Source of the DNA: an uncultured Actinomycetes bacterium
GTDB taxonomy: Bacteria > Actinomycetota > UBA4738 > HRBIN12
Assembly: GCA_963704885.1 (NCBI GenBank)
Contig: CAVPIB010000001.1
Location: 256,001 to 320,000 of the forward strand
Direction: 5' to 3'
Length of the DNA: 64,000 nt
A model generated the notes under the pieces. The model did no database searches. It was not told the origin of the DNA and saw only the letters and a list, made by a program, of their open reading frames with translations. Each line of letters begins with the position of its first letter. Position 1 is the first letter of the stretch. The translations under genes and the position numbers were made by a program. Shown here piece by piece: positions 1-64,000 of this stretch.

Positions 1-265
1 CGAACAGAGGCCCGTCCGGGTAGGTCCGCTGATACAGGAAGGTCGCGTGCCCGGTCGTCGCATCGCTTTGGGCCAGCACCAGGCCGTCCGCGGACAGGAT
101 GCGACCCCGGTCCACCCGGTACTCCGCGATGATCTGGCGTGTGGCGTTCGCCGGGTTGCCGGCGATCCGTTCGGACGCGAACACCTGTATGTAGGACACC
201 TGGAAGAACAAAAACCCGAAGAGGATGACGAGGGCCACGCCCAATCGACGGATCCTTCGGTTCAC
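1..265 (-). CDS. pbpA: Penicillin-binding protein A (class B PBP), N-terminal part; runs off window edge
   Basis: Manual translation from GTG at 265: MNRRIRRLGVALVILFGFLFFQVSYIQVFASERIAGNPANATRQIIAEYRVDRGRILSADG. N-terminal TM anchor plus RGxI motif; GTGA overlap with rodA stop; canonical synteny. Confidence 0.85.
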   Translation of the reverse strand, partial: MNRRIRRLGVALVILFGFLFFQVSYIQVFASERIAGNPANATRQIIAEYRVDRGRILSADGLVLAQSDATTGHATFLYQRTYPDGPLF

Positions 266-1566
266 CCGGCGCTCCTACGGACCCAGGACCCAGCCGACAC
301 GCGGATCAGTAGCGCCAGGATCACGAAGTTAGCCACCAGGCTGGACCCGCCGTAGGAGACGAACGGCAACGTTATGCCCGTGAGCGGGATCAGCCGCGTG
401 ACGCCGCCCACGATGACGAACGTCTGGACGGCGACGATCGTGGTGAGACCGGTGGCGAGCAACGTCCCGAACGCGTCGGTTCGCTCCACGGCCACGCGGA
501 GGCTCCGCCCGATCAGGGTCAAGAAGACCAGCAGGATGGCGGCGGTCCCCAGGAGCCCCAGCTCCTCACCGATCGCTGCGAAGATGAAGTCGGTCGCGGC
601 GTAGGGGATCAACGTGGGCGAGCCCAGGCCCAACCCGGTCCCGACCAGGCCTCCCGACGCCAGGGCGAACTGGCCCTGCGCCAGTTGTCCGTAGCCGAGC
701 GCGTAGACGTTCTGGGGGTCGAGGGCGTGCAGCCAGTAGTCCACGCGGAGCTGAACGTGAGTGAACATCAGATAGCCGATCCAGGCACCCACGGCGAACA
801 TCACGAACCCGAGCACCAGGTACCCCGGGCGGCCGCTCGCGACCCAGAGCATCACGACGAATACCGCGAAGAACAGCAAAGAAGCCCCCAGGTCCTTCTC
901 CAGGAACAAGACGGCGAGCGACGTGGCCCACGCGATCAACAGCGGGCCCAGGTCCTTCACGCGCGGCAGCCCGAAGCGTCCCGCGCCACTCGCGAGCAGC
1001 TCTCGTTTGGCCGACAGGTAGGACGCCAGGAAGATCACGATCAGGACCTTGCCGAACTCGGCCGGCTGGAACGACAGCGGCCCGATCGCGACCCACAGTC
1101 GAGCGCCGTTGATCACACGTCCCACTCCCGGGACGATCGGCAGCAGCAGCAGGATCAGACCGGCCAAGCCGATCGTGTAGGTGTAGGCGTCGAGCATCCG
1201 GTCGTCACGGACGAACATCAGTGTCACGACGAACGCGACGAGCCCGACCACCAACCACGTGACCTGCTCCACCGCGAGGTCGGGCTTGAGTCGCCAGATC
1301 ACGGCGAAGCCCATGGCTGAAAGGAGCGCCGCTGCGGGCAAGAGCACGGGGTCGGCACGGCGAGCGACCCTGCGAGTCACGTACCAAGCCGCGAGGAACC
1401 CCAACGCTATGACGGATCCATAGAGCCCGATGCTCGGAGGCACGCGCCCTCGTTTGCCCAGACCCACCAGCGCGTAGGCCCCGATCCCCAGGGTCAACGC
1501 CAAGATCAGCAGACCGAGCCCGGTCGTGGTCCGGAGGGGCTTCGAAGCGGCCGCGCTCCGGCTCAA
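262..1566 (-). CDS. rodA: FtsW/RodA/SpoVE family SEDS protein
   Basis: Motifs INGARLW, FQPAEFGK, DLG, TDFIFAAIGEELG, PLTGITLPFVSYGGSS. Likely TTG start at 1566 overlapping the pstP stop; the ORF-track N-terminal extension is spurious. Confidence 0.93.
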   Translation of the reverse strand: MSRSAAASKPLRTTTGLGLLILALTLGIGAYALVGLGKRGRVPPSIGLYGSVIALGFLAAWYVTRRVARRADPVLLPAAALLSAMGFAVIWRLKPDLAVEQVTWLVVGLVAFVVTLMFVRDDRMLDAYTYTIGLAGLILLLLPIVPGVGRVINGARLWVAIGPLSFQPAEFGKVLIVIFLASYLSAKRELLASGAGRFGLPRVKDLGPLLIAWATSLAVLFLEKDLGASLLFFAVFVVMLWVASGRPGYLVLGFVMFAVGAWIGYLMFTHVQLRVDYWLHALDPQNVYALGYGQLAQGQFALASGGLVGTGLGLGSPTLIPYAATDFIFAAIGEELGLLGTAAILLVFLTLIGRSLRVAVERTDAFGTLLATGLTTIVAVQTFVIVGGVTRLIPLTGITLPFVSYGGSSLVANFVILALLIRVSAGSWVRRSAG

Positions 1567-2708
1567 GGAGCTGTCGCCTCCACGGTCGCAACGTCGGATC
1601 GGATCTGTTCGACGATCGCCATCGCCTCGTCCCGGCTGTTGGCAGTGATCCCGTCGGGCAGCTCGGCGTAGAACTCCAGGGCCGCGGCCTGGTCGGCCGG
1701 GATGTCGGTCTCGAGCTCCACATGCGAGAACCGGACTCCCGCGAGCTCGGCGGGGATGCCCTGATAGACGGCGACGTGGCCGCTGGACTCTCCCACGTAC
1801 CACTGGCGGTCGATGTATCCGCGGCCCAGTACGAAGACGGTCGCCAACGCGACCGCGACGACTGCGCCGCGGAGTACCCATCGCTTGATCGTGGCCCGCG
1901 ACGGTCGGCGCCGACCTCGGGAGGTCGCCTGCACGGTCGACCGCTTCGACGGCCCATCGCTCGCGGCGTCCTTCCCCGGCGAGGGCTCGCCCTCGGACGC
2001 TGAGTCGTCCCCTTCCAGGAAGTCGAGGACCACCACGGTGATGTTGTCGATGCCTCCCGCCCGGTTCGCCGCCTTGATCAGGCGGTCGGCGGTCTCTTGG
2101 GACCCGGGGGTCGCTTCCAGGATGGCTTGGATCTGGTCTTCGGAGACCATGTTGGTCAGACCGTCGCTGCATATGAGGATGCGATCGCCGTCCATGACGG
2201 GGATGTCGTCCAGGTCTACGTCAACGTCCGGCTCGGTGCCCACGACCCGCGTGAGGACGTTTCGGTGGGGGTGGACGTCGGCCTCTTCGCGCGTGATCTC
2301 GCCTGCCTTCACCATGCGATTGACGAGCGTGTGGTCCTCGCTGAGTTGACGGAACGCGCCGGCGCGCAACAGATATGCGCGGCTGTCGCCGACGTGAGCA
2401 AGATGCGCGCCGGCGTCGTCGACCAGCACCGTCGTCAGTGTGGTGCCCATCCCCGTGACGCTCTGATCGGCCATGGAGCGTTCGAAGACGGCGCGGTTGG
2501 CGGATCGCACCATGTCGGTCAACGTGGCCTTGCCCGCGCGGGACAGCTCTTCGACCTTGTCGAGCGCCAGCTCGGAGGCTACGGCTCCACCGCGATGTCC
2601 GCCCATGCCGTCGGCGATCGCGTACAGCGGGGGATCGACCAGGTACGAGTCTTCGTTCCGCTCGCGGACGCGGCCGATGTCGGTGGCGGCCCCAGCCTCG
2701 ACCCTCAC
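1563..2708 (-). CDS. pstP: PP2C-family Ser/Thr phosphatase with C-terminal TM and extracellular domain
   Basis: TDIGRVRERNED, ADGMGGH, GMGTT, HVGDSRAY, CSDGL, GGIDNIT motifs; position in the fha cluster. Confidence 0.95.
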   Translation of the reverse strand: MRVEAGAATDIGRVRERNEDSYLVDPPLYAIADGMGGHRGGAVASELALDKVEELSRAGKATLTDMVRSANRAVFERSMADQSVTGMGTTLTTVLVDDAGAHLAHVGDSRAYLLRAGAFRQLSEDHTLVNRMVKAGEITREEADVHPHRNVLTRVVGTEPDVDVDLDDIPVMDGDRILICSDGLTNMVSEDQIQAILEATPGSQETADRLIKAANRAGGIDNITVVVLDFLEGDDSASEGEPSPGKDAASDGPSKRSTVQATSRGRRRPSRATIKRWVLRGAVVAVALATVFVLGRGYIDRQWYVGESSGHVAVYQGIPAELAGVRFSHVELETDIPADQAAALEFYAELPDGITANSRDEAMAIVEQIRSDVATVEATAP

Positions 2709-3155
2709 CGTCGGAGCTCCATCATGGTCGTCCCGACTCGGATGCGGTCACCCGGCTGCACCATGGCCGGCGAAGCCAGCTTCTGGTCGTTCACGAACGT
2801 TCCGTTGGTGGACCCGAGATCCTCCACGTACCACGACGTCGTTCTTGCCGAAGAGCCGCGCGTGCTGGGACGAGGCGTACGTGTCGTCGATCAGCAGCTC
2901 GCACTCGGTACCGCGCCCGATGGTCATGCTGGCGGCCAACTTCAGGGATCGCGGCTTGCCATCCGGCGGGTGGACGACCACCGTCGTCGGACCCGTCGGC
3001 GCCGGGGGGGCGTTGCCGTTCTTCTTCGCCCGTCGCCCGGATGGCGCGGGCTCCACCGTCAGACCTCGCACCGCCCAGCGCATCGAGCGCCAGATGAATA
3101 GGAATAGCAGCGCGAACAATCCGTACTTGATCGCCGAGAGCGCGAACGGCGTCAT
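2705..3155 (-). CDS. fhaB: FHA domain protein FhaB/FipA (frameshift near 2837)
   Basis: N-terminal TM, IGR and SSQHARL. After one extra base the frame continues WYVEDLGSTNGTFVN...GDRIRVGTTMMELRR* with the stop at 2705 overlapping the pstP start. Confidence 0.85.
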
Positions 3156-3841
3156 GGGTTCGTCTGCCGGAACTCGAGGACCGTGGTGCCGATCGTGATG
3201 CGGTCTCCGTCGGCGAGCTCCCGGCTCTGGATCGTCTGACCGTTGAGCCGCGTGCCGTTCGTGGAGCCGAGGTCGGTGAGCGTGTGGGTCCCGTCCTTGC
3301 GACGGATCTGCGCGTGGCGGCGCGAGGCGCCCTTGTCGGAGATCATCACCTCACACGCGGGCAGGCGTCCGATCGTTGCGACGTCTGCCGCTAGGACGAC
3401 CGAGCGCGCCTCCCCGTCCTCGTGGATCACCAGCGACGCCGCAGAAGCCGGCGCCGGGTCCACCTTCTCCTCGCCCTCCACGAGCGAGGCCTGACAGCGG
3501 AACTCGCCCTTCTTCAGCTTCCGCTCCGTCTCGAACATGATCTCCGGTGGACCCACCAGACCCCACCCTCGCTCGGAGGCGTTCTCGCGCACGACCTCCT
3601 TCAGTTCTGTGACGAGTGCGGCCTCCGCCTGTTCGAAGCGCACGGCGTCGGAGGGCGAGAGCCGGAACGTGAAGGAGTTGGGGGCCCACACCTCGGATAC
3701 GCCCACCGTGCGGCCGGCGTCCATCTCCTTCAGGACGCGCTTGGCCAGCTCGACCGGTTGCAGGCCGCTGCGGAAGGTCTTGGCGAACAGTCCTTCGACC
3801 AGACCACCGAGTCGTCGTTCGAAATCGCGGAGGATGGGCAC
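3152..3841 (-). CDS. fhaA: DUF3662 + FHA domain protein FhaA
   Basis: FERRLGGLVEGLFAKTFRSGLQPVELAKR N-terminus; IGR, SRRHA and DLGSTNGT FHA motifs. Confidence 0.93.
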   Translation of the reverse strand: MPILRDFERRLGGLVEGLFAKTFRSGLQPVELAKRVLKEMDAGRTVGVSEVWAPNSFTFRLSPSDAVRFEQAEAALVTELKEVVRENASERGWGLVGPPEIMFETERKLKKGEFRCQASLVEGEEKVDPAPASAASLVIHEDGEARSVVLAADVATIGRLPACEVMISDKGASRRHAQIRRKDGTHTLTDLGSTNGTRLNGQTIQSRELADGDRITIGTTVLEFRQTNP

Positions 3842-3860
3842 AGGTGAACGTTGGCGCAGG

Positions 3861-4272
3861 TCAGCGTGTCTGCGCTCCTGCGCGCGATTCTACCCCGCGG
3901 GCTTGTGACGAACCCGTTGCGTCGGCCTCGCTCGTCTGCGCGAAGCCGTACCGCTCGTCGGGCGAAAGGCGACTCAGCCGCCACTCGCTCAGACGGATCT
4001 GGAAGTGGTGCGCGTAGACCAGCAGCATGACGACCAGCAGGAACCGGAGGGTGGCCGGCCGGTTCACCTCGAGGATGCCGCCGAGCGTGCCGTACAACCC
4101 GATCAGCGACCAGGCCGCCAGGACCCCGAACCCCACGATGCGTCAGGTGCCGCAGGAGGGTGTCTATCTGGAGTCGTTGTCGGAGCGTCATGAGGGCGAA
4201 GTCTCCGAACGTCGCGACCTGTGGGCCATCGGCTGGCCGGGCGGTTTCTGCGGTCACCCGCTGCGCCGACAC
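3861..4272 (-). CDS. Hypothetical small membrane protein (apparent frameshift near 4140)
   Basis: The 5' part of ORF 3730..4272 joins hydrophobic ORF 3861..4136 (two TM-like stretches) across a frame change. Confidence 0.4.
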
Positions 4273-4320
4273 GGGCGGGTCAGTATTGGGTAGTCACCGG
4301 TCCGGAACCGAAGGTGGGCT

Positions 4321-4329
4321 TGCTACCAT
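4321..4329 (+). promoter_or_regulatory. Extended -10 element upstream of tRNA-Leu
   Basis: TGCTACCAT (TGnTAnnnT) ending 12 nt before the tRNA 5' end. Confidence 0.5.
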
Positions 4330-4341
4330 GGCGCTCCCCAC

Positions 4342-4428
<87 letters not shown>

Positions 4429-4536
4429 ACGACCGACCGGCGGCGTAGATGATCAAGCGGACCTGCGGCGGCGGACGGCGTTGGCCGCCGGACTTGCTGT
4501 CCCATCGATGTATCTTCCACGGCGGAGGATTTCACC

Positions 4537-5250
4537 ATGTCGACGTTCGTCATCGTTCACGGAGCCTGGGGCTCGCCCGCCGAGATGGAACCTGTGGTTG
4601 AGCCGTTGGAGTCGGCCGGCCACGCAGCGATCACCGTCGACCTGCCATGTGTCGACGCTGATGCGACCTTGGAGCAGTACGCAGCCGCCGTGCGCGCCGT
4701 ACTCCCCGATGACCCGGCCGACGTTGTGCTGGTCGGTCACTCGTTCGGAGGCTTCACCGTTTCGACCATCGCCGCGGAGAACGTTGGCATGTCGGTGGTG
4801 TACGTCGCGGCCTGGGTACCGCAGCCGGGCGCCTCGGTGATCGATCTCTTCTTGGGCAGCGATCCATTCGCTGACGGTGACGAAGATGCGGGAATCGCCG
4901 CCTTCGGCGGATTGATCGCCAGTGCTGGCGCTGGTCTGTGTGCCTTGGACATCGACCGGTTGGTCGCGGCGGTCGATCCGTCCGAGCAGGACGCGACCCG
5001 GTCGTATCTCGAGCAGACACAGCGTCCGCAGGGCATCGCCGCGCTGCGCCAGAAGTGGAACGGCGATCTGCCGACCTCCGGCCGCCTCACCTACGTCGTG
5101 ACCACCGCCGACACGCTGGTGCCACCAGAGGCCCAACGGGCGATGGCGGCATCAGTGGGCGCCGATGTCGTCGAGATCGACACGGGTCACTCGCCCTTCG
5201 GCGAGCAGCCCGCACGCCTTGCCGAGCTGTTGGTCGCCGCCACCCGCTGA
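4537..5250 (+). CDS. Alpha/beta hydrolase (esterase, Abhydrolase_6-like)
   Basis: VHGAW, GHSFGG nucleophile elbow, D..V and GHSPF catalytic His; GGAGG RBS. Confidence 0.92.
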   Translation: MSTFVIVHGAWGSPAEMEPVVEPLESAGHAAITVDLPCVDADATLEQYAAAVRAVLPDDPADVVLVGHSFGGFTVSTIAAENVGMSVVYVAAWVPQPGASVIDLFLGSDPFADGDEDAGIAAFGGLIASAGAGLCALDIDRLVAAVDPSEQDATRSYLEQTQRPQGIAALRQKWNGDLPTSGRLTYVVTTADTLVPPEAQRAMAASVGADVVEIDTGHSPFGEQPARLAELLVAATR

Positions 5251-5608
5251 CCTCCAAGCTCTCAGCGCGGCGGTGACCGCGGGTATATGTAGCCTTGCTC
5301 GGAACCTGGGGGCGACGGAGGCGGGCCTCGTGGGCGGAGCGACCTGGACGAACTGGGAGACCCACGACAAGGCCGAGACCGCCACTCCCTCGCGGCGACC
5401 TGGGTGCGTGAGCATCTCGCCGACCGTGTCGAGCTTCGCTCAAGCGCCGTGGGCGGTCGGCAGGACGCCGGCGAGACGCCACCCGGTCAGCCGACGATCG
5501 GTTGTGTGGCTTAGCGTGCCGTCAGGACGAGTCCGATCGAGAGCAGCGCTATCGACATGCCGTCACCGCGAGCGGCAGTGCGACGTTCCGTAACTTCAGA
5601 GGGGGAGC

Positions 5609-6075
5609 TTGATGAGCGAGGAGATCCGCAGGACGGCGTTCGACCGCCCGCAGCGCGCGATGGGCGTCGTCCAGCACCTCGACCGGGAAGGTTGGTATCG
5701 GCCCAAACACTTCGGCGACCCCGTCGCCGAGCACCGCGCGATCCGCAACGACGTCGGTGTCTGGGACGCGTCGCCGCTGCGCAAGTTGGCGTTCAGCGGC
5801 CCCGACGCCGTGAAGGCGGTCGACCGCATCTTCACGAACGACATGCTGAGCCTCGAGGTCGGGCAGGTACGGTACACACCGTTCTGCGACGAGAAGGGCA
5901 AGATGGTCGGTGAATGCACGGTCTTCAAGACCGCCGACGATGGGTTCTTGGCGGTCACCGCGCTCGACTCCGATCTCGACCATTTCAGGGTCGTCGCCGA
6001 AGGCCTCACGGTCGAGATCGAGCCGATGACGAGGTCGCTTCCGCAGCTCGGGATCACCGGCCCTCGGTCGCGCGA
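5609..6075 (+). pseudogene. Truncated aminomethyltransferase (GcvT-like) N-terminal fragment
   Basis: EHRAIRNDVGVWDASPL..SGPDA..TND...GQVRYT..GPRSRE; similarity ends abruptly at ~6075 and the rest of the ORF to 6322 is non-homologous. Confidence 0.75.
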
Positions 6076-6393
6076 GACTCGTGGCCGCCTCCTGGTGGCG
6101 CGCGCAGACCGCCCCGGCGTAACCTCGCGGCGATGGCCGTCGAGATGCCCACCCGCCGCCGCGCGATCCACACCCTTGAGGCGAACGACCCAGAACGATC
6201 CCAACAGCTCTTCGAAGGCCCCCGAAAGAGATCGAACTTTCGCGCACGGGCTACCTATCCACTCGATTCTCCCCAGTCCGGCGACCAAAGCCCTCGATAT
6301 CCCAAGCAGATCGGGCGTCTGAGCCCTCATTCTGGCGTTAGCGCAGGGTATTGTCTGGCGCTCAGCTGCCCCAGAGAGGAGGGAGAACCGTCG

Positions 6394-8034
6394 ATGCCTA
6401 CGGATCGGTACGACGTGATCGTCGTCGGCGGGGGCCACAACGGCCTCGTCGCCGCGGCCTATCTCGCCAAGATGGGAGCGAAGGTCGTGGTGCTTGAGTC
6501 CCGTCACAAGACGGGCGGCGCCGCCGACACGTCCTCCCCGTTCCCGGAGCACCCCGACGTCAAGGTCACGACGCTCTCCTACGTCATGAGCCTCATGCCG
6601 CCGTCGATCGTCCGCGACCTGCGGCTCGAGGCTTTCGGCTACAAGGTTGTGCCCATGGCGGGCTCCTACGCCCCGCAACCGGGTTCGGGGGGTATCCGCG
6701 ATGACGACGGGAAGAGCGGCCGGTTCCGCGAGACCCTGTCCCACTTCTCGAAGACCGACGCGGACGTCTACGAGGACTGGTCGGCGTGGCTCGCGCGCAG
6801 CGCGGGCTTCCTCGGACCGCTCCTGATGGAGACACCCCCGAACCTCGGATCCCTGGCGTTGGGGGATCTGGCCGACCAGGCGCGATTCGCGCTCCGTCAT
6901 CGTTCCGGTATGAGCTCCCGTCAGGCCGCCGACATCACCAAGCTCTTCACCATGAGCGCCGCCGATCTGCTCGGCGAGTGGTTCGAAGCGACGGAACTCA
7001 AGGCGCTCATCGCGACCGGCGGCATCATCGGCACGTGGGCAGGACCCGAGGAACCGGGCACGGCCTACGTCTTGATGCATCATGCCGTCGGCGACCTCGG
7101 CGACGGCAATCTCTCGGAGTGGGGATACCCGATCGGCGGCATGGGCGCCGTGACCAGCGCGTTGCGGGCGAGTGCGGAGTCCTTCGGCGCCGAGATCCGT
7201 GTCGACAGCCCCGTCGCCCGCATCCTGGTCGCGGCCGGTGCGGTCCGTGGCGCGAGCACTGCGTCGGGCGAGGAGTTCCGAGCGCCGCTGGTCATCTCGG
7301 CCTGCCACCCGAAGATCACGTTCTTGAACCAGATCGACCGCGGGGAGCTCCCGGATGAGTTCGTCCGGGATATCGAGCACTGGAAGACGCGGAGCGGGAC
7401 CGTGAAGATCAACCTGGCGCTGTCGCACTTGCCTGCCTTCCGCGACGATCCGAACGGCGAGGATCCGGAGATCGCCGGTTCCTCGATCCAGGTTTCCCCC
7501 AGCATCCGATACCTGGAGAAGGCGTTCGAAGAGGCGCGGGACGGCAGGGCGTCGACCGCACCGTTCTCAGAGACGTGCCTCCCGAGCTACTACGACCCGA
7601 CGCTCGCGCCCGACGGCATGCACGTGATGTCGATGTTCACGCAGTGGGTGCCCCATGGGTGGGCGCAGGAGCGTCATCAGGACGAGCTCGAGGCGTACGC
7701 GGACCGACTGGTGGACATCCACGACGACTTCATGCCGGGCTTCAAGGACGCGATCGTGGGCCGCCAGGTCATCGGGCCGTGGCAGATGGAGCACGAGTGG
7801 GGCCTGATCGGCGGCAACATCTTCCACGGTGAGCTCACCACGGACCAGCTGTTCCACATGCGGCCCGCACCTGGCTACGCGGACTACCGCACGCCGATCC
7901 GCGGGCTCTATCAGGCGTCCTCTGCCACGCACGCCGGCGGTGGGGTGACCGGGCTTCCCGGCCATCACGTCGTCCGCGAGATCGTCAAGGATCGCAAGCG
8001 AGAGCGGTTCCGTAGGCGAGGCCGAGGTCGATGA
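6394..8034 (+). CDS. Phytoene dehydrogenase-like NAD(P)/FAD oxidoreductase (PYROXD2-like), paralog 1
   Basis: YDVIVVGGGHNGLVAAAYLA, GGMGAV, GGNIFHGEL..DQL...RP.PG.ADYRTPIRGLY; ATG at 6394 after GGAGGGAG. Confidence 0.9.
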   Translation: MPTDRYDVIVVGGGHNGLVAAAYLAKMGAKVVVLESRHKTGGAADTSSPFPEHPDVKVTTLSYVMSLMPPSIVRDLRLEAFGYKVVPMAGSYAPQPGSGGIRDDDGKSGRFRETLSHFSKTDADVYEDWSAWLARSAGFLGPLLMETPPNLGSLALGDLADQARFALRHRSGMSSRQAADITKLFTMSAADLLGEWFEATELKALIATGGIIGTWAGPEEPGTAYVLMHHAVGDLGDGNLSEWGYPIGGMGAVTSALRASAESFGAEIRVDSPVARILVAAGAVRGASTASGEEFRAPLVISACHPKITFLNQIDRGELPDEFVRDIEHWKTRSGTVKINLALSHLPAFRDDPNGEDPEIAGSSIQVSPSIRYLEKAFEEARDGRASTAPFSETCLPSYYDPTLAPDGMHVMSMFTQWVPHGWAQERHQDELEAYADRLVDIHDDFMPGFKDAIVGRQVIGPWQMEHEWGLIGGNIFHGELTTDQLFHMRPAPGYADYRTPIRGLYQASSATHAGGGVTGLPGHHVVREIVKDRKRERFRRRGRGR

Positions 8035-8411
8035 AGGACGACGGGCATCGGATCGCTCATCTCGACTCGGTGACTATCGACTGCCGCGACCCTGAGCGCC
8101 TCGCGGCCTTCTGGGCCTCGGTGTTCGGGACCGCCGAAGAGTGGCGTGGCGGCGATCCCGTGCAGTACATCGATCTCGCCGGGACCGACGGATCCCCCGT
8201 GGTCCGGCTCCAGCGGGTCCCCGAGCCGAAGACCGTCAAGGACAGGATCCATCTCGACCTGCGCGTCGACGACATCGAGGAGGCATGCAGGCGGGTCATC
8301 GAGTTGGGCGGTGTCAGGGCGGAGCAGGGCGACGTCCGTGAGTACGAGGTCGTGTTCAGGGTGATGCTCGACCCTGAGGGCAACGAGTTCTGCCTGGTTT
8401 CCAACGCGTAG
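8031..8411 (+). CDS. VOC/glyoxalase-like family protein
   Basis: IDCRDPERLAAFW, QRVPEPKTVKDRIHLDL, MLDPEGNEFC. Confidence 0.92.
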   Translation: MKDDGHRIAHLDSVTIDCRDPERLAAFWASVFGTAEEWRGGDPVQYIDLAGTDGSPVVRLQRVPEPKTVKDRIHLDLRVDDIEEACRRVIELGGVRAEQGDVREYEVVFRVMLDPEGNEFCLVSNA

Positions 8412-8435
8412 GGATCGATCAGACCGGAGGATCAC

Positions 8436-9605
8436 GTGGAACCGATCGCAACTGAGGGCATATCTTCAGACGTCTACGTCGGCCCGTTCCACGAGAAACA
8501 GCGTGCGATGGGTGGGACCTTCTACGAGGACTACGGCACGCTGTGGACCGCCACGTTCGGAGACCCGGTCTCGGAGTACTGGTCGGTCCGCAGGGGCGCG
8601 GCGCTGTGGGACACGTACGCCTTGGTCAAGTTCCACCTCACGGGTCGGGACACGCTCCTGGCGCTTGACCGGCTGTTCACGCGGCGACTCGTCGACGCTG
8701 AGCCTGGTGTCGTGCGCTACGGGATGCTCCTCGATGAGCAGGGCCTGATGCTCGACGAGGCGACCATCGTCGTCGTTTCTCCCAAGGAGGCATACCTGTT
8801 CGGGAACGATGAGCGAGCCGGCTTCACGGGGCACATGGCCGCCCATACCGTCGGGATGGACCTGAACATCGAGGATGTCAGCCGAGCGATCCCGAGCCTC
8901 GCCGTGCAAGGGCCCCGGTCCTTCGACGTGCTCTCGAAACTGACGTACACGGACTTCGGATCACTACGCTGGTTCCGCTGCCTTCCCGACCCGATAGAGA
9001 TCGCGGGAGTGAGGGGACTCTTGGTGCGCGCCGGCTTCACCGGGGAGCTCGGCTACGAGTTCTACATGCTCGATGGGGATGACGGTGCCGAGGGCCTTTG
9101 GGATGCGGTTGCCAGCGCAGGTGCGGCGCCCATCGGCTTGGATGCCATCGAGAAGCTTCGGATCGAGGCCGGCCTGCTCATCGCGGAAGAGGACTACTGG
9201 CCCGGTGAAACCGACCCTCTGGACCTTGGGATGGAGCGGTTCATCGACTTCGATGGCCACGACTTCGTCGGACGCGATGCGGTGAGGGAGCGGCTGGAGG
9301 ACCCGCCGCGACGGTTCGTGACGCTTGCTCTGGAGGGCGAGATGGCACCGGAGCATGGGGCGCCGGTGGAAGTCGGAGGCACGACCGTCGGGGATGTCCG
9401 AAGCGCTGACACCACGCCTCGCTTCGGAACCCTCGCGTTGGCGGTCCTGGACGCTGCGCATTCCCGCCCGGGAGGTCGCGTGGATGTCGGTGGTTCCGCG
9501 GGCCGCGTGCACCCAGTACCGATCGACGACCCTGAGAAGCTTCGGCCACGTAGCGATCCTCGAGATCCGATGACGGCCCACCAACCGGAAACGCCGCGAG
9601 GCTAG
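8436..9605 (+). CDS. Stand-alone aminomethyltransferase (GcvT/DmdA-like, folate-binding)
   Basis: EYWSVRRGAALWD, AVQGPRS, RAGFTGELGYE, LRIEAGL motifs. Confidence 0.9.
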   Translation: MEPIATEGISSDVYVGPFHEKQRAMGGTFYEDYGTLWTATFGDPVSEYWSVRRGAALWDTYALVKFHLTGRDTLLALDRLFTRRLVDAEPGVVRYGMLLDEQGLMLDEATIVVVSPKEAYLFGNDERAGFTGHMAAHTVGMDLNIEDVSRAIPSLAVQGPRSFDVLSKLTYTDFGSLRWFRCLPDPIEIAGVRGLLVRAGFTGELGYEFYMLDGDDGAEGLWDAVASAGAAPIGLDAIEKLRIEAGLLIAEEDYWPGETDPLDLGMERFIDFDGHDFVGRDAVRERLEDPPRRFVTLALEGEMAPEHGAPVEVGGTTVGDVRSADTTPRFGTLALAVLDAAHSRPGGRVDVGGSAGRVHPVPIDDPEKLRPRSDPRDPMTAHQPETPRG

Positions 9606-9650
9606 GTGAGCCCCTGAACTCGTGATCGGCGACGTAACAGGAGGCGACAG

Positions 9651-12119
9651 ATGACCGACATCCCGCAGCGTGCCCAGGTCGTGGTGATCGGCGGCGGCGC
9701 GATCGGCACCAGCATCGCGTACCACCTCACGAAGCTGGGCATCACCGACGTGGTGCTCCTCGAACGCAAGGAGCTTACCTCCGGAACCACCTGGCATGCC
9801 GCCGGTCTGATCACCAGCGCCGGCATGCCGACGGAGACGTTCCTGTGGATGTCGCGCTACACGACCGAGCTGCTGCCCAAGCTGACGGAGGAGACGGGCC
9901 AGGACACCGGGTTCCGCACCATCGGGCACCTCCACATCGCGTCCACGCCCCAGCGGGTCGAGACGGTCACCCGAGAGGCGATCTTCGCCAAGGCACACGG
10001 CGTGCCGATCGAGATGGTCGGCCCCGAAGAAGTCCTGCGGCATTGGCCCACCATCAGGGTCGACGACGTCCTCGCGGCCGCCTGGGTGCCCGACGAGGGG
10101 CGCGCCAACCCCGCCGATGTCGCGATGGCGTACGCCAAGGGGGCCCGCATGGGCGGCGCCACGATCATCGAGGGCGTCCCGGTCACGGGCTTCACGCGGA
10201 CCAACGACCGTGTCACGGGCGTGGTGACGGATCAGGGAACGATCGAGACCGAAACGGTCGTCGTCGCAGCCGGCATGTGGGGCCGCCAGCTCGGGGAACT
10301 CGCGGGCGTCTCGCTGCCGCTGCAGGCGGCTGAGCACTACTACCTACTGACGGACGAGGTCGAGTGGGCCGACACGAACGCACCTGTCGTCGAGGATCCC
10401 GACCGCTACGGCTACTACCGCGAGGAAGGCGGCGGCATGCTCGTCGGTCTGTTCGAGCCCGAGGCCGGCCCCTGGTCGCTCGACAGCATCCCGGAAGACC
10501 TCGGCTTCGCGGTGTTGCCGCCGGACTGGGAGCGCACCGGTGGGTTCCTCGCCACCGCCCTGGACCGATTCCCGATGCTGGAGTCCGTCGGTATCCGCCA
10601 GTTCTTCTGCGGCCCCGAGAGCTTCACGCCGGACAACGGGCCCTTGATCGGCGAGGTGCCCGAGCTACGCGGCTTCTACGCGGCGTGTGGACTGAACTCC
10701 CTCGGCATCCTGTTCTCCGGCGGCGTCGGTTCGATGGTGGCCCAGTGGATCCAAGAGGGCGAGCCGCCCGTGGACGTCACGGGGATCCATCCCGACCGAT
10801 TGCTGCCGTTCATGAAGAACCGCTCCTTCAGGAAGGAACGCACAGTCGAGTTGCTCGGCGACTCGTTCGGCGACGCCTTCTTCCCGACGTGGCAGCCTCG
10901 CTACGCGCGCAACGTGCGTCGCTCGGTGATCCACGACCGCTTGGTCGAAGCCGGAGCCGAGTTCGCCGTGCTGACGGGCTACGAGGTGCCGGAGTGGTTC
11001 GCCGCGCCAGGCGTGTCCCACGAGCGCGCGCAGTCATGGGTTCGTGACCAGGCCTTCGACGCGACGGCGGCCGAGCACCGCGCGGTCCGTGAGGCGGTCG
11101 GCGTCATGGACATGACGTTCATGGCCAGCCTGCTCGTCCAGGGACCGGACGCGCTGACCCTGCTCAACCGGGTGAGCGCGGGCCAGATCGACGTGCCCGT
11201 CGGCAGGATCGTCTACACCCACTGGTGCACTCCCAAGGGCGGCATCTGGACCGACCTGACCGTCACGCGTCTCGACGAGGACAGGTTCATGGTGATCGGA
11301 GCCGACATCATCCACCGGCGGATGATCGCGTGGCTCGAGCTCCACAAGGCCGACGGCGAGTTCGTGACGGTTACCGACATGACGAGCGCCCGCACGCTGC
11401 TCACGGTCCAGGGTCCGAGGTCGAGGGAGCTTCTCTCGCGTCTCACGACCGCGGATCTGTCCAACGAAGCCTTCCCCTACATGAGCGCGCAGGAGATCGA
11501 CGCGTATCACGGGGTCGCGCTCGCGATCCGGGTCACCTATCTCGGCGAGCTCGGATGGGAGCTGCACATCCCGAACGACTTTGCGCTGACCGTCTACGAC
11601 GAACTCCTCGAAGCCGGCCGGGATCTGGGCATCATGCACGCGGGCCTCGGTGCGTTGAACTCGTTGCGCCTGGAGAAGGCCTACCGCGACTACGGGCTCG
11701 ACATCGACAACTCCGACACCCTGCTCGAGGCCGGGCTGGGCTGGGCTGTCGCCTGGGACAAGCCGGACTTCATCGGCAAGGACGCCATGGTGGCCCAGCG
11801 TGACTCCGGGGTGCTGACCTCGCGCCTGGTGCAGGTGCTCGTCAACGATCCCGAGCCCCTCCTGTACGAGCGCGAGCAGCTCTACCGCGAAGGGGAACGG
11901 GTGGGTGAGGTGGAGAACGGCGCCTACGGCCACACCCTCGGAGGCGGAGTCGGGCTGGCGAGCATCGATCTCGATGACAACATCACGGACGACTTCATCA
12001 ACAGCGGCAGCTGGGAACTCGACATCGTGGGCACGCGCTACGCGGCGACCGTGTCCCTCACGCCTCTCTACGACCCCTTGCGAGAGCGCATCAAGGCGCG
12101 TCTCGTGGGCGGCGACTGA
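9651..12119 (+). CDS. GcvT-family FAD-dependent oxidoreductase (dimethylglycine/sarcosine dehydrogenase-like), paralog 1
   Basis: VVIGGGAIG, LTSGTTWHAAGL (covalent FAD His), GPESFTPD, YLGELGWELH, LRLEKAYR; DAO domain plus GcvT domains, 822 aa. Confidence 0.93.
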   Translation: MTDIPQRAQVVVIGGGAIGTSIAYHLTKLGITDVVLLERKELTSGTTWHAAGLITSAGMPTETFLWMSRYTTELLPKLTEETGQDTGFRTIGHLHIASTPQRVETVTREAIFAKAHGVPIEMVGPEEVLRHWPTIRVDDVLAAAWVPDEGRANPADVAMAYAKGARMGGATIIEGVPVTGFTRTNDRVTGVVTDQGTIETETVVVAAGMWGRQLGELAGVSLPLQAAEHYYLLTDEVEWADTNAPVVEDPDRYGYYREEGGGMLVGLFEPEAGPWSLDSIPEDLGFAVLPPDWERTGGFLATALDRFPMLESVGIRQFFCGPESFTPDNGPLIGEVPELRGFYAACGLNSLGILFSGGVGSMVAQWIQEGEPPVDVTGIHPDRLLPFMKNRSFRKERTVELLGDSFGDAFFPTWQPRYARNVRRSVIHDRLVEAGAEFAVLTGYEVPEWFAAPGVSHERAQSWVRDQAFDATAAEHRAVREAVGVMDMTFMASLLVQGPDALTLLNRVSAGQIDVPVGRIVYTHWCTPKGGIWTDLTVTRLDEDRFMVIGADIIHRRMIAWLELHKADGEFVTVTDMTSARTLLTVQGPRSRELLSRLTTADLSNEAFPYMSAQEIDAYHGVALAIRVTYLGELGWELHIPNDFALTVYDELLEAGRDLGIMHAGLGALNSLRLEKAYRDYGLDIDNSDTLLEAGLGWAVAWDKPDFIGKDAMVAQRDSGVLTSRLVQVLVNDPEPLLYEREQLYREGERVGEVENGAYGHTLGGGVGLASIDLDDNITDDFINSGSWELDIVGTRYAATVSLTPLYDPLRERIKARLVGGD

Positions 12120-12384
12120 GGCGGGACCAGACTGCGCCACGCGGTCGTGAGGGCCTCGGCGAACGCCACCAGCCTGTGCAGCAGCAGCGTGGGGACGTCC
12201 GGGTAGCTCGCTCCTGGCGGTTCCGGGGGACCGGATCCGTTGAGGCTGGCCAGCGCAGGATATCGCAAATCACTCGGCCCCATTCACCGGTATCCGGTGT
12301 CGATATCCGGGATTCCGTCTCCTAATCCCCGGGGGCAACTCCTAGCATCACGAAGTCCTGTCGACGCCAGAGGAGGCTGCGGAG

Positions 12385-14061
12385 ATGGCTGGTACCGGAA
12401 GAGGGAAGATGCGCCGCTACGTCGAAGCCGATCGCGAAGCCCGCCGGACGGGGGTACCCGTCGAAGAGGTATTCGGGCTCCGGGAAGAGGCCTACCAATG
12501 GGACGTCCAGCGTTCCCTAGATGCCTCCTTCGCGCACGAGACCGAACGGGAGCGGGCCCGCGACCGGATCGAGAGCGGTATCAGCCGGCGCGACTTCCTC
12601 AAGCGCGGTGGATTGGTTGGCGCAGGTGTCATCGGGCTCACGATGCTGAGCGCCTCCGATCCCCTGGCCAGGCGCGCCAACGCTGCGACCGCACCACGAG
12701 TGGTCGTCGTCGGCGCCGGGATCGCCGGCATGACCGCCGCGTACCGGATCTACAAGAGCACGGGCTGGGTCCCCCAGGTGTACGAGGCCACCCAGCGCGT
12801 CAGCGGTCGCGTCGAAACGGTCCGTGGGAAGATGCAGGATAGCGAGTACTTCGAGGAATGTGCCTCGGGGATCGACACCAACCAGTCGGGCCCAGGCTCG
12901 ATCATCGCACTGGCAGAGGAGTTGGGACTCCAGCCGTTCGACGACCTCTGGCTCAACTACCTGAACGGGGACGACGTCTACCACTACCTCGGCAAGAAGT
13001 ACACGTGGAATCAGCTCAAGGCTGGCGTCGCCGCGATCGACAACTTCGCCAACGTCCAATGGAGGAAGATCAAGTTCCTCCCCGCGTACAACAAGACCAA
13101 CGCGACCGCGACGACGTGGGATAACAAGACCGTCTTGGAGCTGATCAACTCGACCGCCTACCCCGTGACCACACCGGCAGGTGCGTACTACGCGCAGACC
13201 ATAGCCGGCGACGCCGGCGGGCCTGCCGACAAGATGAGCGCCCTCCATGCGATCCTCAATCAGGGGGGGAGGACGATCTGGCCAACGGGTGACAACAAGT
13301 ACGACGAACGCTGGGCGATCCCAGGCGGCAACGACGTGCTGGCGAGCACATTGACCTCGAGGATCCCGGCCGGGTCGGTGCACTTCGACCAGGCCTTGGT
13401 CGCGATCAAGAAGAACACCGACAACACGTACACACTGACCTTCCAGGGATCGGGCGGCGGCGGAACCTCGACCGTGGTCGCCGACCGGGTGGTCATGGCG
13501 AACCCGCCCACCACGATGAAGTACATCAACTACTCGGCTGCCGGGTTCAGCGCCCAGAAGGTGAAGTGCTTCGCCCAGCCGTTGGGCAACAACGCCAAGC
13601 TGGCGCTGCAGTTCAACGGACAGGCCTGGGCACCCGCGACCGGTGACGCGTACTCGGACACGGTCGGGGGGTACACCTGGCCGGTCCAGTTCAGAAGTAC
13701 CGCGAAACCGCACCTGCTGCTGCTGAACAACAAGGACTACGGTCCACTCACCGCAGAGGAAGCGTCACCCGCGGTCGTTTCCGAGTCTCTCGCGGCGTTG
13801 GACAAGTTGTTCCCGGGGATCAGCATCAGTTTCATCCCCGGACAGTGCTACATCTCACAGCGCACCAACGACAAGTACACCGGCGGTTCCTACCCCTACT
13901 ACGGGCTCGGCGGCTTCACTGGTTACCAGGGCTATCAGAAGGTACGCGAAGGCAACGTTCATTTCGCCGGTGACCATGCGGCGGACTACGCCAGGATCGG
14001 GTACATGGACGGCGCCGTCCGGTCGGGCGAGCGTGCCGCCGCCGAGGTCACCAGCTACTAG
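12385..14061 (+). CDS. Flavin monoamine oxidase family protein with internal twin-arginine motif
   Basis: SRRDFLK plus hydrophobic stretch, VVVVGAGIAG, SGRVET, HFAGDH, GYMDGAVRSGERAA. Confidence 0.88.
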   Translation: MAGTGRGKMRRYVEADREARRTGVPVEEVFGLREEAYQWDVQRSLDASFAHETERERARDRIESGISRRDFLKRGGLVGAGVIGLTMLSASDPLARRANAATAPRVVVVGAGIAGMTAAYRIYKSTGWVPQVYEATQRVSGRVETVRGKMQDSEYFEECASGIDTNQSGPGSIIALAEELGLQPFDDLWLNYLNGDDVYHYLGKKYTWNQLKAGVAAIDNFANVQWRKIKFLPAYNKTNATATTWDNKTVLELINSTAYPVTTPAGAYYAQTIAGDAGGPADKMSALHAILNQGGRTIWPTGDNKYDERWAIPGGNDVLASTLTSRIPAGSVHFDQALVAIKKNTDNTYTLTFQGSGGGGTSTVVADRVVMANPPTTMKYINYSAAGFSAQKVKCFAQPLGNNAKLALQFNGQAWAPATGDAYSDTVGGYTWPVQFRSTAKPHLLLLNNKDYGPLTAEEASPAVVSESLAALDKLFPGISISFIPGQCYISQRTNDKYTGGSYPYYGLGGFTGYQGYQKVREGNVHFAGDHAADYARIGYMDGAVRSGERAAAEVTSY

Positions 14062-14371
14062 GGTGGTGGGCCGGCTGGCCCCTGAGCCCCTGGACGGATG
14101 CGGGCCACGACTGCACCGACCGAGCGGCTCGCCGGCTCGGATGAACGGCGAACGAGAACCCGGCAAGCGAGAGAGCCTCGGCCGGGGGATCGTCTCCGCG
14201 ACGTCGAGCGCCGGAGGGCGGCGCGGCTCCGAGTCGTGTCGGTGAGGTGGTGGTCATGTTCGACCCGCTACAGCTGACGCCGTCCTCGGCGATCGACTTC
14301 CCAGGGCCCATGACGAACCCCCTCACCGGATACCGCTGACGCTGCTCGGATCTGCCGCGATACTCGGTGGC

Positions 14372-14830
14372 ATGAGCCAGAAACTGGATGATATCGACCT
14401 GCAGATCCTCGACGCGCTCCAAGCAGACGCTCGGACCTCCTTCGTGCGACTGGCGCGGAGTCTCGGAGTGTCCGACACGACCGTCCGGGCGCGGATCGAT
14501 CGCCTCGTGCGTCGCTTCGGCGTGAGGTTCGTGGTCGATATCGACCCCAAGGAACTCGGGATGCTCTACTTCTATCTCGGTGTGCGTGTACAAGGGCCCG
14601 CGATGACACGTGCCGTTGACCGGATGAGTGAACTCCCCGAGATCATCTTCCTCGGGCGCACGTTGGGTGGGTACGACCTTCTCGCGGAGATGGTGTGCCG
14701 AGACAATGCCGACATGGTGCGGATGCTCGACGTGATCCGTTCGATCGCCGGCGTGACGCAGGTCGATACCTACACCGTCTTGACCATCGAGAAGGAGAAC
14801 TGGCGATTCACCAGTCTTGCGCGCGACTAG
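14372..14830 (+). CDS. Lrp/AsnC family transcriptional regulator
   Basis: LDDIDLQILDALQADARTSF..LARSLGVS..TVRARI HTH; GGYDL in the RAM domain. Confidence 0.95.
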   Translation: MSQKLDDIDLQILDALQADARTSFVRLARSLGVSDTTVRARIDRLVRRFGVRFVVDIDPKELGMLYFYLGVRVQGPAMTRAVDRMSELPEIIFLGRTLGGYDLLAEMVCRDNADMVRMLDVIRSIAGVTQVDTYTVLTIEKENWRFTSLARD

Positions 14831-14967
14831 GTATGGCCAACGGATGCAACCGGAACGAAGTACCGCGGTTCGAACGACGCGTCGAGTGCGACCTTTGGAT
14901 CCAGCGCGTGATCGCCTGCTAGCCTCCCGCTCGGGTTCACGAGCGTGGATCTGAGTTCAAGGAGGAC

Positions 14968-15408
14968 ATGGTGAGCGACGACAAGGAAGCCCTGCTGCGC
15001 GCGGAAGCCGAACAAGCGGCGGCGATCGAACACTTCGTCTCAACACTGACGCAAGAGGAGGCGGAGGAGCCAATCCTCAATGAAGACGGCTGGTCGGTGA
15101 AGGACGTCGTGTACCACATCGCGTACTGGCAGTCGCTCGGCGCCGCCGCCACGGTAGACCGAACTGGCTCCTATGCGGGGTCTGACGAGGAGTTGGATCA
15201 AGAGAACGAAAAGGTACTGAAGGCTTCATCGACGGTCTCGTGGGCAAGCGCGCTGGACGAGTGGAACCTGGCGCGAGGCCGGGCTCGTGAGGCTTTCGGG
15301 GCCATCGAGGCGCCGTCCGAGAGCGACATCGAGTGGTTCACGGAAGAAGGCATCGATCACATGGCAAACCACCTGGCGGAGATGGTCGCATGGAAGAGCC
15401 GGCGGTGA
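14968..15408 (+). CDS. DinB/MDMPI-like four-helix bundle protein
   Basis: GWSVKDVVYHIAYW and C-terminal H..xH; AAGGAGG RBS. Confidence 0.8.
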   Translation: MVSDDKEALLRAEAEQAAAIEHFVSTLTQEEAEEPILNEDGWSVKDVVYHIAYWQSLGAAATVDRTGSYAGSDEELDQENEKVLKASSTVSWASALDEWNLARGRAREAFGAIEAPSESDIEWFTEEGIDHMANHLAEMVAWKSRR

Positions 15409-15492
15409 TCGAACCCTTTCCGGCCGCGCGCTCGTCGGTGGTGGGTGCGTGGAGCTGATCGCCGCCTGGGGGGCTGCGGGAGCAGGGAGCCC

Positions 15493-16062
15493 ATGAACGA
15501 AGCGCACAACGAGTTGTGCTCGAGCCCCGGATGGGCCGAGTACCTACGCACCGATGTGCTCCCGCTCGTCCTTGATGGGATCGACCTCGGGCAAGACATG
15601 ATCGAGGTTGGCCCGGGCTTCGGTCTCGCGACCGACGTCCTGCGGCACCGAGTTACGAACCTGACAGCAGTCGAGATCGACCCGGCTCTCGCCGAAGGAC
15701 TCGCGAAGCGCCTGGCGGGCACCGATGTCACTGTCCTTCAGGCCGACGGGGCTCATCTCCCGTTCGACGCCGGATACTTCAGCTCGGCTGCTTCTTTCAC
15801 CATGCTTCACCATGTTCCATCCGCTTCCAAGCAGGACGAGCTCATGGCCGAACTGGCGCGGGTGCTGCAGCCCGGAGGTGTCCTGATCGGCGCCGACAGC
15901 CTCGACGATGCCGAGTTCAGGGAGTTCCACAGGGATGACGTGTGCGTTCCGGTTGATCCGACAGACCTACCGAGCCGGCTCGAACGATCTGGGTTCTCAG
16001 ACGCGAACGTCGGGACTTCGGGGGAAACACTCTGGTTCGTCGCGCGCACCGCATCCGCGTGA
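15493..16062 (+). CDS. Class I SAM-dependent methyltransferase
   Basis: IEVGPGFG, AVEID, LPF, MLHHV, RVLQPGG; start at ATG 15493. Confidence 0.9.
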   Translation: MNEAHNELCSSPGWAEYLRTDVLPLVLDGIDLGQDMIEVGPGFGLATDVLRHRVTNLTAVEIDPALAEGLAKRLAGTDVTVLQADGAHLPFDAGYFSSAASFTMLHHVPSASKQDELMAELARVLQPGGVLIGADSLDDAEFREFHRDDVCVPVDPTDLPSRLERSGFSDANVGTSGETLWFVARTASA

Positions 16063-16124
16063 GTTCATCGACTCCGGCAACACGGGTGCGAACCCGCACC
16101 TATCTCGATGGATGCTCCCTTGCG

Positions 16125-18557
16125 CTACGCTCTGAGGCGTTCGTTCTGCGGATCGAACAGCGGGGCGTCGACCACGGTAGCCGTACGCCACTCGCCGAGG
16201 ATGTCGATCTCGAGGGTCGTTCCGGAGGTCGCGAGAGCTACTGGAACGTATGCCAGCGCGATGACGGCACCGGTCACATGGCCGCGCTCGGCGGCACTCA
16301 CATATCCGACCACGTCTCCCTCCAGCGTGCGTATGGCTTCGTTCCCCAGGGGGATCGCATCGCCGCAGTCCACGGTGATGCACGCGAGGGAGCGGGTGAT
16401 GCCTTCCTCCTTCTGGCGAACCAGAGCGTCGCGACCGATGAACTCTCCCTTGTCGAGTTTCACGAATATGTCCATCCCGGCTTCCCATGGAGTGAAGTCG
16501 GCTGAGATGTCGCCCCCCCAGAGACGGTAGGCCTTCTCCATCCTCATCGAATCCAACGCCCGATAGCCGAAGTCGACCAGCCCGAGAGGCTCGCCGGCGG
16601 CAACCAGTACCTCGTAGATGTCGACCAAGTGTTCGCTCGCATGGTGCAGCTCCCAGCCGAGCTCGCCGAGGTATGAGATGCGCATCGCGAACACCGGTAT
16701 GCCGGCGACGTCGATCGTGCGGGCAGTCATCCATGGGAACGCTTCGTTGGCTACGTCATCTGACGTCACCGCGGCCAACAGCTCACGGGAGCGCGGGCCC
16801 GCGATGCTCAACACGCCGCGCGACTCGGTGAGGTTCTCGACGCTTACGCTCGCGTCGCCGGGGAGGTGGCGCACCATCCACTCGAGGTCGTGCACCTGGG
16901 TGGCGGCAGCACCGACGAGGTAGTAGCTGTTCTCGCCGGTTCGAACCACTGTGAGGTCGCACTCGATGCCGCCGCGTTCTGTGAGCATCTGCGTGATGAC
17001 GATCTTCCCGATGACATCGCTGAGCCGGTTGGCACACAGTCGCTCGAGGAACACGCGCGAGCCGGGGCCGCTGACCTCGTACTTAGCGAAGCTCGACTGG
17101 TCCAGCACGCCTACCCGCTCGCGTACCGTCCGGCATTCCGCTGCAACATGGGAAACCCAATCCGGCGTGCGGAACGTCAGCGAGTGATCTTCTCGTTCGA
17201 CACCGGGCGGTGCGAACCATAGAGGACGTTCCCATCCGAACTTGAAGCCCATCACGGCGCCACGTTCAACGAGTCGGTCGTGCAGGGCGTCCTTCTTCTG
17301 GGGTCTGCCCGCCGGGCGCTCCTCGTGCGGGAACGCGATGCTGTACTCGTGGCCGTATACGTCGAGGGAGCGCTCCTCGTAGTAGCTGCGTTCGCTCGCC
17401 CAGGGACCGAAACGCCGGATATCGAGTTCCCACATGTCCACGCTTGGCTGGCCATCGACGATCCATTCGGCTGCGAAACGGCCCGCGCCGCCGCCCGAGA
17501 CGATGCCGAAGATGCTGAATCCGCTCAGCTGAAAGAAACTGCGGAAACCGGGCGTCCACCCCATCAGGCAACGGCCGTCGGGCGTATAGCCGTCGGGCCC
17601 ATTAACGATGCGCGCTATCCCAGCGTTGGCAACCGCCTCGATCCGCTCGCCGGCCTTGAGCAACACGTCCTGGATCCGATCGAGATCCGGTTCGAGCAGC
17701 TTCCCTTCGAAATCCCAGGGGACACCGTCCGTCGCCCACGACTTCGCTTTCTTCTCGAATGGACCGACGATGAGGCCGTCCACTTCCTGACGGACGTAGA
17801 AGGACCAGTCGGGGTCACGGATGACCGGCAGCTCGGCAGGCAACTCCTTCAGAGCCGGTATCGCGCTGGTCACGATCATGTGGTGCTCCAGTGGGGTGAT
17901 GGGCAGGTCGATACCGGCCATGCGCCCGATACGCGGAGCCCACATGCCCGCCGCGTTGACGAGGACCTCACACTCGATGGAACCCTTGTCGGTCTCGATC
18001 GCCCATCCGCCGTCGGGCTTCTCCTGCAGTGCGGTCACGCGTGTCTGACGGTTGATCTCGATGCCCTTCGCCTTGGCGCCGGCGGCCATCGCCATCGCGA
18101 TGCTGCTGGGATCCACGTAACCGTCGGTCGGCATCCAGAGCCCGCCGACGACACCCTCGGTGTTGATCATGGGCCAGCGCTCCGCGATCGCAGCCGAGGG
18201 GAGGAGTTGGGCTTCCAGCCCAACGCCGGCAGCCCGTGAGCAAGCCCACTTGTACTCGTCGAGGCGGTCGGTGTTCGATGCCAGCCGGATGCTACCCACC
18301 TCGTGGAAGTCCACCGCTTGGCCGGTCTTCGCCTCCAGCGACCTGTAGAGCTCGATCGAATACATCAGCAGCCGCGTGATGTTGCGGCTCGCGTTGAACT
18401 GTGCGCACAAGCCAGCGGCGTGCCATGTCGAACCCGAAGTCAACTCCCCCTTCTCCAGCAGGACCACATCGGTCCAGCCGAGTTCGGAGAGGTGGTAGGC
18501 CAGCGAGCATCCGCCGACGCCGCCGCCGATGATGACGACCTGCGCCCTGTCCTTCAT
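16125..18557 (-). CDS. GcvT-family FAD-dependent oxidoreductase (DMG dehydrogenase-like), paralog 2
   Basis: MKDRAQVVIIGGGVGG, LTSGSTWHAAG, GWERP, SYLGELGWELH, MRMEKAYR; GAGGAG RBS. Confidence 0.93.
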   Translation of the reverse strand: MKDRAQVVIIGGGVGGCSLAYHLSELGWTDVVLLEKGELTSGSTWHAAGLCAQFNASRNITRLLMYSIELYRSLEAKTGQAVDFHEVGSIRLASNTDRLDEYKWACSRAAGVGLEAQLLPSAAIAERWPMINTEGVVGGLWMPTDGYVDPSSIAMAMAAGAKAKGIEINRQTRVTALQEKPDGGWAIETDKGSIECEVLVNAAGMWAPRIGRMAGIDLPITPLEHHMIVTSAIPALKELPAELPVIRDPDWSFYVRQEVDGLIVGPFEKKAKSWATDGVPWDFEGKLLEPDLDRIQDVLLKAGERIEAVANAGIARIVNGPDGYTPDGRCLMGWTPGFRSFFQLSGFSIFGIVSGGGAGRFAAEWIVDGQPSVDMWELDIRRFGPWASERSYYEERSLDVYGHEYSIAFPHEERPAGRPQKKDALHDRLVERGAVMGFKFGWERPLWFAPPGVEREDHSLTFRTPDWVSHVAAECRTVRERVGVLDQSSFAKYEVSGPGSRVFLERLCANRLSDVIGKIVITQMLTERGGIECDLTVVRTGENSYYLVGAAATQVHDLEWMVRHLPGDASVSVENLTESRGVLSIAGPRSRELLAAVTSDDVANEAFPWMTARTIDVAGIPVFAMRISYLGELGWELHHASEHLVDIYEVLVAAGEPLGLVDFGYRALDSMRMEKAYRLWGGDISADFTPWEAGMDIFVKLDKGEFIGRDALVRQKEEGITRSLACITVDCGDAIPLGNEAIRTLEGDVVGYVSAAERGHVTGAVIALAYVPVALATSGTTLEIDILGEWRTATVVDAPLFDPQNERLRA

Positions 18558-18567
18558 GGTTCGCTCC

Positions 18568-21007
18568 TCATGCCCGCGGCCGAAGGTTCTCGGGGTCGTA
18601 GGCGGCGTCCACCAGCACCGTGGCCGGGCGGCGATCTCCGAGCAGGGCGATCTGGAGCTCGGTCCCCGGGGCCTCGAAGCCGCTGTCCACATACGCGAAC
18701 GCTAGGCTCTTGCCCGTCGCGTGGCCGTAGCCTCCCGACGTGGTGACGCCGATGGCCTTATCGCCCGAGATCACCGGCTCGCCGCCGGCAGGGTCGAAGT
18801 CGACGGCGTCCACCTCCAGATAGACCATGTGCGTCGTCGCGCCTCGCTCCATGGCGGCGACGACGGCGTCGCGTCCCGTGAACTCGTGATCGAGCTTCAC
18901 GAAGCGCATCATCCCGGCCTCGATCGGCGTGATCTCGTTCGTGAGCTCGACCACCCCAGCCGGGGTAGGCCTTCTCCATCCGAAGGCTGTTCATGGCGTA
19001 CAGACCGAAGTCGGCGATGCCGAACTCCTCGCCCGCCGCCCAGACGGCTTCGTACAGGGCGACGACCTGGCCCATCTTGACGTGCAGCTCCCAACCCAGC
19101 TCGCCCACGTAGTTGACGCGCAGAGCGAGGACGCTGATCCCGGCCACCTCGATCTCCTTGCCCGTGAGCCACGGGAAGGCGTCGTTGCCGAGGTCGGCCG
19201 TGGTCAGCTTCGCCAACAGCTCTCGCGAGTGCGGCCCAGCCACGATCAACGCGCTGAGATCTGCCGTAACGTCGGCGATGGTGACTGCCTCTTCGGTACG
19301 CAGCGCGTTACGCATCAGATCGAGGTCGCGCCGGTAGGCGACCGCACCCGAGAGGATGAAGAACCGGTCGCCCGCAAGTCGGGTGACCGTGAACTCCGTC
19401 GCGTAGCGGCCGTTCTCGCTCAGCGCGTGGGCGAGCACGATGCCGCCCTCGCGGCGCGGCATCCGGTTGGCGCACAGGCGATCGAGGAGTGCTTCGGCGT
19501 CCGGGCCTGACACCTCGAACTTGGCGAAGCTCGGCAGCTCCATCACGCCGACGCGCTCGCGGACGGCCCGACACTCGGCCGCCACCACCTCGAACACGTT
19601 GTTGCGGCGGAACGTGCTCTCCTCTTCTCGCCCGTCGAGCGAGAACCACTTCGGGCGCTCCCACCCGAAGCCCTCGGTGAACACGCAGCCCTTGGCGAGG
19701 AGCTTGTCGTATAGCGGCGACGTTCTTGCGGGCCGACCCTCCGGCCGCTCCTCTCCGGGCGGCACCAGCCGGTACATGTCCCAGTACTCGCGATGCGCCT
19801 TCGCCGAAGCGTAGGCCTGGTCGCAGAAGTCCCCGTACCGGCGCGGGTCCATGCCCAGCATGTTGATCTCGCTGTCGCCGTGGATCATCCACTGGGCGAG
19901 GTAACGGCCGCACCCCGGGCCCTGGGCGATGCCGATGCCGGTGCCGGTGGCAAGCCAGAAGTTCCGCACGCCGGGTGCGGGCCCGACGAGGGGGTTGCTG
20001 TCGGGCGTGTGCGAGATGGCGCCGTTCACGACCCTCTTGATCCCGGCGTCCGCGAGGATAGGCATCCGCTCCATGACACGCTCGAGGTAGGGCGTGATCC
20101 GGTCGAGCTCCGGCTCGAACAGCTCGTTGGAGGAGTCCCAGGCGGGACCGCCCTGGCCGGTCCAGGCCTCCCGGGTGCCGCTCCCCTCGTAGATCCCGAT
20201 CAGGCCAGACTTCTGTTCCTGGCGGTAGTAGGCGGAGCAGTGAGGGTCGCGCATGACCGGGATCTCGCCGTCACGCTCGAGGAACTCCTTCACGGGTCCG
20301 GTCACCACATACTGGTGCTTGATGTTGGCGAACCGGGTCTGGACGCCCAGCCACGCGCTCACCCGGTCCGCGTAGCAGCCCGCGGCGTTGACGACGTGCT
20401 CGCAGGTGATGTCGCCTTGCTCGGTGGACACCTTGAACTCGCCGTTCGGCAGTTGTTCGACCCCGAGCACCCGGTTGTTGATGACGATGGTTGAACCCAG
20501 GCGTTTGGCTGCGGCAGCCATCGCGTTGCACGCGCTCGAGGGATCCACGTGGCCGTCGTCGAGCGTCCAGGCGCCGGCGAGCACGCCCTCGGTCGTCACG
20601 AACGGGTTGATGCGCCGGATCTCCTCGGGGCTGATGACCTGCATCCGGAACCCGATGTTGGCGGCCACGCCCTCGACGCGCTTGAAGTGGTCGAGCTCCA
20701 ACTGGTTCGTGGCGAGGCGGATACCGCCCGGTGCGTGCCATCCGGTGGCCTCTCCGGTCTCCGCCTCAAGGCGGGCGTACAGGTCGTTGCTGTAAGCGTG
20801 GACCTTGGCAAGGTTGTAGTCGGCGATGAAGCTGGGGCACTGGCCGGCGGCGTGCCAGGTGGAGCCCGACGTCAGCTCTCCCTTCTCGACCAGGATCACG
20901 TCGGTGCAGCCCTCGAGGGCCAAACCGTGCAACAGGCCGATGCCCATGGCACCCCCGCCTACGATCACGACGCGCGCACCGGATATCACGGTTGTCTCCT
21001 CCGACAC
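18568..21007 (-). CDS. GcvT-family FAD-dependent oxidoreductase (DMG dehydrogenase-like), paralog 3 (frameshift near 18953)
   Basis: LTSGSTWHAAG...LRMEKAYPGWG, then after one extra base VELTNEITPIEAG...VTTSGGYGH..GKSLAFAYV...YDPENLRPRA. Confidence 0.9.
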
Positions 21008-22245
21008 CTTGGCGGCCAGCTACCGTCGCCAGGGTGCATGGTTCGAAGCATGGGGATGTCGCACGCGTCACGGATCCGCTCGTCTGGATCCGGGTGGGAG
21101 GATACCCCGCAGACGTGACCCGAGGGTATCTGGCGACTCGTACTCGTGCACACCGGAAAGGCGCTGCAGGTTGGCGAAAGCATGGCGACGATGAGTCCTC
21201 TTGCCACGGGACGATGGAGAACATGAGGCGGCAACCCCCATCCGCCTACGGTCTGGTTGCGTTCTTCCTTGTTCTGTTGCCCAGCCTCTCGATCACCGTT
21301 GCGCTCCTGGCTCCTCCTACGCTCGCATGGCTGTTCCGGAGGAGATCGGCCGGGACACCGAGACTGAGCGACGCGGACCATCACAACGTCCGCGTCCTCG
21401 GAGTGCCGTAGAACTCGCCGATCCGACGCGCGCGGTCGGCTAGAGGCGAGGCGCCGCTGTCGCCGCCTCGGTCCGCGATCTCCACCGGGGTCAGCGATAG
21501 ATGCGATCTGAGCGAAGCGTGACCCTCTCTGACCCGGTGAGCTTGGTCGTAGCCGCGGAGCCTCTCGGCTTCGTCGAAGTGACACACCGCGGTGACGACG
21601 AGCTCGGACGAAGGATGTTCAGAGATAGCCAACGCGGCCGTCCGAACCCCGATGCTCATCGCGTAAGAGCGACCGTTGATAGGGGCGTCCTCAGCCCGGT
21701 GTCGGCTGCCCTGCACGCGCTTCAGATTCCTGGGGCCGAACGGACGCGGGGGTCCACACTCGCCACCCTAGGGTTTGCACTGTTGGGTGAAGGAGGCTGC
21801 GCCATGCCGCGTCGCGTCGGGAAGGCTTCGTTCAATGCCCGGGGGCGGATATGATCTCGCCACCGGGCCGGGAAGCGTTCGAGCTCCGGCGGCAAGCCAC
21901 GGCCGAGCCCGCGACGGTGCTGGCGACAGTCGAGCGACATGCCGAGCACTACGATGGCAACGGTGCACGAGGCAGGTCGTGCGGCAGGCGAGGAGGGCCA
22001 CACGCGAGACGGCCACGCGACGGCCACGCGGGCGTCGTTCGGCGCACGAGGCGCACCGAAGGCTTGCGTCACCGCGATGGTTCCGGCGATCGGGGCGATC
22101 AACGAGCCGAGGAGCACGGTCAGATCCCCGAACGGTCGCGAGTTCGTGCGACGCCTTCCCCCGAGACTGAGCGTGTCAGAGTTGAGGTGTCCGGTGAAGC
22201 GGGTCAAGCTCAGGACCATATCCATCGAGGCATCAGGGGGATCGC

Positions 22246-23859
22246 ATGAGCAGGTCGGATCGATACGACGTGATCGTCGTTGGTGCGGGGCACAACGGTC
22301 TTGTTTGCGGCGCGAGGCTAGCGAAGGCGGGGTTGCGTACGCTGATCCTCGAGCGCCGGTCGATCGTCGGCGGCGCCTGTGTCACCGAGGAGTTGTGGCC
22401 GGGCTTCCACGTTTCCACGACCTCCTACGTGCTGAGCATGTTCCCGGACAAGATCGTGCGCGAACTGCACCTCGACCGGTTCGGCTTCGAGCTGATCCCA
22501 ACCGACCAGCTCTTCGTCCCGTTCGAGGACGGTCGGGCGATGACCCTGTGGAACGACCAGCGCGAGACCTGTAAGGAGATCGCGAAGTTCTCCGAGAAGG
22601 ACGCGGCCGCCTACCCCGACTACGCCGCCTTCCTCGGGCGCGCCGCCGACTTCGTTCGCGACATCGTCTGGAAGCCCGCGCCGGGCAAGATGGGGCCGCG
22701 CGCGCTCCGCGACGCCGGCTGGGTGGCGTGGCGGTTGAAGAAGATGGGGCGCGAAGCGTTCGGATTCGTCGACCTGATGACGCAGTCGATCTACGACTTC
22801 CTCGGGAGATGGTTCGAGTCCGATCAGATCATCGCGACCCTCGGATACATGGGCTCGATCGGCACCTTCAAGGGACCCAAGACGCCGGGGAGTGCGTACG
22901 TCCTGCTGCACCACAACATCTCAGAGCACGAGGGCGCGGGCGGATGGGGCTACGTACGCGGGGGGATGGGCGGCCTCACGCAGGCGCTCAAGCGCTGCGC
23001 CGAGAGCTACGGAGCGACCGTACTGACGGACTCGGAGACCGCACAGGTCGACATCCGCGACGGGCGCGCGGTTGGGGTCACTCTGATGAACGGCGATGTC
23101 TACCTTGCCGGACAGGTCGTGTCCAACGCCGACCCCAAGACCACTTACCTTCGCCTGATCGGACGCGAGCACCTCGACCACGGCGTCGTTCGGGACGTCG
23201 AGTCCTTCGACACGTACTCGACCGCTTTCAAGATCAACTTCGCGCTCGACGGGCTGCCCGACTACACGGCGTGGAACCCATCGTGGGGCCCGGCTCCCGG
23301 CTACGTGCACATCGGCCCATCGGTCGAGTACCTCGAGAAGGCTTACGACGACGCGAAGTACGGCCGACCTTCGGAGTGGCCGTGGACCTCGCCGGTCATC
23401 CCGACGATGGCCGACACGACGCTCGCTCCGGAGGGGAAGCACATCATGACCTGCTTCGGGGGCCACGCACCGTACACGCTCGCGGACGGCGAGTGGACCG
23501 ACGATAAGCGCGAGAAGTTCGCCGACCGCGTCGTCGAGGCGATCGCTAGGTTCGCCCCCGGCCTTCAGGACCACATCATCGAGCGGCAGATCCTGGTGCC
23601 CCCGGACCTGGAACGGATCTACGCCCTTCCTCAGGGGCACATCTTCCACGGGGAGCTGTCGCTGGATCAGCTGTACCTCTTGCGTCCCGTTCCCGGCTAC
23701 GCGGACTACCGGACGCCGATCAAGGACCTGTACATGTGTGGCTCGGGCGTGCACCCGGGCGGCGGGGTGTTCGGCGTTCCCGGTTACAAGGCGGCGGATG
23801 AGATGCTGCGCGACCGGAAGATGGCCAGGTTGACCTCGAAGCTGCGAGGTTCGCGCTGA
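22246..23859 (+). CDS. Phytoene dehydrogenase-like NAD(P)/FAD oxidoreductase, paralog 2
   Basis: VVGAGHNGL, VGGACVTEELWPGF, GGMGGLT, GHIFHGELSLDQL..RP.PG.ADYRTPI, HPGGGV. Confidence 0.92.
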   Translation: MSRSDRYDVIVVGAGHNGLVCGARLAKAGLRTLILERRSIVGGACVTEELWPGFHVSTTSYVLSMFPDKIVRELHLDRFGFELIPTDQLFVPFEDGRAMTLWNDQRETCKEIAKFSEKDAAAYPDYAAFLGRAADFVRDIVWKPAPGKMGPRALRDAGWVAWRLKKMGREAFGFVDLMTQSIYDFLGRWFESDQIIATLGYMGSIGTFKGPKTPGSAYVLLHHNISEHEGAGGWGYVRGGMGGLTQALKRCAESYGATVLTDSETAQVDIRDGRAVGVTLMNGDVYLAGQVVSNADPKTTYLRLIGREHLDHGVVRDVESFDTYSTAFKINFALDGLPDYTAWNPSWGPAPGYVHIGPSVEYLEKAYDDAKYGRPSEWPWTSPVIPTMADTTLAPEGKHIMTCFGGHAPYTLADGEWTDDKREKFADRVVEAIARFAPGLQDHIIERQILVPPDLERIYALPQGHIFHGELSLDQLYLLRPVPGYADYRTPIKDLYMCGSGVHPGGGVFGVPGYKAADEMLRDRKMARLTSKLRGSR

Positions 23860-23895
23860 GCCTCCGAATGGGGTCCCTGTAAGGTCGAGACCGAC

Positions 23896-25125
23896 ATGCG
23901 GCCCAGGACGACCACCGCCCTGTATCAGACCGTCGCGCGGGTCTGGCTCACGCTCGCCGGACTCAGCCTCTTGTTACCACCGGCGCGTCGAGCGGGCATC
24001 TGGTTGCCGCTCCACCTGGCTCTGGCCGGCGCCGTGGCAACCGCCATATCCGGTGCGATGCAGAACTTCATGCTGTCGCTCACCTCCACTCCTGATCCTC
24101 CTGCCTGGACGACTTGGACTCAACTGGGACTGGTTATCGCCGGTGCGGGACTGATCGCCGTCGGGACGCCGACCTCGACGCCTTGGTTGGTAGGTCTGGG
24201 GGGCGCATCGTTCGTTGGAGCGATGGCGGTCCTTGGGTGGATGCTGCGGCGCGCGTGGCGGATGGCGTTGAACAAGCGGCACCCCTTCCCGATGGCCACG
24301 TACGGCGTGGCCGTGCTCATCGCACTGATCGGCGGGACGCTCGGAGCGCTGATGGGGAGCCGATCCGTCTCCGGGGAGACCTACCTGCACTTCAGGAGGG
24401 CCCACATGACCCTCAACGTTCTCGGTTTCGCGTCGCTCACGGTGGTAGGCACGCTCGTGACGCTGCTTCCCACGGCGTTGCGCGTTCGCATGCCTCGATG
24501 GAAGGGGTGGGCCGCGCTCATGCTCTTCACGGGAGGCCTGCTCCTCCAACTCCTGGGGTGGGACTTGGCATCGACCCCGCTCCTGGCGGCAGGTGGTATC
24601 GCATACGCTGCCGGAGCGCTCGGAGTCGTGTGGCTGGTGTTCTCGGTCTTGCGCATGGAACGCAAGTGGAAGGTGCCGCTCGCTGCGATGCACATGATGG
24701 CGGCGGCGGCATGGTTCGTGTCCGGGTCCCTCGCATTCTCCTGGGCGCTGATGCACGGTCCCGAAGGGTTCGACGCCTTCCGCTCGAACTTCCTGATCGC
24801 GTTCGTCGGTGGTTGGCTCGTGCAGATACTGCTCGGCGCTTGGGCATACCTACTGCCCATGGCGCGCCCTGGACATCCGGATGCGCGCCGCAGATCGCTA
24901 GCGGTGTTCGAGATGGCGGCTCCGGTTCAGCTGGCCGTCCTGAACGTTGGGCTTGCCCTGATGGCTGTAAGGGCGGCCGGCATGGCTGGGCCGGGCGTCG
25001 GCGAGATCGGGGTGGTCCTCGCGTTCGCCGGCGCCAGCGTGGCGCTGGTGAAGGCATGGCTGTTCCCGGTGCTGAGCCTCGGCCCCGTGGACACCGAGCG
25101 CGCACGCGCCGTCTGGGGCGGCTGA
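23896..25125 (+). CDS. Polytopic membrane protein with TM histidines, NirK-associated/NnrS-like
   Basis: About 12 hydrophobic segments; WLPLHLALAG and AHMTLNVLGF..LTVVGTLVTLLPT motifs; convergent with nirK. Confidence 0.6.
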   Translation: MRPRTTTALYQTVARVWLTLAGLSLLLPPARRAGIWLPLHLALAGAVATAISGAMQNFMLSLTSTPDPPAWTTWTQLGLVIAGAGLIAVGTPTSTPWLVGLGGASFVGAMAVLGWMLRRAWRMALNKRHPFPMATYGVAVLIALIGGTLGALMGSRSVSGETYLHFRRAHMTLNVLGFASLTVVGTLVTLLPTALRVRMPRWKGWAALMLFTGGLLLQLLGWDLASTPLLAAGGIAYAAGALGVVWLVFSVLRMERKWKVPLAAMHMMAAAAWFVSGSLAFSWALMHGPEGFDAFRSNFLIAFVGGWLVQILLGAWAYLLPMARPGHPDARRRSLAVFEMAAPVQLAVLNVGLALMAVRAAGMAGPGVGEIGVVLAFAGASVALVKAWLFPVLSLGPVDTERARAVWGG

Positions 25126-25148
25126 CTCCAGGCTCCGACGACGCCGAT

Positions 25149-26579
25149 CTACTCCACCGTGAGCGTTCCGATCATGGTCGTCGGGTGCACGTCGCAGCGG
25201 AAGAAGTAGGAGCCGGCATCCAGCGCTGGGATCTCGTTCGTGATCGTGTCCGGGCCGGTGATGATCTCCCCGGTGAAGAGCGCGGTCGTGGCAGTGTCGT
25301 CGGTGTAGATCGAGAAGTTGTGTGGGATCCCGGCATCCATGTTGTCCAAGAGCACGGTGAATGGGGTGCCGGCAGGAGCGCTCAGTGAATCCGTATCGAA
25401 CACGTTGTTCATGGCCATGATGCTTAGCTCGGCTCCCGCCGTGCCTCCGCCATCCGAGGGGCTGGGTTCAGCGGTAGGCGTCGGACTGGGGATGGGCGTC
25501 GGGCTCGGGGCGCCGCCGCCCGAGAACGCGGTCACGCCCGCGGTGAACGGATCGCCCAGCGTCGGGTAAGACTCGGGTGCGGCCGGAGCGTCCGGGTCCA
25601 CCTGGATCAATCCCACGGCTCCCAGGCCCGTGTACGCGAACGAGTGCGTGACGAAGGGGTACAACCCCGCATCGGGGATCTGGAGCTCGAACATCGCACC
25701 GCCCCCCGGAGGGACGTTCCAGGTCTGTATCCCGTACAGGGCGTTCGCCGGGTTCCCGTCGGGATAGGTCTCTGGGAAAAGGGTTCCGATCACATGGAAC
25801 GCGTTCGTTAACGTCGGCCCCGCGTTCACGACCCAGATGCGGAATCGCTCGTCGGGCTTCACCTGGAGCGGTGCGGCGAGGTACTGGTTCGCCTTGCCGT
25901 TGAACACGACGTACTCCGGATCCACGGCGAGCATCCGATCCAGGTCCCCCTCGAACACGCCGTCGAAGGGCTTGGCACCGGGGTACAGCTCGCTCGAGAC
26001 CAGGACGAACTCACGCTCCGCCGGCAGGTCGCTGGGCTCGACGATGATCGCGCCGTACATCCCATTGGCGATGTGCTGGAGCACCGGCGGAACGCCGCAG
26101 TGATAGAGGAAGGCGCCGGGGTACAGCGCTACGAAGTCGAAGGTCTTCGTCTCGCCAGGGTCGACGGGCTGGTAGTTGCCTTCCAGCGTGGCCCCTTCCT
26201 CGGTGGGGAGGTCGGCCCACGGTGTCAATGCGGCGTGGAAGTCGATCGAATGCTGCATACCGATCGAGCTGTCGTTCGTCAGGGTGAAACGGATCGTGTC
26301 GCCCAGCTGGACCCGGACGACCGGGCCGGGAGTGGTTCCGTTGAACGTCCAGGCGTGATAGGTCACTCCGTCCGCGATCTCCTGCGTGGTCTCCTCGGCG
26401 ACGAGATCAACGTTCACGACCGTGCCGTTGGGCTCGTCCACCCGGTAATCGGCGGGCTCGGCCGATGGGGCGGTCCCTCCGTCTGATCCGTCGCGGTTCG
26501 CGAGCGGCGCGATCCACGTGAGTCCGATGATCAATGAGCCCAGCAGGAACACGACACCCACAGCCAAGATCTTCCTCAC
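25149..26579 (-). CDS. nirK: Copper-containing nitrite reductase (NirK-type) with N-terminal anchor and C-terminal cupredoxin domain
   Basis: WTFNGTTPGP, HSIDFH, YHC..P.LQH...GMYG, FHVIG, YPFVTH; Pro/Thr linker; then PHNF...FRCDVHPTTM type-1 Cu site. Confidence 0.85.
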   Translation of the reverse strand: MRKILAVGVVFLLGSLIIGLTWIAPLANRDGSDGGTAPSAEPADYRVDEPNGTVVNVDLVAEETTQEIADGVTYHAWTFNGTTPGPVVRVQLGDTIRFTLTNDSSIGMQHSIDFHAALTPWADLPTEEGATLEGNYQPVDPGETKTFDFVALYPGAFLYHCGVPPVLQHIANGMYGAIIVEPSDLPAEREFVLVSSELYPGAKPFDGVFEGDLDRMLAVDPEYVVFNGKANQYLAAPLQVKPDERFRIWVVNAGPTLTNAFHVIGTLFPETYPDGNPANALYGIQTWNVPPGGGAMFELQIPDAGLYPFVTHSFAYTGLGAVGLIQVDPDAPAAPESYPTLGDPFTAGVTAFSGGGAPSPTPIPSPTPTAEPSPSDGGGTAGAELSIMAMNNVFDTDSLSAPAGTPFTVLLDNMDAGIPHNFSIYTDDTATTALFTGEIITGPDTITNEIPALDAGSYFFRCDVHPTTMIGTLTVE

Positions 26580-26624
26580 GGACAGCTCCTTCTTCCCAGA
26601 TCGATCGCCGCTCGCAGACGCTGG

Positions 26625-26652
26625 ATTATCCCTGGATGCTCGGGGGAGTCAA
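26625..26652 (-). promoter_or_regulatory. Sigma70-type promoter for nirK
   Basis: Minus strand TTGACT-N16-GATAAT, followed by AAGGAG RBS and the GTG start at 26579. Confidence 0.55.
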
Positions 26653-26679
26653 CGGACCAACATGGTCCGAAGGGCTCGC

Positions 26680-27144
26680 TCAAGATAGGAAGAACTTGGC
26701 GGGCAGCCCACCGAGCACGAGCGTCATGGCCTGGGCGAACGTCGTGACCGCCGCCGCCCCGATGCCGGCCATCACGATGCGGCGTGCGACCCATCGCTCC
26801 GGGTGCATGCGAACCGCCAAGCCGGAAAGCGGCACGATCACCACGGCCAGGACGACGACTCCCCCTAGGAAGACACGGGCGACCCATCCGCCGGGCTGCC
26901 CGGCCGCGAGAACGATCGTCCGCATGGCGGGATACGCCAACAGGAACGAGAGCCACGCCACTCCGAACGCCAGCATCCCGAGCGCCGGCTCCGATCCGTC
27001 GCCGCCTCGGGGCCGGCGGATCGCGCGAACGCCTAACACGGCGGCCGCGGGCAGCGTGGCGCACATGGAGACGAACCCGAGAGCGGCAAGGACCACCGCC
27101 CAGGTCGCCTCGCGTTCCACGAAAGGTCGGAGCCTGCGGGCCAC
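26680..27144 (-). CDS. Hypothetical membrane protein (4 TM)
   Basis: Four hydrophobic segments; co-oriented with neighbours. Confidence 0.55.
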   Translation of the reverse strand: MARRLRPFVEREATWAVVLAALGFVSMCATLPAAAVLGVRAIRRPRGGDGSEPALGMLAFGVAWLSFLLAYPAMRTIVLAAGQPGGWVARVFLGGVVVLAVVIVPLSGLAVRMHPERWVARRIVMAGIGAAAVTTFAQAMTLVLGGLPAKFFLS

Positions 27145-27228
27145 GGCGCCACCGTACCGGCTGCCGGGGATGTACGGAACGGGAAGGCAAGGATGTGCAA
27201 CGTCAGGCGGGAACGCCCTCCACCGGGC

Positions 27229-27867
27229 CTATCGGCGCCACATGTCGACGTCGGCGACCGGGGCCAGCGCGCCGGACGGCTCTGCGGTGGCGCGGGGGAT
27301 TCCAGCTCGGGAGTCCCGGTGGACGGCTCTGGCGTCTCGCGCCAACGCGAAGACCACGATCCCCACGGCGAGGAGCCACGTGACGATCCCCGCCGCGCGG
27401 ACGTTCGCGGCCAGCCGGTCGGCCAGATAGAGCTTGTCGTAGTGCTCGGGTCCCAGGATGCGCGACCAGTCACCCAGCCCGTCGGGCGCGCCCAGCAGCA
27501 AGAGCTCGCCGCGGGGCGCGTCGTAGATGTATCGCGCCGCGTCGCACATGGCGTTCGCCGACCAGGCCCAGCAGACACCCCAAGCGATCAGGTTCCTCTT
27601 CCACACCGCGAACACGACCCCAAGCACCAACGGGAACAGGACCTGGAACCCGGAGCCCATGATCAACATGATCAGCTCGCCGAACCCCGAGAACAGCTTG
27701 TGTCCCACCTCGTGCACGGCGACGTCCAAGAACTCGAGCACAGGCGTCTCCGAGTCGCGGACGATGGCGAACCACCCGTAGAACGAGCAAACCGCGAGCG
27801 CACCGACCGCCTTCCAGATGTTCAGTCGTCGCTGGATGTCCTCGGGAAGCTGGACAGTCTCGGCCAT
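27229..27867 (-). CDS. Membrane protein with HExxH motif (M50-like metallopeptidase)
   Basis: VHEVGH within a hydrophobic context; GSGFQ, YIYDA and GDW motifs. Confidence 0.7.
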   Translation of the reverse strand: MAETVQLPEDIQRRLNIWKAVGALAVCSFYGWFAIVRDSETPVLEFLDVAVHEVGHKLFSGFGELIMLIMGSGFQVLFPLVLGVVFAVWKRNLIAWGVCWAWSANAMCDAARYIYDAPRGELLLLGAPDGLGDWSRILGPEHYDKLYLADRLAANVRAAGIVTWLLAVGIVVFALARDARAVHRDSRAGIPRATAEPSGALAPVADVDMWRR

Positions 27868-27914
27868 GCATCATGTATCGGACGTCCGTCAGACCGACGT
27901 GAGGGCCCGCGCGT

Positions 27915-28439
27915 TCAGCGGCGGGGACGGAGGGCAGCGGCCACGAACCAGCCCACGCCCAGGTAGACGCAGAGGTCCCCAACGCTCACGATCGCGTTCA
28001 CCGGCGCGGGGATCCCGATCGAGTCGGCCAGCGGGAGCAGCACGGATCCGTCGTCCGCAAGGTGATGCTTCGCTCCACCGCTGGCGCGGAGCTCCGTCTC
28101 TGCCGCCGTCGCCGCCTGATCCGATCCGGAGAGCGCCGCCCGAGTCACGGGCATCCCGTGGTTCGCGACGATCACCACCGCGTTCAGCATCAACCCCGTC
28201 AGGATGAGGATGAAGCCCGGCGAGCGCAGGTTGATGAACGCGAACGAGAGCAGCAGGGCCAAGGACCCCACGAGCGCAGCGAACGCCCAGCGATCAGCGA
28301 TCGGCGCGAACTGCAGACCGAGGCCGATCACCGCGAGCGGCCACCACCGGAGCGTGACCGTCGGGAACGACCGGATGCTCCCGCCGGCAAGCAGGCCGAT
28401 GACCACACCGGCGACCGCGACGATGAGGATCGGACTCAC
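27915..28439 (-). CDS. DUF5317 family membrane protein (copy 1)
   Basis: GLLAGGS...LRWWPL..LQF; GLMLNAVVIVANHGMPV; GGAKHH; LADSI..SVGD. GTGA overlap with the larC stop; clear paralog of 59773..60318. Confidence 0.82.
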   Translation of the reverse strand: MSPILIVAVAGVVIGLLAGGSIRSFPTVTLRWWPLAVIGLGLQFAPIADRWAFAALVGSLALLLSFAFINLRSPGFILILTGLMLNAVVIVANHGMPVTRAALSGSDQAATAAETELRASGGAKHHLADDGSVLLPLADSIGIPAPVNAIVSVGDLCVYLGVGWFVAAALRPRR

Positions 28440-29629
28440 TCGTCGAGCGCCTCTCGCGCCAGACGGGTGGCCTCCTCGTACACGTCGCGAGCGGGGATCC
28501 CGGCGTCCCTGGCGATCTGCGCGCAATCCTCGAACTCGGGCGCGACCGTTACCGCCTGGCCTGCTAGGAGTCCGATCTTCACGCGCACCGTGCCGTGATG
28601 CGTGGTGACCTCGATCCACTCGCGTTCCAGCGTCCGTTTGTCGACGGACGACATCCGGATCCCAAGCGTCCCCGTCTCGCGGAACAGGACCTGTCGGATC
28701 GCCTCCTGCCTCTGCGGCGAAGCCAAGACGCTGATCATGACCGCCGGCCGTCCCTTCTTCATCACGATCGGGGTGAGCCACGCATCCTGCGCCCCTGCGT
28801 CGAAGAGCCGCTCCAACACGTAGCCGTAGAGCTCGGGGTTCAGATCGTCGACGTTCGTTTCGAAGACCAGTTCGGTGCCGACCGGCGCGTCGGTCGCGGT
28901 GGAGATGGCATCCCGGTCCTCCTCGCCGATCAGGACGCGCAACACGTTGGGGAAGTCCAGTCGCGCGCTCCCCGCTCCGTACCCGACATGCTCGATGCGC
29001 ATCGGCGGCAGTTCGCCGAAACCCTCCACGATCGACGCCAGGATCGCGGCGCCGGTGGGCGTGACCAGCTCGACCGACACGCCGCGCGAGTACATCGGCG
29101 CGCCTCGCAGCAACTCGACCACGGCGGGCGCAGGTATCGGCAGCGAGCCATGCTCCGTCTTCACCATGCCGAACCCCGTCGGGACGGCCGAGGAGAACAC
29201 TCGCTCGACGCCGAGCGACGAGAGCGCGAGCGCCGTCCCTACGATGTCCACGATTGAGTCGACTGCGCCCACCTCGTGGAACGTGACCTGTTCGAGCTCC
29301 TTACGGTGGATCATGGCCTCGGCTTCGGCCAACCGTCGGAAGATGCGCTGCGCCATCCCCTTGGCGTTGAGCGGCATCTCGGCCTGATCCAGCAGCGAAC
29401 GGATGCTGGCGTACGTTCGGATGAGACCCAGTGACGATGTGTGCACGTGCACCTTGGTCGCGCGCAAGCCGCCCGAGTCCACCTCCTCGACATCCAGTTC
29501 GAACGGTTCCAGCGGCAGGCCGGCGAGGCCTTTGCGGATGGGCTCCAGGTCGGCGCCGGCGTCGATCAAGGCACCCAGGGCCATGTCGCCCGAGATACCT
29601 GCGATGCAGTCGAAGTAGAGGATCTTCAT
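28436..29629 (-). CDS. larC: Nickel pincer cofactor biosynthesis protein LarC
   Basis: YFDCIAGISGDMALGALID, FHEVGAVDSIVD, ELVTPTGAA, ETNVDD, MKKGRP, PEFEDC. Confidence 0.95.
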   Translation of the reverse strand: MKILYFDCIAGISGDMALGALIDAGADLEPIRKGLAGLPLEPFELDVEEVDSGGLRATKVHVHTSSLGLIRTYASIRSLLDQAEMPLNAKGMAQRIFRRLAEAEAMIHRKELEQVTFHEVGAVDSIVDIVGTALALSSLGVERVFSSAVPTGFGMVKTEHGSLPIPAPAVVELLRGAPMYSRGVSVELVTPTGAAILASIVEGFGELPPMRIEHVGYGAGSARLDFPNVLRVLIGEEDRDAISTATDAPVGTELVFETNVDDLNPELYGYVLERLFDAGAQDAWLTPIVMKKGRPAVMISVLASPQRQEAIRQVLFRETGTLGIRMSSVDKRTLEREWIEVTTHHGTVRVKIGLLAGQAVTVAPEFEDCAQIARDAGIPARDVYEEATRLAREALDE

Positions 29630-30405
29630 GCTTCAGCGACCCTAGGTGCAGAGCGGACGACGCGAAGGGCCACCTGGGCGGCCCCGAAGCCGTTGTCGAT
29701 GTTGACGACCGCCACGCCCGGGGCGCACGACGACAACATGGTGAGCAGCGCCGAGAGACCCTCGAACGAGGCTCCGTATCCGACGCTCGTCGGTACGGCC
29801 ACGATCGGCGTCGAGGTGAGCCCTGCCACCACCGAGGGGAGCGCGCCCTCCATGCCGGCCACGACGATGACGCAGTCCATGCGCTCCAGGGTCGCGCGGT
29901 GCTCGAGGATCCGGTGGACGCCCGCGACGCCCACGTCGGTGATGCGCTCGACGCGGACCCCGGCGCTCTCCGCGGTTATCGCGGCCTCATCGGCGACCGG
30001 GAGGTCGGATGTTCCCGCGGCCACGACCGCGATCACTGCTTCGATCTTCACGTCGGCGGTCTTCACTACGACCAGGCCGGCGCTCTCGTGGTATCGCGCG
30101 CCGGGCACGGCCTGTATCGCCGCCGAGGCCTGCTCAGGCGTGGCGCGGGTAACCAGCACCGCGCCGGTGGCGCGGGCCGCGAGCGCCACCGCGATGGCGC
30201 GGACCTGCTCGGGGGTCTTGCCCGGTCCGTAGACGGCCTCGGGATGGCCGGTGCGCAATTCACGGTGATGGTCCACCCTGGCGTCGGTCACGGCTTCGTA
30301 CGGGAGCGTGCGCAGGACCTCGACGGCGTCGGCCACCGGTGTCGTGCCGGATGCCACGTCGTCCAGCAGCCGAGCCAGCGTTCGTTCGTCCACGAGGGGG
30401 CTCAT
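29626..30405 (-). CDS. larB: Nickel pincer cofactor biosynthesis protein LarB
   Basis: DHHRELRTG.PE.VYGPGK, AGTSDLPVA, DVGVAG.HR, AGMEGALPSV, VPTSVGYG, VVNIDNGFGA. Confidence 0.95.
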   Translation of the reverse strand: MSPLVDERTLARLLDDVASGTTPVADAVEVLRTLPYEAVTDARVDHHRELRTGHPEAVYGPGKTPEQVRAIAVALAARATGAVLVTRATPEQASAAIQAVPGARYHESAGLVVVKTADVKIEAVIAVVAAGTSDLPVADEAAITAESAGVRVERITDVGVAGVHRILEHRATLERMDCVIVVAGMEGALPSVVAGLTSTPIVAVPTSVGYGASFEGLSALLTMLSSCAPGVAVVNIDNGFGAAQVALRVVRSAPRVAEA

Positions 30406-30473
30406 CGTATACTCAGGAGCCTTCACCGAAAACCGCAGGTAGATGGCCGTTTCGCCGTTCCCGGGGGAGCCCG

Positions 30474-30971
30474 TTGACCTTCTCGGATCGCACGCTCACG
30501 CTGTTGGTGTTGATCGCGCTCGGCCTGGGCGTGCTCGCGGTCCTGTTCGCGGCCCTGGGTGGGGGGCGACGGGGCAGACGGGAGCCCGGCGGTCCGATCC
30601 GATTGGACGACGCGCTGCGCGGCATCCTGGACGGACAGGCTAGGAAGATCGACCGGCTGGAACAAGCGGTGCGCACACTGAACAAGACCGACAAGCGTCA
30701 GCAAGTTCTGATCGACGGAAGCGTCCAGAACGTGGGCCTCCTGCGGTACGACGCGTTCGAGGACGTGGGTGGACGCCTATCGTTCTCCTGCGCCATGCTC
30801 GATGACGAAGGAAGTGGCGTGGTGCTGACGTCTATCAACGGCCGACAGGAAACCCGCGTGTACGCCAAGCCGATCGCGGAAGGCCGGAGTTCCTACAACC
30901 TCTCCTCCGAGGAGGAGGAGGCGATCCGGCAGGCGCTCGCCGCGCCCGCGGAGGCGGTGGAGGCACGATGA
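30474..30971 (+). CDS. DUF4446 family protein
   Basis: N-terminal TM; VGLLRYDAFEDVGGRLSFS..LD...G.VLTSI.GR...RVYAKPI..G.S...LS.EE; TTG start after GGGGAG. Confidence 0.88.
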   Translation: MTFSDRTLTLLVLIALGLGVLAVLFAALGGGRRGRREPGGPIRLDDALRGILDGQARKIDRLEQAVRTLNKTDKRQQVLIDGSVQNVGLLRYDAFEDVGGRLSFSCAMLDDEGSGVVLTSINGRQETRVYAKPIAEGRSSYNLSSEEEEAIRQALAAPAEAVEAR

Positions 30972-31483
30972 TCTTCAAGAAGGACGAGGATGAGGACGTC
31001 GCCCAGAGCCAGGAGATGGCCGGCGAGACGCACGAACCACGGAAGGAGAGGCAGATGTCGGACAACGGTGAGGTCACGGTCGTCGGCGTGGGTGCGCGTC
31101 TGGACGGCAACGTCGTCTCCGCCGGGAGCCTGCGGATCGACGGACAGGTGAAGGGTCAGATCAACGCCGACGGCGACGTCACCCTGTCACCCCAGAGCCA
31201 GGTGGAGGCTGACATCCGCGCCCAGAACGTATCGGTCGCGGGCCGCTTCAAGGGGAGCATCGCAGTGAAGGGCAAAGCGCACCTGGCACGTGGCGGTCGC
31301 GTCGACGGCAACATCACCTCCAAGACCCTCGTCGTCGAAGAGGGCGCCATCTTCCATGGGCAGAGCATCATGGACGGGACCGCGGCGGCCGCGCCTTCTT
31401 CCGGTCAGTCCGGGTCGGCTCAGAAGGAGAGCCCGGCCGACAAGCCCACGACCGAGAAGACGGAGCAAGTGAAGGTCCCCTAG
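30968..31483 (+). CDS. Bactofilin (polymer-forming cytoskeletal protein)
   Basis: LRIDGQVKGQI, VEADI.A..V.V.G..KG.I, V.GNI..K.L.VEEGA.F.G. Confidence 0.92.
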   Translation: MIFKKDEDEDVAQSQEMAGETHEPRKERQMSDNGEVTVVGVGARLDGNVVSAGSLRIDGQVKGQINADGDVTLSPQSQVEADIRAQNVSVAGRFKGSIAVKGKAHLARGGRVDGNITSKTLVVEEGAIFHGQSIMDGTAAAAPSSGQSGSAQKESPADKPTTEKTEQVKVP

Positions 31484-32755
31484 ATGCTCGATATCAAAGC
31501 GATCCGAGACGACCCCGATCCGTTCCGCAAGGGGCTCGCCCGGCGGAACCTGGCCGATGCAGTAGACGCGCTCCTGGCGGCCGACGAACGTAGACGGAAC
31601 CTCACGGCGAGGGTGGACGAGCTCCGCGCCGAGCAGAACCGTGCCTCCAAGGCGATCGGTGCAGCCCAGGGAGACCAGAAGCAGCAGCTGATCGACGAGG
31701 TGAGCGGCGTGTCCGCCCACCTGAAGCAGCTGGAGCCGGAGCTCGAAGCGGCGGAGGCCGAGCTGGCCGACCTGCTGGCCAAGACACCGAACGTGCCGCA
31801 CGAGAGCTCGCCGAACGGGTTCACCGACGATGACGCCGAGGTGATCCGCGAGGTCGGCGCTCTCCCAGAGTTCGACTTCGAGCCCCGTGATCATGCCGAG
31901 CTGGGCCAGATCCTGGGTGTCCTCGACACCGAACGCGCCGCACGCACCAGCGGCTCGCGCTTCGCCTACCTGCTCGGCGACATCGTGCTGTTGCAGTTCG
32001 CGCTGATCCGTCACGCGCTCGACGTGCTGGTTTCGAAGGGGTTCACGCCGGTCGTGCCCCCCGTGCTGGTGCGCGAGGAAGCCATGTACGGCACAGGCTT
32101 CCTGCCCACCGACGCGGCGCAGCTCTACGTCACGAGCGAGGACGACCTCTACCTGGTGGGCACGGCCGAGGTGCCGCTCGCGGCGTTCCACATGACGGAG
32201 ATCCTGGACGAGTCGGCGCTCCCGATCCGCTACGCGGGCTATTCCACGTGCTTCCGCCGTGAGGCGGGGACGTACGGCAAGGACATGGGGGGCATGTTCC
32301 GGGTCCACCAGTTCGACAAGGTGGAGATGTTCAGCTTCACGACGCCGGAGTCCTCTTGGGACGAACACGACTTCTTACTCTCCGTCGAAGAGGAGATCGT
32401 GGGGAACCTAGAGCTGCCTTATCGCGTGGCGAACATAGCCGCTGGTGACCTGGGTGGCTCGGCTGCGAAGAAGTACGACATCGAGGTGTGGCTGCCGGGG
32501 CAGGGTCGCTACCGCGAGCTCACGTCCTGCTCGAACTGCACGGACTATCAGGCGCGACGCCTGCAGACCCGCGTTCGTCGCGACGGGGGCAAGGTTGAGC
32601 CGGTCCACACGCTCAACGGAACCGCGACGGCACTCGCGCGCACCTTGATCGCGATCATGGAGAACCGCCAGCAGGCCGACGGATCCGTCTCACTTCCCGA
32701 GAAGCTGCATCCCTACCTGCCCGAGTCGGTTCGGGTGCTCGCGCCGAAGGGCTGA
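31484..32755 (+). CDS. serS: Serine--tRNA ligase
   Basis: MLDIKAIR, LVGTAEVP, CFRREAG, FRVHQFDKVEM, ELTSCSNCTDYQARRL, HTLNGT. Confidence 0.98.
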   Translation: MLDIKAIRDDPDPFRKGLARRNLADAVDALLAADERRRNLTARVDELRAEQNRASKAIGAAQGDQKQQLIDEVSGVSAHLKQLEPELEAAEAELADLLAKTPNVPHESSPNGFTDDDAEVIREVGALPEFDFEPRDHAELGQILGVLDTERAARTSGSRFAYLLGDIVLLQFALIRHALDVLVSKGFTPVVPPVLVREEAMYGTGFLPTDAAQLYVTSEDDLYLVGTAEVPLAAFHMTEILDESALPIRYAGYSTCFRREAGTYGKDMGGMFRVHQFDKVEMFSFTTPESSWDEHDFLLSVEEEIVGNLELPYRVANIAAGDLGGSAAKKYDIEVWLPGQGRYRELTSCSNCTDYQARRLQTRVRRDGGKVEPVHTLNGTATALARTLIAIMENRQQADGSVSLPEKLHPYLPESVRVLAPKG

Positions 32756-32763
32756 GGCGCCGG

Positions 32764-35700
32764 TCACTCCTTCACGTCGGCCTGATCGACCTCCGGCAAC
32801 GTCACCGTCAGATCCGATCTCTGGTCCGTGATGTCGAACGTAACCCCGTGCCAAACGAGCCTGCCCTGCTCGTCGTGGCTGGCTAGCCCTTCGCTCCGCA
32901 ACCAGCGGATCCGGCCGTCTCGGGTTATCGCCCGATACTCCTCAGACCACGGTTCCTCGGTGCGGTCGTGCCGAGCGGAAAGAGCAAGCAGCCGCTCCCG
33001 GTCATCCGGATGGACCATGCGCTCGAAGTGACCGGGCTCCGCCAGTAGCTCGTCTGCGGTGTAACCCACGACCTCCTCGACCTGCGGTCCGAAGAAGGTC
33101 GCTCGCCCGCTCCCGGGCTCGCCCTCGACAACCTCGATCCACGGGATCCCTGGCATCCTCTGGACCAGCGATCGCAGCTGAGCCTCTGACCGTCGGAGAC
33201 GCTCCTCCTCGAGCTTTCGTTCGGTGATGTCGATCAGCGCCGATCGGAACCTGAACGGACGACCCTGGTCGTCTCGCGCCACGCACTCGGTCTTGGTGTG
33301 GACCCAGACGACCCGCCCGTCCGGAACTATCAGGCGGAGCTCGTGGGTGATCTCCTCGCCCGTCGCCCATTGCTTCGCGAGGGAAGCCAAGATCTCATCT
33401 CGGTCGTCGGGGTGGATCAGGGCCATCAGCTCGTCCAGCGTCTCGATGGTGAAGGACTTGGCCTCAAGGCCGAGGAGCTGCGCAAGGTTGGTGGTTGCAT
33501 ACAGGATGTTGATCCTGTGTTCGGGTTCGCGGAAGAGCTCGTACGCGTAGCTGGCGAGTGGTCCGTGCTCCGCGATCGCGTGAAGGTTCTCCTCGGCCTC
33601 CCTGGCCCTGTCTTCGGCCATCTTGCGGGCGGTCAGGTCGACCAAGACCCCTTGGAACAGATCTGGCTCCCCGCGGCTGTTCCGGGCGAGCAAGGTACAG
33701 CTATCCAATACCCAGACGATGTGTCCATCCTTGGCGAGGATCCGGTACTCCTGCTCGAACGGCTCGCCCGTATCCTCTGAGCGTTCGGCCGCGGCGATGA
33801 CGCGATCGCGATCGTGCGGGTGCACTCGGTCCTGCCAAAGGGTCGGGTGCCTCCACTCCTCGGGGCTGTAGCCGATCAGCTGTTCGATCTGCGGGCTGTA
33901 ATAGGAGCGGGGATCGTTCGCCCTGTCGGGGCCGACTACCCACATGTAGACGACCGCGGGCACGGCTTCGACCAGGTTGCGGTATCGCTCGTGAGCTTCG
34001 CGGAGCTCCATCTCCACCCGACGTCGCTCGCCGATCTCGAGCGCCATCAACTCGTTCGCCTCTTCGAGCTCTGCCGTGCGCTCCCCGACACGCAGTTCCA
34101 ACTCGTCGTTCATCAGTCGGAGCCGCTCTTCAAGTTCCTTCTGGGGAGTGACGTCCACCATCACGCCCTGCCACGTCGGTGATCGACCTTCGATGTCGCG
34201 AAGCATCACCGCCTGGTCGCGCACCCACACGACGCGTCCGTCGCTCGCGATCAACCGGTAGTCCTGGCTCCAGGGCTCTCCCGTCTGGCTGTGCTGGTCG
34301 TGCGCGGCCAGTGTGATCTCACGGTCCTCGGGGTGCAGAAGCTCCGTCCAGATGTCGGGCTGATCGAGCCACTCCTGCCTGGAGTAGCCGAAGAGGGTCG
34401 CGACCTGAGGGCTCACGTAGAGCGTCCGGCGCTCGTCGTCCAGGCTCATCTCGTAGACGACCGCGGGGGACTGCTCGACCAGGGCACGGAAACGCGCGTT
34501 CGAGCGCTGCATCTCTTCTTCGGCCAACTTGCGATCCGTGATGTCTTGTATGACCCCCTGCCAGTGAACTGGGGTGCCGTCCGGTGCTCTCACGAGAAGT
34601 GCGTCATCGTTCACCCAAACGATCCGGCCATCTGGACGAATGAGCCGGTATTCGTCCCGGAAACGCTCGCCCGTTCGTAGCGCCTCCAACCAGCGCTCGT
34701 GCACGCGCCCTTGATCGTCGGGATGGATCGTCTCATCCCACCGTTTCGGACGATCTTGGTACTCATCCAGCGTGATGCCGAACAGCTCGGTGACGTTCGG
34801 ACTCATATAGAGCGACTTGGGGATCTCGTCGTTGGAGTCGATGTAGACCACTGCGGGAACGTGTTCGACCAGCAACCTGTAGCGACCCTCCGACTCGCGA
34901 AGCGCCTCCTCCGCCAGCTTGGCATCGGTGATATCCAGCACGACCCCGTGCCAGTAGAAGGACTCCCCATCGGCGCTTCGCACCAGCCGAGCCGTGTCGT
35001 GTAGCCATACTGTCCGCCCGTCTGCGCGGGTGGCGGCGTACTCGCTCGAGAACGTGGTTCGATCACGGACGCATCTCTCCCACTCGGCGAGCATGCGGTG
35101 GCCTTGCTCAGGGGGCATGACCTTCCACCAGAGGTCCTGGTCTTCGATCCAACGCTCCGGCGCGAAGCCGAGGATCTCCTGGACCTGTGGGCTGACGTAG
35201 GTCATAGAGGGATCAGGCTCGTCAGTGGCGATGTATACGTACGCCGGGATGTCCTCGACGAGCGCCCGGTAGCGCGCCTCCGAGTCGCGTAGTCGCTGCT
35301 CGCTCTCACGTCTGGCCGAGATGTCCAGGATCAATCCTTGCCAGAAGAGCGGGGTGCCGTCCTCGGACCGGATCAGTCGAGCGATGTCCTTGACCCACAC
35401 CACATGGCCGTCTCGGTGGATGAGCCGGTACTCGTGCTCCGACCTAGCCCCCTGGTCGAGGTTGGCCGGCCAGTCCCGCGCGAAGAGGTTCTGGTCGTCC
35501 GGATGGAGGACCCTGATCCAAAGGTCTGGATCGTTGATCCACTCCTCCGTTCGGTACCCGGTCAGCTGTTCGGTGTACGGGCTCACGTATAGCGTCTTAG
35601 GCTGCTCCTCGAAGGAGTCGACGTAGATCACGCCTGGTATCTGCTCGATCAGCGCCCTGTATTTGGCCTCGGATTCGGCATGAGCGTGCTCGGCGTCAGT

Positions 35701-36099
35701 GGTTCTGGTCAGATCGGTCAACACGCCGAACCAAAGGGCCTCACGGCCGTGCGATGCGGGCACGACCCGCGCCTGGCTGTGAACCCACCGGAACGAACCA
35801 TCCGGCTGGATCAGCCGATACTCCTCGTCCCAGTCCTCTCCGGTAGCGTCCGCGTTGATGGAGCGCTCCCAGAGGCGCTCGCGGTCCTCGGGATGCAACA
35901 GCTGGTTGCGCCCACGAGCGTCCACCATGAGGGCTTCGCATGGGATCCCGAGGACGGACTCGCACTGCGGGCTCACATAGAGAGGAGCCTCGTCCGGGTG
36001 GTCGAAGCGCATGACGTAAGTGACGGCCGAGATGGACTCCACGAGCCGTTCGAACAGGTCCTCGGGGATCTCGCCCGAGCCGGGCGCCGACCCGCTCAT
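32764..36099 (-). CDS. Multi-PAS domain protein (8 PAS/PAC repeats, no output domain)
   Basis: Repeats of (Y/F)RxLVExxP..YVSPQ..HPxD..EYR..DG..VW..D..W.G...DIT; start near 36099 (the ORF-track extension overlaps the tRNA). Confidence 0.88.
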   Translation of the reverse strand: MSGSAPGSGEIPEDLFERLVESISAVTYVMRFDHPDEAPLYVSPQCESVLGIPCEALMVDARGRNQLLHPEDRERLWERSINADATGEDWDEEYRLIQPDGSFRWVHSQARVVPASHGREALWFGVLTDLTRTTDAEHAHAESEAKYRALIEQIPGVIYVDSFEEQPKTLYVSPYTEQLTGYRTEEWINDPDLWIRVLHPDDQNLFARDWPANLDQGARSEHEYRLIHRDGHVVWVKDIARLIRSEDGTPLFWQGLILDISARRESEQRLRDSEARYRALVEDIPAYVYIATDEPDPSMTYVSPQVQEILGFAPERWIEDQDLWWKVMPPEQGHRMLAEWERCVRDRTTFSSEYAATRADGRTVWLHDTARLVRSADGESFYWHGVVLDITDAKLAEEALRESEGRYRLLVEHVPAVVYIDSNDEIPKSLYMSPNVTELFGITLDEYQDRPKRWDETIHPDDQGRVHERWLEALRTGERFRDEYRLIRPDGRIVWVNDDALLVRAPDGTPVHWQGVIQDITDRKLAEEEMQRSNARFRALVEQSPAVVYEMSLDDERRTLYVSPQVATLFGYSRQEWLDQPDIWTELLHPEDREITLAAHDQHSQTGEPWSQDYRLIASDGRVVWVRDQAVMLRDIEGRSPTWQGVMVDVTPQKELEERLRLMNDELELRVGERTAELEEANELMALEIGERRRVEMELREAHERYRNLVEAVPAVVYMWVVGPDRANDPRSYYSPQIEQLIGYSPEEWRHPTLWQDRVHPHDRDRVIAAAERSEDTGEPFEQEYRILAKDGHIVWVLDSCTLLARNSRGEPDLFQGVLVDLTARKMAEDRAREAEENLHAIAEHGPLASYAYELFREPEHRINILYATTNLAQLLGLEAKSFTIETLDELMALIHPDDRDEILASLAKQWATGEEITHELRLIVPDGRVVWVHTKTECVARDDQGRPFRFRSALIDITERKLEEERLRRSEAQLRSLVQRMPGIPWIEVVEGEPGSGRATFFGPQVEEVVGYTADELLAEPGHFERMVHPDDRERLLALSARHDRTEEPWSEEYRAITRDGRIRWLRSEGLASHDEQGRLVWHGVTFDITDQRSDLTVTLPEVDQADVKE

Positions 36100-36173
36100 C
36101 ACTCGAGCCCAACGTCGGCGCGCATCCGCCAAGCGTAATCCCGGTCCGTCGAACGCGCTACTAGACTCCCGAC

Positions 36174-36260
36174 GGGAGGATGGCCGAGTGGACGAAGGCG
36201 ACGGTCTTGAAAACCGTTGGTCCCGCAAGGGGCTCGTGGGTTCGAATCCCACTCCTCCCG
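36174..36260 (+). tRNA. tRNA-Ser(TGA)
   Basis: Acceptor GGGAGGA/TCCTCCC, anticodon arm ACGGT-CTTGAAA-ACCGT, long variable arm, GTTCGAATC; CCA not encoded. Confidence 0.96.
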
Positions 36261-36294
36261 CGGCGGTCCTTGGGTTCACTTCTATCCTTACGTC

Positions 36295-37335
36295 GTGAGC
36301 ACCGGCGTGCTAAACGACCGATTCCTGAGTGCCTGCCGTCGCCTGCCGGTCGACCGCACGCCGGTGTGGTTCATGCGACAGGCGGGCCGGTACCTCCCCG
36401 AGTACCGAAAGATCCGTGGTGACGGCGACATCTTGGAGACGTGCCGGCACCCGGATCTGGTCGTGGAGATCACGATGCAGCCCCTTCGCAGGATGGCGGT
36501 GGATGCCGCGATCGTGTTCAGCGACATCATGGTGCCGTTAGAGGCCGTGGGGGTTCCCGTTCGGATCGAGCCCGGTCGGGGACCGGTCGTAGACGAGCCC
36601 ATCCGCGACGGCGCCGGCGTCGCGAGGCTAAGACCATTAGAGCCGGAGCAGGATGTACCTCATGTGCTCGAGGCGATCCGGCTTCTGCGCGGCGAGTTGA
36701 CCGTTCCGCTGATCGGGTTCGTGGGGGCGCCCTTCACGCTAGCCAGCTATCTGATCGAGGGCGGACCTTCACGGACCCACGAGCGAACGAAGGCGCTCCT
36801 GCTGGGTGACCCGTCGACCTGGGAAGCGCTGATGGACGCGCTGGTCGGGATCGTGCTGCCACATGTCCGCGCGCAGGTCGCCTCGGGCGCGCAGGCGATC
36901 CAGATCTTCGACTCTTGGGTCGGGGCGCTCGATCCCGGCACGTACGAACGCTCCGTTCTCCCATCCATGCGCCGTCTGTTCGATGGTCTCGTGGACCTCG
37001 ACGTGCCCACGATCCACTTCGGCGTAGGGACGGGGGAGTTGCTCTCGTTGATGCGCGGTGCCGGCGGCGATGTGATCGGTGTGGACTGGCGCACCCCGAT
37101 CGATGTGGCGTGGTCCCGGGTCGGGTCGGAGGTTGCCGTCCAGGGGAACCTGGACCCGGCGGTCCTGTCCGCTCCTTGGGAAAGGGTCGCCGAGGAGGCG
37201 GATCGGGTTCTGGATCAAGCCGGGATGCGTGATGGACATATCTTCAACCTCGGCCACGGCGTCCCCCCGAGTACGGATCCCGACACGCTCGTCCAGCTTG
37301 TGGATCTGGTCCACGACCGGACCGAACGAACCTGA
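36295..37335 (+). CDS. hemE: Uroporphyrinogen decarboxylase
   Basis: PVWFMRQAGRYLPEY, FSDI, GAPFTLASY, QIFDSW, QGNLDP, IFNLGHG. Confidence 0.97.
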   Translation: MSTGVLNDRFLSACRRLPVDRTPVWFMRQAGRYLPEYRKIRGDGDILETCRHPDLVVEITMQPLRRMAVDAAIVFSDIMVPLEAVGVPVRIEPGRGPVVDEPIRDGAGVARLRPLEPEQDVPHVLEAIRLLRGELTVPLIGFVGAPFTLASYLIEGGPSRTHERTKALLLGDPSTWEALMDALVGIVLPHVRAQVASGAQAIQIFDSWVGALDPGTYERSVLPSMRRLFDGLVDLDVPTIHFGVGTGELLSLMRGAGGDVIGVDWRTPIDVAWSRVGSEVAVQGNLDPAVLSAPWERVAEEADRVLDQAGMRDGHIFNLGHGVPPSTDPDTLVQLVDLVHDRTERT

Positions 37336-37339
37336 GCTC

Positions 37340-37367
37340 TCAAGGCGTCCTGAGCACGTTCCGATGG
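37340..37367 (+). promoter_or_regulatory. Candidate sigma28/WhiG-like promoter
   Basis: TCAA-N16-TCCGATGG ending 21 nt upstream of the histidine kinase ATG. Confidence 0.4.
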
Positions 37368-37388
37368 GTCCTGTGGGGGTCTAGACGC

Positions 37389-38921
37389 ATGGACGACACG
37401 AGGGACGAGGTCTCCGCCGAGATCCGGAAAGAGGCGCGGGTAGTGGGCCTGCGCGGGTTCAACACGCCCTCTTTGGAGTCGGTCGAGCGCAGGCGACTCC
37501 AGCTCTGGATCCTGAGCGCGGTTCTGCTGATCTCGGTGTCGCTGGGCGTCGTGGTGTTGTCGGTGTTGCCGGTGACAGAGCGTTGGTCGCCCGTGTCGCC
37601 TGGGGTGCTCCGACTCTCCGTCGTCCTACTGTCGATAGCCTTCTCGGTCTATGCGATCGAGCAAGAGCTCCATCTGCATCGGCTGGCCAGGATGCTGGTC
37701 GACGAGCGCGTCCTGTCCACGGCTCTCACCAACCGACTGCACGAGGTCTCGCTGTTGCTCGAAGCCGGCAAGGCGATCAACTCGGTCTTGGACCTGAACG
37801 CCGTCCTGGAGACGATCCTGCGCGGCGCGATCGACCTGCTGGGCGGGACGAGCGGCTCGATCCTATTGGCCGAGGGTGATGACCTGGTGTCGGCCTGCGT
37901 TCAAGGCAACGATCGGGCGCAGGGTCGCCGCGTCCCGCTGGGCGAAGGCATCGCGGGACACGTTGCCCGAACGCGGGAACCTCTGTTGATAGATGGCGAC
38001 GCCGACCCGGGGGACTTTCCCGGCCTCGTCCCGCACGACGTTGCGATCGAGAGCGCGATCAGCGTTCCGTTGGTTAACCGCGACGACCTGCTCGGAGTCC
38101 TCAACGTGAACGCCGCCGCCGGTCGGACGTTCACCGAGTACGACCTCCGCGCGATGTCTGTCTTCGCCGAGCAGGCGGCGGCCGCGATCGCGAACGCGCG
38201 GCTGTACGAGGCGGAGCGGGATCATGTCGCCGAGCTGATCGAGCTCGACCGGATGAAACGCGACTTCTTGGACCTGATGACCCACGAGCTGAAGACTCCG
38301 ATCACGTCGGTCCTCGCGGCCGTGGAGATCGCAGGTCGTCGGGGGATGGAGGCCGAACGCGACGAGATGCACGACATCATCGCCCGTCAGGCTCGTCGGC
38401 TGGACGAAATGGTAGGGAGTCTGCTCACCGCCGCGCGGCTGGATCGCACCGACGCGCCCCAGGCGGTCATGGCGATCGACGTCGTCGAGCGGGTTAACCT
38501 GGCCGCCACGGAGTCGGCAGTTCTGGAACATCCGGTCGAGGTCACGGGAGCGGCCCGGGCGTGGGCGCTCGCGGACACCGAGGCTCTGCGGCACGTGCTC
38601 GACAACCTGATCGACAACGCCTGGAAGTACGGCGTGCCTCCGATCCGTGTCGACGTCGCGGTCGAGGCAGACCGGGTCGTCTTGTCGGTCCTGGACTCCG
38701 GCGCAGGGATCCCCCTCGCCGATCGGGAACGGATCTTCGATCGGTTCCAGCGGCTCGACCGTACCCGCGCGCAGCCGGGGCTCGGACTTGGCCTACCGAT
38801 CGTGCGTGGCTTCGCCCGATCGCTGGGCGGGGACGTGTGGATCGACGACGCGCCGGGAGGCGGTGCCGCTTTCCACGTCTCGCTTCGCCGCACGGCGCAG
38901 GAGGTTCTAGCGGCAGGCTGA
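37389..38921 (+). CDS. Sensor histidine kinase (2 TM, GAF, HisKA, HATPase)
   Basis: GEGIAG..A...EP GAF; THELKTP H-box; NLIDNA.KY, D.G.GI, IFDRF, GLGL. Confidence 0.93.
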   Translation: MDDTRDEVSAEIRKEARVVGLRGFNTPSLESVERRRLQLWILSAVLLISVSLGVVVLSVLPVTERWSPVSPGVLRLSVVLLSIAFSVYAIEQELHLHRLARMLVDERVLSTALTNRLHEVSLLLEAGKAINSVLDLNAVLETILRGAIDLLGGTSGSILLAEGDDLVSACVQGNDRAQGRRVPLGEGIAGHVARTREPLLIDGDADPGDFPGLVPHDVAIESAISVPLVNRDDLLGVLNVNAAAGRTFTEYDLRAMSVFAEQAAAAIANARLYEAERDHVAELIELDRMKRDFLDLMTHELKTPITSVLAAVEIAGRRGMEAERDEMHDIIARQARRLDEMVGSLLTAARLDRTDAPQAVMAIDVVERVNLAATESAVLEHPVEVTGAARAWALADTEALRHVLDNLIDNAWKYGVPPIRVDVAVEADRVVLSVLDSGAGIPLADRERIFDRFQRLDRTRAQPGLGLGLPIVRGFARSLGGDVWIDDAPGGGAAFHVSLRRTAQEVLAAG

Positions 38922-38947
38922 TCCGACAGGGTACGTATCCTGTCCGG

Positions 38948-39931
38948 ATGAGCGACACTCCGATCGGCGTCTTGGTCATGGCCTACGGGACCGCGAGCGG
39001 GCCAGCGGACATCGAGCGCTACTACACCGATATCCGCGGCGGTCGCGTACCTTCGCCGGAGCACCTCCAGGAGCTGCGCGACCGCTACTCCGCGATCGGT
39101 AACGTCTTCCCGTTGCTCGACACGACCCGCGCGCAGGCAGAGGGCATCGTGGAGAGGCTGAACGACGACGTTGGGCGCGACGATGCGTTCCGTGCCTACA
39201 TAGGCATGAAGCACTCGGACCCGTCCGTCCCGGACGCGATCGCGCGGATGCGTGCCGATGGGGTGGAGCGGGCGATCGGGATCGTGATGGCCCCGCACTG
39301 GTCGGGCATGTCCGTTGAGACTTACATCGAACGGGCTATCAAGGCCGCGAGCGACGACGGAGGTGGCCCGGCCTTCACGTTCGTTCGTTCGTACCACGAC
39401 CATCCTGCATTCGTGACGTTCCTGACCGACCGTGTGCGCGATGCGTTGGGACGTCTCACCGAGGACGAACGCGCGAACGCCACCACGGTCTTCTCGGCTC
39501 ATTCCCTGCCCGTGCGGACGATCGACGACGGCTCGCAGCGCTGCAAGACCTGCGACTGCGAACCTTCGTGCCGGTATCGCGACGGCCTCCAGCGAACGGC
39601 AGACCTGGTCGCGGAGCGCCTTGGCTTGAACGACTACCTGATCGCATGGCAGAGCGCCGGTCGGACGAGCGACCCTTGGTGGGGTCCGCCGATCGAAGAG
39701 GTGATCCGGCAGCTCGCCGTCGACGGTCGCGCCGCTGTGGTCGTCTGCTCGGCGGGGTTCGTGTCCGACCACCTGGAGATCCTGTACGACCTGGACATCG
39801 AGGCGCGCAGGCTGGCGGAAGGGGCCGGGCTCCGGTTCGAGCGCACGCGGATGCCGAACGCCGATCCCGCGTACCTGGATGTCCTCGCCGCGGTGGTTCG
39901 CGAGCACCTGGTCGAGGTTCCTGCGGGATGA
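38948..39931 (+). CDS. hemH: Coproporphyrin/protoporphyrin ferrochelatase
   Basis: LVMAYGT, FSAHSLP, WQSAG..PW.GP, GFVSDHLEILYDLD. Confidence 0.95.
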   Translation: MSDTPIGVLVMAYGTASGPADIERYYTDIRGGRVPSPEHLQELRDRYSAIGNVFPLLDTTRAQAEGIVERLNDDVGRDDAFRAYIGMKHSDPSVPDAIARMRADGVERAIGIVMAPHWSGMSVETYIERAIKAASDDGGGPAFTFVRSYHDHPAFVTFLTDRVRDALGRLTEDERANATTVFSAHSLPVRTIDDGSQRCKTCDCEPSCRYRDGLQRTADLVAERLGLNDYLIAWQSAGRTSDPWWGPPIEEVIRQLAVDGRAAVVVCSAGFVSDHLEILYDLDIEARRLAEGAGLRFERTRMPNADPAYLDVLAAVVREHLVEVPAG

Positions 39932-41287
39932 GTCGGCCCGGACAGGTCGCGGTCATCGGCGGCGGGTGTCGCGGGACTTACAACCGCCTACCGGCTCATG
40001 AACGCGGGCGTGGGAGTGACCGTTCACGAGGGCTCCGGGCGCCTCGGCGGCAAGCTTGGCCTGATCCAGGTCGGAGACCTTCAACTCGAGGCCGGAGCCG
40101 ACGCCTTCGTTGCTCGCAAACCGTGGGCCGTCGATCTTTGCCGAGAGCTCGGCCTCGGCGGGGAGCTCATCAGCCCCGCCGCGACGGGGGCCTACCTTTG
40201 GACCGACCGAGGGTTGGTCCCGTTCACGAAGGACGCGCCGTTCGGGATCCCCGGCGACGTTGGCGACGTGTTCCGGTGGCCGGGTCTGTCCGGGGCCGGC
40301 CGAAGGCGCGCGCTGCAAGATCTCCTGCGTGGCAAACGCAAGGACGGCGAGGAGGAGACGCTCGGAGCGTTGCTCCGGCGCCGGCTGGGCGATGAGGCGA
40401 CGGACATGTCCGTGGCTCCTCTGCTGGCCGGGCTGTATGCGGGGGATGTCGATCGGCTCTCGGCTCCCGCCACGTTCCCGGAGCTCGTGGCGTGGGAGGC
40501 GGCGCAGGGGAGCCTCATCCGTGGCTCGCAGGCCGCATCACGCGCATCCCGCCGAAGCGACCCGGGGCCCATGTTCGTGAAGCCGCGGGCAGGGGTGTCG
40601 CGGTTGACAGAGGCGCTGACTGGCGCGTTGGGCGACCGGGTCGCGACAAACGCGTCCATCGGCTCGCTTGACGAGGTAGCCGGTGCCGACGCGGTCGTCC
40701 TGGCCACGCCCGCCTTCGAGGCTGCCCGGCTGGTCGACCCGCGCGCCCCCGAGGCCGCCGAGCTGTTGAATGGGATCCCGTACGCCTCGACGGCCGTCGT
40801 CTTCGCGCTGTATCCCGAGGGGACGGCGAGCGCGCTCCCGCCTGGGACGGGATTCGTCGTTCCTCGCGACAAGGCGCCCATGACAGCCTGCACGTGGATC
40901 AGCTCCAAGTGGCCCGACCAGGCGTTCGGCACGCGCGCCGTGCTGCGGTGCTTCGTCGGCGCGGTCGGCGACGAGGACGTGGTGGAGGCTGCCGACGACG
41001 AGTTGATACAGGCGTGCGCCCGGCACCTGGCCGCGGTGGTGGATCTCCCGGGGCGCCCGGCAGAGGCCGCGGTGGTGCGATGGCGGCGAGCCATGCCGCA
41101 ATACGAGCTGGGGCATCTGGACCGCGTGCGGCGGATCAGGCAGAGCCTGCCCGCGGGTATCTTCGTGGTGGGCTCCGCCTACGACGGCGTGGGCATCCCC
41201 GACTGCGTCCGTGCGGCCGGCGAAACGGCCGAGCAGGTCGTGTCGCACCTGGCCGGAGCGGCGCTCGACAAGGAGACGGCCGGATGA
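39928..41287 (+). CDS. hemY: Coproporphyrinogen/protoporphyrinogen oxidase HemY/HemG (frameshift near 39967)
   Basis: MSRPGQVAVIGGG, then after one extra base VAGLTTAY...RLGGK..EAGADAF, PLLAGLYAGD, AMPQY..GH, YDGVGIPDCV. Confidence 0.9.
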
Positions 41288-41973
41288 GCGACGCGAACCA
41301 GCATCCCGAGACGATCTATGCGCTGTACCCGGTGTTCCGCGCGCGCGACGGATTCCGTGACCTGTCGGCCGACGCGTTGGCCGACGTGGTGCAAGAGGTG
41401 GAGAACCTCTATAAGGCCTTCGAAGATCGGGTCGAGGTTCGCGGCACGTATTCGACCGTGGCGTTCCGTAGCGACGCCGACCTCATGCTTTGGCTGGTGG
41501 GGCGGACGCCCGAGGACGTTCAGTCGTTCGTGGCGGAGTTCCGCCGGACGCAGGCGGGTCGCCTCACCGACATCGCATGGACGTTCATGGGGGTCGTCAA
41601 GCCGGCCGAGTTCACTGCCGACCATCAGCCCGCGTTCGTGAAGGGCGAGCCGCCGAAGGACTACCTCTGTGTATATCCGTTCGTGCGAACGCCGGAGTGG
41701 TACCTGTTGCCTCGTGAGGAGCGAGGGGCGCTCTTGGCCGATCATGGCATCATCGGCCGCGAGTTCCCCGAGGTCCTTGCCAACACCACCAGCGCCTTCG
41801 GCCTGGGCGACTGGGAATGGATCCTGGCGTTCGAGGCGGACCGGGCGGACACGCTCGTCGATTGCATCCGTCGTCTGCGTGACGCGAAGGCCCGGCTCTA
41901 CACCAAGGAAGAGATCCCGTTCATCACTGGCATGCGCAAGAGCGTGGCCGGCGCTCTCGCCGATCTCGCGTGA
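41284..41973 (+). CDS. hemQ: Coproheme decarboxylase (HemQ/ChdC)
   Basis: RGTYS...R.DADLMLW, AEF..DH.P, VYPFVR..EWY, NTT.AFGLGDWEW. Confidence 0.95.
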   Translation: MSDANQHPETIYALYPVFRARDGFRDLSADALADVVQEVENLYKAFEDRVEVRGTYSTVAFRSDADLMLWLVGRTPEDVQSFVAEFRRTQAGRLTDIAWTFMGVVKPAEFTADHQPAFVKGEPPKDYLCVYPFVRTPEWYLLPREERGALLADHGIIGREFPEVLANTTSAFGLGDWEWILAFEADRADTLVDCIRRLRDAKARLYTKEEIPFITGMRKSVAGALADLA

Positions 41974-41988
41974 CTAGTCCGTATCAGA

Positions 41989-42810
41989 CTAGTGGCCCGG
42001 CTCCGCTGCGGCCCCTGCCAGGACGTCGGCGGCGTGGTCGGGGACTTCCGTGTAGAGATCACGCGGCGGGCGGATGTACCCGTCGTCCCTCTGACGGGAC
42101 GGAAGCTCGACTTCGGGGAGCGGCTTCTCTTCGTACGGGATCTTCGAGAGCAGGTGAGCCATGCAGTTGATGCGTGCGCGCTTCTTGCTGTCCGCGTCCA
42201 CCACGTACCAGGGCGCCTCTGGGATGTCTGTGTGCACGAACATCTCGTCCTTCGCGCGTGAGTAGTCGACCCATTTGCTCCGCGAGAACAGGTCGGTCTC
42301 GGAGAGCTTCCAGCGGCGCATGGGATCCGTGATCCGAGCCCCGAACCGACGCTCCTGCTCCTCGTCGCTCACCGAGAACCAGTACTTGATCAGGATGATG
42401 CCGTCTTCCACCAGGAGCCGTTCGAAGATCGGGCACTGACGCAGGAACCGGTAGTACTCGACGGGCGTGCAGAAACCCAGCACGTGCTCGATCCCGGCGC
42501 GGTTGTACCAGCTTCGATCGAACAGGGCGATCTCGCCGCCCGCCGGCAGCTGCTCCACGTACCGCTGGAAGTACCACTGGGTCGTTTGGCGCTCCGTAGG
42601 CTTCGGCAACGCGATGTGCTTGGTGATGCGCGGATTCATGTGTTCTGCCATGCGCTTGATCGTGCCGCCTTTGCCGGCCGCGTCGCGTCCCTCGAAGATA
42701 ACGACCACGCGCACCCCGGCCGCATACACCCACTCTTCCATCTTCACTAGCTCCTCTTGCAGCCGGAAGAGCTCCTTCTCGTAGAGCTTCTTGGGGAACT
42801 TCTCGCGCAT
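41989..42810 (-). CDS. ppk2: Polyphosphate kinase 2
   Basis: FEGRDAAGKGG, QWYFQRY, FDRSWYNRAG.E. Confidence 0.96.
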   Translation of the reverse strand: MREKFPKKLYEKELFRLQEELVKMEEWVYAAGVRVVVIFEGRDAAGKGGTIKRMAEHMNPRITKHIALPKPTERQTTQWYFQRYVEQLPAGGEIALFDRSWYNRAGIEHVLGFCTPVEYYRFLRQCPIFERLLVEDGIILIKYWFSVSDEEQERRFGARITDPMRRWKLSETDLFSRSKWVDYSRAKDEMFVHTDIPEAPWYVVDADSKKRARINCMAHLLSKIPYEEKPLPEVELPSRQRDDGYIRPPRDLYTEVPDHAADVLAGAAAEPGH

Positions 42811-42820
42811 GGGCTGGACG

Positions 42821-43474
42821 TTACCCCAGCGAGGTCAGGTCGGTCACGACCTGATGGCTGTGGGGATCGGAGGGCACGTCCTCGTTGGGACGCAGGATCA
42901 GACGGGTGGCGATGCCGACCGCCGCGGCCCCGTCGCAATAGTCGGGCTGATCATCCACGAAGACGGCTCTGGACGGATCTATGCCTCCGGCCTCCTCCAG
43001 TGCCCTCATGTAGATCCCGGCATCCGGCTTCATGACGCCCGCCTCGAACGAAAGGACCAGGTGATCGAACGCGTCGACCAGGCGAAGGCGTTCCACGACC
43101 GGACGCGTCGAGTGGGAGCAGTTGCTCACCAGGACGGTCTGGACGCCGCGCTCGCGGAGCGATCGAACCACCGGCAACACATCGGCGTAGAGATGAACGC
43201 GGCGCGTGAGCTCGTAGCGTTCCAGGGCGACCAGCTCCCGCACGAGTTCGGGCGTCGGCTCGATCGCCGCGGCTCGGAGCACGGCGACCATGTCGCCATC
43301 GGCGTCGGGATACGTGCCCACGCCCCGTGCCGGACGGGTGAGCTCGAACGCTCTCGTCAGTGCCTTGGCGTCGATCCCGATTCGCGTGGCGATCAGATCG
43401 CGCAGCTTGCCCCACTCGCTCCACACGATCGTGTCGTAGAGGTCGAGCAGCACGGCGTCGAAGGGCTGAGGCAT
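42821..43474 (-). CDS. HAD-superfamily hydrolase
   Basis: LLDLYDT, VSN, KPD, FVDD motifs. Confidence 0.9.
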   Translation of the reverse strand: MPQPFDAVLLDLYDTIVWSEWGKLRDLIATRIGIDAKALTRAFELTRPARGVGTYPDADGDMVAVLRAAAIEPTPELVRELVALERYELTRRVHLYADVLPVVRSLRERGVQTVLVSNCSHSTRPVVERLRLVDAFDHLVLSFEAGVMKPDAGIYMRALEEAGGIDPSRAVFVDDQPDYCDGAAAVGIATRLILRPNEDVPSDPHSHQVVTDLTSLG

Positions 43475-43537
43475 CGTGGAAGAGTAGTGGAGGGAACCTC
43501 TTGATCGCCCTTTTCTTCGGCAGGCTCTCAGCAGAAC

Positions 43538-44083
43538 ATGGTCCTCGCGCATCCATGTGATGTGCGAGTGGAGGAAGGCGTCGTGAGTGTTCCCGCTGAA
43601 CGTGTCGAGGCATGGGCCCGTTTCGACACGTTCTTCGAGGAAGAACGCGAGCGCCTGTTCAAGGCCCTCTACTTCGTCACGGGGAACCGCGAGGACGCGG
43701 AGGAGCTCACGCAGGATGCGTTCCTGCGCCTGTGGGAACGGTGGGGCGACATCGATCGGATCGACGACCCCACCGGTTACCTCTTCCGCGTGGCTCTGAA
43801 CGGGTTCCGGATGCGGCGCCGCCGAGCGGCGACCGCGCTCCTAAAGCTCGCCCCGGTAACGGAATCCCCGGACGCGTTCCTCGAGGCGGAGATGCGAGCA
43901 GATGTTCGCCAACTCCTTCAACAGGTCACGCCGAGGCAGCGGGCTGCGCTCCTGCTCGTCGATCTGCTCGGGTACTCACCCGAGCAGGCGGCACGCATCC
44001 TGCGTATTCGGCCGTCGACGGTTCGGGCCCTAGCCACGCAGGGCCGACGGACCCTGAGAGCGGAAGGAGCGCGGGATGCCTGA
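43538..44083 (+). CDS. ECF RNA polymerase sigma factor (SigE-like)
   Basis: DAEELTQDAFLRLWERW region 2; TPRQRAALLL..LGYS..QAARIL region 4. Confidence 0.9.
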   Translation: MVLAHPCDVRVEEGVVSVPAERVEAWARFDTFFEEERERLFKALYFVTGNREDAEELTQDAFLRLWERWGDIDRIDDPTGYLFRVALNGFRMRRRRAATALLKLAPVTESPDAFLEAEMRADVRQLLQQVTPRQRAALLLVDLLGYSPEQAARILRIRPSTVRALATQGRRTLRAEGARDA

Positions 44084-45926
44084 CGTGCAGGAGGTGTTCC
44101 GCATGTCGACGCAGAAGGTCCACCAAGAACCGGGCGCCATGGAACGACAACTCATCAGGCAGCGCAGGGCTGCTCGGAACCGAAGCTAGGAGCCTTCGGC
44201 GCGCAGCGAGCGCGGTCGCGCGTGTGAGAAGCGCAAGCTAGGAGCCTTCGCGGTCGCTGCAGCGATCGTCGCGGTCGCGACCGTCGTGGTCGTCTCGAAC
44301 GTGGATAGCAAGGAAGCGCCCGCCGTCGCGACGCAACCTCCCCCGATAGACGCGCAGACCGGACCCTATTTCCTCGATCTTCGGACCGGCGAGATGACCC
44401 CGCTGCCCCAGAACATCGGCGGCGGCTTGAACTACCCCGTTTCCCCCGACGGCACGATGTTCGCGTACAACCCGTGTTGCGATCCTCCGGTCGCGGTTTC
44501 CGTTGCGAACGTGGACGGGACGGCTGCCCGCCAAGTCACGCCTGATGGCGTCGACGCCTACGGCGCTCGGTGGTTACCAGACGGTCACTCGCTCGCGTAC
44601 CAGATCCGAGTGTGAAGGAGATCGACGTCGGCTTCGGCCGATCGGTCGCGGTCGGTAGCGACTGCATCTGGGTCGCCGTCGACGACGACGACACGAGCAA
44701 CGGTGGGCATCTCCTCTGCGTGGCTCCGGGCTCGATGGACGTACTGCATCGGATCCCAGTCCCGGCTGTCCCGAGCGCTGTGGAGGGCGGCGGTGGGATG
44801 GCCGTCGGTGGGGGCGCGGTGTGGGTGGGAGGGACGAAGTGGTTCCCAGAGCGCGGGTCTGGCTCGGCGGTTGTCACGCGGGTCGACGAAGGGACGGGCC
44901 GAACCATCGAGATCCCGCTCAGCCTCGGTTCCCCCCAACAGGGTGAGACTGAAAGCGTCACGGACCTAGCGCACGTGCCGACCGATTGTGGGTGTACGTC
45001 TCCAGAGGCACCGACGAGCCGGCCGATCCGGGAACTCGATGCGGGAACCGGCGACGTGCTGTTGCGACTTTCTCTCGACACGATGTTCCACCAGGCTCGG
45101 ATCGCCGGGGGGTTCGGCTCGGTCTGGGTAACGATCGAGCAGGGCATCCAGCGGGGAGGAGAGGTTCTTCGGGTGGATCCAAGCACCGGTGATGTGGTTG
45201 CGCATATCCCTTGGGAAGGATCGGTGGCTCCGATCGCGGCCACGCGCACTGGCATGTGGGTAGCGAACGGAGAGGTCGCGCTCGGACAGATCGACCCATC
45301 GACCAACCGTGTCGATCCGATCCGATCGAACCTCACGTCCACCCCCTTCCTCGTCCACGATGGTGATACGGGGCTTACGTGGTTCCGTGCCTCGACCGAG
45401 AACGGCTCCGTCATCTCCTACCTGCGCCTGTCTGACCACGACGGCGGACCTCAGACCGGAGGGTTCCCGCACGAAGACCCACCGATCGCACTTGCGGTAT
45501 CTCCAGGCTCTGTGTATCTGTGGATCCTGACGTACGACGGGCGGCTCGTGGGACCTGTGGGCGGTTCCCGTGGCAGGAGGTGAGCCTACGCTCGTGCGGC
45601 GCAACGCCAGCTTCGGCGTCTACGACCCCGACGGGATCGACATCGCGTACCTCGAGGCGCCGCAAGACTTCTCTTCCCCGGCCCTCTACCTGGCAAGTTC
45701 GGGCGGCGATCGGGTGAGGCCGCTCGTGGAGGGAGACGCGATCTCGTGGCCCCGATGGTCACCCGACGGGACCAGGATCGTCTACGCCGACGACGGGGAG
45801 ATCTACATCGTTGAGGTCGCCACGGGACAGTCCTTCGTCGTCGCGGAAGGCGCGACGGCCGAGTGGTTCGACGACGACACGCTGGTCGTCGCACCCGGTG
45901 GGCGGTTGCTGCGGCGAGTGGAGTGA
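44076..45926 (+). pseudogene. Disrupted TM-anchored TolB/PD40 beta-propeller protein (putative sigma partner) carrying an internal foreign segment
   Basis: MPDVQEVFRMSTQK...TM...VSPDG...WLPDG (to 44615), and WDLWAVP..YDPDG..WPRWSPDG (about 45545-45926), all in one frame. Interrupted by TAG at 44187 and an out-of-frame segment at ~44610-45545. Confidence 0.65.
44183..44250 (+). repeat. 16-bp direct repeat AAGCTAGGAGCCTTCG
   Basis: Copies at 44183-44198 and 44235-44250. Confidence 0.9.
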
Positions 45927-45951
45927 TCCAGCCGATCTCGGATGCCGGGAA

Positions 45952-45976
45952 GCCCGGTCCCATGGGGGGGCCGGGC
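45952..45976. terminator. GC-rich hairpin between convergent genes
   Basis: GCCCGGTCCC-loop-GGGGCCGGGC (one G:T pair) between the stops at 45926 and 45984. Confidence 0.55.
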
Positions 45977-45983
45977 CTCGGCC

Positions 45984-48020
45984 TCATTCGGCCCAGAGGC
46001 CGGCGAGGAACGCGTCGACGTCCGCCGTGCCGTCGAGCCGGGCGTCCACATCGGGCAGCGGCAACACCTCGGGCGCGACCTCGTCGAAAAGGCCCCGAAC
46101 CTCGTCCGGCAGGAACCGAGTGAGCTGCGCGTAGCTGTGCGGATCCTCCAGGCCCCGGGGGCGCCGGTAGTACCGCTGGGGGAACGAGATGTGTAGCGCG
46201 TCCCGCGCCCGGGTCATCGCCACGTACAGCAGGCGACGCTCCTCCTCGATCTCGTCGTCGTCACCCGTGGCCATGTCCGAAGGGATCATGCCGTCGGCCG
46301 CGTGGATCACGTGGACGACGTCCCACTCCAGGCCCTTCGCCGAATGGATCGTGGACAGGACCAGGTAGTCCTCGTCCAACAGCGGTGGGCCTGCCAGGTC
46401 CCCGGTCGATGACGGCGGATCCAGCGTCAGCTCGGATACGAACCGGCCGCGCGTCTCGTAGCCGCTCGCGAGCAGCTCCAACTGCTCGAGGTCGCGTGCC
46501 CGGGCGCCCGGGGCGTCGTATCGCTTCGCGAGCACCGGCTCCAGGAACCTCCGCAGCCGGTCCAGCTGGGCCGCCGGTGGCATCCGGGTCTCGTCCGTCA
46601 GGCAGTCGCCGAGGGCGGTCCGCAGCTCCCTGACACCGTCGCCCGCTCCCTTCGGCACGGCGACCGGCTCCTCCAGGAAGCGAACGAGCGGAGAAGGCTG
46701 GTCGTCGCTCACACGCCGGACGCCGAGCTGATCCATCAGCCGCCTGGCGGTCGCGGGTCCCATGCCGTCAGGGAGCTGCAGCACGCGGAACCAGCTCACC
46801 TCGTCGAACGGGTTCTCCAGTATGCGGAGCAGCGCCAGCGCGTCCTTCACGTGCGCCGCTTCCATGAACTTCAGTCCCCCGTACTTCACGAACGGGATGT
46901 TGCGCCGCGCAAGCTCCACCTCGAGGAGGTCGGAATGATGCGCCGCGCGGAACAGCACGGCCTGATGCTTCAGCGGTACGCCCTCCTCGCGGTGCTGGAG
47001 CACAGCGCGGCAGACCGCGTCGCACTGCTCCGCCTCGTCGAGGCAGGTGCGAAGGACCGGTCGGTACGCTCCGTCGCGCGATGACCAGAGCGTCTTCTCA
47101 TGGCGCTGCGGTGACAGCGCGATCGCCGCGTTGGACGCGGCCAAGATCGGCGGTGTGGACCTGTAGTTCTGTTCCAGGCGGATCACGGTCGCGCCGGGGA
47201 ACCGCTCCGGGAACTCCAGGATGTTGCGAACGGTGGCCGCGCGGAACGCGTAGATCGACTGTGCGTCGTCCCCGACCACCGTGAGGTTGCGAGGCGTGTC
47301 CGGCGGTCGCATCCCTTCGAGGATGTCGGCCTGCAGCGTGTTCGTGTCCTGGTACTCGTCGACCAGTATGTGATCGAACATGGTGGCCAAGGGCTCGCGC
47401 GTCTGCGGCGACGTGGCGATCGCCTTCCAGAACAGCAACAGGTCGTCGTAGTCCATGACGTTCTGTTCGCGCTTGCGCGCCGTGTAGGCCTGGAAGATCT
47501 GGCGGATACCGTCGCCCTCGTCCAGGCACCACGGATAGTGGCGCTTCAGCACGTCGCCCAGCTTCTCGCCGGCGTTGACCGTTCGCGAGTAGATCGCCGC
47601 GAGCGTCTCCTTGCGGGGGAATCGTCGTTCGCGCTGGGCGAACCCCAGCTCCTGGCGGAGAAGGTTCATCACGTCGGCGCCGTCTGACTGGTCGAGCACG
47701 GTGAAATCCGGGCGCAAACCGAGCGGTCGGCCGTGCAGCCGTAGGAGCCGGTTAGCTACCGCATGGAACGTTCCACCCCAGACACGGCCCGTCTCGCGAT
47801 GACCGCTGACGCGCTCGGCGCGGGAGAGCATCTCGCGGGCGGCGCGCCGACTGAACGTCAGCAGCAGGATGCGTTCCGGGCGGATCCCGCTTTTCACCAG
47901 ATGACCGACGCGACAGGCGAGGGTCATGGTCTTGCCCGTTCCGGCGCCCGCCACGATCAGGAGCGGACCCTCACCGTGCGCCGCCGCCGCGCGCTGTTCT
48001 GGGTTGAGGTCGTCGAACAT
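45984..48020 (-). CDS. ATP-dependent helicase, UvrD/Rep/PcrA family
   Basis: AGAGTGKT, TFH, DEYQD, VGDDAQSIY.FR, LEQNYRS, STIHSAKGLEW, EERRLLYVAMTRA. Confidence 0.96.
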   Translation of the reverse strand: MFDDLNPEQRAAAAHGEGPLLIVAGAGTGKTMTLACRVGHLVKSGIRPERILLLTFSRRAAREMLSRAERVSGHRETGRVWGGTFHAVANRLLRLHGRPLGLRPDFTVLDQSDGADVMNLLRQELGFAQRERRFPRKETLAAIYSRTVNAGEKLGDVLKRHYPWCLDEGDGIRQIFQAYTARKREQNVMDYDDLLLFWKAIATSPQTREPLATMFDHILVDEYQDTNTLQADILEGMRPPDTPRNLTVVGDDAQSIYAFRAATVRNILEFPERFPGATVIRLEQNYRSTPPILAASNAAIALSPQRHEKTLWSSRDGAYRPVLRTCLDEAEQCDAVCRAVLQHREEGVPLKHQAVLFRAAHHSDLLEVELARRNIPFVKYGGLKFMEAAHVKDALALLRILENPFDEVSWFRVLQLPDGMGPATARRLMDQLGVRRVSDDQPSPLVRFLEEPVAVPKGAGDGVRELRTALGDCLTDETRMPPAAQLDRLRRFLEPVLAKRYDAPGARARDLEQLELLASGYETRGRFVSELTLDPPSSTGDLAGPPLLDEDYLVLSTIHSAKGLEWDVVHVIHAADGMIPSDMATGDDDEIEEERRLLYVAMTRARDALHISFPQRYYRRPRGLEDPHSYAQLTRFLPDEVRGLFDEVAPEVLPLPDVDARLDGTADVDAFLAGLWAE

Positions 48021-48091
48021 GTGTTCGGACCCTACAGCGGTTGGGCGACGCGGTCTAGGATGCGCCGCATGACGAAGGAGCTGAGCACCAG

Positions 48092-48544
48092 GTGAGCGTG
48101 AGGCGAAGCGCAGGCCTGCGTGCGTGGTTCGTGCGCATGGGGTTCGTGGCTGTGTCGTTCGTGTCGCTATGGCTGTCTCAGATCGCCGACCAGCGGTTCC
48201 GGGAGACGGTGGCGACGGCCGCGCGATTCGACCTTCGTCTATGGTCCGCGACCATCACTCCGCTCATCCTTGCGGGCGCCTTCTTCACGATCGCCGCTCG
48301 ATTCCCTTTCCCCCGCCCCCGGTTCGCTTGGGGGCGCCTCGTGCTCGCGGTAGCGGCGGCGATCCCGGCCGTGCACATGGGGTTCGTCCTGTGGGCCCCA
48401 CAGTTCGCCGTGCGTTGGCCGACGTTCCTGATCATCCCGCGTTGGTTCGATGGGGGTTCGGTTCCCGCGGTTTGCGCCGTACTGGTCGGCGTGGCGATCG
48501 GGTCGGGATTCGGTGCACGGCGCGAGCCGGCGAGGTCGTCGTGA
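48092..48544 (+). CDS. Hypothetical membrane protein
   Basis: Four hydrophobic segments; AAGGAG upstream. Confidence 0.55.
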   Translation: MSVRRSAGLRAWFVRMGFVAVSFVSLWLSQIADQRFRETVATAARFDLRLWSATITPLILAGAFFTIAARFPFPRPRFAWGRLVLAVAAAIPAVHMGFVLWAPQFAVRWPTFLIIPRWFDGGSVPAVCAVLVGVAIGSGFGARREPARSS

Positions 48545-48575
48545 GCCGTGATGCAACTCCCGGTACGCTCAACCC

Positions 48576-49241
48576 ATGACGGACGCCGACGCGCGTATCC
48601 GGGTGACGACGGACGGCCCCTACCGAGTTCGAGGTGCCTTGCCGCTCGTCCGTGTGGCGCAGGTCGAGACGCAGTACGGCGAACCCGTGGACTGGACGAC
48701 TCCCGAACCGATCGGGGCCGGCCGTCGCTTCTCGCTCTGTAGGTGCGGTCGTTCCAAGACGAAGCCGTACTGCGACGACTCACACCTAGAGGGCTTCGAC
48801 GGCACCGAGGTGGCCGACCGCGGGCCGCGGGCGGACCGGGCGTCCACGTTCACCGGCGACGACATCGTGATGACGGACGATCTGTCGATCTGCTCGAAGG
48901 CGGGGTTCTGCAGGAACCGCGTCACTTCGGTCTGGGAGTTGATCGAAGGATCGTCCGATCCCGCAGCGCGGGAGCAAGCGAAGCGGATGATCTCCCTGTG
49001 CCCGTCTGGGCGGCTGGTGGAGGTGGCCGTGGACGGCGAAGATCCAGAACCCACGATAGAACCATCGGTCGCGGTGATCACGGATGGGCCTCTTTGGATC
49101 CGCGGAGGCATCCCGATCGAGTCGGAGGATGGTTCGGGGTACGAGGTCCGTAACCACATGACGCTCTGTCGCTGCGGTCACTCGTCGAACAAGCCGTTCT
49201 GCGACGGATCGCATCGCGATGTGGGGTTCCGTGACCCCTGA
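48576..49241 (+). CDS. CDGSH iron-sulfur protein (two CDGSH domains flanking a ferredoxin-like Cys domain)
   Basis: LCRCGRSKTKPYCDDSH; C...G.C and CPSG.L; LCRCGHSSNKPFCDGSH. Confidence 0.92.
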   Translation: MTDADARIRVTTDGPYRVRGALPLVRVAQVETQYGEPVDWTTPEPIGAGRRFSLCRCGRSKTKPYCDDSHLEGFDGTEVADRGPRADRASTFTGDDIVMTDDLSICSKAGFCRNRVTSVWELIEGSSDPAAREQAKRMISLCPSGRLVEVAVDGEDPEPTIEPSVAVITDGPLWIRGGIPIESEDGSGYEVRNHMTLCRCGHSSNKPFCDGSHRDVGFRDP

Positions 49242-49704
49242 TCCACCGCGGATCCGCGTGATCGCAGGTGGACCTCTGGTTGTGGATGGCGTTCCGCTCA
49301 CGAGGCTGGTGAAGGGCGATCCGGCGGAAGACGGTCCGCCGCATTGGGGCGCCGAGCCGGTTCCACGAGTGGGTGTTCGTTACGCCCTCTGTCGATGCGA
49401 CGGATCGTCCACCAAGCCACTGTGTGACCGGTGGCCGGATCGCCTGCCGTGTTTCGAAGAGCCGCCTCGCTCATCCGATCTCACGCCTGTCTTCACGTGG
49501 AGGCCACCCGATGGGGTGGAGGGACCCGTGGTCGCCCTCAAGCCCAGCGGGCCGGTCCGTGTTGGCGGCGGGGTACGGATCCAGCGCGAGGACGGCACCG
49601 CGCTCGACGAGGGTAAGCGCGTTTCGCTTTGTCGATGCGGTCACTCGAACCTGATGCCGTACTGCGACGGATCGCACAAGGAGGTGGGATTCCGTGACGG
49701 TTGA
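49219..49704 (+). CDS. CDGSH iron-sulfur protein (one variant and one canonical motif)
   Basis: LCRCDGSSTKPLCDRW and LCRCGHSNLMPYCDGSH. Confidence 0.85.
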   Translation: MWGSVTPDPPRIRVIAGGPLVVDGVPLTRLVKGDPAEDGPPHWGAEPVPRVGVRYALCRCDGSSTKPLCDRWPDRLPCFEEPPRSSDLTPVFTWRPPDGVEGPVVALKPSGPVRVGGGVRIQREDGTALDEGKRVSLCRCGHSNLMPYCDGSHKEVGFRDG

Positions 49705-50053
49705 GCGCGTGGCCTTGAGGGGCGTCGTCATCGATAGTGCCGATCCGCCGACGCTTGCTCAGTTCTGGATGGCGTTCACCGGTTACGTGTTCGAGCACGG
49801 GGATGAGACATGGGTCTCGCTCAGGTCGCCGGCGGGCGCGGATCGCATCTCGTTCCAGAAGGTGCCCGAGCCGAAGAGCGTCAAGAACCGTGTCCACCTG
49901 GACTTCACTGCGGACGACGAAGAAGCGACGGCGGTGTGGATCGAGTCGCTGGGTGCTTCACGCAGCTGGGTCTCCCAGGACCCAGACGACCCCTTCGTCG
50001 TCCTGGCCGATCCCGAAGGAAACGAGTTCTGCGTGGTTCGCGCCGAGGGATGA
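49694..50053 (+). CDS. VOC/glyoxalase-like family protein
   Basis: IDSADP..LAQFW, FQKVPEPK..KNRVHLD, LADPEGNEFCV. Confidence 0.92.
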   Translation: MTVERVALRGVVIDSADPPTLAQFWMAFTGYVFEHGDETWVSLRSPAGADRISFQKVPEPKSVKNRVHLDFTADDEEATAVWIESLGASRSWVSQDPDDPFVVLADPEGNEFCVVRAEG

Positions 50054-50070
50054 GCGCGGATGGCATCCGA

Positions 50071-50589
50071 TCAGGCGATGCCGACCAGCCCCAGCTCCTC
50101 GAGCAACTTGACGGGAACCACGTGACAGTAGGGCTCGTGACCGTTCTTCTCGTAGTAGGCCTGGTGGTAGTCCTCGGCTGGGTAGAACGCCGGGGCGGAT
50201 CGGATCTCGGTCGCGATCGGACGCGGGAACCTCGCCTGTGCGCGCGTGCGCGATACCTCAGCGGCCGCGAGCTGCCCGTCGTCGCTCGTGAAGATCACGC
50301 TCCGGTACTGGTCGCCGACGTCCGGGCCCTGCCGGTCCACCTGCGTCGGATCGTGCATGGCCCAGAAGACCTCGAGCAGCTGATCGAACGTCAGGAGGTC
50401 GTCGTCGAACGCAACGCGACAGACCTCGGCATGACCCGTCGTGTGAGAGCAGACTTCGCGGTACGTCGGATCCGGGGTGATACCTCCGCTGTAGCCGACC
50501 TCCACCGAAGTCACGCCGGGCACCCGGCGGAACACGTACTCCACACCCCAGAAGCACCCCGCCCCGAACGTCACGCTCTGATCCGCCAT
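50071..50589 (-). CDS. msrA: Peptide-methionine (S)-S-oxide reductase
   Basis: GAGCFWG, TGHAE, HDPT...QGPDVG.QYRS, AE.YHQ.Y. Confidence 0.97.
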
Positions 50590-50717
50590 CGCTCACTCTC
50601 CTTCCGCTCTCGTTCCATGGTGTCAGGGATGGCCCCGAACGTTGCACTCGACGCGGACTCCCAGACGCGGCACGGTCGCTGATAGGCTGCCCCTTCCTTA
50701 GTTTGAACGGAGATTCA

Positions 50718-52352
50718 ATGTCGGCGAACATCTACGACGCGATCGTGATCGGTGGGGGTCACAACGGCCTGGTCGCGGCCGCGTACCTGGCGAAGTACGG
50801 CGCCCGGGTCGTGGTACTGGAGAAGCGGCACAAGACCGGCGGGGCCGCCGACACCATGGAACCCTGGCCCGACGAGCTGCCCGGCGTGAAGGTCAACACC
50901 CTCAGCTACACGATGTCCCTCATGCCGCCGTCGGTGCGGCGCGACCTCCAGCTGGAACGGCACGGCTTCAAGCTGTTGCCTCTTGGTCAGGGCTACCTCC
51001 CGATGCGCGGTGGTGGGTCGATCGTCCAGGCGGAAGACGAGGCGAAGACGCGCGCATCGATCGAGCGTCTCTCGAAGAAGGACGCCGACGCGTACTTCGC
51101 GTTCTACGGATGGATCGCCCGGGTCGCCGACATCCTGGGGCCGATGCTGATGCAGACTCCGCCGCATCTCGGCTCGAAGAAGCCGAGCGACATCAAGGAC
51201 GTCGCGCAGCTGGGATGGACGCTCCGTAAACATGTGGACGAGAAGACCGTGGCCGACATCACTCGCCTGTTCACGATGAGCGCGACCGATCTGCTCGAGC
51301 GCTGGTTCGAGACGCCGGAGATGAAGGGTTTCATGGCGGTGAACGGCATCATCGGCACCTGGGCCGGACCGGACGCGCCGGGAACGGCCTACGTCTTGAT
51401 GCACCACTCGGTGGGGGACATCGGCGACGGCGAGGTCGCGAGCTGGGGGTTCGTAGAAGGCGGGATGGGGGCCGTCGCCGAGGCATGCGAGCGCTCGGCC
51501 CGCGCGTTCGGCGCCGAGATCCGGACCGAGGCCGGGGTCGACCGAGTGCTGACGGTGAACGGCCGGGCTCGCGGCGTGACGTTGTCGAGCGGCGAGGAGC
51601 TCTTAGCGCCCATCGTCATCACCACATGCCACCCGAAGATCACGTTCCTGCGTCAGCTCGATCGTGCGGAGCTGCCGGAGGAGTTCGTGCACGACATCGA
51701 GCACTGGAAGACGCGCAGCGGCACGGTGAAGGTCAACCTGGCGATCAGCGAGTTGCCGACGTTCACCGCCGATCCCGAGTTCGACCCCGAGATCCACGGC
51801 GGGGCCATCCAACTGCTCGACGACGTCGAGCAGTTGGAGGAGGCCTATCAGGATGCGCGATTCGGGAAAGCGTCGCGCCGGCCGTTCAGCGATACCGAGA
51901 TCCCGACGGTCGTGGATCGCACGCTCGCGCCCGAGGGGATCCACACAGTCTCTATGTTCAGCCAGTGGGTCCCGGCGTCCTGGGCGGACGACGAAGATGA
52001 TCACATCGTCGAGCTCGATGCGTACGCGGACCGGCTGATCGGCCGGTTCGACGAGGTGGCGCCCGGCTTCAAGGACTCCGTGCTCGCGCGACAGATCATC
52101 GGCCCGAAGCAGATGCAGGAGGGCTGGGACCTGATCGGCGGCAACATCTTCCACGGCGAGCTCACCGTGGATCAGCTCTTCCACATGCGCCCGGCGCCGG
52201 GGTACGCGGACTACCGGACGCCGATCCGCGGCCTGTACCAGGCGTCGAGCGCCACACACGCTGGGGGTGGTGTAACCGGCATGCCCGGGCATCACTGCGT
52301 CCGCGAGATCTTGAAGGACAAGGGCGCCCGCAAGAGGAACAAGAACCGGTAG
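50718..52352 (+). CDS. Phytoene dehydrogenase-like NAD(P)/FAD oxidoreductase, paralog 3
   Basis: Same motif set as 6394..8034 (HKTGGAADT, GIIGTWAGP..PGTAYVLMHH, HPKITFL, GGNIFHGEL). Confidence 0.92.
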   Translation: MSANIYDAIVIGGGHNGLVAAAYLAKYGARVVVLEKRHKTGGAADTMEPWPDELPGVKVNTLSYTMSLMPPSVRRDLQLERHGFKLLPLGQGYLPMRGGGSIVQAEDEAKTRASIERLSKKDADAYFAFYGWIARVADILGPMLMQTPPHLGSKKPSDIKDVAQLGWTLRKHVDEKTVADITRLFTMSATDLLERWFETPEMKGFMAVNGIIGTWAGPDAPGTAYVLMHHSVGDIGDGEVASWGFVEGGMGAVAEACERSARAFGAEIRTEAGVDRVLTVNGRARGVTLSSGEELLAPIVITTCHPKITFLRQLDRAELPEEFVHDIEHWKTRSGTVKVNLAISELPTFTADPEFDPEIHGGAIQLLDDVEQLEEAYQDARFGKASRRPFSDTEIPTVVDRTLAPEGIHTVSMFSQWVPASWADDEDDHIVELDAYADRLIGRFDEVAPGFKDSVLARQIIGPKQMQEGWDLIGGNIFHGELTVDQLFHMRPAPGYADYRTPIRGLYQASSATHAGGGVTGMPGHHCVREILKDKGARKRNKNR

Positions 52353-52533
52353 CCGCCATCTAACCCAGACGTTCATCGCTGTGTCAGACCGCCTCAGTTG
52401 CCTAGGCCATCCGACCCGTCCTGTCCCTCACCGGCGCGACGGCCTGATGGGGCCGAGGATGGGCCGACACCCCGATACCCCCGGCGTCGCGCTCGCCTCA
52501 GGCTCATGGGATCCCGACCGAGGGGGGACCTCG

Positions 52534-52959
52534 ATGCGCCAATGGGAGCTGATCGGCATCACCGATCAGGTATCGGTGACACCCGAGAGACACGTGGCGA
52601 ACGACGATCCGGCCGAGGGACCAGCCTTCTTCTGGACCACGGACGGTGCACTGCGCCTCAGAGGCATGAGCCGGAGCGCGGCACAGGCTATCGGCCGCCC
52701 CGTGGAGTGGTGTCTCGGACGTGACCTGCTGGACGTGTTCGGGCTGGACGGACCCAACGCGGGTCTGCTGGACGCGCATATCACCGCCCTCAGTGGGGAC
52801 ACGGCCACGTTCACCTTCCGGGGGGACCGGGTGAGCGTTCGGTGCTTCGTCCAGCCCATCACCGATGCCATGGGGAGGGCATCCGGAACGTGCTGCCTGG
52901 CTGCACGGATCGAGAACGTCGACATCCGCGACGATCCGGATCGCTCCGCGGTCGCCTGA
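52534..52959 (+). CDS. Small PAS-like domain protein
   Basis: FFWTTDGALR...GRDL..F...H..AL.G....F...V.P..D..G...G..C pattern; GAGGGG RBS. Confidence 0.6.
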   Translation: MRQWELIGITDQVSVTPERHVANDDPAEGPAFFWTTDGALRLRGMSRSAAQAIGRPVEWCLGRDLLDVFGLDGPNAGLLDAHITALSGDTATFTFRGDRVSVRCFVQPITDAMGRASGTCCLAARIENVDIRDDPDRSAVA

Positions 52960-52969
52960 TCCGACGCGT

Positions 52970-54242
52970 TCAGCCGGTGAAGGAAGCGGCGGCGTCCAGC
53001 GTGCGCTCGGCTCGTCTCTTCGTCGTGCGTCGTTCCTAGGCTCCAGAGCTCGTAGCCCGACGGCGGTAGGTACACCCCCCGCTCCAGCAGGTGGTGGAAG
53101 AACCGCGCGTATCGGTCGTGGTCGGCCGCCCGGGCGTCCTCGAAGTTGCGGACCGGCCCTTCCGTGAAGAAGACGCTGAACATCGACGAGGCGCGGTTGA
53201 TCGTGGCGGGGATGCCGGCGGCCGTGAATCGTTCGGCGAGACCGTCAGCGAGTTGTCCGGCGTGCCGCTCCAGGAACGGGTAGGGCTGTTCCTCGCGGGC
53301 GAGGTCGAGCGCGGCGATCCCCGCGGACACCGCCACCGGGTTCCCGCTCAACGTGCCGGCTTGATAGACCGGACCGAGAGGCGCGAGGTGTTCCATCACG
53401 TCGCGGCGTCCACCGAACGCCGCGCACGGGAACCCGCCTCCCATGATCTTGCCTAGGGTCGTGAGGTCCGGCATCACCTCGCACAGCGACTGCGCGCCCG
53501 AATACGCCACGCGGAAGCCGGTGATGACCTCGTCGAAGATCAACAAGGCGCCGTATCCGTCACAGAGGGCGCGCAGACCGCTGAGGAAGGACGGATCTGG
53601 GGCCACGACCCCCATGTTCGCGGCGATCGGCTCCACGATCACGGCGGCAACCGCTTCGCCTTGGTCGGCGAAGACCCCGCGAACCGCCTCGAGGTCATCG
53701 AACGGGGCGGTCAGCGTGTCCTTCGTAGAGCCTTCGGTGACGCCCGGAGATCCGGGGATCCCGAACGTCGCGACCCCCGAGCCGGCCTTCGCCAGCAGGC
53801 CGTCTGAGTGTCCGTGGTAACAGCCGTCGAACTTCAAGATCCGGTCGCGCCCGGTGAACCCTCGCGCCAGACGGATCGCGCTCATGGTCGCCTCCGTTCC
53901 GGACGAGACGAGGCGCGCCATCTCCACGCTCGGCACCGCGTCGACCAGCCGTTCCGCGAGTTGCACCTCGAGCTCGGTCGGAGCACCGAAGGATGTGCCG
54001 CGCGCCGCAGTGGTCGTGGCCGCCGCCACGATCTCGGCTCGGGCGTGTCCGAACAGCAGCGCGCCCCAAGACTGCACGTAGTCGACGTAGCGGTTCCCGT
54101 CCACGTCGAAGAGGTACGGGCCCTCGCCACGTTCGATGAAGCGAGGGGTTCCGCCCACCGCGCCGAACGCCCGGACGGGCGAGTCGACGCCTCCGGGTAT
54201 CACCTCGCGCGCGCGCGCGAACAGCGCCTCGGATGAGGTCAC
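52970..54242 (-). CDS. hemL: Glutamate-1-semialdehyde 2,1-aminomutase (frameshift near 53012)
   Basis: PGGVDSPVRAF, SGTEATM, YHGH.D, FDEVITGFR, GKIMGGG.P, YQAGTLSGNP. The corrected C-terminus AERTLDAAASFTG* stops at 52970. Confidence 0.93.
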
Positions 54243-54252
54243 AGTTCTGAGG

Positions 54253-55236
54253 TCAGCCCTCCTGCAGCCACTCGGCCGCGTCCTTGGCGTGGTAGGTGAG
54301 GATCAGGTCGGCGCCGGCGCGACGGATCGATGTCAGGATCTCCACGACGGTCCCTCGTTCGTCGAGCCAGCCGTTCTGTGCGGCCGCCTTCACCATGGCG
54401 TACTCGCCGGACACGTTGTACGCGGCCACCGGGAACGATGTGGCGTCCTTCGCCCGGCGGATCACGTCTAGATAGGGGAGTGCGGGCTTGATCATCACCA
54501 CGTCGGCGCCCTCCTCGATGTCGGCGCGCACCTCGCGGATGGCCTCGTCGGCGTTGGCTGGGTCCATCTGATAGCCGCTGCGGTCGCCGAATCGAGGAGC
54601 ACACTCGGCAGCCTCGCGGAACGGGCCGTAGAACGAGCTCGCGAACTTGGCCGCGTAGGCCATGACGCCGACGGCGTCATGGCCGGAGGAGTCGAGCGCG
54701 TCGCGGATGGCGGCCACCTGGCCGTCCATCATGCCGCTCGGTCCGACCATCTGAGCCCCCGCCTCCGCCTGCGCGACCGCTATCCGTCGGTACCGCTCGA
54801 GCGTGGCGTCGTTGTCTACGTTCCCGTCTTGATCCAGCACCCCGCAGTGGCCGTGGTCCGTGTACTCGTCCAAACAGAGGTCGGCGATGACGACGTGCTC
54901 GTCGCCCAACTCCTCACGGAGCGTTCGGAGCCCGCATTGGGCGATCCCGTCGGGGTTCCAAGCCGCGGTTCCCTCAGCGTCCTTGCGTTCCGGAACGCCG
55001 AAGAGCATGAACGCGCTCACTCCGCGCGCCGCGATCTGCGCGACCTCCTTGCGGACCGACTCAAGCGTGTGCTGGAACTGCCCCGGCATGGAGCCGATCG
55101 CCACGGGGTCGGTGAGCCCCTCCTTCACGAAGAGCGGCGCGATCAGCTGACGGGGGGCCAGGTCCGTCTCGCGGATCAACGCCCTGAGGGCGGGGGTCCG
55201 GCGCATGCGCCGAGGACGCTGTTGGGGGAAGCTCAT
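54253..55236 (-). CDS. hemB: Porphobilinogen synthase
   Basis: DLCLDEYTDHGHCG, PSGMMDG, FYGPFREA, MIKPALPYLD, AYNVSGEY. Confidence 0.98.
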   Translation of the reverse strand: MSFPQQRPRRMRRTPALRALIRETDLAPRQLIAPLFVKEGLTDPVAIGSMPGQFQHTLESVRKEVAQIAARGVSAFMLFGVPERKDAEGTAAWNPDGIAQCGLRTLREELGDEHVVIADLCLDEYTDHGHCGVLDQDGNVDNDATLERYRRIAVAQAEAGAQMVGPSGMMDGQVAAIRDALDSSGHDAVGVMAYAAKFASSFYGPFREAAECAPRFGDRSGYQMDPANADEAIREVRADIEEGADVVMIKPALPYLDVIRRAKDATSFPVAAYNVSGEYAMVKAAAQNGWLDERGTVVEILTSIRRAGADLILTYHAKDAAEWLQEG

Positions 55237-55997
55237 CCCCGGATGCTAGCGCGTCGCCGCGGTGTGAAGGCCCGCTCCAACGCCGCGACCAGGCCCTCGA
55301 TCGTGTGGGGGCGCGCCACGGCCGCGACGCGTATGCCGCGATCGCGGGCCTCTTCGGCCGTGACCGGACCGATGCACACCACCTTGGGGCTGCCGCGCAC
55401 CACGCCGACGGCTCCCACGAAGCCCCGAACCGTCGACGCGCTCGTGAACGTGATCGCGTCAACATGACCGTCGCGGAGTGCATCGCGAGCATCGACCGGT
55501 AGCGACTTGGCCATCCTGGTGCGGTAGGCATCCACTCGTTCCGGGCTCCAGCCCTTGGCGGCTAGCGCCTCCTCGAGCCCGACGGGGGCGATATCAGCAC
55601 GCGCACATAGCACCCGGCCCTCGCCGCGGGGGAACGCCCGCGCCAGCGCGCCGGTCGTGAACGAGCTCGGCGTGAGGTCGGGTCCTCGACGCGCCCATCG
55701 CCGGAACGCGTCGCTCGTACCCTCGCCGACGGTCGCGACCTGGGCGCGCAAGTCCGAGGGCTGGATCCGGGATGCGAGCATCTCCACGGTCGACCGGCTC
55801 GTGAGCGTGATCCACGAGTAGCGCCCATCGGCCAGGTCACGCAACGCTCGCGTCAGGGCGGCTGATCGCGCGGGAACGATCTCGATCGAGGGAGCCGCGA
55901 TCGGAGCGGCGCCGGCTCGACGAAGCAGCCGAACCAGCTCGGCCGACTGATCCGTCGGTCTCGTGATCAGAACGACCCGCCCGGCGAGCGGCTTCAT
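55233..55997 (-). CDS. hemD: Uroporphyrinogen-III synthase
   Basis: LAGRVVLITRP, LTS, VG..T, FTSASTV, IGPVTA; position between hemC and hemB. Confidence 0.9.
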   Translation of the reverse strand: MKPLAGRVVLITRPTDQSAELVRLLRRAGAAPIAAPSIEIVPARSAALTRALRDLADGRYSWITLTSRSTVEMLASRIQPSDLRAQVATVGEGTSDAFRRWARRGPDLTPSSFTTGALARAFPRGEGRVLCARADIAPVGLEEALAAKGWSPERVDAYRTRMAKSLPVDARDALRDGHVDAITFTSASTVRGFVGAVGVVRGSPKVVCIGPVTAEEARDRGIRVAAVARPHTIEGLVAALERAFTPRRRASIRG

Positions 55998-56892
55998 CCC
56001 TGGTTGCCAGTGACTCGAGGATCTCTTCCGCGCCTTCGGCGATGAGCGCTTTCGTTGCAAGGCCCGCGACCCCCTCAGGGGTGTCGGAGACCACCTGTGC
56101 CTGCGCCAAGCGGGAACCGTCGGGAGACACCACGACAGCGATCATCTCTATACGGCGATCGTCCACGGTGGCGAGCGCGCCCAGCGGCAGTGTGCACCCG
56201 CCCCCCAACCGCCACATCAGCGAACGCTCCGCCTCCAACGCTATCCGGCTGGCCGCGTGGTCGAGCGACGCGAGCGCCGTCAGAGTTGGGAAGTCGTCCT
56301 CGCGTGCCTGTAACGCCAGCGCTCCTTGTCCGGGCGCGGGCACCATCACATCGAAGCCCAGCGGGGCCGAGTGCTCCGGTGACGCTCCCAGGCGCGACAG
56401 TCCGGCCGCCGCGAGCACCGCGGCATCCACCACACCCTCCGCGACCTTCCGCAGCCGGGTGTCGACGTTCCCGCGCAGGTCCTGGACGGTGACCCCGGGG
56501 AACGCCCGGAGGAGTTGCGCACGGCGACGGATGCTGGACGTGCCGATCACCGCACCCGATGGGAGCGCCGGCTCGCGCAGGACCAGCACGTCGGCTGGAT
56601 CGGCTCGTTCGGGAACCGCACCGATCACCAATCCATCCTCGTCATCCGCCGGTAGGTCTTTGGCGGAGTGGACCGCGACATCGATCGTCCCGCGCTCGAG
56701 CGCGTCCAGGATCGTGTCCACGAACAACCCTTTCAGCCCTCCAGGAACGTCCTGCGACGGTTCGCCTTCGTCGCCTGATGTCGACATGGGGACCAGCTCG
56801 GCGTGGACGCCGCGATCCGCCAAGCTTCGCAACACCTCGCCTGCCTGCGCGAGCGCGAGTGGGGAACGACGGGTGCCGATCCGGAGCGTCAC
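55994..56892 (-). CDS. hemC: Hydroxymethylbilane synthase (probable C-terminal frameshift; ORF track runs to 55837)
   Basis: IGTRRSPLALAQ, KGLF, VHSAKDLP, GTSSIRR, RGNVDTRL, PAPGQGAL, GGGC..P. The natural end is expected at the ATGA overlap with hemD. Confidence 0.92.
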
Positions 56893-58166
56893 TCGGAGTC
56901 TGGGTCGATGCCGATGCCGAGCAGCTCGGCCAAGACGTCGGCGTGCATGCCGTCGGACCCGGGCTCGCTTCGCTCCTTGAGCGCCACGATCGGGTCGTGC
57001 AGTAGCTTGGCTGCGACTCCGCGCGCGAGCGACACGACGGCCTCGCGCTCATCGGGCGTGAGTGCGGCCAACCGTGCTGCGTAGCGGTCGAGCTCGGCGC
57101 TCACGGCCTCGTCGCCCCGCCGGCGTACCGCGCGTATCAGCGGCGCCAGCGCGTCCGACCGCCGACGTACCACCCATCGCCGCACTTCCTCCGTCACGAT
57201 CGCGTGTGCACGGGCCATGTCATCCGCCGTCTCCTCGGCGTGGGTGGAGAGGCGGTCCCGGATCGCCTCGATGTCGATCAACCGCACACCGTCCAGCGCA
57301 GCGACATCCGGGTCTACGTCCCGGGGAACGGCGATGTCGATCAACACGAGCGGCTCGCGGCGGCCCTCGATCGCGCCTCGAACCGCGTCCGCGTCGATCA
57401 CGATCCCTGCGGCCCCCGTCGCGGACACGACGATGGCGGCGTTCGCCAGTGTCTCCGGCAGCTCTTCAAGACCGCCGGGTTCGGCGCCCGTCATCGCGGC
57501 GAGCTCTCGTGCAGATCCGACCGAGCGATTCAGCACGCGGATATCACCGACACCACGTCCTCTGAGGTGCTTCACGGCGATGCGCGCCATCTGACCGGCG
57601 CCCACCACCACCACTCTGCATCCATCTAGCGGGCCGAGCACCTCGCTCGCCAGATCGGCGCCGACGGACACGAACGCGTCGGGTGCCGCCCCGAGCGCCG
57701 TCTCGGCCCTGGCTCGGCGACCCGCCCGCCCGGCGGCGTGGAAGAGCGCGGTGAGAACCGGCCCCGAGGCCTCCTCGCGCGCCGCCCTACGCAGCGCATC
57801 GCGCACCTGCGCGTGGATCTGGGTCTCGCCGATGATCATGGAGTCCAGTCCGGCGGCGACCGTGAACAGGTGGTCGGCTGCGTCTCGTTCCCAGTGGGAG
57901 TACAGCGGCTCGGCCAGCTCCTCCACGCCGACCCCGCGGGTCTCGGTCAGCACCCGCTTGAGCGCCAGGAAGCCCGCGTGGTACGAGGAGACGCTGGCGG
58001 TGAGCTCCACACGGTTGCAGGTGGACACGATGACCGCCTCGTCGATCGCATCCTGATCCAGGGCATGGCGATACGCCTTGGCCAGGTCGTCGTCCGCGAA
58101 CGAGAGCCGCTCCAGCAGCTCGATCGGTGCGCGACGGAAGCTGATCCCGAGGGTAAGGATAGGCAT
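56889..58166 (-). CDS. hemA: Glutamyl-tRNA reductase
   Basis: STCNRVE, GLDSMIIGETQI..QV, VVGAGQM, DIAVPRD, KLLH.P; ATG at 58166. Confidence 0.96.
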   Translation of the reverse strand: MPILTLGISFRRAPIELLERLSFADDDLAKAYRHALDQDAIDEAVIVSTCNRVELTASVSSYHAGFLALKRVLTETRGVGVEELAEPLYSHWERDAADHLFTVAAGLDSMIIGETQIHAQVRDALRRAAREEASGPVLTALFHAAGRAGRRARAETALGAAPDAFVSVGADLASEVLGPLDGCRVVVVGAGQMARIAVKHLRGRGVGDIRVLNRSVGSARELAAMTGAEPGGLEELPETLANAAIVVSATGAAGIVIDADAVRGAIEGRREPLVLIDIAVPRDVDPDVAALDGVRLIDIEAIRDRLSTHAEETADDMARAHAIVTEEVRRWVVRRRSDALAPLIRAVRRRGDEAVSAELDRYAARLAALTPDEREAVVSLARGVAAKLLHDPIVALKERSEPGSDGMHADVLAELLGIGIDPDSE

Positions 58167-58231
58167 CTGAGGTCGGCCGTATCCTAGCCGCCTGGCTCCC
58201 GGGCGGTCCGCGCGTCGGGCACGCGGCGAGA

Positions 58232-59773
58232 CTAGTGGGCGGGGGCCTCCGACGCTGTCGCGGGAGCATGCAGGGGCAGGCGAACCGTGAACGTGCTGCC
58301 TTCGCCCGGCGCGCTCTCCACCTGGACGGACCCTCCGAGATGGCGGACCAGGTCCCTCACCATGGACAGGCCGAGTCCCGCCCCCCGGAACCGGCGGGTG
58401 GCCGACGAGTCCACCTGGTAGAAGCGCTCGAAGATCCGGTCGAGCTCCTCGGGCGCCATCCCGATCCCGTGATCGCGGATCCAGAAGACCAACTCGCTGC
58501 CTCGGGCACGGGCGCCGAACTCGCACTTGACGTCGTCGGCCGAGTACTTAAGCGCGTTATCCAGCAGGTTCGACATCACGCGTCCCAACAGCTGACGGTC
58601 GGTGTGCAGCACGGGGATGTCGTCGGGAACGTCGACCGACACCCGCTCGGAGTCGGTGCCCAGACCCTCCACCGCCTCTCGGCACAGGTCCTCGAACAAG
58701 ACGCGCCCGACCGAGATCGACAGCTGATCGCTCTCCAGCTGCGACGTGGTGAGCAGGTTCTCCACCAACCCGACCAATCGGTCGCCTTGGCGCTCGATCC
58801 GCTCGAGGAACTCGTCCCGAAGCTCCGGATCCTCGGCGAACTGCGGTTGGCGCAGGGTCTTGGCGTATCCGTTCATGGCCGTGATCGGGGTCCTGAGCTC
58901 ATGGGAGACCACAGCCACGAACTCTCCCTTCATCCGGTTCAGTTCCCGGAGCTGGTCGACGGTGGCGCTCTCCTTCCTCAGCAGACCCTCCAAGCGCTCG
59001 GCCTGGTCCTTCAGAAGTGAGTTCTGCTCGGCCAGCCGATCCGTTAACACGCGACTCCGGAAGTACATCTGGCGCGCGAACACCAGCGGCGCCAGGAACA
59101 CGACGACCGACCAGGCGCCTTCCTCCACGTAGAACCTGGCGATCACCACGCCGAAGAGCGCGAGGCCGATGTAGGAGAGCAGGAACTCGCCCGGCCGGGT
59201 GCCGTGCATCTTCTTCAGGACCTGCCTCACCGTGAGTCCGTACTGGAGTGAAGCGTGCAAGGCGACGAGGATCGCGTTGATCGCGTACGCCACGACCGTC
59301 GCCGCGAGCGCGGCGGGGACCAGCTCCCACCAGGGATCGAGGACGTTCGACAGTTGATGGAACATCGCGCTACCCGCCACGACGGCGAGCGCCATCTGCG
59401 AGCGGTTCCAGAACGACCGCAAAGCCGGAACCTCGCCGCGGAACTCGTGGACGTCTGACGACCCCAAGATCGCGATCGTGCCTGCGACCGGAGGGGGGAG
59501 GAGCAAGGCGACGCCGATCATGATCGGGAACGACAACGAGAGCTCGATGTCCTGCCAGGCCGGGATCGGGATAAGGTCCACGCCGGCGATGCAGAGCGTG
59601 AAGAACAGGGCGCCCCATCCGATCGTCTCCCAGTCCGTCTGCCCTGCCTCCCACGCGAGCCAGATCGCTATAGGGGCGACCAGGACGATCTCGAGCCACT
59701 GCACGGACCGGTCGGTCGATCTGCCTTTAGCGGTCGGGCTATCAGATCGCAGCTCCAGATCCTCCAGCTCCAT
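58232..59773 (-). CDS. Sensor histidine kinase with multi-TM (MASE-like) input domain
   Basis: About 7-8 TM segments, coiled coil, VSHELRTP, NLLDNALKYS, D.GIG, IFERFYQ, GAGLGL; start overlaps the DUF5317 stop. Confidence 0.93.
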   Translation of the reverse strand: MELEDLELRSDSPTAKGRSTDRSVQWLEIVLVAPIAIWLAWEAGQTDWETIGWGALFFTLCIAGVDLIPIPAWQDIELSLSFPIMIGVALLLPPPVAGTIAILGSSDVHEFRGEVPALRSFWNRSQMALAVVAGSAMFHQLSNVLDPWWELVPAALAATVVAYAINAILVALHASLQYGLTVRQVLKKMHGTRPGEFLLSYIGLALFGVVIARFYVEEGAWSVVVFLAPLVFARQMYFRSRVLTDRLAEQNSLLKDQAERLEGLLRKESATVDQLRELNRMKGEFVAVVSHELRTPITAMNGYAKTLRQPQFAEDPELRDEFLERIERQGDRLVGLVENLLTTSQLESDQLSISVGRVLFEDLCREAVEGLGTDSERVSVDVPDDIPVLHTDRQLLGRVMSNLLDNALKYSADDVKCEFGARARGSELVFWIRDHGIGMAPEELDRIFERFYQVDSSATRRFRGAGLGLSMVRDLVRHLGGSVQVESAPGEGSTFTVRLPLHAPATASEAPAH

Positions 59774-60318
59774 CAGACCGCCTCACGCTCGACGACCCGG
59801 CGTGTTCGGCGCGGCATCGCTCCCACGATGAACCAGGCCGCTCCTAGTTGCACGCTCACGTCTCCGATCGAGATCGCCTGCTCGATCGGCGCGCCGATCG
59901 GGATCACGTCACCGAGGAAGAGAAGCTTCGTATCGGCGTCGGCCAGGTGGTGCTTGGCGCCGCCGTTTCGCACGAGGTCCTCCAGGGTCGCCTGTTGGCC
60001 CGACGCCACCAGCGCGTGCTCGGAGACGGGCATCCCGTGGTTGGCGACGATGACGAGAGCGTTCAGAGCTAGTCCCAGGAGGATAAGGACGAACCCCGAA
60101 GCGGACAGGTTCCGTATGGCGAACGCGATCAGCGCAGCGAACGACGCGGAGAGCGCGATGGTGCCGGCCGTCCCTCCGAGAGGTGCGAACTGCATGAGGA
60201 CCCCCGCGACGGCGAGACCCCACCAACGCAGACGTACGGAGGGGAAGTCGCGAACGGTACCCCCGGTCACCAGACCGAGGATGAACGCCCCGACGATCGT
60301 GAACAGGATCAAGCGCAA
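59773..60318 (-). CDS. DUF5317 family membrane protein (copy 2)
   Basis: LGLVTGG...LRWWGL..MQF; GLALNALVIVANHGMPV; GGAKHH; LGDVI..SIGD. Confidence 0.85.
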   Translation of the reverse strand: MRLILFTIVGAFILGLVTGGTVRDFPSVRLRWWGLAVAGVLMQFAPLGGTAGTIALSASFAALIAFAIRNLSASGFVLILLGLALNALVIVANHGMPVSEHALVASGQQATLEDLVRNGGAKHHLADADTKLLFLGDVIPIGAPIEQAISIGDVSVQLGAAWFIVGAMPRRTRRVVEREAV

Positions 60319-60349
60319 GTTCGCACACCTTCAGATGTCGACCTCTCAG

Positions 60350-60377
60350 TCATCGGGGGTATGTACGTGCCGCTTGA
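60350..60377 (-). promoter_or_regulatory. Candidate sigma28/WhiG-like promoter for the DUF5317-kinase operon
   Basis: Minus strand TCAA-N16-CCCGATGA. Confidence 0.45.
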
Positions 60378-60409
60378 GCGTGTCAGCCAGACAGGCGATG
60401 GATCTGCCC

Positions 60410-60437
60410 TAAAGGTCCGACAGTCACCGTCCGACAA
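60410..60437 (+). promoter_or_regulatory. Candidate sigma28/WhiG-like promoter, peptide 1
   Basis: TAAA-N16-TCCGACAA (consensus TAAA-N15/16-GCCGATAA). Confidence 0.55.
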
Positions 60438-60478
60438 CTTGGGGGCAGGAACCCCTGCGAAGGAAAGGAGCACGAGTG

Positions 60479-60565
60479 ATGGAACGCCTCAGGCGGACCC
60501 TTCTCTCGCTCGGCGCCGTCGCCGTCTTCTTGATGGCTGCGGGCGCTGGATGGCGGAACTACTAA
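60479..60565 (+). CDS. Small signal-peptide-like precursor peptide 1 (MERLRRTLLSLGAVAVFLMAAGAGWRNY, 28 aa)
   Basis: AAGGAG RBS; paralog with conserved frame 320 nt downstream; followed by a perfect hairpin; below the ORF-track size cutoff. Confidence 0.8.
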   Translation: MERLRRTLLSLGAVAVFLMAAGAGWRNY

Positions 60566-60583
60566 GTTCCGTTCCCCCCGGAC

Positions 60584-60614
60584 ACCGGGGCCGCCGCGAA
60601 GCGGCGGCCCCGGT
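60584..60614 (+). terminator. Perfect 14-bp hairpin after peptide 1
   Basis: ACCGGGGCCGCCGC-GAA-GCGGCGGCCCCGGT. Confidence 0.75.
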
Positions 60615-60736
60615 AACACCGGTCTCCCACGGCAGCGCTTGGGACCCCCTCACGGGGCCGCGTCCCGATCCAGGGATCCCCCTCGATCCTCGACCCGGAT
60701 AGAGCCTGTCGGCCACATGGGCGATAGATCGACCCC

Positions 60737-60763
60737 TAAAGGTCCGACAGATACCGCCGATGA
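60737..60763 (+). promoter_or_regulatory. Candidate sigma28/WhiG-like promoter, peptide 2
   Basis: TAAA-N15-GCCGATGA, one mismatch from the sigma28 consensus. Confidence 0.7.
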
Positions 60764-60798
60764 TCGGGGAAGGAACCAGCGAGGAAGGAGCATGAGTG

Positions 60799-60900
60799 AT
60801 GGAACGCCTCAAGCGGATCACCTTCCTGCTCGGAGCTGCGGCCGCCTTCTTGATGGCCGCGGGCATCGGCTTCGGCATGGATGGATGGCGGAACGGGTAG
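60799..60900 (+). CDS. Small signal-peptide-like precursor peptide 2 (MERLKRITFLLGAAAAFLMAAGIGFGMDGWRNG, 33 aa)
   Basis: GAAGGAG RBS; paralog of peptide 1 with an in-frame 5-codon indel; followed by a hairpin. Confidence 0.8.
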   Translation: MERLKRITFLLGAAAAFLMAAGIGFGMDGWRNG

Positions 60901-60918
60901 GTCCCGCTCTCAGGTTGC

Positions 60919-60945
60919 CGGGCCCGCCGCGACGCGGCGGGCCCG
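60919..60945 (+). terminator. Perfect 12-bp hairpin after peptide 2
   Basis: CGGGCCCGCCGC-GAC-GCGGCGGGCCCG. Confidence 0.75.
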
Positions 60946-60974
60946 TTGCTTAGGTCTCACTTAGAATCCGGGGC

Positions 60975-61063
60975 GGAGACGTGCCTGAGTGGCCGAAAGG
61001 AGCCGCCTGCTAAGCGGTTAAGGGGGTAACACTCCTTCCCGGGTTCGAATCCCGGCGTCTCCG
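60975..61063 (+). tRNA. tRNA-Ser(GCT)
   Basis: Acceptor GGAGACG/CGTCTCC, anticodon loop CTGCTAA, long variable arm, GTTCGAATC; TAGAAT -10 at 60962. Confidence 0.96.
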
Positions 61064-61117
61064 CCGGTTGGCGACTCAGGTTGAAGTTCTAGGATCGGGT
61101 GTGCCGATAGGTCCAGG

Positions 61118-61720
61118 GTGCGCCGCCGTCTGACCGTCGGGTTGATCCTGGGCCTCCTCGTGTCCTCGCTCGGGGGCAGGGCTCAAGGCGTCCCACCGGC
61201 GGAGGTCCACGTCGATGCGCTCGACGATCACTTCCTGCCGTCCCTGGTTTCGGTCAAGCGAGGTGGGACCGTGGTGTGGGACTTCACTGGGCTTCGCACT
61301 CACTCCGCCACCGACGAGAGCGGCCTCGATCTGTACGACTCGGGTCTGGTGGCCCCAGGTGGTTCGAGCTTCTCGTTCACGTTCGAGTCGGCCGGAACGT
61401 ACCGGTTCGTGTGCACGTTGCATGAGGGGATGGACGGGCGGATCTCGGTGCCGATGCGCGCGTCACCTAAGGAAGGCTCGATCGACGAAACGTTCACCGT
61501 TCGTTGGTCGAAGACCGACGCGTCCCCCGGTTTCGTGTTCGACGTGCGCATCCGCGTGAAGAAGGGCGTTTGGCAGATCTGGCAGGACGGGGTGACGTTC
61601 GCGAACGCCGTGTTCCACCCTGGGGTGGTCGGAAAGGTGCGGTTCGCCGGGAGGCTGCGATCGTTGAGCTCGGGGGCGACATCCGAGTGGTCCGAGCCGA
61701 TCCCGATCCGCGTGCGATAG
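61118..61720 (+). CDS. Secreted cupredoxin/plastocyanin-domain protein with C-terminal beta domain
   Basis: Signal peptide; V.W....HSAT; GTY.F.CTLHEGM type-1 Cu ligands. Confidence 0.82.
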   Translation: MRRRLTVGLILGLLVSSLGGRAQGVPPAEVHVDALDDHFLPSLVSVKRGGTVVWDFTGLRTHSATDESGLDLYDSGLVAPGGSSFSFTFESAGTYRFVCTLHEGMDGRISVPMRASPKEGSIDETFTVRWSKTDASPGFVFDVRIRVKKGVWQIWQDGVTFANAVFHPGVVGKVRFAGRLRSLSSGATSEWSEPIPIRVR

Positions 61721-61753
61721 GCGGGTAGCACGCTTGGGTAGACTGGTCGTCCT

Positions 61754-61826
61754 GCGCCGGTAGCTCAATGGATAGAGCATCTGACTACGGATCAGAAGGT
61801 TGGGGGTTCGACTCCCTCCCGGCGCG
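61754..61826 (+). tRNA. tRNA-Arg(ACG)
   Basis: Acceptor GCGCCGG/CCGGCGC, anticodon arm TCTGA-CTACGGA-TCAGA, GTTCGAC; TAGACT -10 upstream. Confidence 0.97.
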
Positions 61827-61868
61827 CAAGGTCTGCTGAGCCGTCACCGCGGTCCGTATGCTCCGCCA

Positions 61869-63149
61869 GTGAACCAGGAGCGGACGTGGATGGGGCGTCT
61901 CGGCATCCTCCGCCCTCTGTCGATCCGGGACTTCCGGTTGTTGTGGACGGGGAGCGCCGTCTCCATGGTGGGCGATGGGATCTACACGCTCGCCATCGCC
62001 TGGCAGGTCTATCAGCTCTCGAACACGCCGACGGCGCTCGCGATGGTCGGACTCGCGTGGAGCCTGCCACAGGTCCTGTTGATGCTCGGCAGCGGCGCCC
62101 TCGCGGACCGAGTCGATCGGCGCCGGCTCATGATCATCGGGGACCTCATCCGCCTGGTCGCGATCTGCACCGTGGGCGCGCTCTCGTTATCCGGAATCCT
62201 GACGATCCCCTTGATGGTCGGGCTCGTCGCGGTCTACGGCGTGGGTCAGGCCATCTTCGGGCCCGCCTTCTCGGCGATAGTGCCGAGCCTCGTTCCGCCG
62301 GACCTTCTCGTTGAGGCGAACTCGCTCGGGCAGTTCGTGCGACCGGTCGCGATGACGCTCGTGGGCCCGGTCGTGGGCGGGATCCTGGTCGGAAGCGTGG
62401 GCCCAGGGTGGGCGTTCATCGTCGACGGCGTCACGTTCGCGTTCTCGGCGTTGATGATCCTCCTCATGCACTTACGGCGCGCCGAGCGTGAGTCTGGGAT
62501 CGAAGCCTCGCTATGGGTGGAAGCTAAGGAGGGCATCCGCTACGTCCGACAACGGACCTGGATCTGGGCCGGGATGCTCGGCGCGTTCATCAGCCTTCTC
62601 TGCGTCTGGGGACCATGGGAGACTCTCGTCCCGTTCGTCGTGAAGAACGATCTGAACGGATCGGCGATCGACCTCGGTTTGGTTTTCGGCGCGGGGGGCG
62701 TGGCGTCCGTCCTCGCGGCGGTCGTCATGGGGCAGGTTGGGCTTCCGAGGAGACCATTGACCCTTCTGTATCTGTCGTGGGCGCTGGGGATGCTCATGAC
62801 GGCCGGGTTCGGCGTGGTCGACACGATCCGGGAGGCCATGGCCGTGGCGTTCGTGGCTGAGGGCTCGATCACGGTGCTCGTCATCGTGTGGGTGACGTTG
62901 GTGCACCGTCTGGTCCCGACAGAACTCCTGGGGCGCGTCTTCAGCCTGGACTGGATGGTCTCGCTCGCGGGCGTCCCGCTCTCGTTCGCCGTCGTGGGCC
63001 CGTTGGCCGGTGCGATCGGAGCCCGCGCCACGTTGGTGGTCGCGGGTGTGCTCGGGGCGGGCGTCACGCTGACGTTCATGTTCATCCCGGGCGCCCGAAG
63101 CCCAGAGCGCGACGGCTCCCTCGACGATCCTTCCCGCGTCGCTGGGTAG
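61869..63149 (+). CDS. MFS transporter (DHA3/MFS_3-like)
   Basis: RDFRLLW...S..GD, GALADRVDRRRLMI motif A, LGRV; about 12 TM. Confidence 0.92.
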   Translation: MNQERTWMGRLGILRPLSIRDFRLLWTGSAVSMVGDGIYTLAIAWQVYQLSNTPTALAMVGLAWSLPQVLLMLGSGALADRVDRRRLMIIGDLIRLVAICTVGALSLSGILTIPLMVGLVAVYGVGQAIFGPAFSAIVPSLVPPDLLVEANSLGQFVRPVAMTLVGPVVGGILVGSVGPGWAFIVDGVTFAFSALMILLMHLRRAERESGIEASLWVEAKEGIRYVRQRTWIWAGMLGAFISLLCVWGPWETLVPFVVKNDLNGSAIDLGLVFGAGGVASVLAAVVMGQVGLPRRPLTLLYLSWALGMLMTAGFGVVDTIREAMAVAFVAEGSITVLVIVWVTLVHRLVPTELLGRVFSLDWMVSLAGVPLSFAVVGPLAGAIGARATLVVAGVLGAGVTLTFMFIPGARSPERDGSLDDPSRVAG

Positions 63150-63158
63150 ACTCGCCCG

Positions 63159-64000
63159 ATGGAGTACACGCATCTCGGGCGACTCGGGCTGGTGGTCAGC
63201 CGTTTGTGCCTGGGCACGATGAACTTCGGGCCGCACGCGTCGGAACCTGACAGCCACGCGATCATGGATGCCGCGATCGCGCACGGCCTCAACTTCTTCG
63301 ACACGGCGAACGTATACGGACGACACCTGGGTGTCGGCGCGACGGAGGAGATCATCGGGCGTTGGATCGCCAAGGGAGGCGGTCGTCGCGAGAAGGTCGT
63401 CCTGGCGACGAAGGTCTACGGGAAGACGGGCGACTGGCCGAACGAGGGCCGTCTGTCGGTGCTCGGGATCCGCAGGGCGTGCGAGGCGTCGTTGAAACGC
63501 CTGCGCACCGACCACATCGACCTGTACCAGATGCACCACATCGACCGCGAGGGATGGTGGGCCGAGATCTGGCAGGCGATGGAGCTGCTGGTGCAGCAGG
63601 GGAAGGTCCTCTATGTCGGATCGAGCAATTTCGCCGGCTGGCACATCGCCAGGGCGAACGAGATCGCGCATGCGCGGAACTTCCTGGGCCTCGCTTCGGA
63701 GCAGAGCATCTACAACCTGAACACGCGCACGATCGAGCTCGAGGTGATCCCGGCCGTGAAGGAGTACGGCATGGGACTGATCCCATACAGCCCGCTCGCG
63801 GGCGGACTGCTCGCGGGTGCACTCTCCAAGGTCACCGAAGGCCGGCGGTCTAGCGAGTACCTACAGGCCGAGATCGAGGAGAACCGTCCGAAGTTGGAAA
63901 GGTGGGAGTCGCTCTGCGCGGAGCTCGGGGAACATCCCGCCGACGTCGCGCTCGCGTGGCTCCTGGCTCAGCCGGCCGTGACGTCCCCGATCATCGGACC
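63159..64000 (+). CDS. Aldo/keto reductase (partial; runs off window edge)
   Basis: Manual translation: MEYTHLGRLGLVVSRLCLGTMNFG...FFDTANVYG...LATK...SLKRLRTDHIDLYQMH...GSSN...PYSPLAGG. Confidence 0.93.
   Translation, partial: MEYTHLGRLGLVVSRLCLGTMNFGPHASEPDSHAIMDAAIAHGLNFFDTANVYGRHLGVGATEEIIGRWIAKGGGRREKVVLATKVYGKTGDWPNEGRLSVLGIRRACEASLKRLRTDHIDLYQMHHIDREGWWAEIWQAMELLVQQGKVLYVGSSNFAGWHIARANEIAHARNFLGLASEQSIYNLNTRTIELEVIPAVKEYGMGLIPYSPLAGGLLAGALSKVTEGRRSSEYLQAEIEENRPKLERWESLCAELGEHPADVALAWLLAQPAVTSPIIG

What the first reader, a model, noticed from the sequence alone, without database searches (positions are those of the whole stretch)
58232..60945. Candidate undescribed peptide-signalling system: two secreted-type micropeptides, a DUF5317 protein and a multi-TM histidine kinase
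Seen: two small ORFs absent from the ORF track, MERLRRTLLSLGAVAVFLMAAGAGWRNY (60479-60565) and MERLKRITFLLGAAAAFLMAAGIGFGMDGWRNG (60799-60900). Each has a basic N-terminus, a hydrophobic core ending FLMAAG, and a short tail sharing GWRN. Each has its own promoter, RBS and perfect hairpin. They are divergent from a translationally coupled DUF5317 - membrane kinase operon. Established: precursor peptide + membrane processing enzyme + polytopic receptor kinase is the layout of the agr (AgrD/B/C) and com (ComX/Q/P) quorum-sensing loci, but none of these proteins shows AgrB or ComQ motifs that I can recognise. Inference: DUF5317 matures the peptides, releasing e.g. AGWRNY and IGFGMDGWRNG, which the kinase's TM domain senses.
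Basis: partly seen in the sequence, partly recalled or inferred. Interest (0 to 1): 0.93.

Follow-up and report, generated by a model that had tools for sequence, protein, structure and literature searches.

The report
Microproteins paired with MASE9 membrane sensors
Two tiny genes beside a membrane sensor kinase are real members of an undescribed family of about 25-35-residue membrane peptides that accompany one type of bacterial membrane sensor across many actinobacteria and probably act as its partner or signal.

Summary
Both small ORFs (28 and 33 aa) sit at the stated coordinates, each with a strong Shine-Dalgarno site and a perfect GC hairpin. They lie divergent from a DUF5317 gene whose stop overlaps the start of a polytopic histidine kinase. 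They are conserved genes. The family occurs in 209 of 294 genomes of the window's class, with pN/pS 0.08 against 0.44 (DUF5317) and 0.29 (kinase membrane domain). No Pfam or NCBIfam model matches any of 40 members.

The tighter partner is the kinase's MASE9-like membrane domain, not DUF5317. Peptide classes track MASE9 clades whatever the output (HisKA kinase, GGDEF-EAL, HD-GYP). The peptide model hits 15 of 30 MASE9-centred loci phylum-wide and 0 of 30 DUF5317-centred loci. DUF5317 is itself naturally fused to MASE9 sensors, so it looks like a sensor module rather than an obvious maturation enzyme.

My best reading (about 0.55) is that these are membrane-resident single-helix partners of the MASE9(+DUF5317) sensor. 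No agr or com component is present. Binding, cleavage and expression remain untested: the co-fold gave no verdict and no RNA run was listed.

The parts
58232..59773 (-). Orphan sensor histidine kinase, 513 aa. It has an N-terminal polytopic MASE9-like membrane domain (about residues 20-240), a long connecting helix, then HisKA and HATPase_c.
   Evidence: HisKA 69.2 bits, HATPase_c 103.6 bits, MASE9 20.8 bits (below the 24.3 cut-off). Paralogues found by the same domain profile pass the MASE9 cut-off. The AF2 model has pLDDT 88.5 and shows two short helices, 82-91 and 94-104, within the helical membrane domain. The genome has no receiver domain between C1:256001 and C1:320000.
59773..60318 (-). 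DUF5317 membrane protein, 181 aa. It has four N-terminal helices, a small alpha/beta insert (residues 94-150) carrying invariant N93, M96, P97, K122, H123, D137, S150, G152 and D153, and a last helix. Its stop overlaps the kinase start (TGATG).
   Evidence: PF17248, E 3.6e-27. (28-sequence alignment with invariant columns). (AF2 pLDDT 92.8). (no PDB fold match; best E 1.0). (natural fusions to the MASE9-like domain).
60354..60440 (+). Conserved blocks in the divergent intergenic region upstream of peptide A: CTTGAGC, GTC(A/G)GCC, the 17-nt CCCTAAAGGTCCGACAG at 60407-60423, and a second (G/T)CCGACA copy. They are a candidate promoter or operator, function untested.
   Evidence: conserved in 8 genus orthologues and in copy B. 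(the 17-nt block occurs only at the two peptide genes in the genome). (no sigma-70 consensus match).
60479..60565 (+). Microprotein A, 28 aa, class I: basic N-terminus (MERLRR), a single hydrophobic helix ending FLMAAGAG, and the tail WRNY. The Shine-Dalgarno site AGGAG is at 60466-60470.
   Evidence: Orthologues are 89-100% identical across the genus. Genus pS is 0.47-0.56 against pN 0.04.
60584..60614 (+). Perfect 14-bp GC hairpin after microprotein A, a terminator-like element without a U tail.
   Evidence: -40.1 kcal/mol, z -5.17. It is conserved in the orthologues.
60734..60750 (+). Second copy of the 17-nt upstream block, ahead of microprotein B.
60799..60900 (+). Microprotein B, 33 aa. 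It is a diverged tandem paralogue of A with a 5-residue insertion before the tryptophan (IGFGMDGWRNG). The Shine-Dalgarno site AAGGAG is at 60785-60790.
   Evidence: The exact sequence and two close 33-aa variants occur in other assemblies. Similar insertion-type tails recur in metagenome representatives P0131 and P0164. A against B gives pS 0.32 and pN 0.22.
60919..60945 (+). Perfect 12-bp GC hairpin after microprotein B.
   Evidence: -36.6 kcal/mol, z -2.69.

Best explanation
The two small ORFs encode members of a conserved, previously unnamed family of about 23-35-residue single-helix membrane microproteins. Each has a basic N-terminus, one hydrophobic helix ending in a small-residue A-x-G-A motif, and a very short aromatic/basic C-terminal tail.

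The family is the genetic companion of MASE9-type polytopic sensor domains. In this window the sensor is an orphan HisKA kinase with a MASE9-like membrane domain, translationally coupled to a DUF5317 membrane protein. DUF5317 is itself a module of the same sensor, because the two are fused in some organisms.

The most likely mechanism is inferred, not shown. The microprotein stays in the membrane with its N-terminus inside and its W-R/K tail at the outer face. Its helix packs against the MASE9 (and DUF5317) helices. It thereby acts as an obligatory subunit or modulator that sets or gates the sensor's output, which is kinase activity here and c-di-GMP turnover in paralogous systems.

Shown here: the genes are real, they are under strong purifying selection, and they are linked and co-diversified with the sensor. 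Inferred: membrane residence, topology, physical binding, and any effect on signalling.
For: 1. The genes are real.
- SD sites sit at the right spacing in all family members listed.
- Genus pS is 0.47 against pN 0.042. The invariant codons 20-24 (AAGAG) use all four synonymous codons.
- pN/pS is 0.083, against 0.437 for DUF5317 and 0.286 for the kinase membrane domain, in the same 21 genome pairs.

2. The genes are linked to the sensor.
- 34 of 45 genome-wide peptide hits in 41 genomes lie within 700 nt of a DUF5317 hit.
- Of the 36 best peptide loci, 33 hold the MASE9-like domain and 30 hold DUF5317 within 1.5 kb.
- All 3 hits outside the class lie next to a MASE9-like gene.

3. The link is to the input domain, whatever the output.
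- Outputs include HisKA kinases, GGDEF-EAL, PAS-kinase and HisKA_3 kinases.
- Ten of 10 checked out-of-class partners are MASE9-HD-GYP proteins.
- The peptide model hits 15 of 30 MASE9-centred loci against 0 of 30 DUF5317-centred loci from the same phylum sample. The 12 out-of-class hits all lie on the same strand just upstream of the MASE9 gene.

4. Peptides and sensors co-diversified. In a tree of 69 MASE9-like domains, peptide classes I, IIa+IIb and III fall in separate sensor clades. The class II clade has 100/99 support.

5. DUF5317 is a sensor module. Single-chain DUF5317 + MASE9-like + HisKA/HATPase (P0001-P0006) and DUF5317 + MASE9-like + GGDEF-EAL (P0007) exist.

6. The family is always a stand-alone micro-ORF. 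There are 219 representatives among 1.84 billion proteins. The best 150 are 25-93 aa long, and 141 of them end within 6 residues of the match.

7. The whole helix is the constrained part, unlike a typical signal peptide.

8. There is precedent for small membrane proteins binding sensor kinases. The 30-aa KdpF interacts with KdpD in mycobacteria (review PMC10730256, passages read).
Against: - No direct evidence of binding exists.
- No expression data were obtainable.
- The layout is also exactly that of a Sec signal peptide: a basic n-region, a hydrophobic stretch of 13-18 residues, then small residues in an A-x-A-like spacing. Cleavage is therefore conceivable.
- Some out-of-class members have hydrophobic stretches of only about 15 residues, which is short for a transmembrane helix.
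- Tandem multiplication of 2-4 copies is more familiar from peptide precursors than from subunits.
- A few family loci have no MASE9 or DUF5317 gene in the flanks examined: L080 (1.5 kb each side) and, with 4 kb each side, L031, L032, L033 and L037 (L084 and L089 are the places of L032 and L031).
- pS values are uncorrected and near saturation, so the ratios are rough.
Confidence: 0.55

Rival explanations
1. The ORFs are pre-peptides consisting of a signal peptide plus a tiny mature part. They are exported and cleaved after the A-x-G-A motif by signal peptidase or by DUF5317's outward-facing domain. The released 3-11-residue tails (such as GWRNY or IGFGMDGWRNG) are diffusible or autocrine signals sensed by the MASE9-like domain.
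For: - The peptides have an n/h/c signal-peptide-like layout with small residues at the -3/-1-like positions.
- The tails differ between classes while W/F/Y plus K/R is kept.
- Copies are tandem and paired.
- Peptide and receptor are encoded together, as in agr and com (recalled knowledge).
- DUF5317 has a small insert between helices with invariant polar residues K122, H123, D137, S150 and D153. These could form a catalytic or binding site.
- The MASE9-like domain model resembles the ligand-binding S components of ECF transporters, so a small ligand pocket is plausible.
Against: - The hydrophobic core is under much stronger constraint than the neighbouring proteins.
- The mature part would be only 2-5 residues in most members.
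- The locus contains no AgrB, ComQ, C39-peptidase exporter or other peptide-processing family.
- DUF5317 is missing beside many peptide-MASE9 pairs, and none of 30 DUF5317-centred loci in the phylum sample carried a peptide.
- DUF5317 is fused to the sensor in some organisms.
- The DUF5317 model has no similarity to any solved protease fold.
Confidence: 0.2
2. The ORFs act in cis. They are leader or upstream ORFs whose translation controls transcription or translation of the adjacent sensor genes, and the peptide product is itself irrelevant.
For: In most lineages outside this genus the micro-ORFs lie 66-200 nt upstream of the sensor gene on the same strand.
Against: - In this window and its genus the ORFs are divergently transcribed and end in their own strong hairpins.
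- Selection acts on the amino-acid sequence, with synonymous change free.
- The same architecture is kept across classes whose DNA is dissimilar.
Confidence: 0.05
3. The peptides are membrane-active effectors, either leaderless bacteriocin-like or type I toxin-like. DUF5317 would then be an immunity protein, and the sensor would regulate production.
For: The peptides are small, cationic and tryptophan-containing, and they occur in tandem or paired copies next to a small polytopic membrane protein. The resemblance to multi-peptide leaderless bacteriocins is recalled, not tested.
Against: - The link holds across sensors with c-di-GMP outputs and in loci without DUF5317.
- DUF5317 is fused to the sensor.
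- No exporter or antisense-RNA element was found, and Rfam gave only the tRNA.
- The peptides are almost entirely hydrophobic rather than amphipathic.
Confidence: 0.05

Closest known systems
Small membrane proteins that bind sensor kinases: MgrB-PhoQ and SafA-PhoQ (recalled), and KdpF-KdpD in mycobacteria (review PMC10730256, passages read)
   Same: A protein of roughly 30-50 residues with one transmembrane helix acts on a membrane sensor kinase. KdpF, like these peptides, is about 30 aa and encoded next to its partners.
   Different: - There is no sequence relationship: 0 of 40 peptides hit any Pfam or NCBIfam model.
- Here the microprotein follows one sensor-domain family (MASE9) through kinase, GGDEF-EAL and HD-GYP outputs. 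It also co-diversifies with that family and often occurs as paired or multiplied copies.
- MgrB is a regulon member that acts by feedback (recalled) rather than a gene fixed beside the sensor.
agr (AgrD/AgrB/AgrC/AgrA) and com (ComX/ComQ/ComP/ComA) peptide quorum sensing
   Same: A small peptide gene sits beside a polytopic membrane protein and a multi-pass receptor kinase.
   Different: - No AgrB or ComQ (polyprenyl synthase) family is present.
- The kinase is HisKA type, not the AgrC type.
- No response regulator is in the locus.
- The peptide has no pro-region, only a helix plus 2-5 residues.
MASE9 sensor domain (PF20972), defined in bioRxiv 10.1101/2021.11.05.467447 (passages read)
   Same: The kinase's N-terminal domain matches MASE9 weakly, and its paralogues match above the cut-off. 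The model has two short helices (82-91 and 94-104), which may correspond to the short helical hairpin the authors describe. The outputs are promiscuous (HD-GYP, GGDEF-EAL).
   Different: - The passages read describe MASE9 with HD-GYP and GGDEF-EAL outputs and an unknown ligand thought to bind within the membrane.
- They mention no histidine-kinase output, no DUF5317 partner and no companion microprotein.
- The preprint's supplementary figures could not be seen.
Accessory membrane proteins of intramembrane-sensing kinases: LiaF-LiaS, SaeP/SaeQ-SaeS, YycH/YycI-WalK (recalled)
   Same: DUF5317 is a small polytopic protein co-transcribed with a kinase that has almost no extracytoplasmic domain. 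It plausibly forms one complex with that kinase.
   Different: There is no homology. DUF5317 is also found fused to the sensor and beside c-di-GMP enzymes.
S components of ECF-type vitamin transporters (BioY, RibU, ThiT, FolT)
   Same: Nineteen of the first 20 rows listed by Foldseek for the kinase's membrane-domain model are S components, with probability mostly 0.85-1.00 and TM-score 0.43-0.67 on the target. These are small membrane proteins that bind a small ligand at the outer face.
   Different: - E-values run only from 0.007 to 0.7, and none reaches 0.001.
- Sequence identity is 12-19%.
- No ECF T or A components are in the locus.
- This is a lead on the fold, not membership.

Membership tests
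DUF5317 (PF17248) | Match to the Pfam model above the gathering score | tested here: met
   95.7 bits against a cut-off of 25, E 3.6e-27, for window 59773-60318 (-).
MASE9 (PF20972) | Match to the Pfam model above the gathering score | tested here: inconclusive
   One search gives 20.8 bits against a cut-off of 24.3 for this kinase. Paralogues found by the same domain profile pass: 28.5 bits for L104:4254-5774, and 27.6 and 24.5 bits for the L039 proteins.
MASE9 (PF20972) | About 8 membrane segments, two of them too short to span and forming an intramembrane hairpin (preprint passages) | tested here: inconclusive
   The AF2 model has helices 21-45, 54-66, 82-91, 94-104, 117-141, 148-178 and 194-218, and the short pair 82-91/94-104 may correspond to the hairpin. 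The tool gives only secondary structure and no coordinates, so hairpin geometry was not checked.
HisKA-type sensor histidine kinase | HisKA phospho-acceptor domain with the H-box histidine, plus an HATPase_c domain | tested here: met
   HisKA 69.2 bits and HATPase_c 103.6 bits. The H-box SHELRTP is visible in the translation.
Two-component system (kinase with a cognate regulator in the locus) | A receiver-domain gene adjacent to the kinase | tested here: not met
   One search found 48 receiver-domain matches in the genome, none between C1:256001 and C1:320000.
agr quorum sensing | An AgrB-family peptidase and an AgrD-family precursor next to the kinase | tested here: not met
   Searches show that the only membrane protein in the operon is DUF5317. 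Searches show that 0 of 40 peptides match any Pfam or NCBIfam family.
com (ComQXPA) quorum sensing | A ComQ isoprenyl transferase next to the peptide gene | tested here: not met
   The ORF list and the Pfam and NCBIfam scans show no such gene between hemA and the tRNA-Ser gene.
Known small-protein families (MgrB, KdpF and the like) | Match to a curated small-protein model | tested here: not met
   0 of 40 family members match any NCBIfam or Pfam model at E <= 0.01.
ECF-transporter S component | The S-component fold together with ECF T and A components | tested here: inconclusive
   One search gives fold similarity only (best E 0.0068). No ECF genes appear in the ORF list of the locus.
Sec-type cleavable signal peptide (the peptide as pre-peptide) | Cleavage by signal peptidase after an A-x-A-like site | not testable with these tools
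   The layout is compatible. No cleavage predictor or experimental data were available.

The most novel reading that the evidence does not exclude
MASE9 sensors, whose ligand is unknown, are two- or three-part receptors. Their specificity-determining element would be a genetically dedicated microprotein. The microprotein's aromatic/basic C-terminal tail would act as a tethered or released ligand for an S-component-like pocket in MASE9, with DUF5317's outward-facing mini-domain recognising or trimming that tail.

This would be a previously unrecognised peptide-based input channel feeding both two-component and c-di-GMP signalling across Actinomycetota. It might extend to Thermus and Thermotoga, where both families also occur.
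Probability: 0.2. Interest if true: 0.9.

Novelty: new variant of a known kind. Interest (0 to 1): 0.72.

Why it matters
MASE9 is a widespread membrane sensor domain. It occurs in 94 of 301 sampled Actinomycetota genomes, and in the named Thermus and Thermotoga control genomes. It has no known ligand or partner, and DUF5317 has no known function.

This locus points to two concrete, testable partners. The first is a dedicated family of 23-35-residue microproteins, mostly invisible to gene callers because the members of 28 aa or less that were looked up are absent from the protein collection. The second is DUF5317 as a module of the same sensor.

If the microprotein modulates or is sensed by MASE9, that would explain how a sensor with almost no exposed loops receives input. 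It would also link small-protein biology to c-di-GMP control, and it would give annotators a new small-gene family.

Tried and rejected
**Co-fold.** I ran complex prediction with DUF5317, kinase residues 1-260 and peptide A, all supplied as alignments. The score was 0.01, which is no verdict. The partner is under 30 residues, which lies outside the tool's calibration.

**RNA evidence.** The look-up of sequencing runs listed no RNA holder.

**Fold, profile and Atlas searches of DUF5317.** Foldseek against the PDB found nothing (best E 1.0). The sequence profile against the PDB found nothing meaningful. ESM Atlas gave no usable hit.

**PDB profile of the kinase membrane domain.** No hit.

**Rfam on 60200-61200.** Only the tRNA-Ser passed, so I dropped a riboswitch or sRNA reading of the conserved upstream block.

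**Sigma-70 promoter scan.** 0 sites.

**Strict peptide pattern.** A pattern requiring [WFY][KR] at the end found only own-class peptides beside MASE9 loci (2 of 30). It would have wrongly suggested a class-restricted family. The profile search and a generic small-ORF finder showed that out-of-class members end differently, for example in ...RW or ...TWH.

**Peptide fused to a larger protein.** I found none in the held loci. The two exceptions are L038, the signal peptide of a larger ORF that I count as a false positive, and L067, a variant without the W-K/R end.

**Rejected readings.** I rejected a leader peptide for the tRNA-Ser or hem genes because each ORF has its own hairpin and orientation. 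I rejected B as a decaying pseudogene because B-type variants are kept in other assemblies.

**Literature.** 'DUF5317' and 'PF17248' each returned 0 papers. 'MASE9' returned 2 papers, of which only the HD-GYP preprint is relevant. 'HD-GYP' with 'small membrane protein' returned 4 papers. In the one I opened, only passages were read and they say nothing about micro-ORFs. The MASE9 supplementary figure of the preprint could bear on whether neighbours were ever noted.

**Not counted systematically.** DUF5317 and MASE9 lie on the same contig within about 1-4 kb in the phylum sample. I saw this by eye in the tables (for example G540:C9, G528:C1, G392:C13, G436:C137).

**No chance control.** The six loci added alone have no control.

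Full report
**What is in the sequence.** The window holds ORFs at 60479-60565 (+, 28 aa) and 60799-60900 (+, 33 aa) with the quoted sequences. Each has an AGGAG-type Shine-Dalgarno site 8 nt upstream. Each is followed by a perfect GC hairpin, with 14-bp and 12-bp stems (-40.1 and -36.6 kcal/mol). The two units are a tandem duplication with 80% column identity. They share a 17-nt upstream block that occurs nowhere else in the 3.0-Mb genome. The sigma-70 consensus scan found no promoter, so 'own promoter' rests only on upstream blocks conserved across the genus.

Divergent from peptide A, 160 nt away, lies a 181-aa DUF5317 protein (PF17248, 95.7 bits). Its stop overlaps, as TGATG, the start of a 513-aa kinase. 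That kinase has HisKA and HATPase_c domains and a polytopic N-terminal domain that matches MASE9 weakly (20.8 bits against a cut-off of 24.3). Downstream of the kinase on the same strand is hemA. Downstream of peptide B is tRNA-Ser(GCT). The genome has 48 receiver-domain matches, but none in this 64-kb window, so the kinase is an orphan.

**The peptides are real, strongly constrained genes.** In the 30 best DUF5317 loci from 41 related genomes (1.5 kb each side), 17 carry a member of the same small-ORF family. Within the genus the peptide is 89-100% identical, while DUF5317 is 62-68% identical and the kinase membrane domain 70-76% identical.

Over 21 genome pairs, pN/pS is 0.083 for the peptide, 0.437 for DUF5317 and 0.286 for the kinase membrane domain. 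The invariant A-A-G-A-G codons use all four synonymous codons. Every family member listed has a Shine-Dalgarno site.

None of 40 members matches any Pfam or NCBIfam model. Members of 28 aa or less are not even in the 15-billion-protein collection, whereas the 33-35-aa members are present as unnamed or 'hypothetical' proteins. A profile search of 1.84 billion representatives found 219 relatives. The best 150 are 25-93 aa long, and 141 of them end within 6 residues of the match. The family is therefore always a stand-alone micro-ORF and not the signal peptide of a larger protein.

Peptide B is not an artefact or a wreck. Two other assemblies hold close 33-aa variants, and similar insertion-type tails recur elsewhere (P0131 and P0164). 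B has diverged quickly from A (pS 0.32, pN 0.22).

**What the peptides are linked to.** Genome-wide in 41 relatives, 34 of 45 peptide hits lie within 700 nt of one of 82 DUF5317 hits. Those intervals cover only about 0.1% of the DNA. Of the 36 best peptide loci from the class and phylum searches, 33 hold the kinase-type membrane domain and 30 hold DUF5317 within 1.5 kb.

The family is present in 209 of 294 genomes of the class. The named records among the loci are all uncultured Actinomycetota MAGs.

Three arrangements recur:
- **Class I peptide.** It is divergent from DUF5317 plus a MASE9-like HisKA kinase, as in this window.
- **Class IIb-IIa pairs.** One or two pairs sit upstream, on the same strand, of DUF5317 plus a MASE9-like GGDEF-EAL protein.
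- **Class III peptide.** It lies beside MASE9 kinases of the HisKA_3 type. The window's own genome has one such locus at C1:392891-392971, between two MASE9-HisKA_3 kinases.

In a tree of 69 MASE9-like domains the peptide classes fall into separate sensor clades. Some rows labelled 'none' in that tree have a class III-like peptide hit just outside the held locus, for example G024:C15 and G035:C104.

**The sensor domain, not DUF5317, is the closer partner.** In an even sample of the phylum, only 3 genomes outside the class had a peptide hit at E <= 1e-4, and all 3 hits lie next to a MASE9-like gene.

I then looked from the other side. The peptide profile hits 15 of 30 MASE9-centred loci: 12 of the 26 from other classes and 3 of the 4 from the own class. 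The 12 out-of-class hits are all on the same strand just upstream of the MASE9 gene. The same profile hits 0 of 30 DUF5317-centred loci from the same sample. A generic small-ORF finder adds six more out-of-class loci, giving 18 of 26, but those six have no chance control. The ten out-of-class partners I checked are all canonical MASE9-HD-GYP proteins.

DUF5317 is itself tied to MASE9:
- It precedes the MASE9-like gene in most loci of this class.
- It is fused to the MASE9-like domain in single chains with kinase or GGDEF-EAL outputs.
- Both families occur in the same two of 14 control genomes, Thermus and Thermotoga.

A second, stand-alone DUF5317 paralogue lies in the window at about 27915-28430. 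The peptide searches placed no family member near it.

**Structures.** The DUF5317 model is confident (pLDDT 92.8). It has four helices, a small alpha/beta insert (residues 94-150) carrying the invariant polar residues N93, K122, H123, D137, S150 and D153, and a final helix.

By the positive-inside rule, which is my own inference, the insert faces outward and the basic C-terminal tail faces the cytoplasm. That orientation fits the fused forms. The model has no counterpart in the PDB.

The kinase membrane-domain model (pLDDT 88.5) shows two short helices (82-91 and 94-104). They may correspond to the intramembrane hairpin described for MASE9 (preprint passages). Nineteen of the first 20 rows listed by Foldseek for this model are S components of ECF vitamin transporters, with E 0.007-0.7 and TM-score 0.43-0.67 on the target. 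None reaches E 0.001. This is a lead that MASE9 has a small ligand pocket, not a proof.

**How it most likely works.** The peptide is little more than one helix with a basic anchor at one end and a tryptophan-plus-basic anchor at the other. The helix, including its small-residue A-x-G-A face, is the most constrained sequence in the locus. The peptide follows the input domain through every output type and has co-diversified with it.

These features fit a membrane-resident partner or modulator of the MASE9(+DUF5317) sensor, and I put this at about 0.55. Small membrane proteins that bind sensor kinases are known, for example KdpF-KdpD and MgrB-PhoQ (recalled).

The layout is also that of a signal peptide with an A-x-A-like site, the tails differ between classes, and copies are multiplied. 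Against it stand several points. The putative leader is under strong constraint. Most tails are tiny. No processing or export gene is present. DUF5317 behaves as a sensor module.

The cis-acting leader ORF and the toxin or bacteriocin readings each get about 0.05.

**What is not shown.** Expression, membrane location, cleavage, binding and any effect on signalling are all untested.

**Novelty.** The full-text searches found no paper on DUF5317. The passages read on MASE9 say nothing of companion micro-ORFs or of DUF5317, and supplements were not visible. I file this as a new variant of a known kind, namely small membrane proteins attached to sensors. The unusual feature is a dedicated microprotein family that travels with one sensor domain across two-component and c-di-GMP outputs.

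Noticed in passing
window 27915-28430 (-): This is a second, stand-alone DUF5317 paralogue, about 52% identical to the one in the finding. It sits next to an ORF at 28436-29629 and another at 29626-30426 that look like LarC- and LarB-type nickel-pincer cofactor genes; I assigned those names by eye from the translations. No MASE9-like gene was detected within about 4 kb, and the peptide searches placed no family member near it.
   Followed up: partly
own genome C1:392891-392971 (-), locus L104 3992-4072: This is a third family member (class III, 27 aa), outside the window. It lies between two MASE9-HisKA_3 kinases, with an OmpR-type response regulator and a HAMP kinase on one side and an MpaB/Lcp-family oxygenase gene on the other.
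   Followed up: yes
window 52566-58170 (-): A run of haem-biosynthesis-like genes lies directly downstream of the kinase on the same strand. By eye from the translations they are hemA-, hemC-, hemD-, hemB- and hemL-like. This synteny was not checked in relatives.
   Followed up: no
window 60975-61827 (+): tRNA-Ser(GCT) at 60975-61065 and tRNA-Arg(ACG) at 61754-61827 flank a 200-aa secreted cupredoxin-like ORF at 61118-61720. That ORF has a C..H..M copper-site-like motif, seen by eye.
   Followed up: no
own genome C1:971561-971842: Seven chance tblastn matches to the same 8-residue word are spaced 33 or 63 nt apart. This suggests a tandem repeat of 33-nt units. It lies outside the window.
   Followed up: no
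loci L118, L120, L127 (other actinobacterial families): Two or three identical tandem copies of a 23-26-aa micro-ORF, ending ...GICSTVRW, lie upstream of MASE9 genes in genomes of 1.6-2 Mb. The L120 protein was confirmed as MASE9-HD-GYP. These are the shortest members seen, and their hydrophobic stretch is only about 15 residues.
   Followed up: partly
metagenome representatives P0042, P0120, P0136, P0144, P0161: Some family members carry an extra 8-12-residue tail after the W-K/R motif. The tail is rich in F, L and D (for example ending ...DLFDLFQLFD). This would be a distinct subclass with a longer exposed tail.
   Followed up: no
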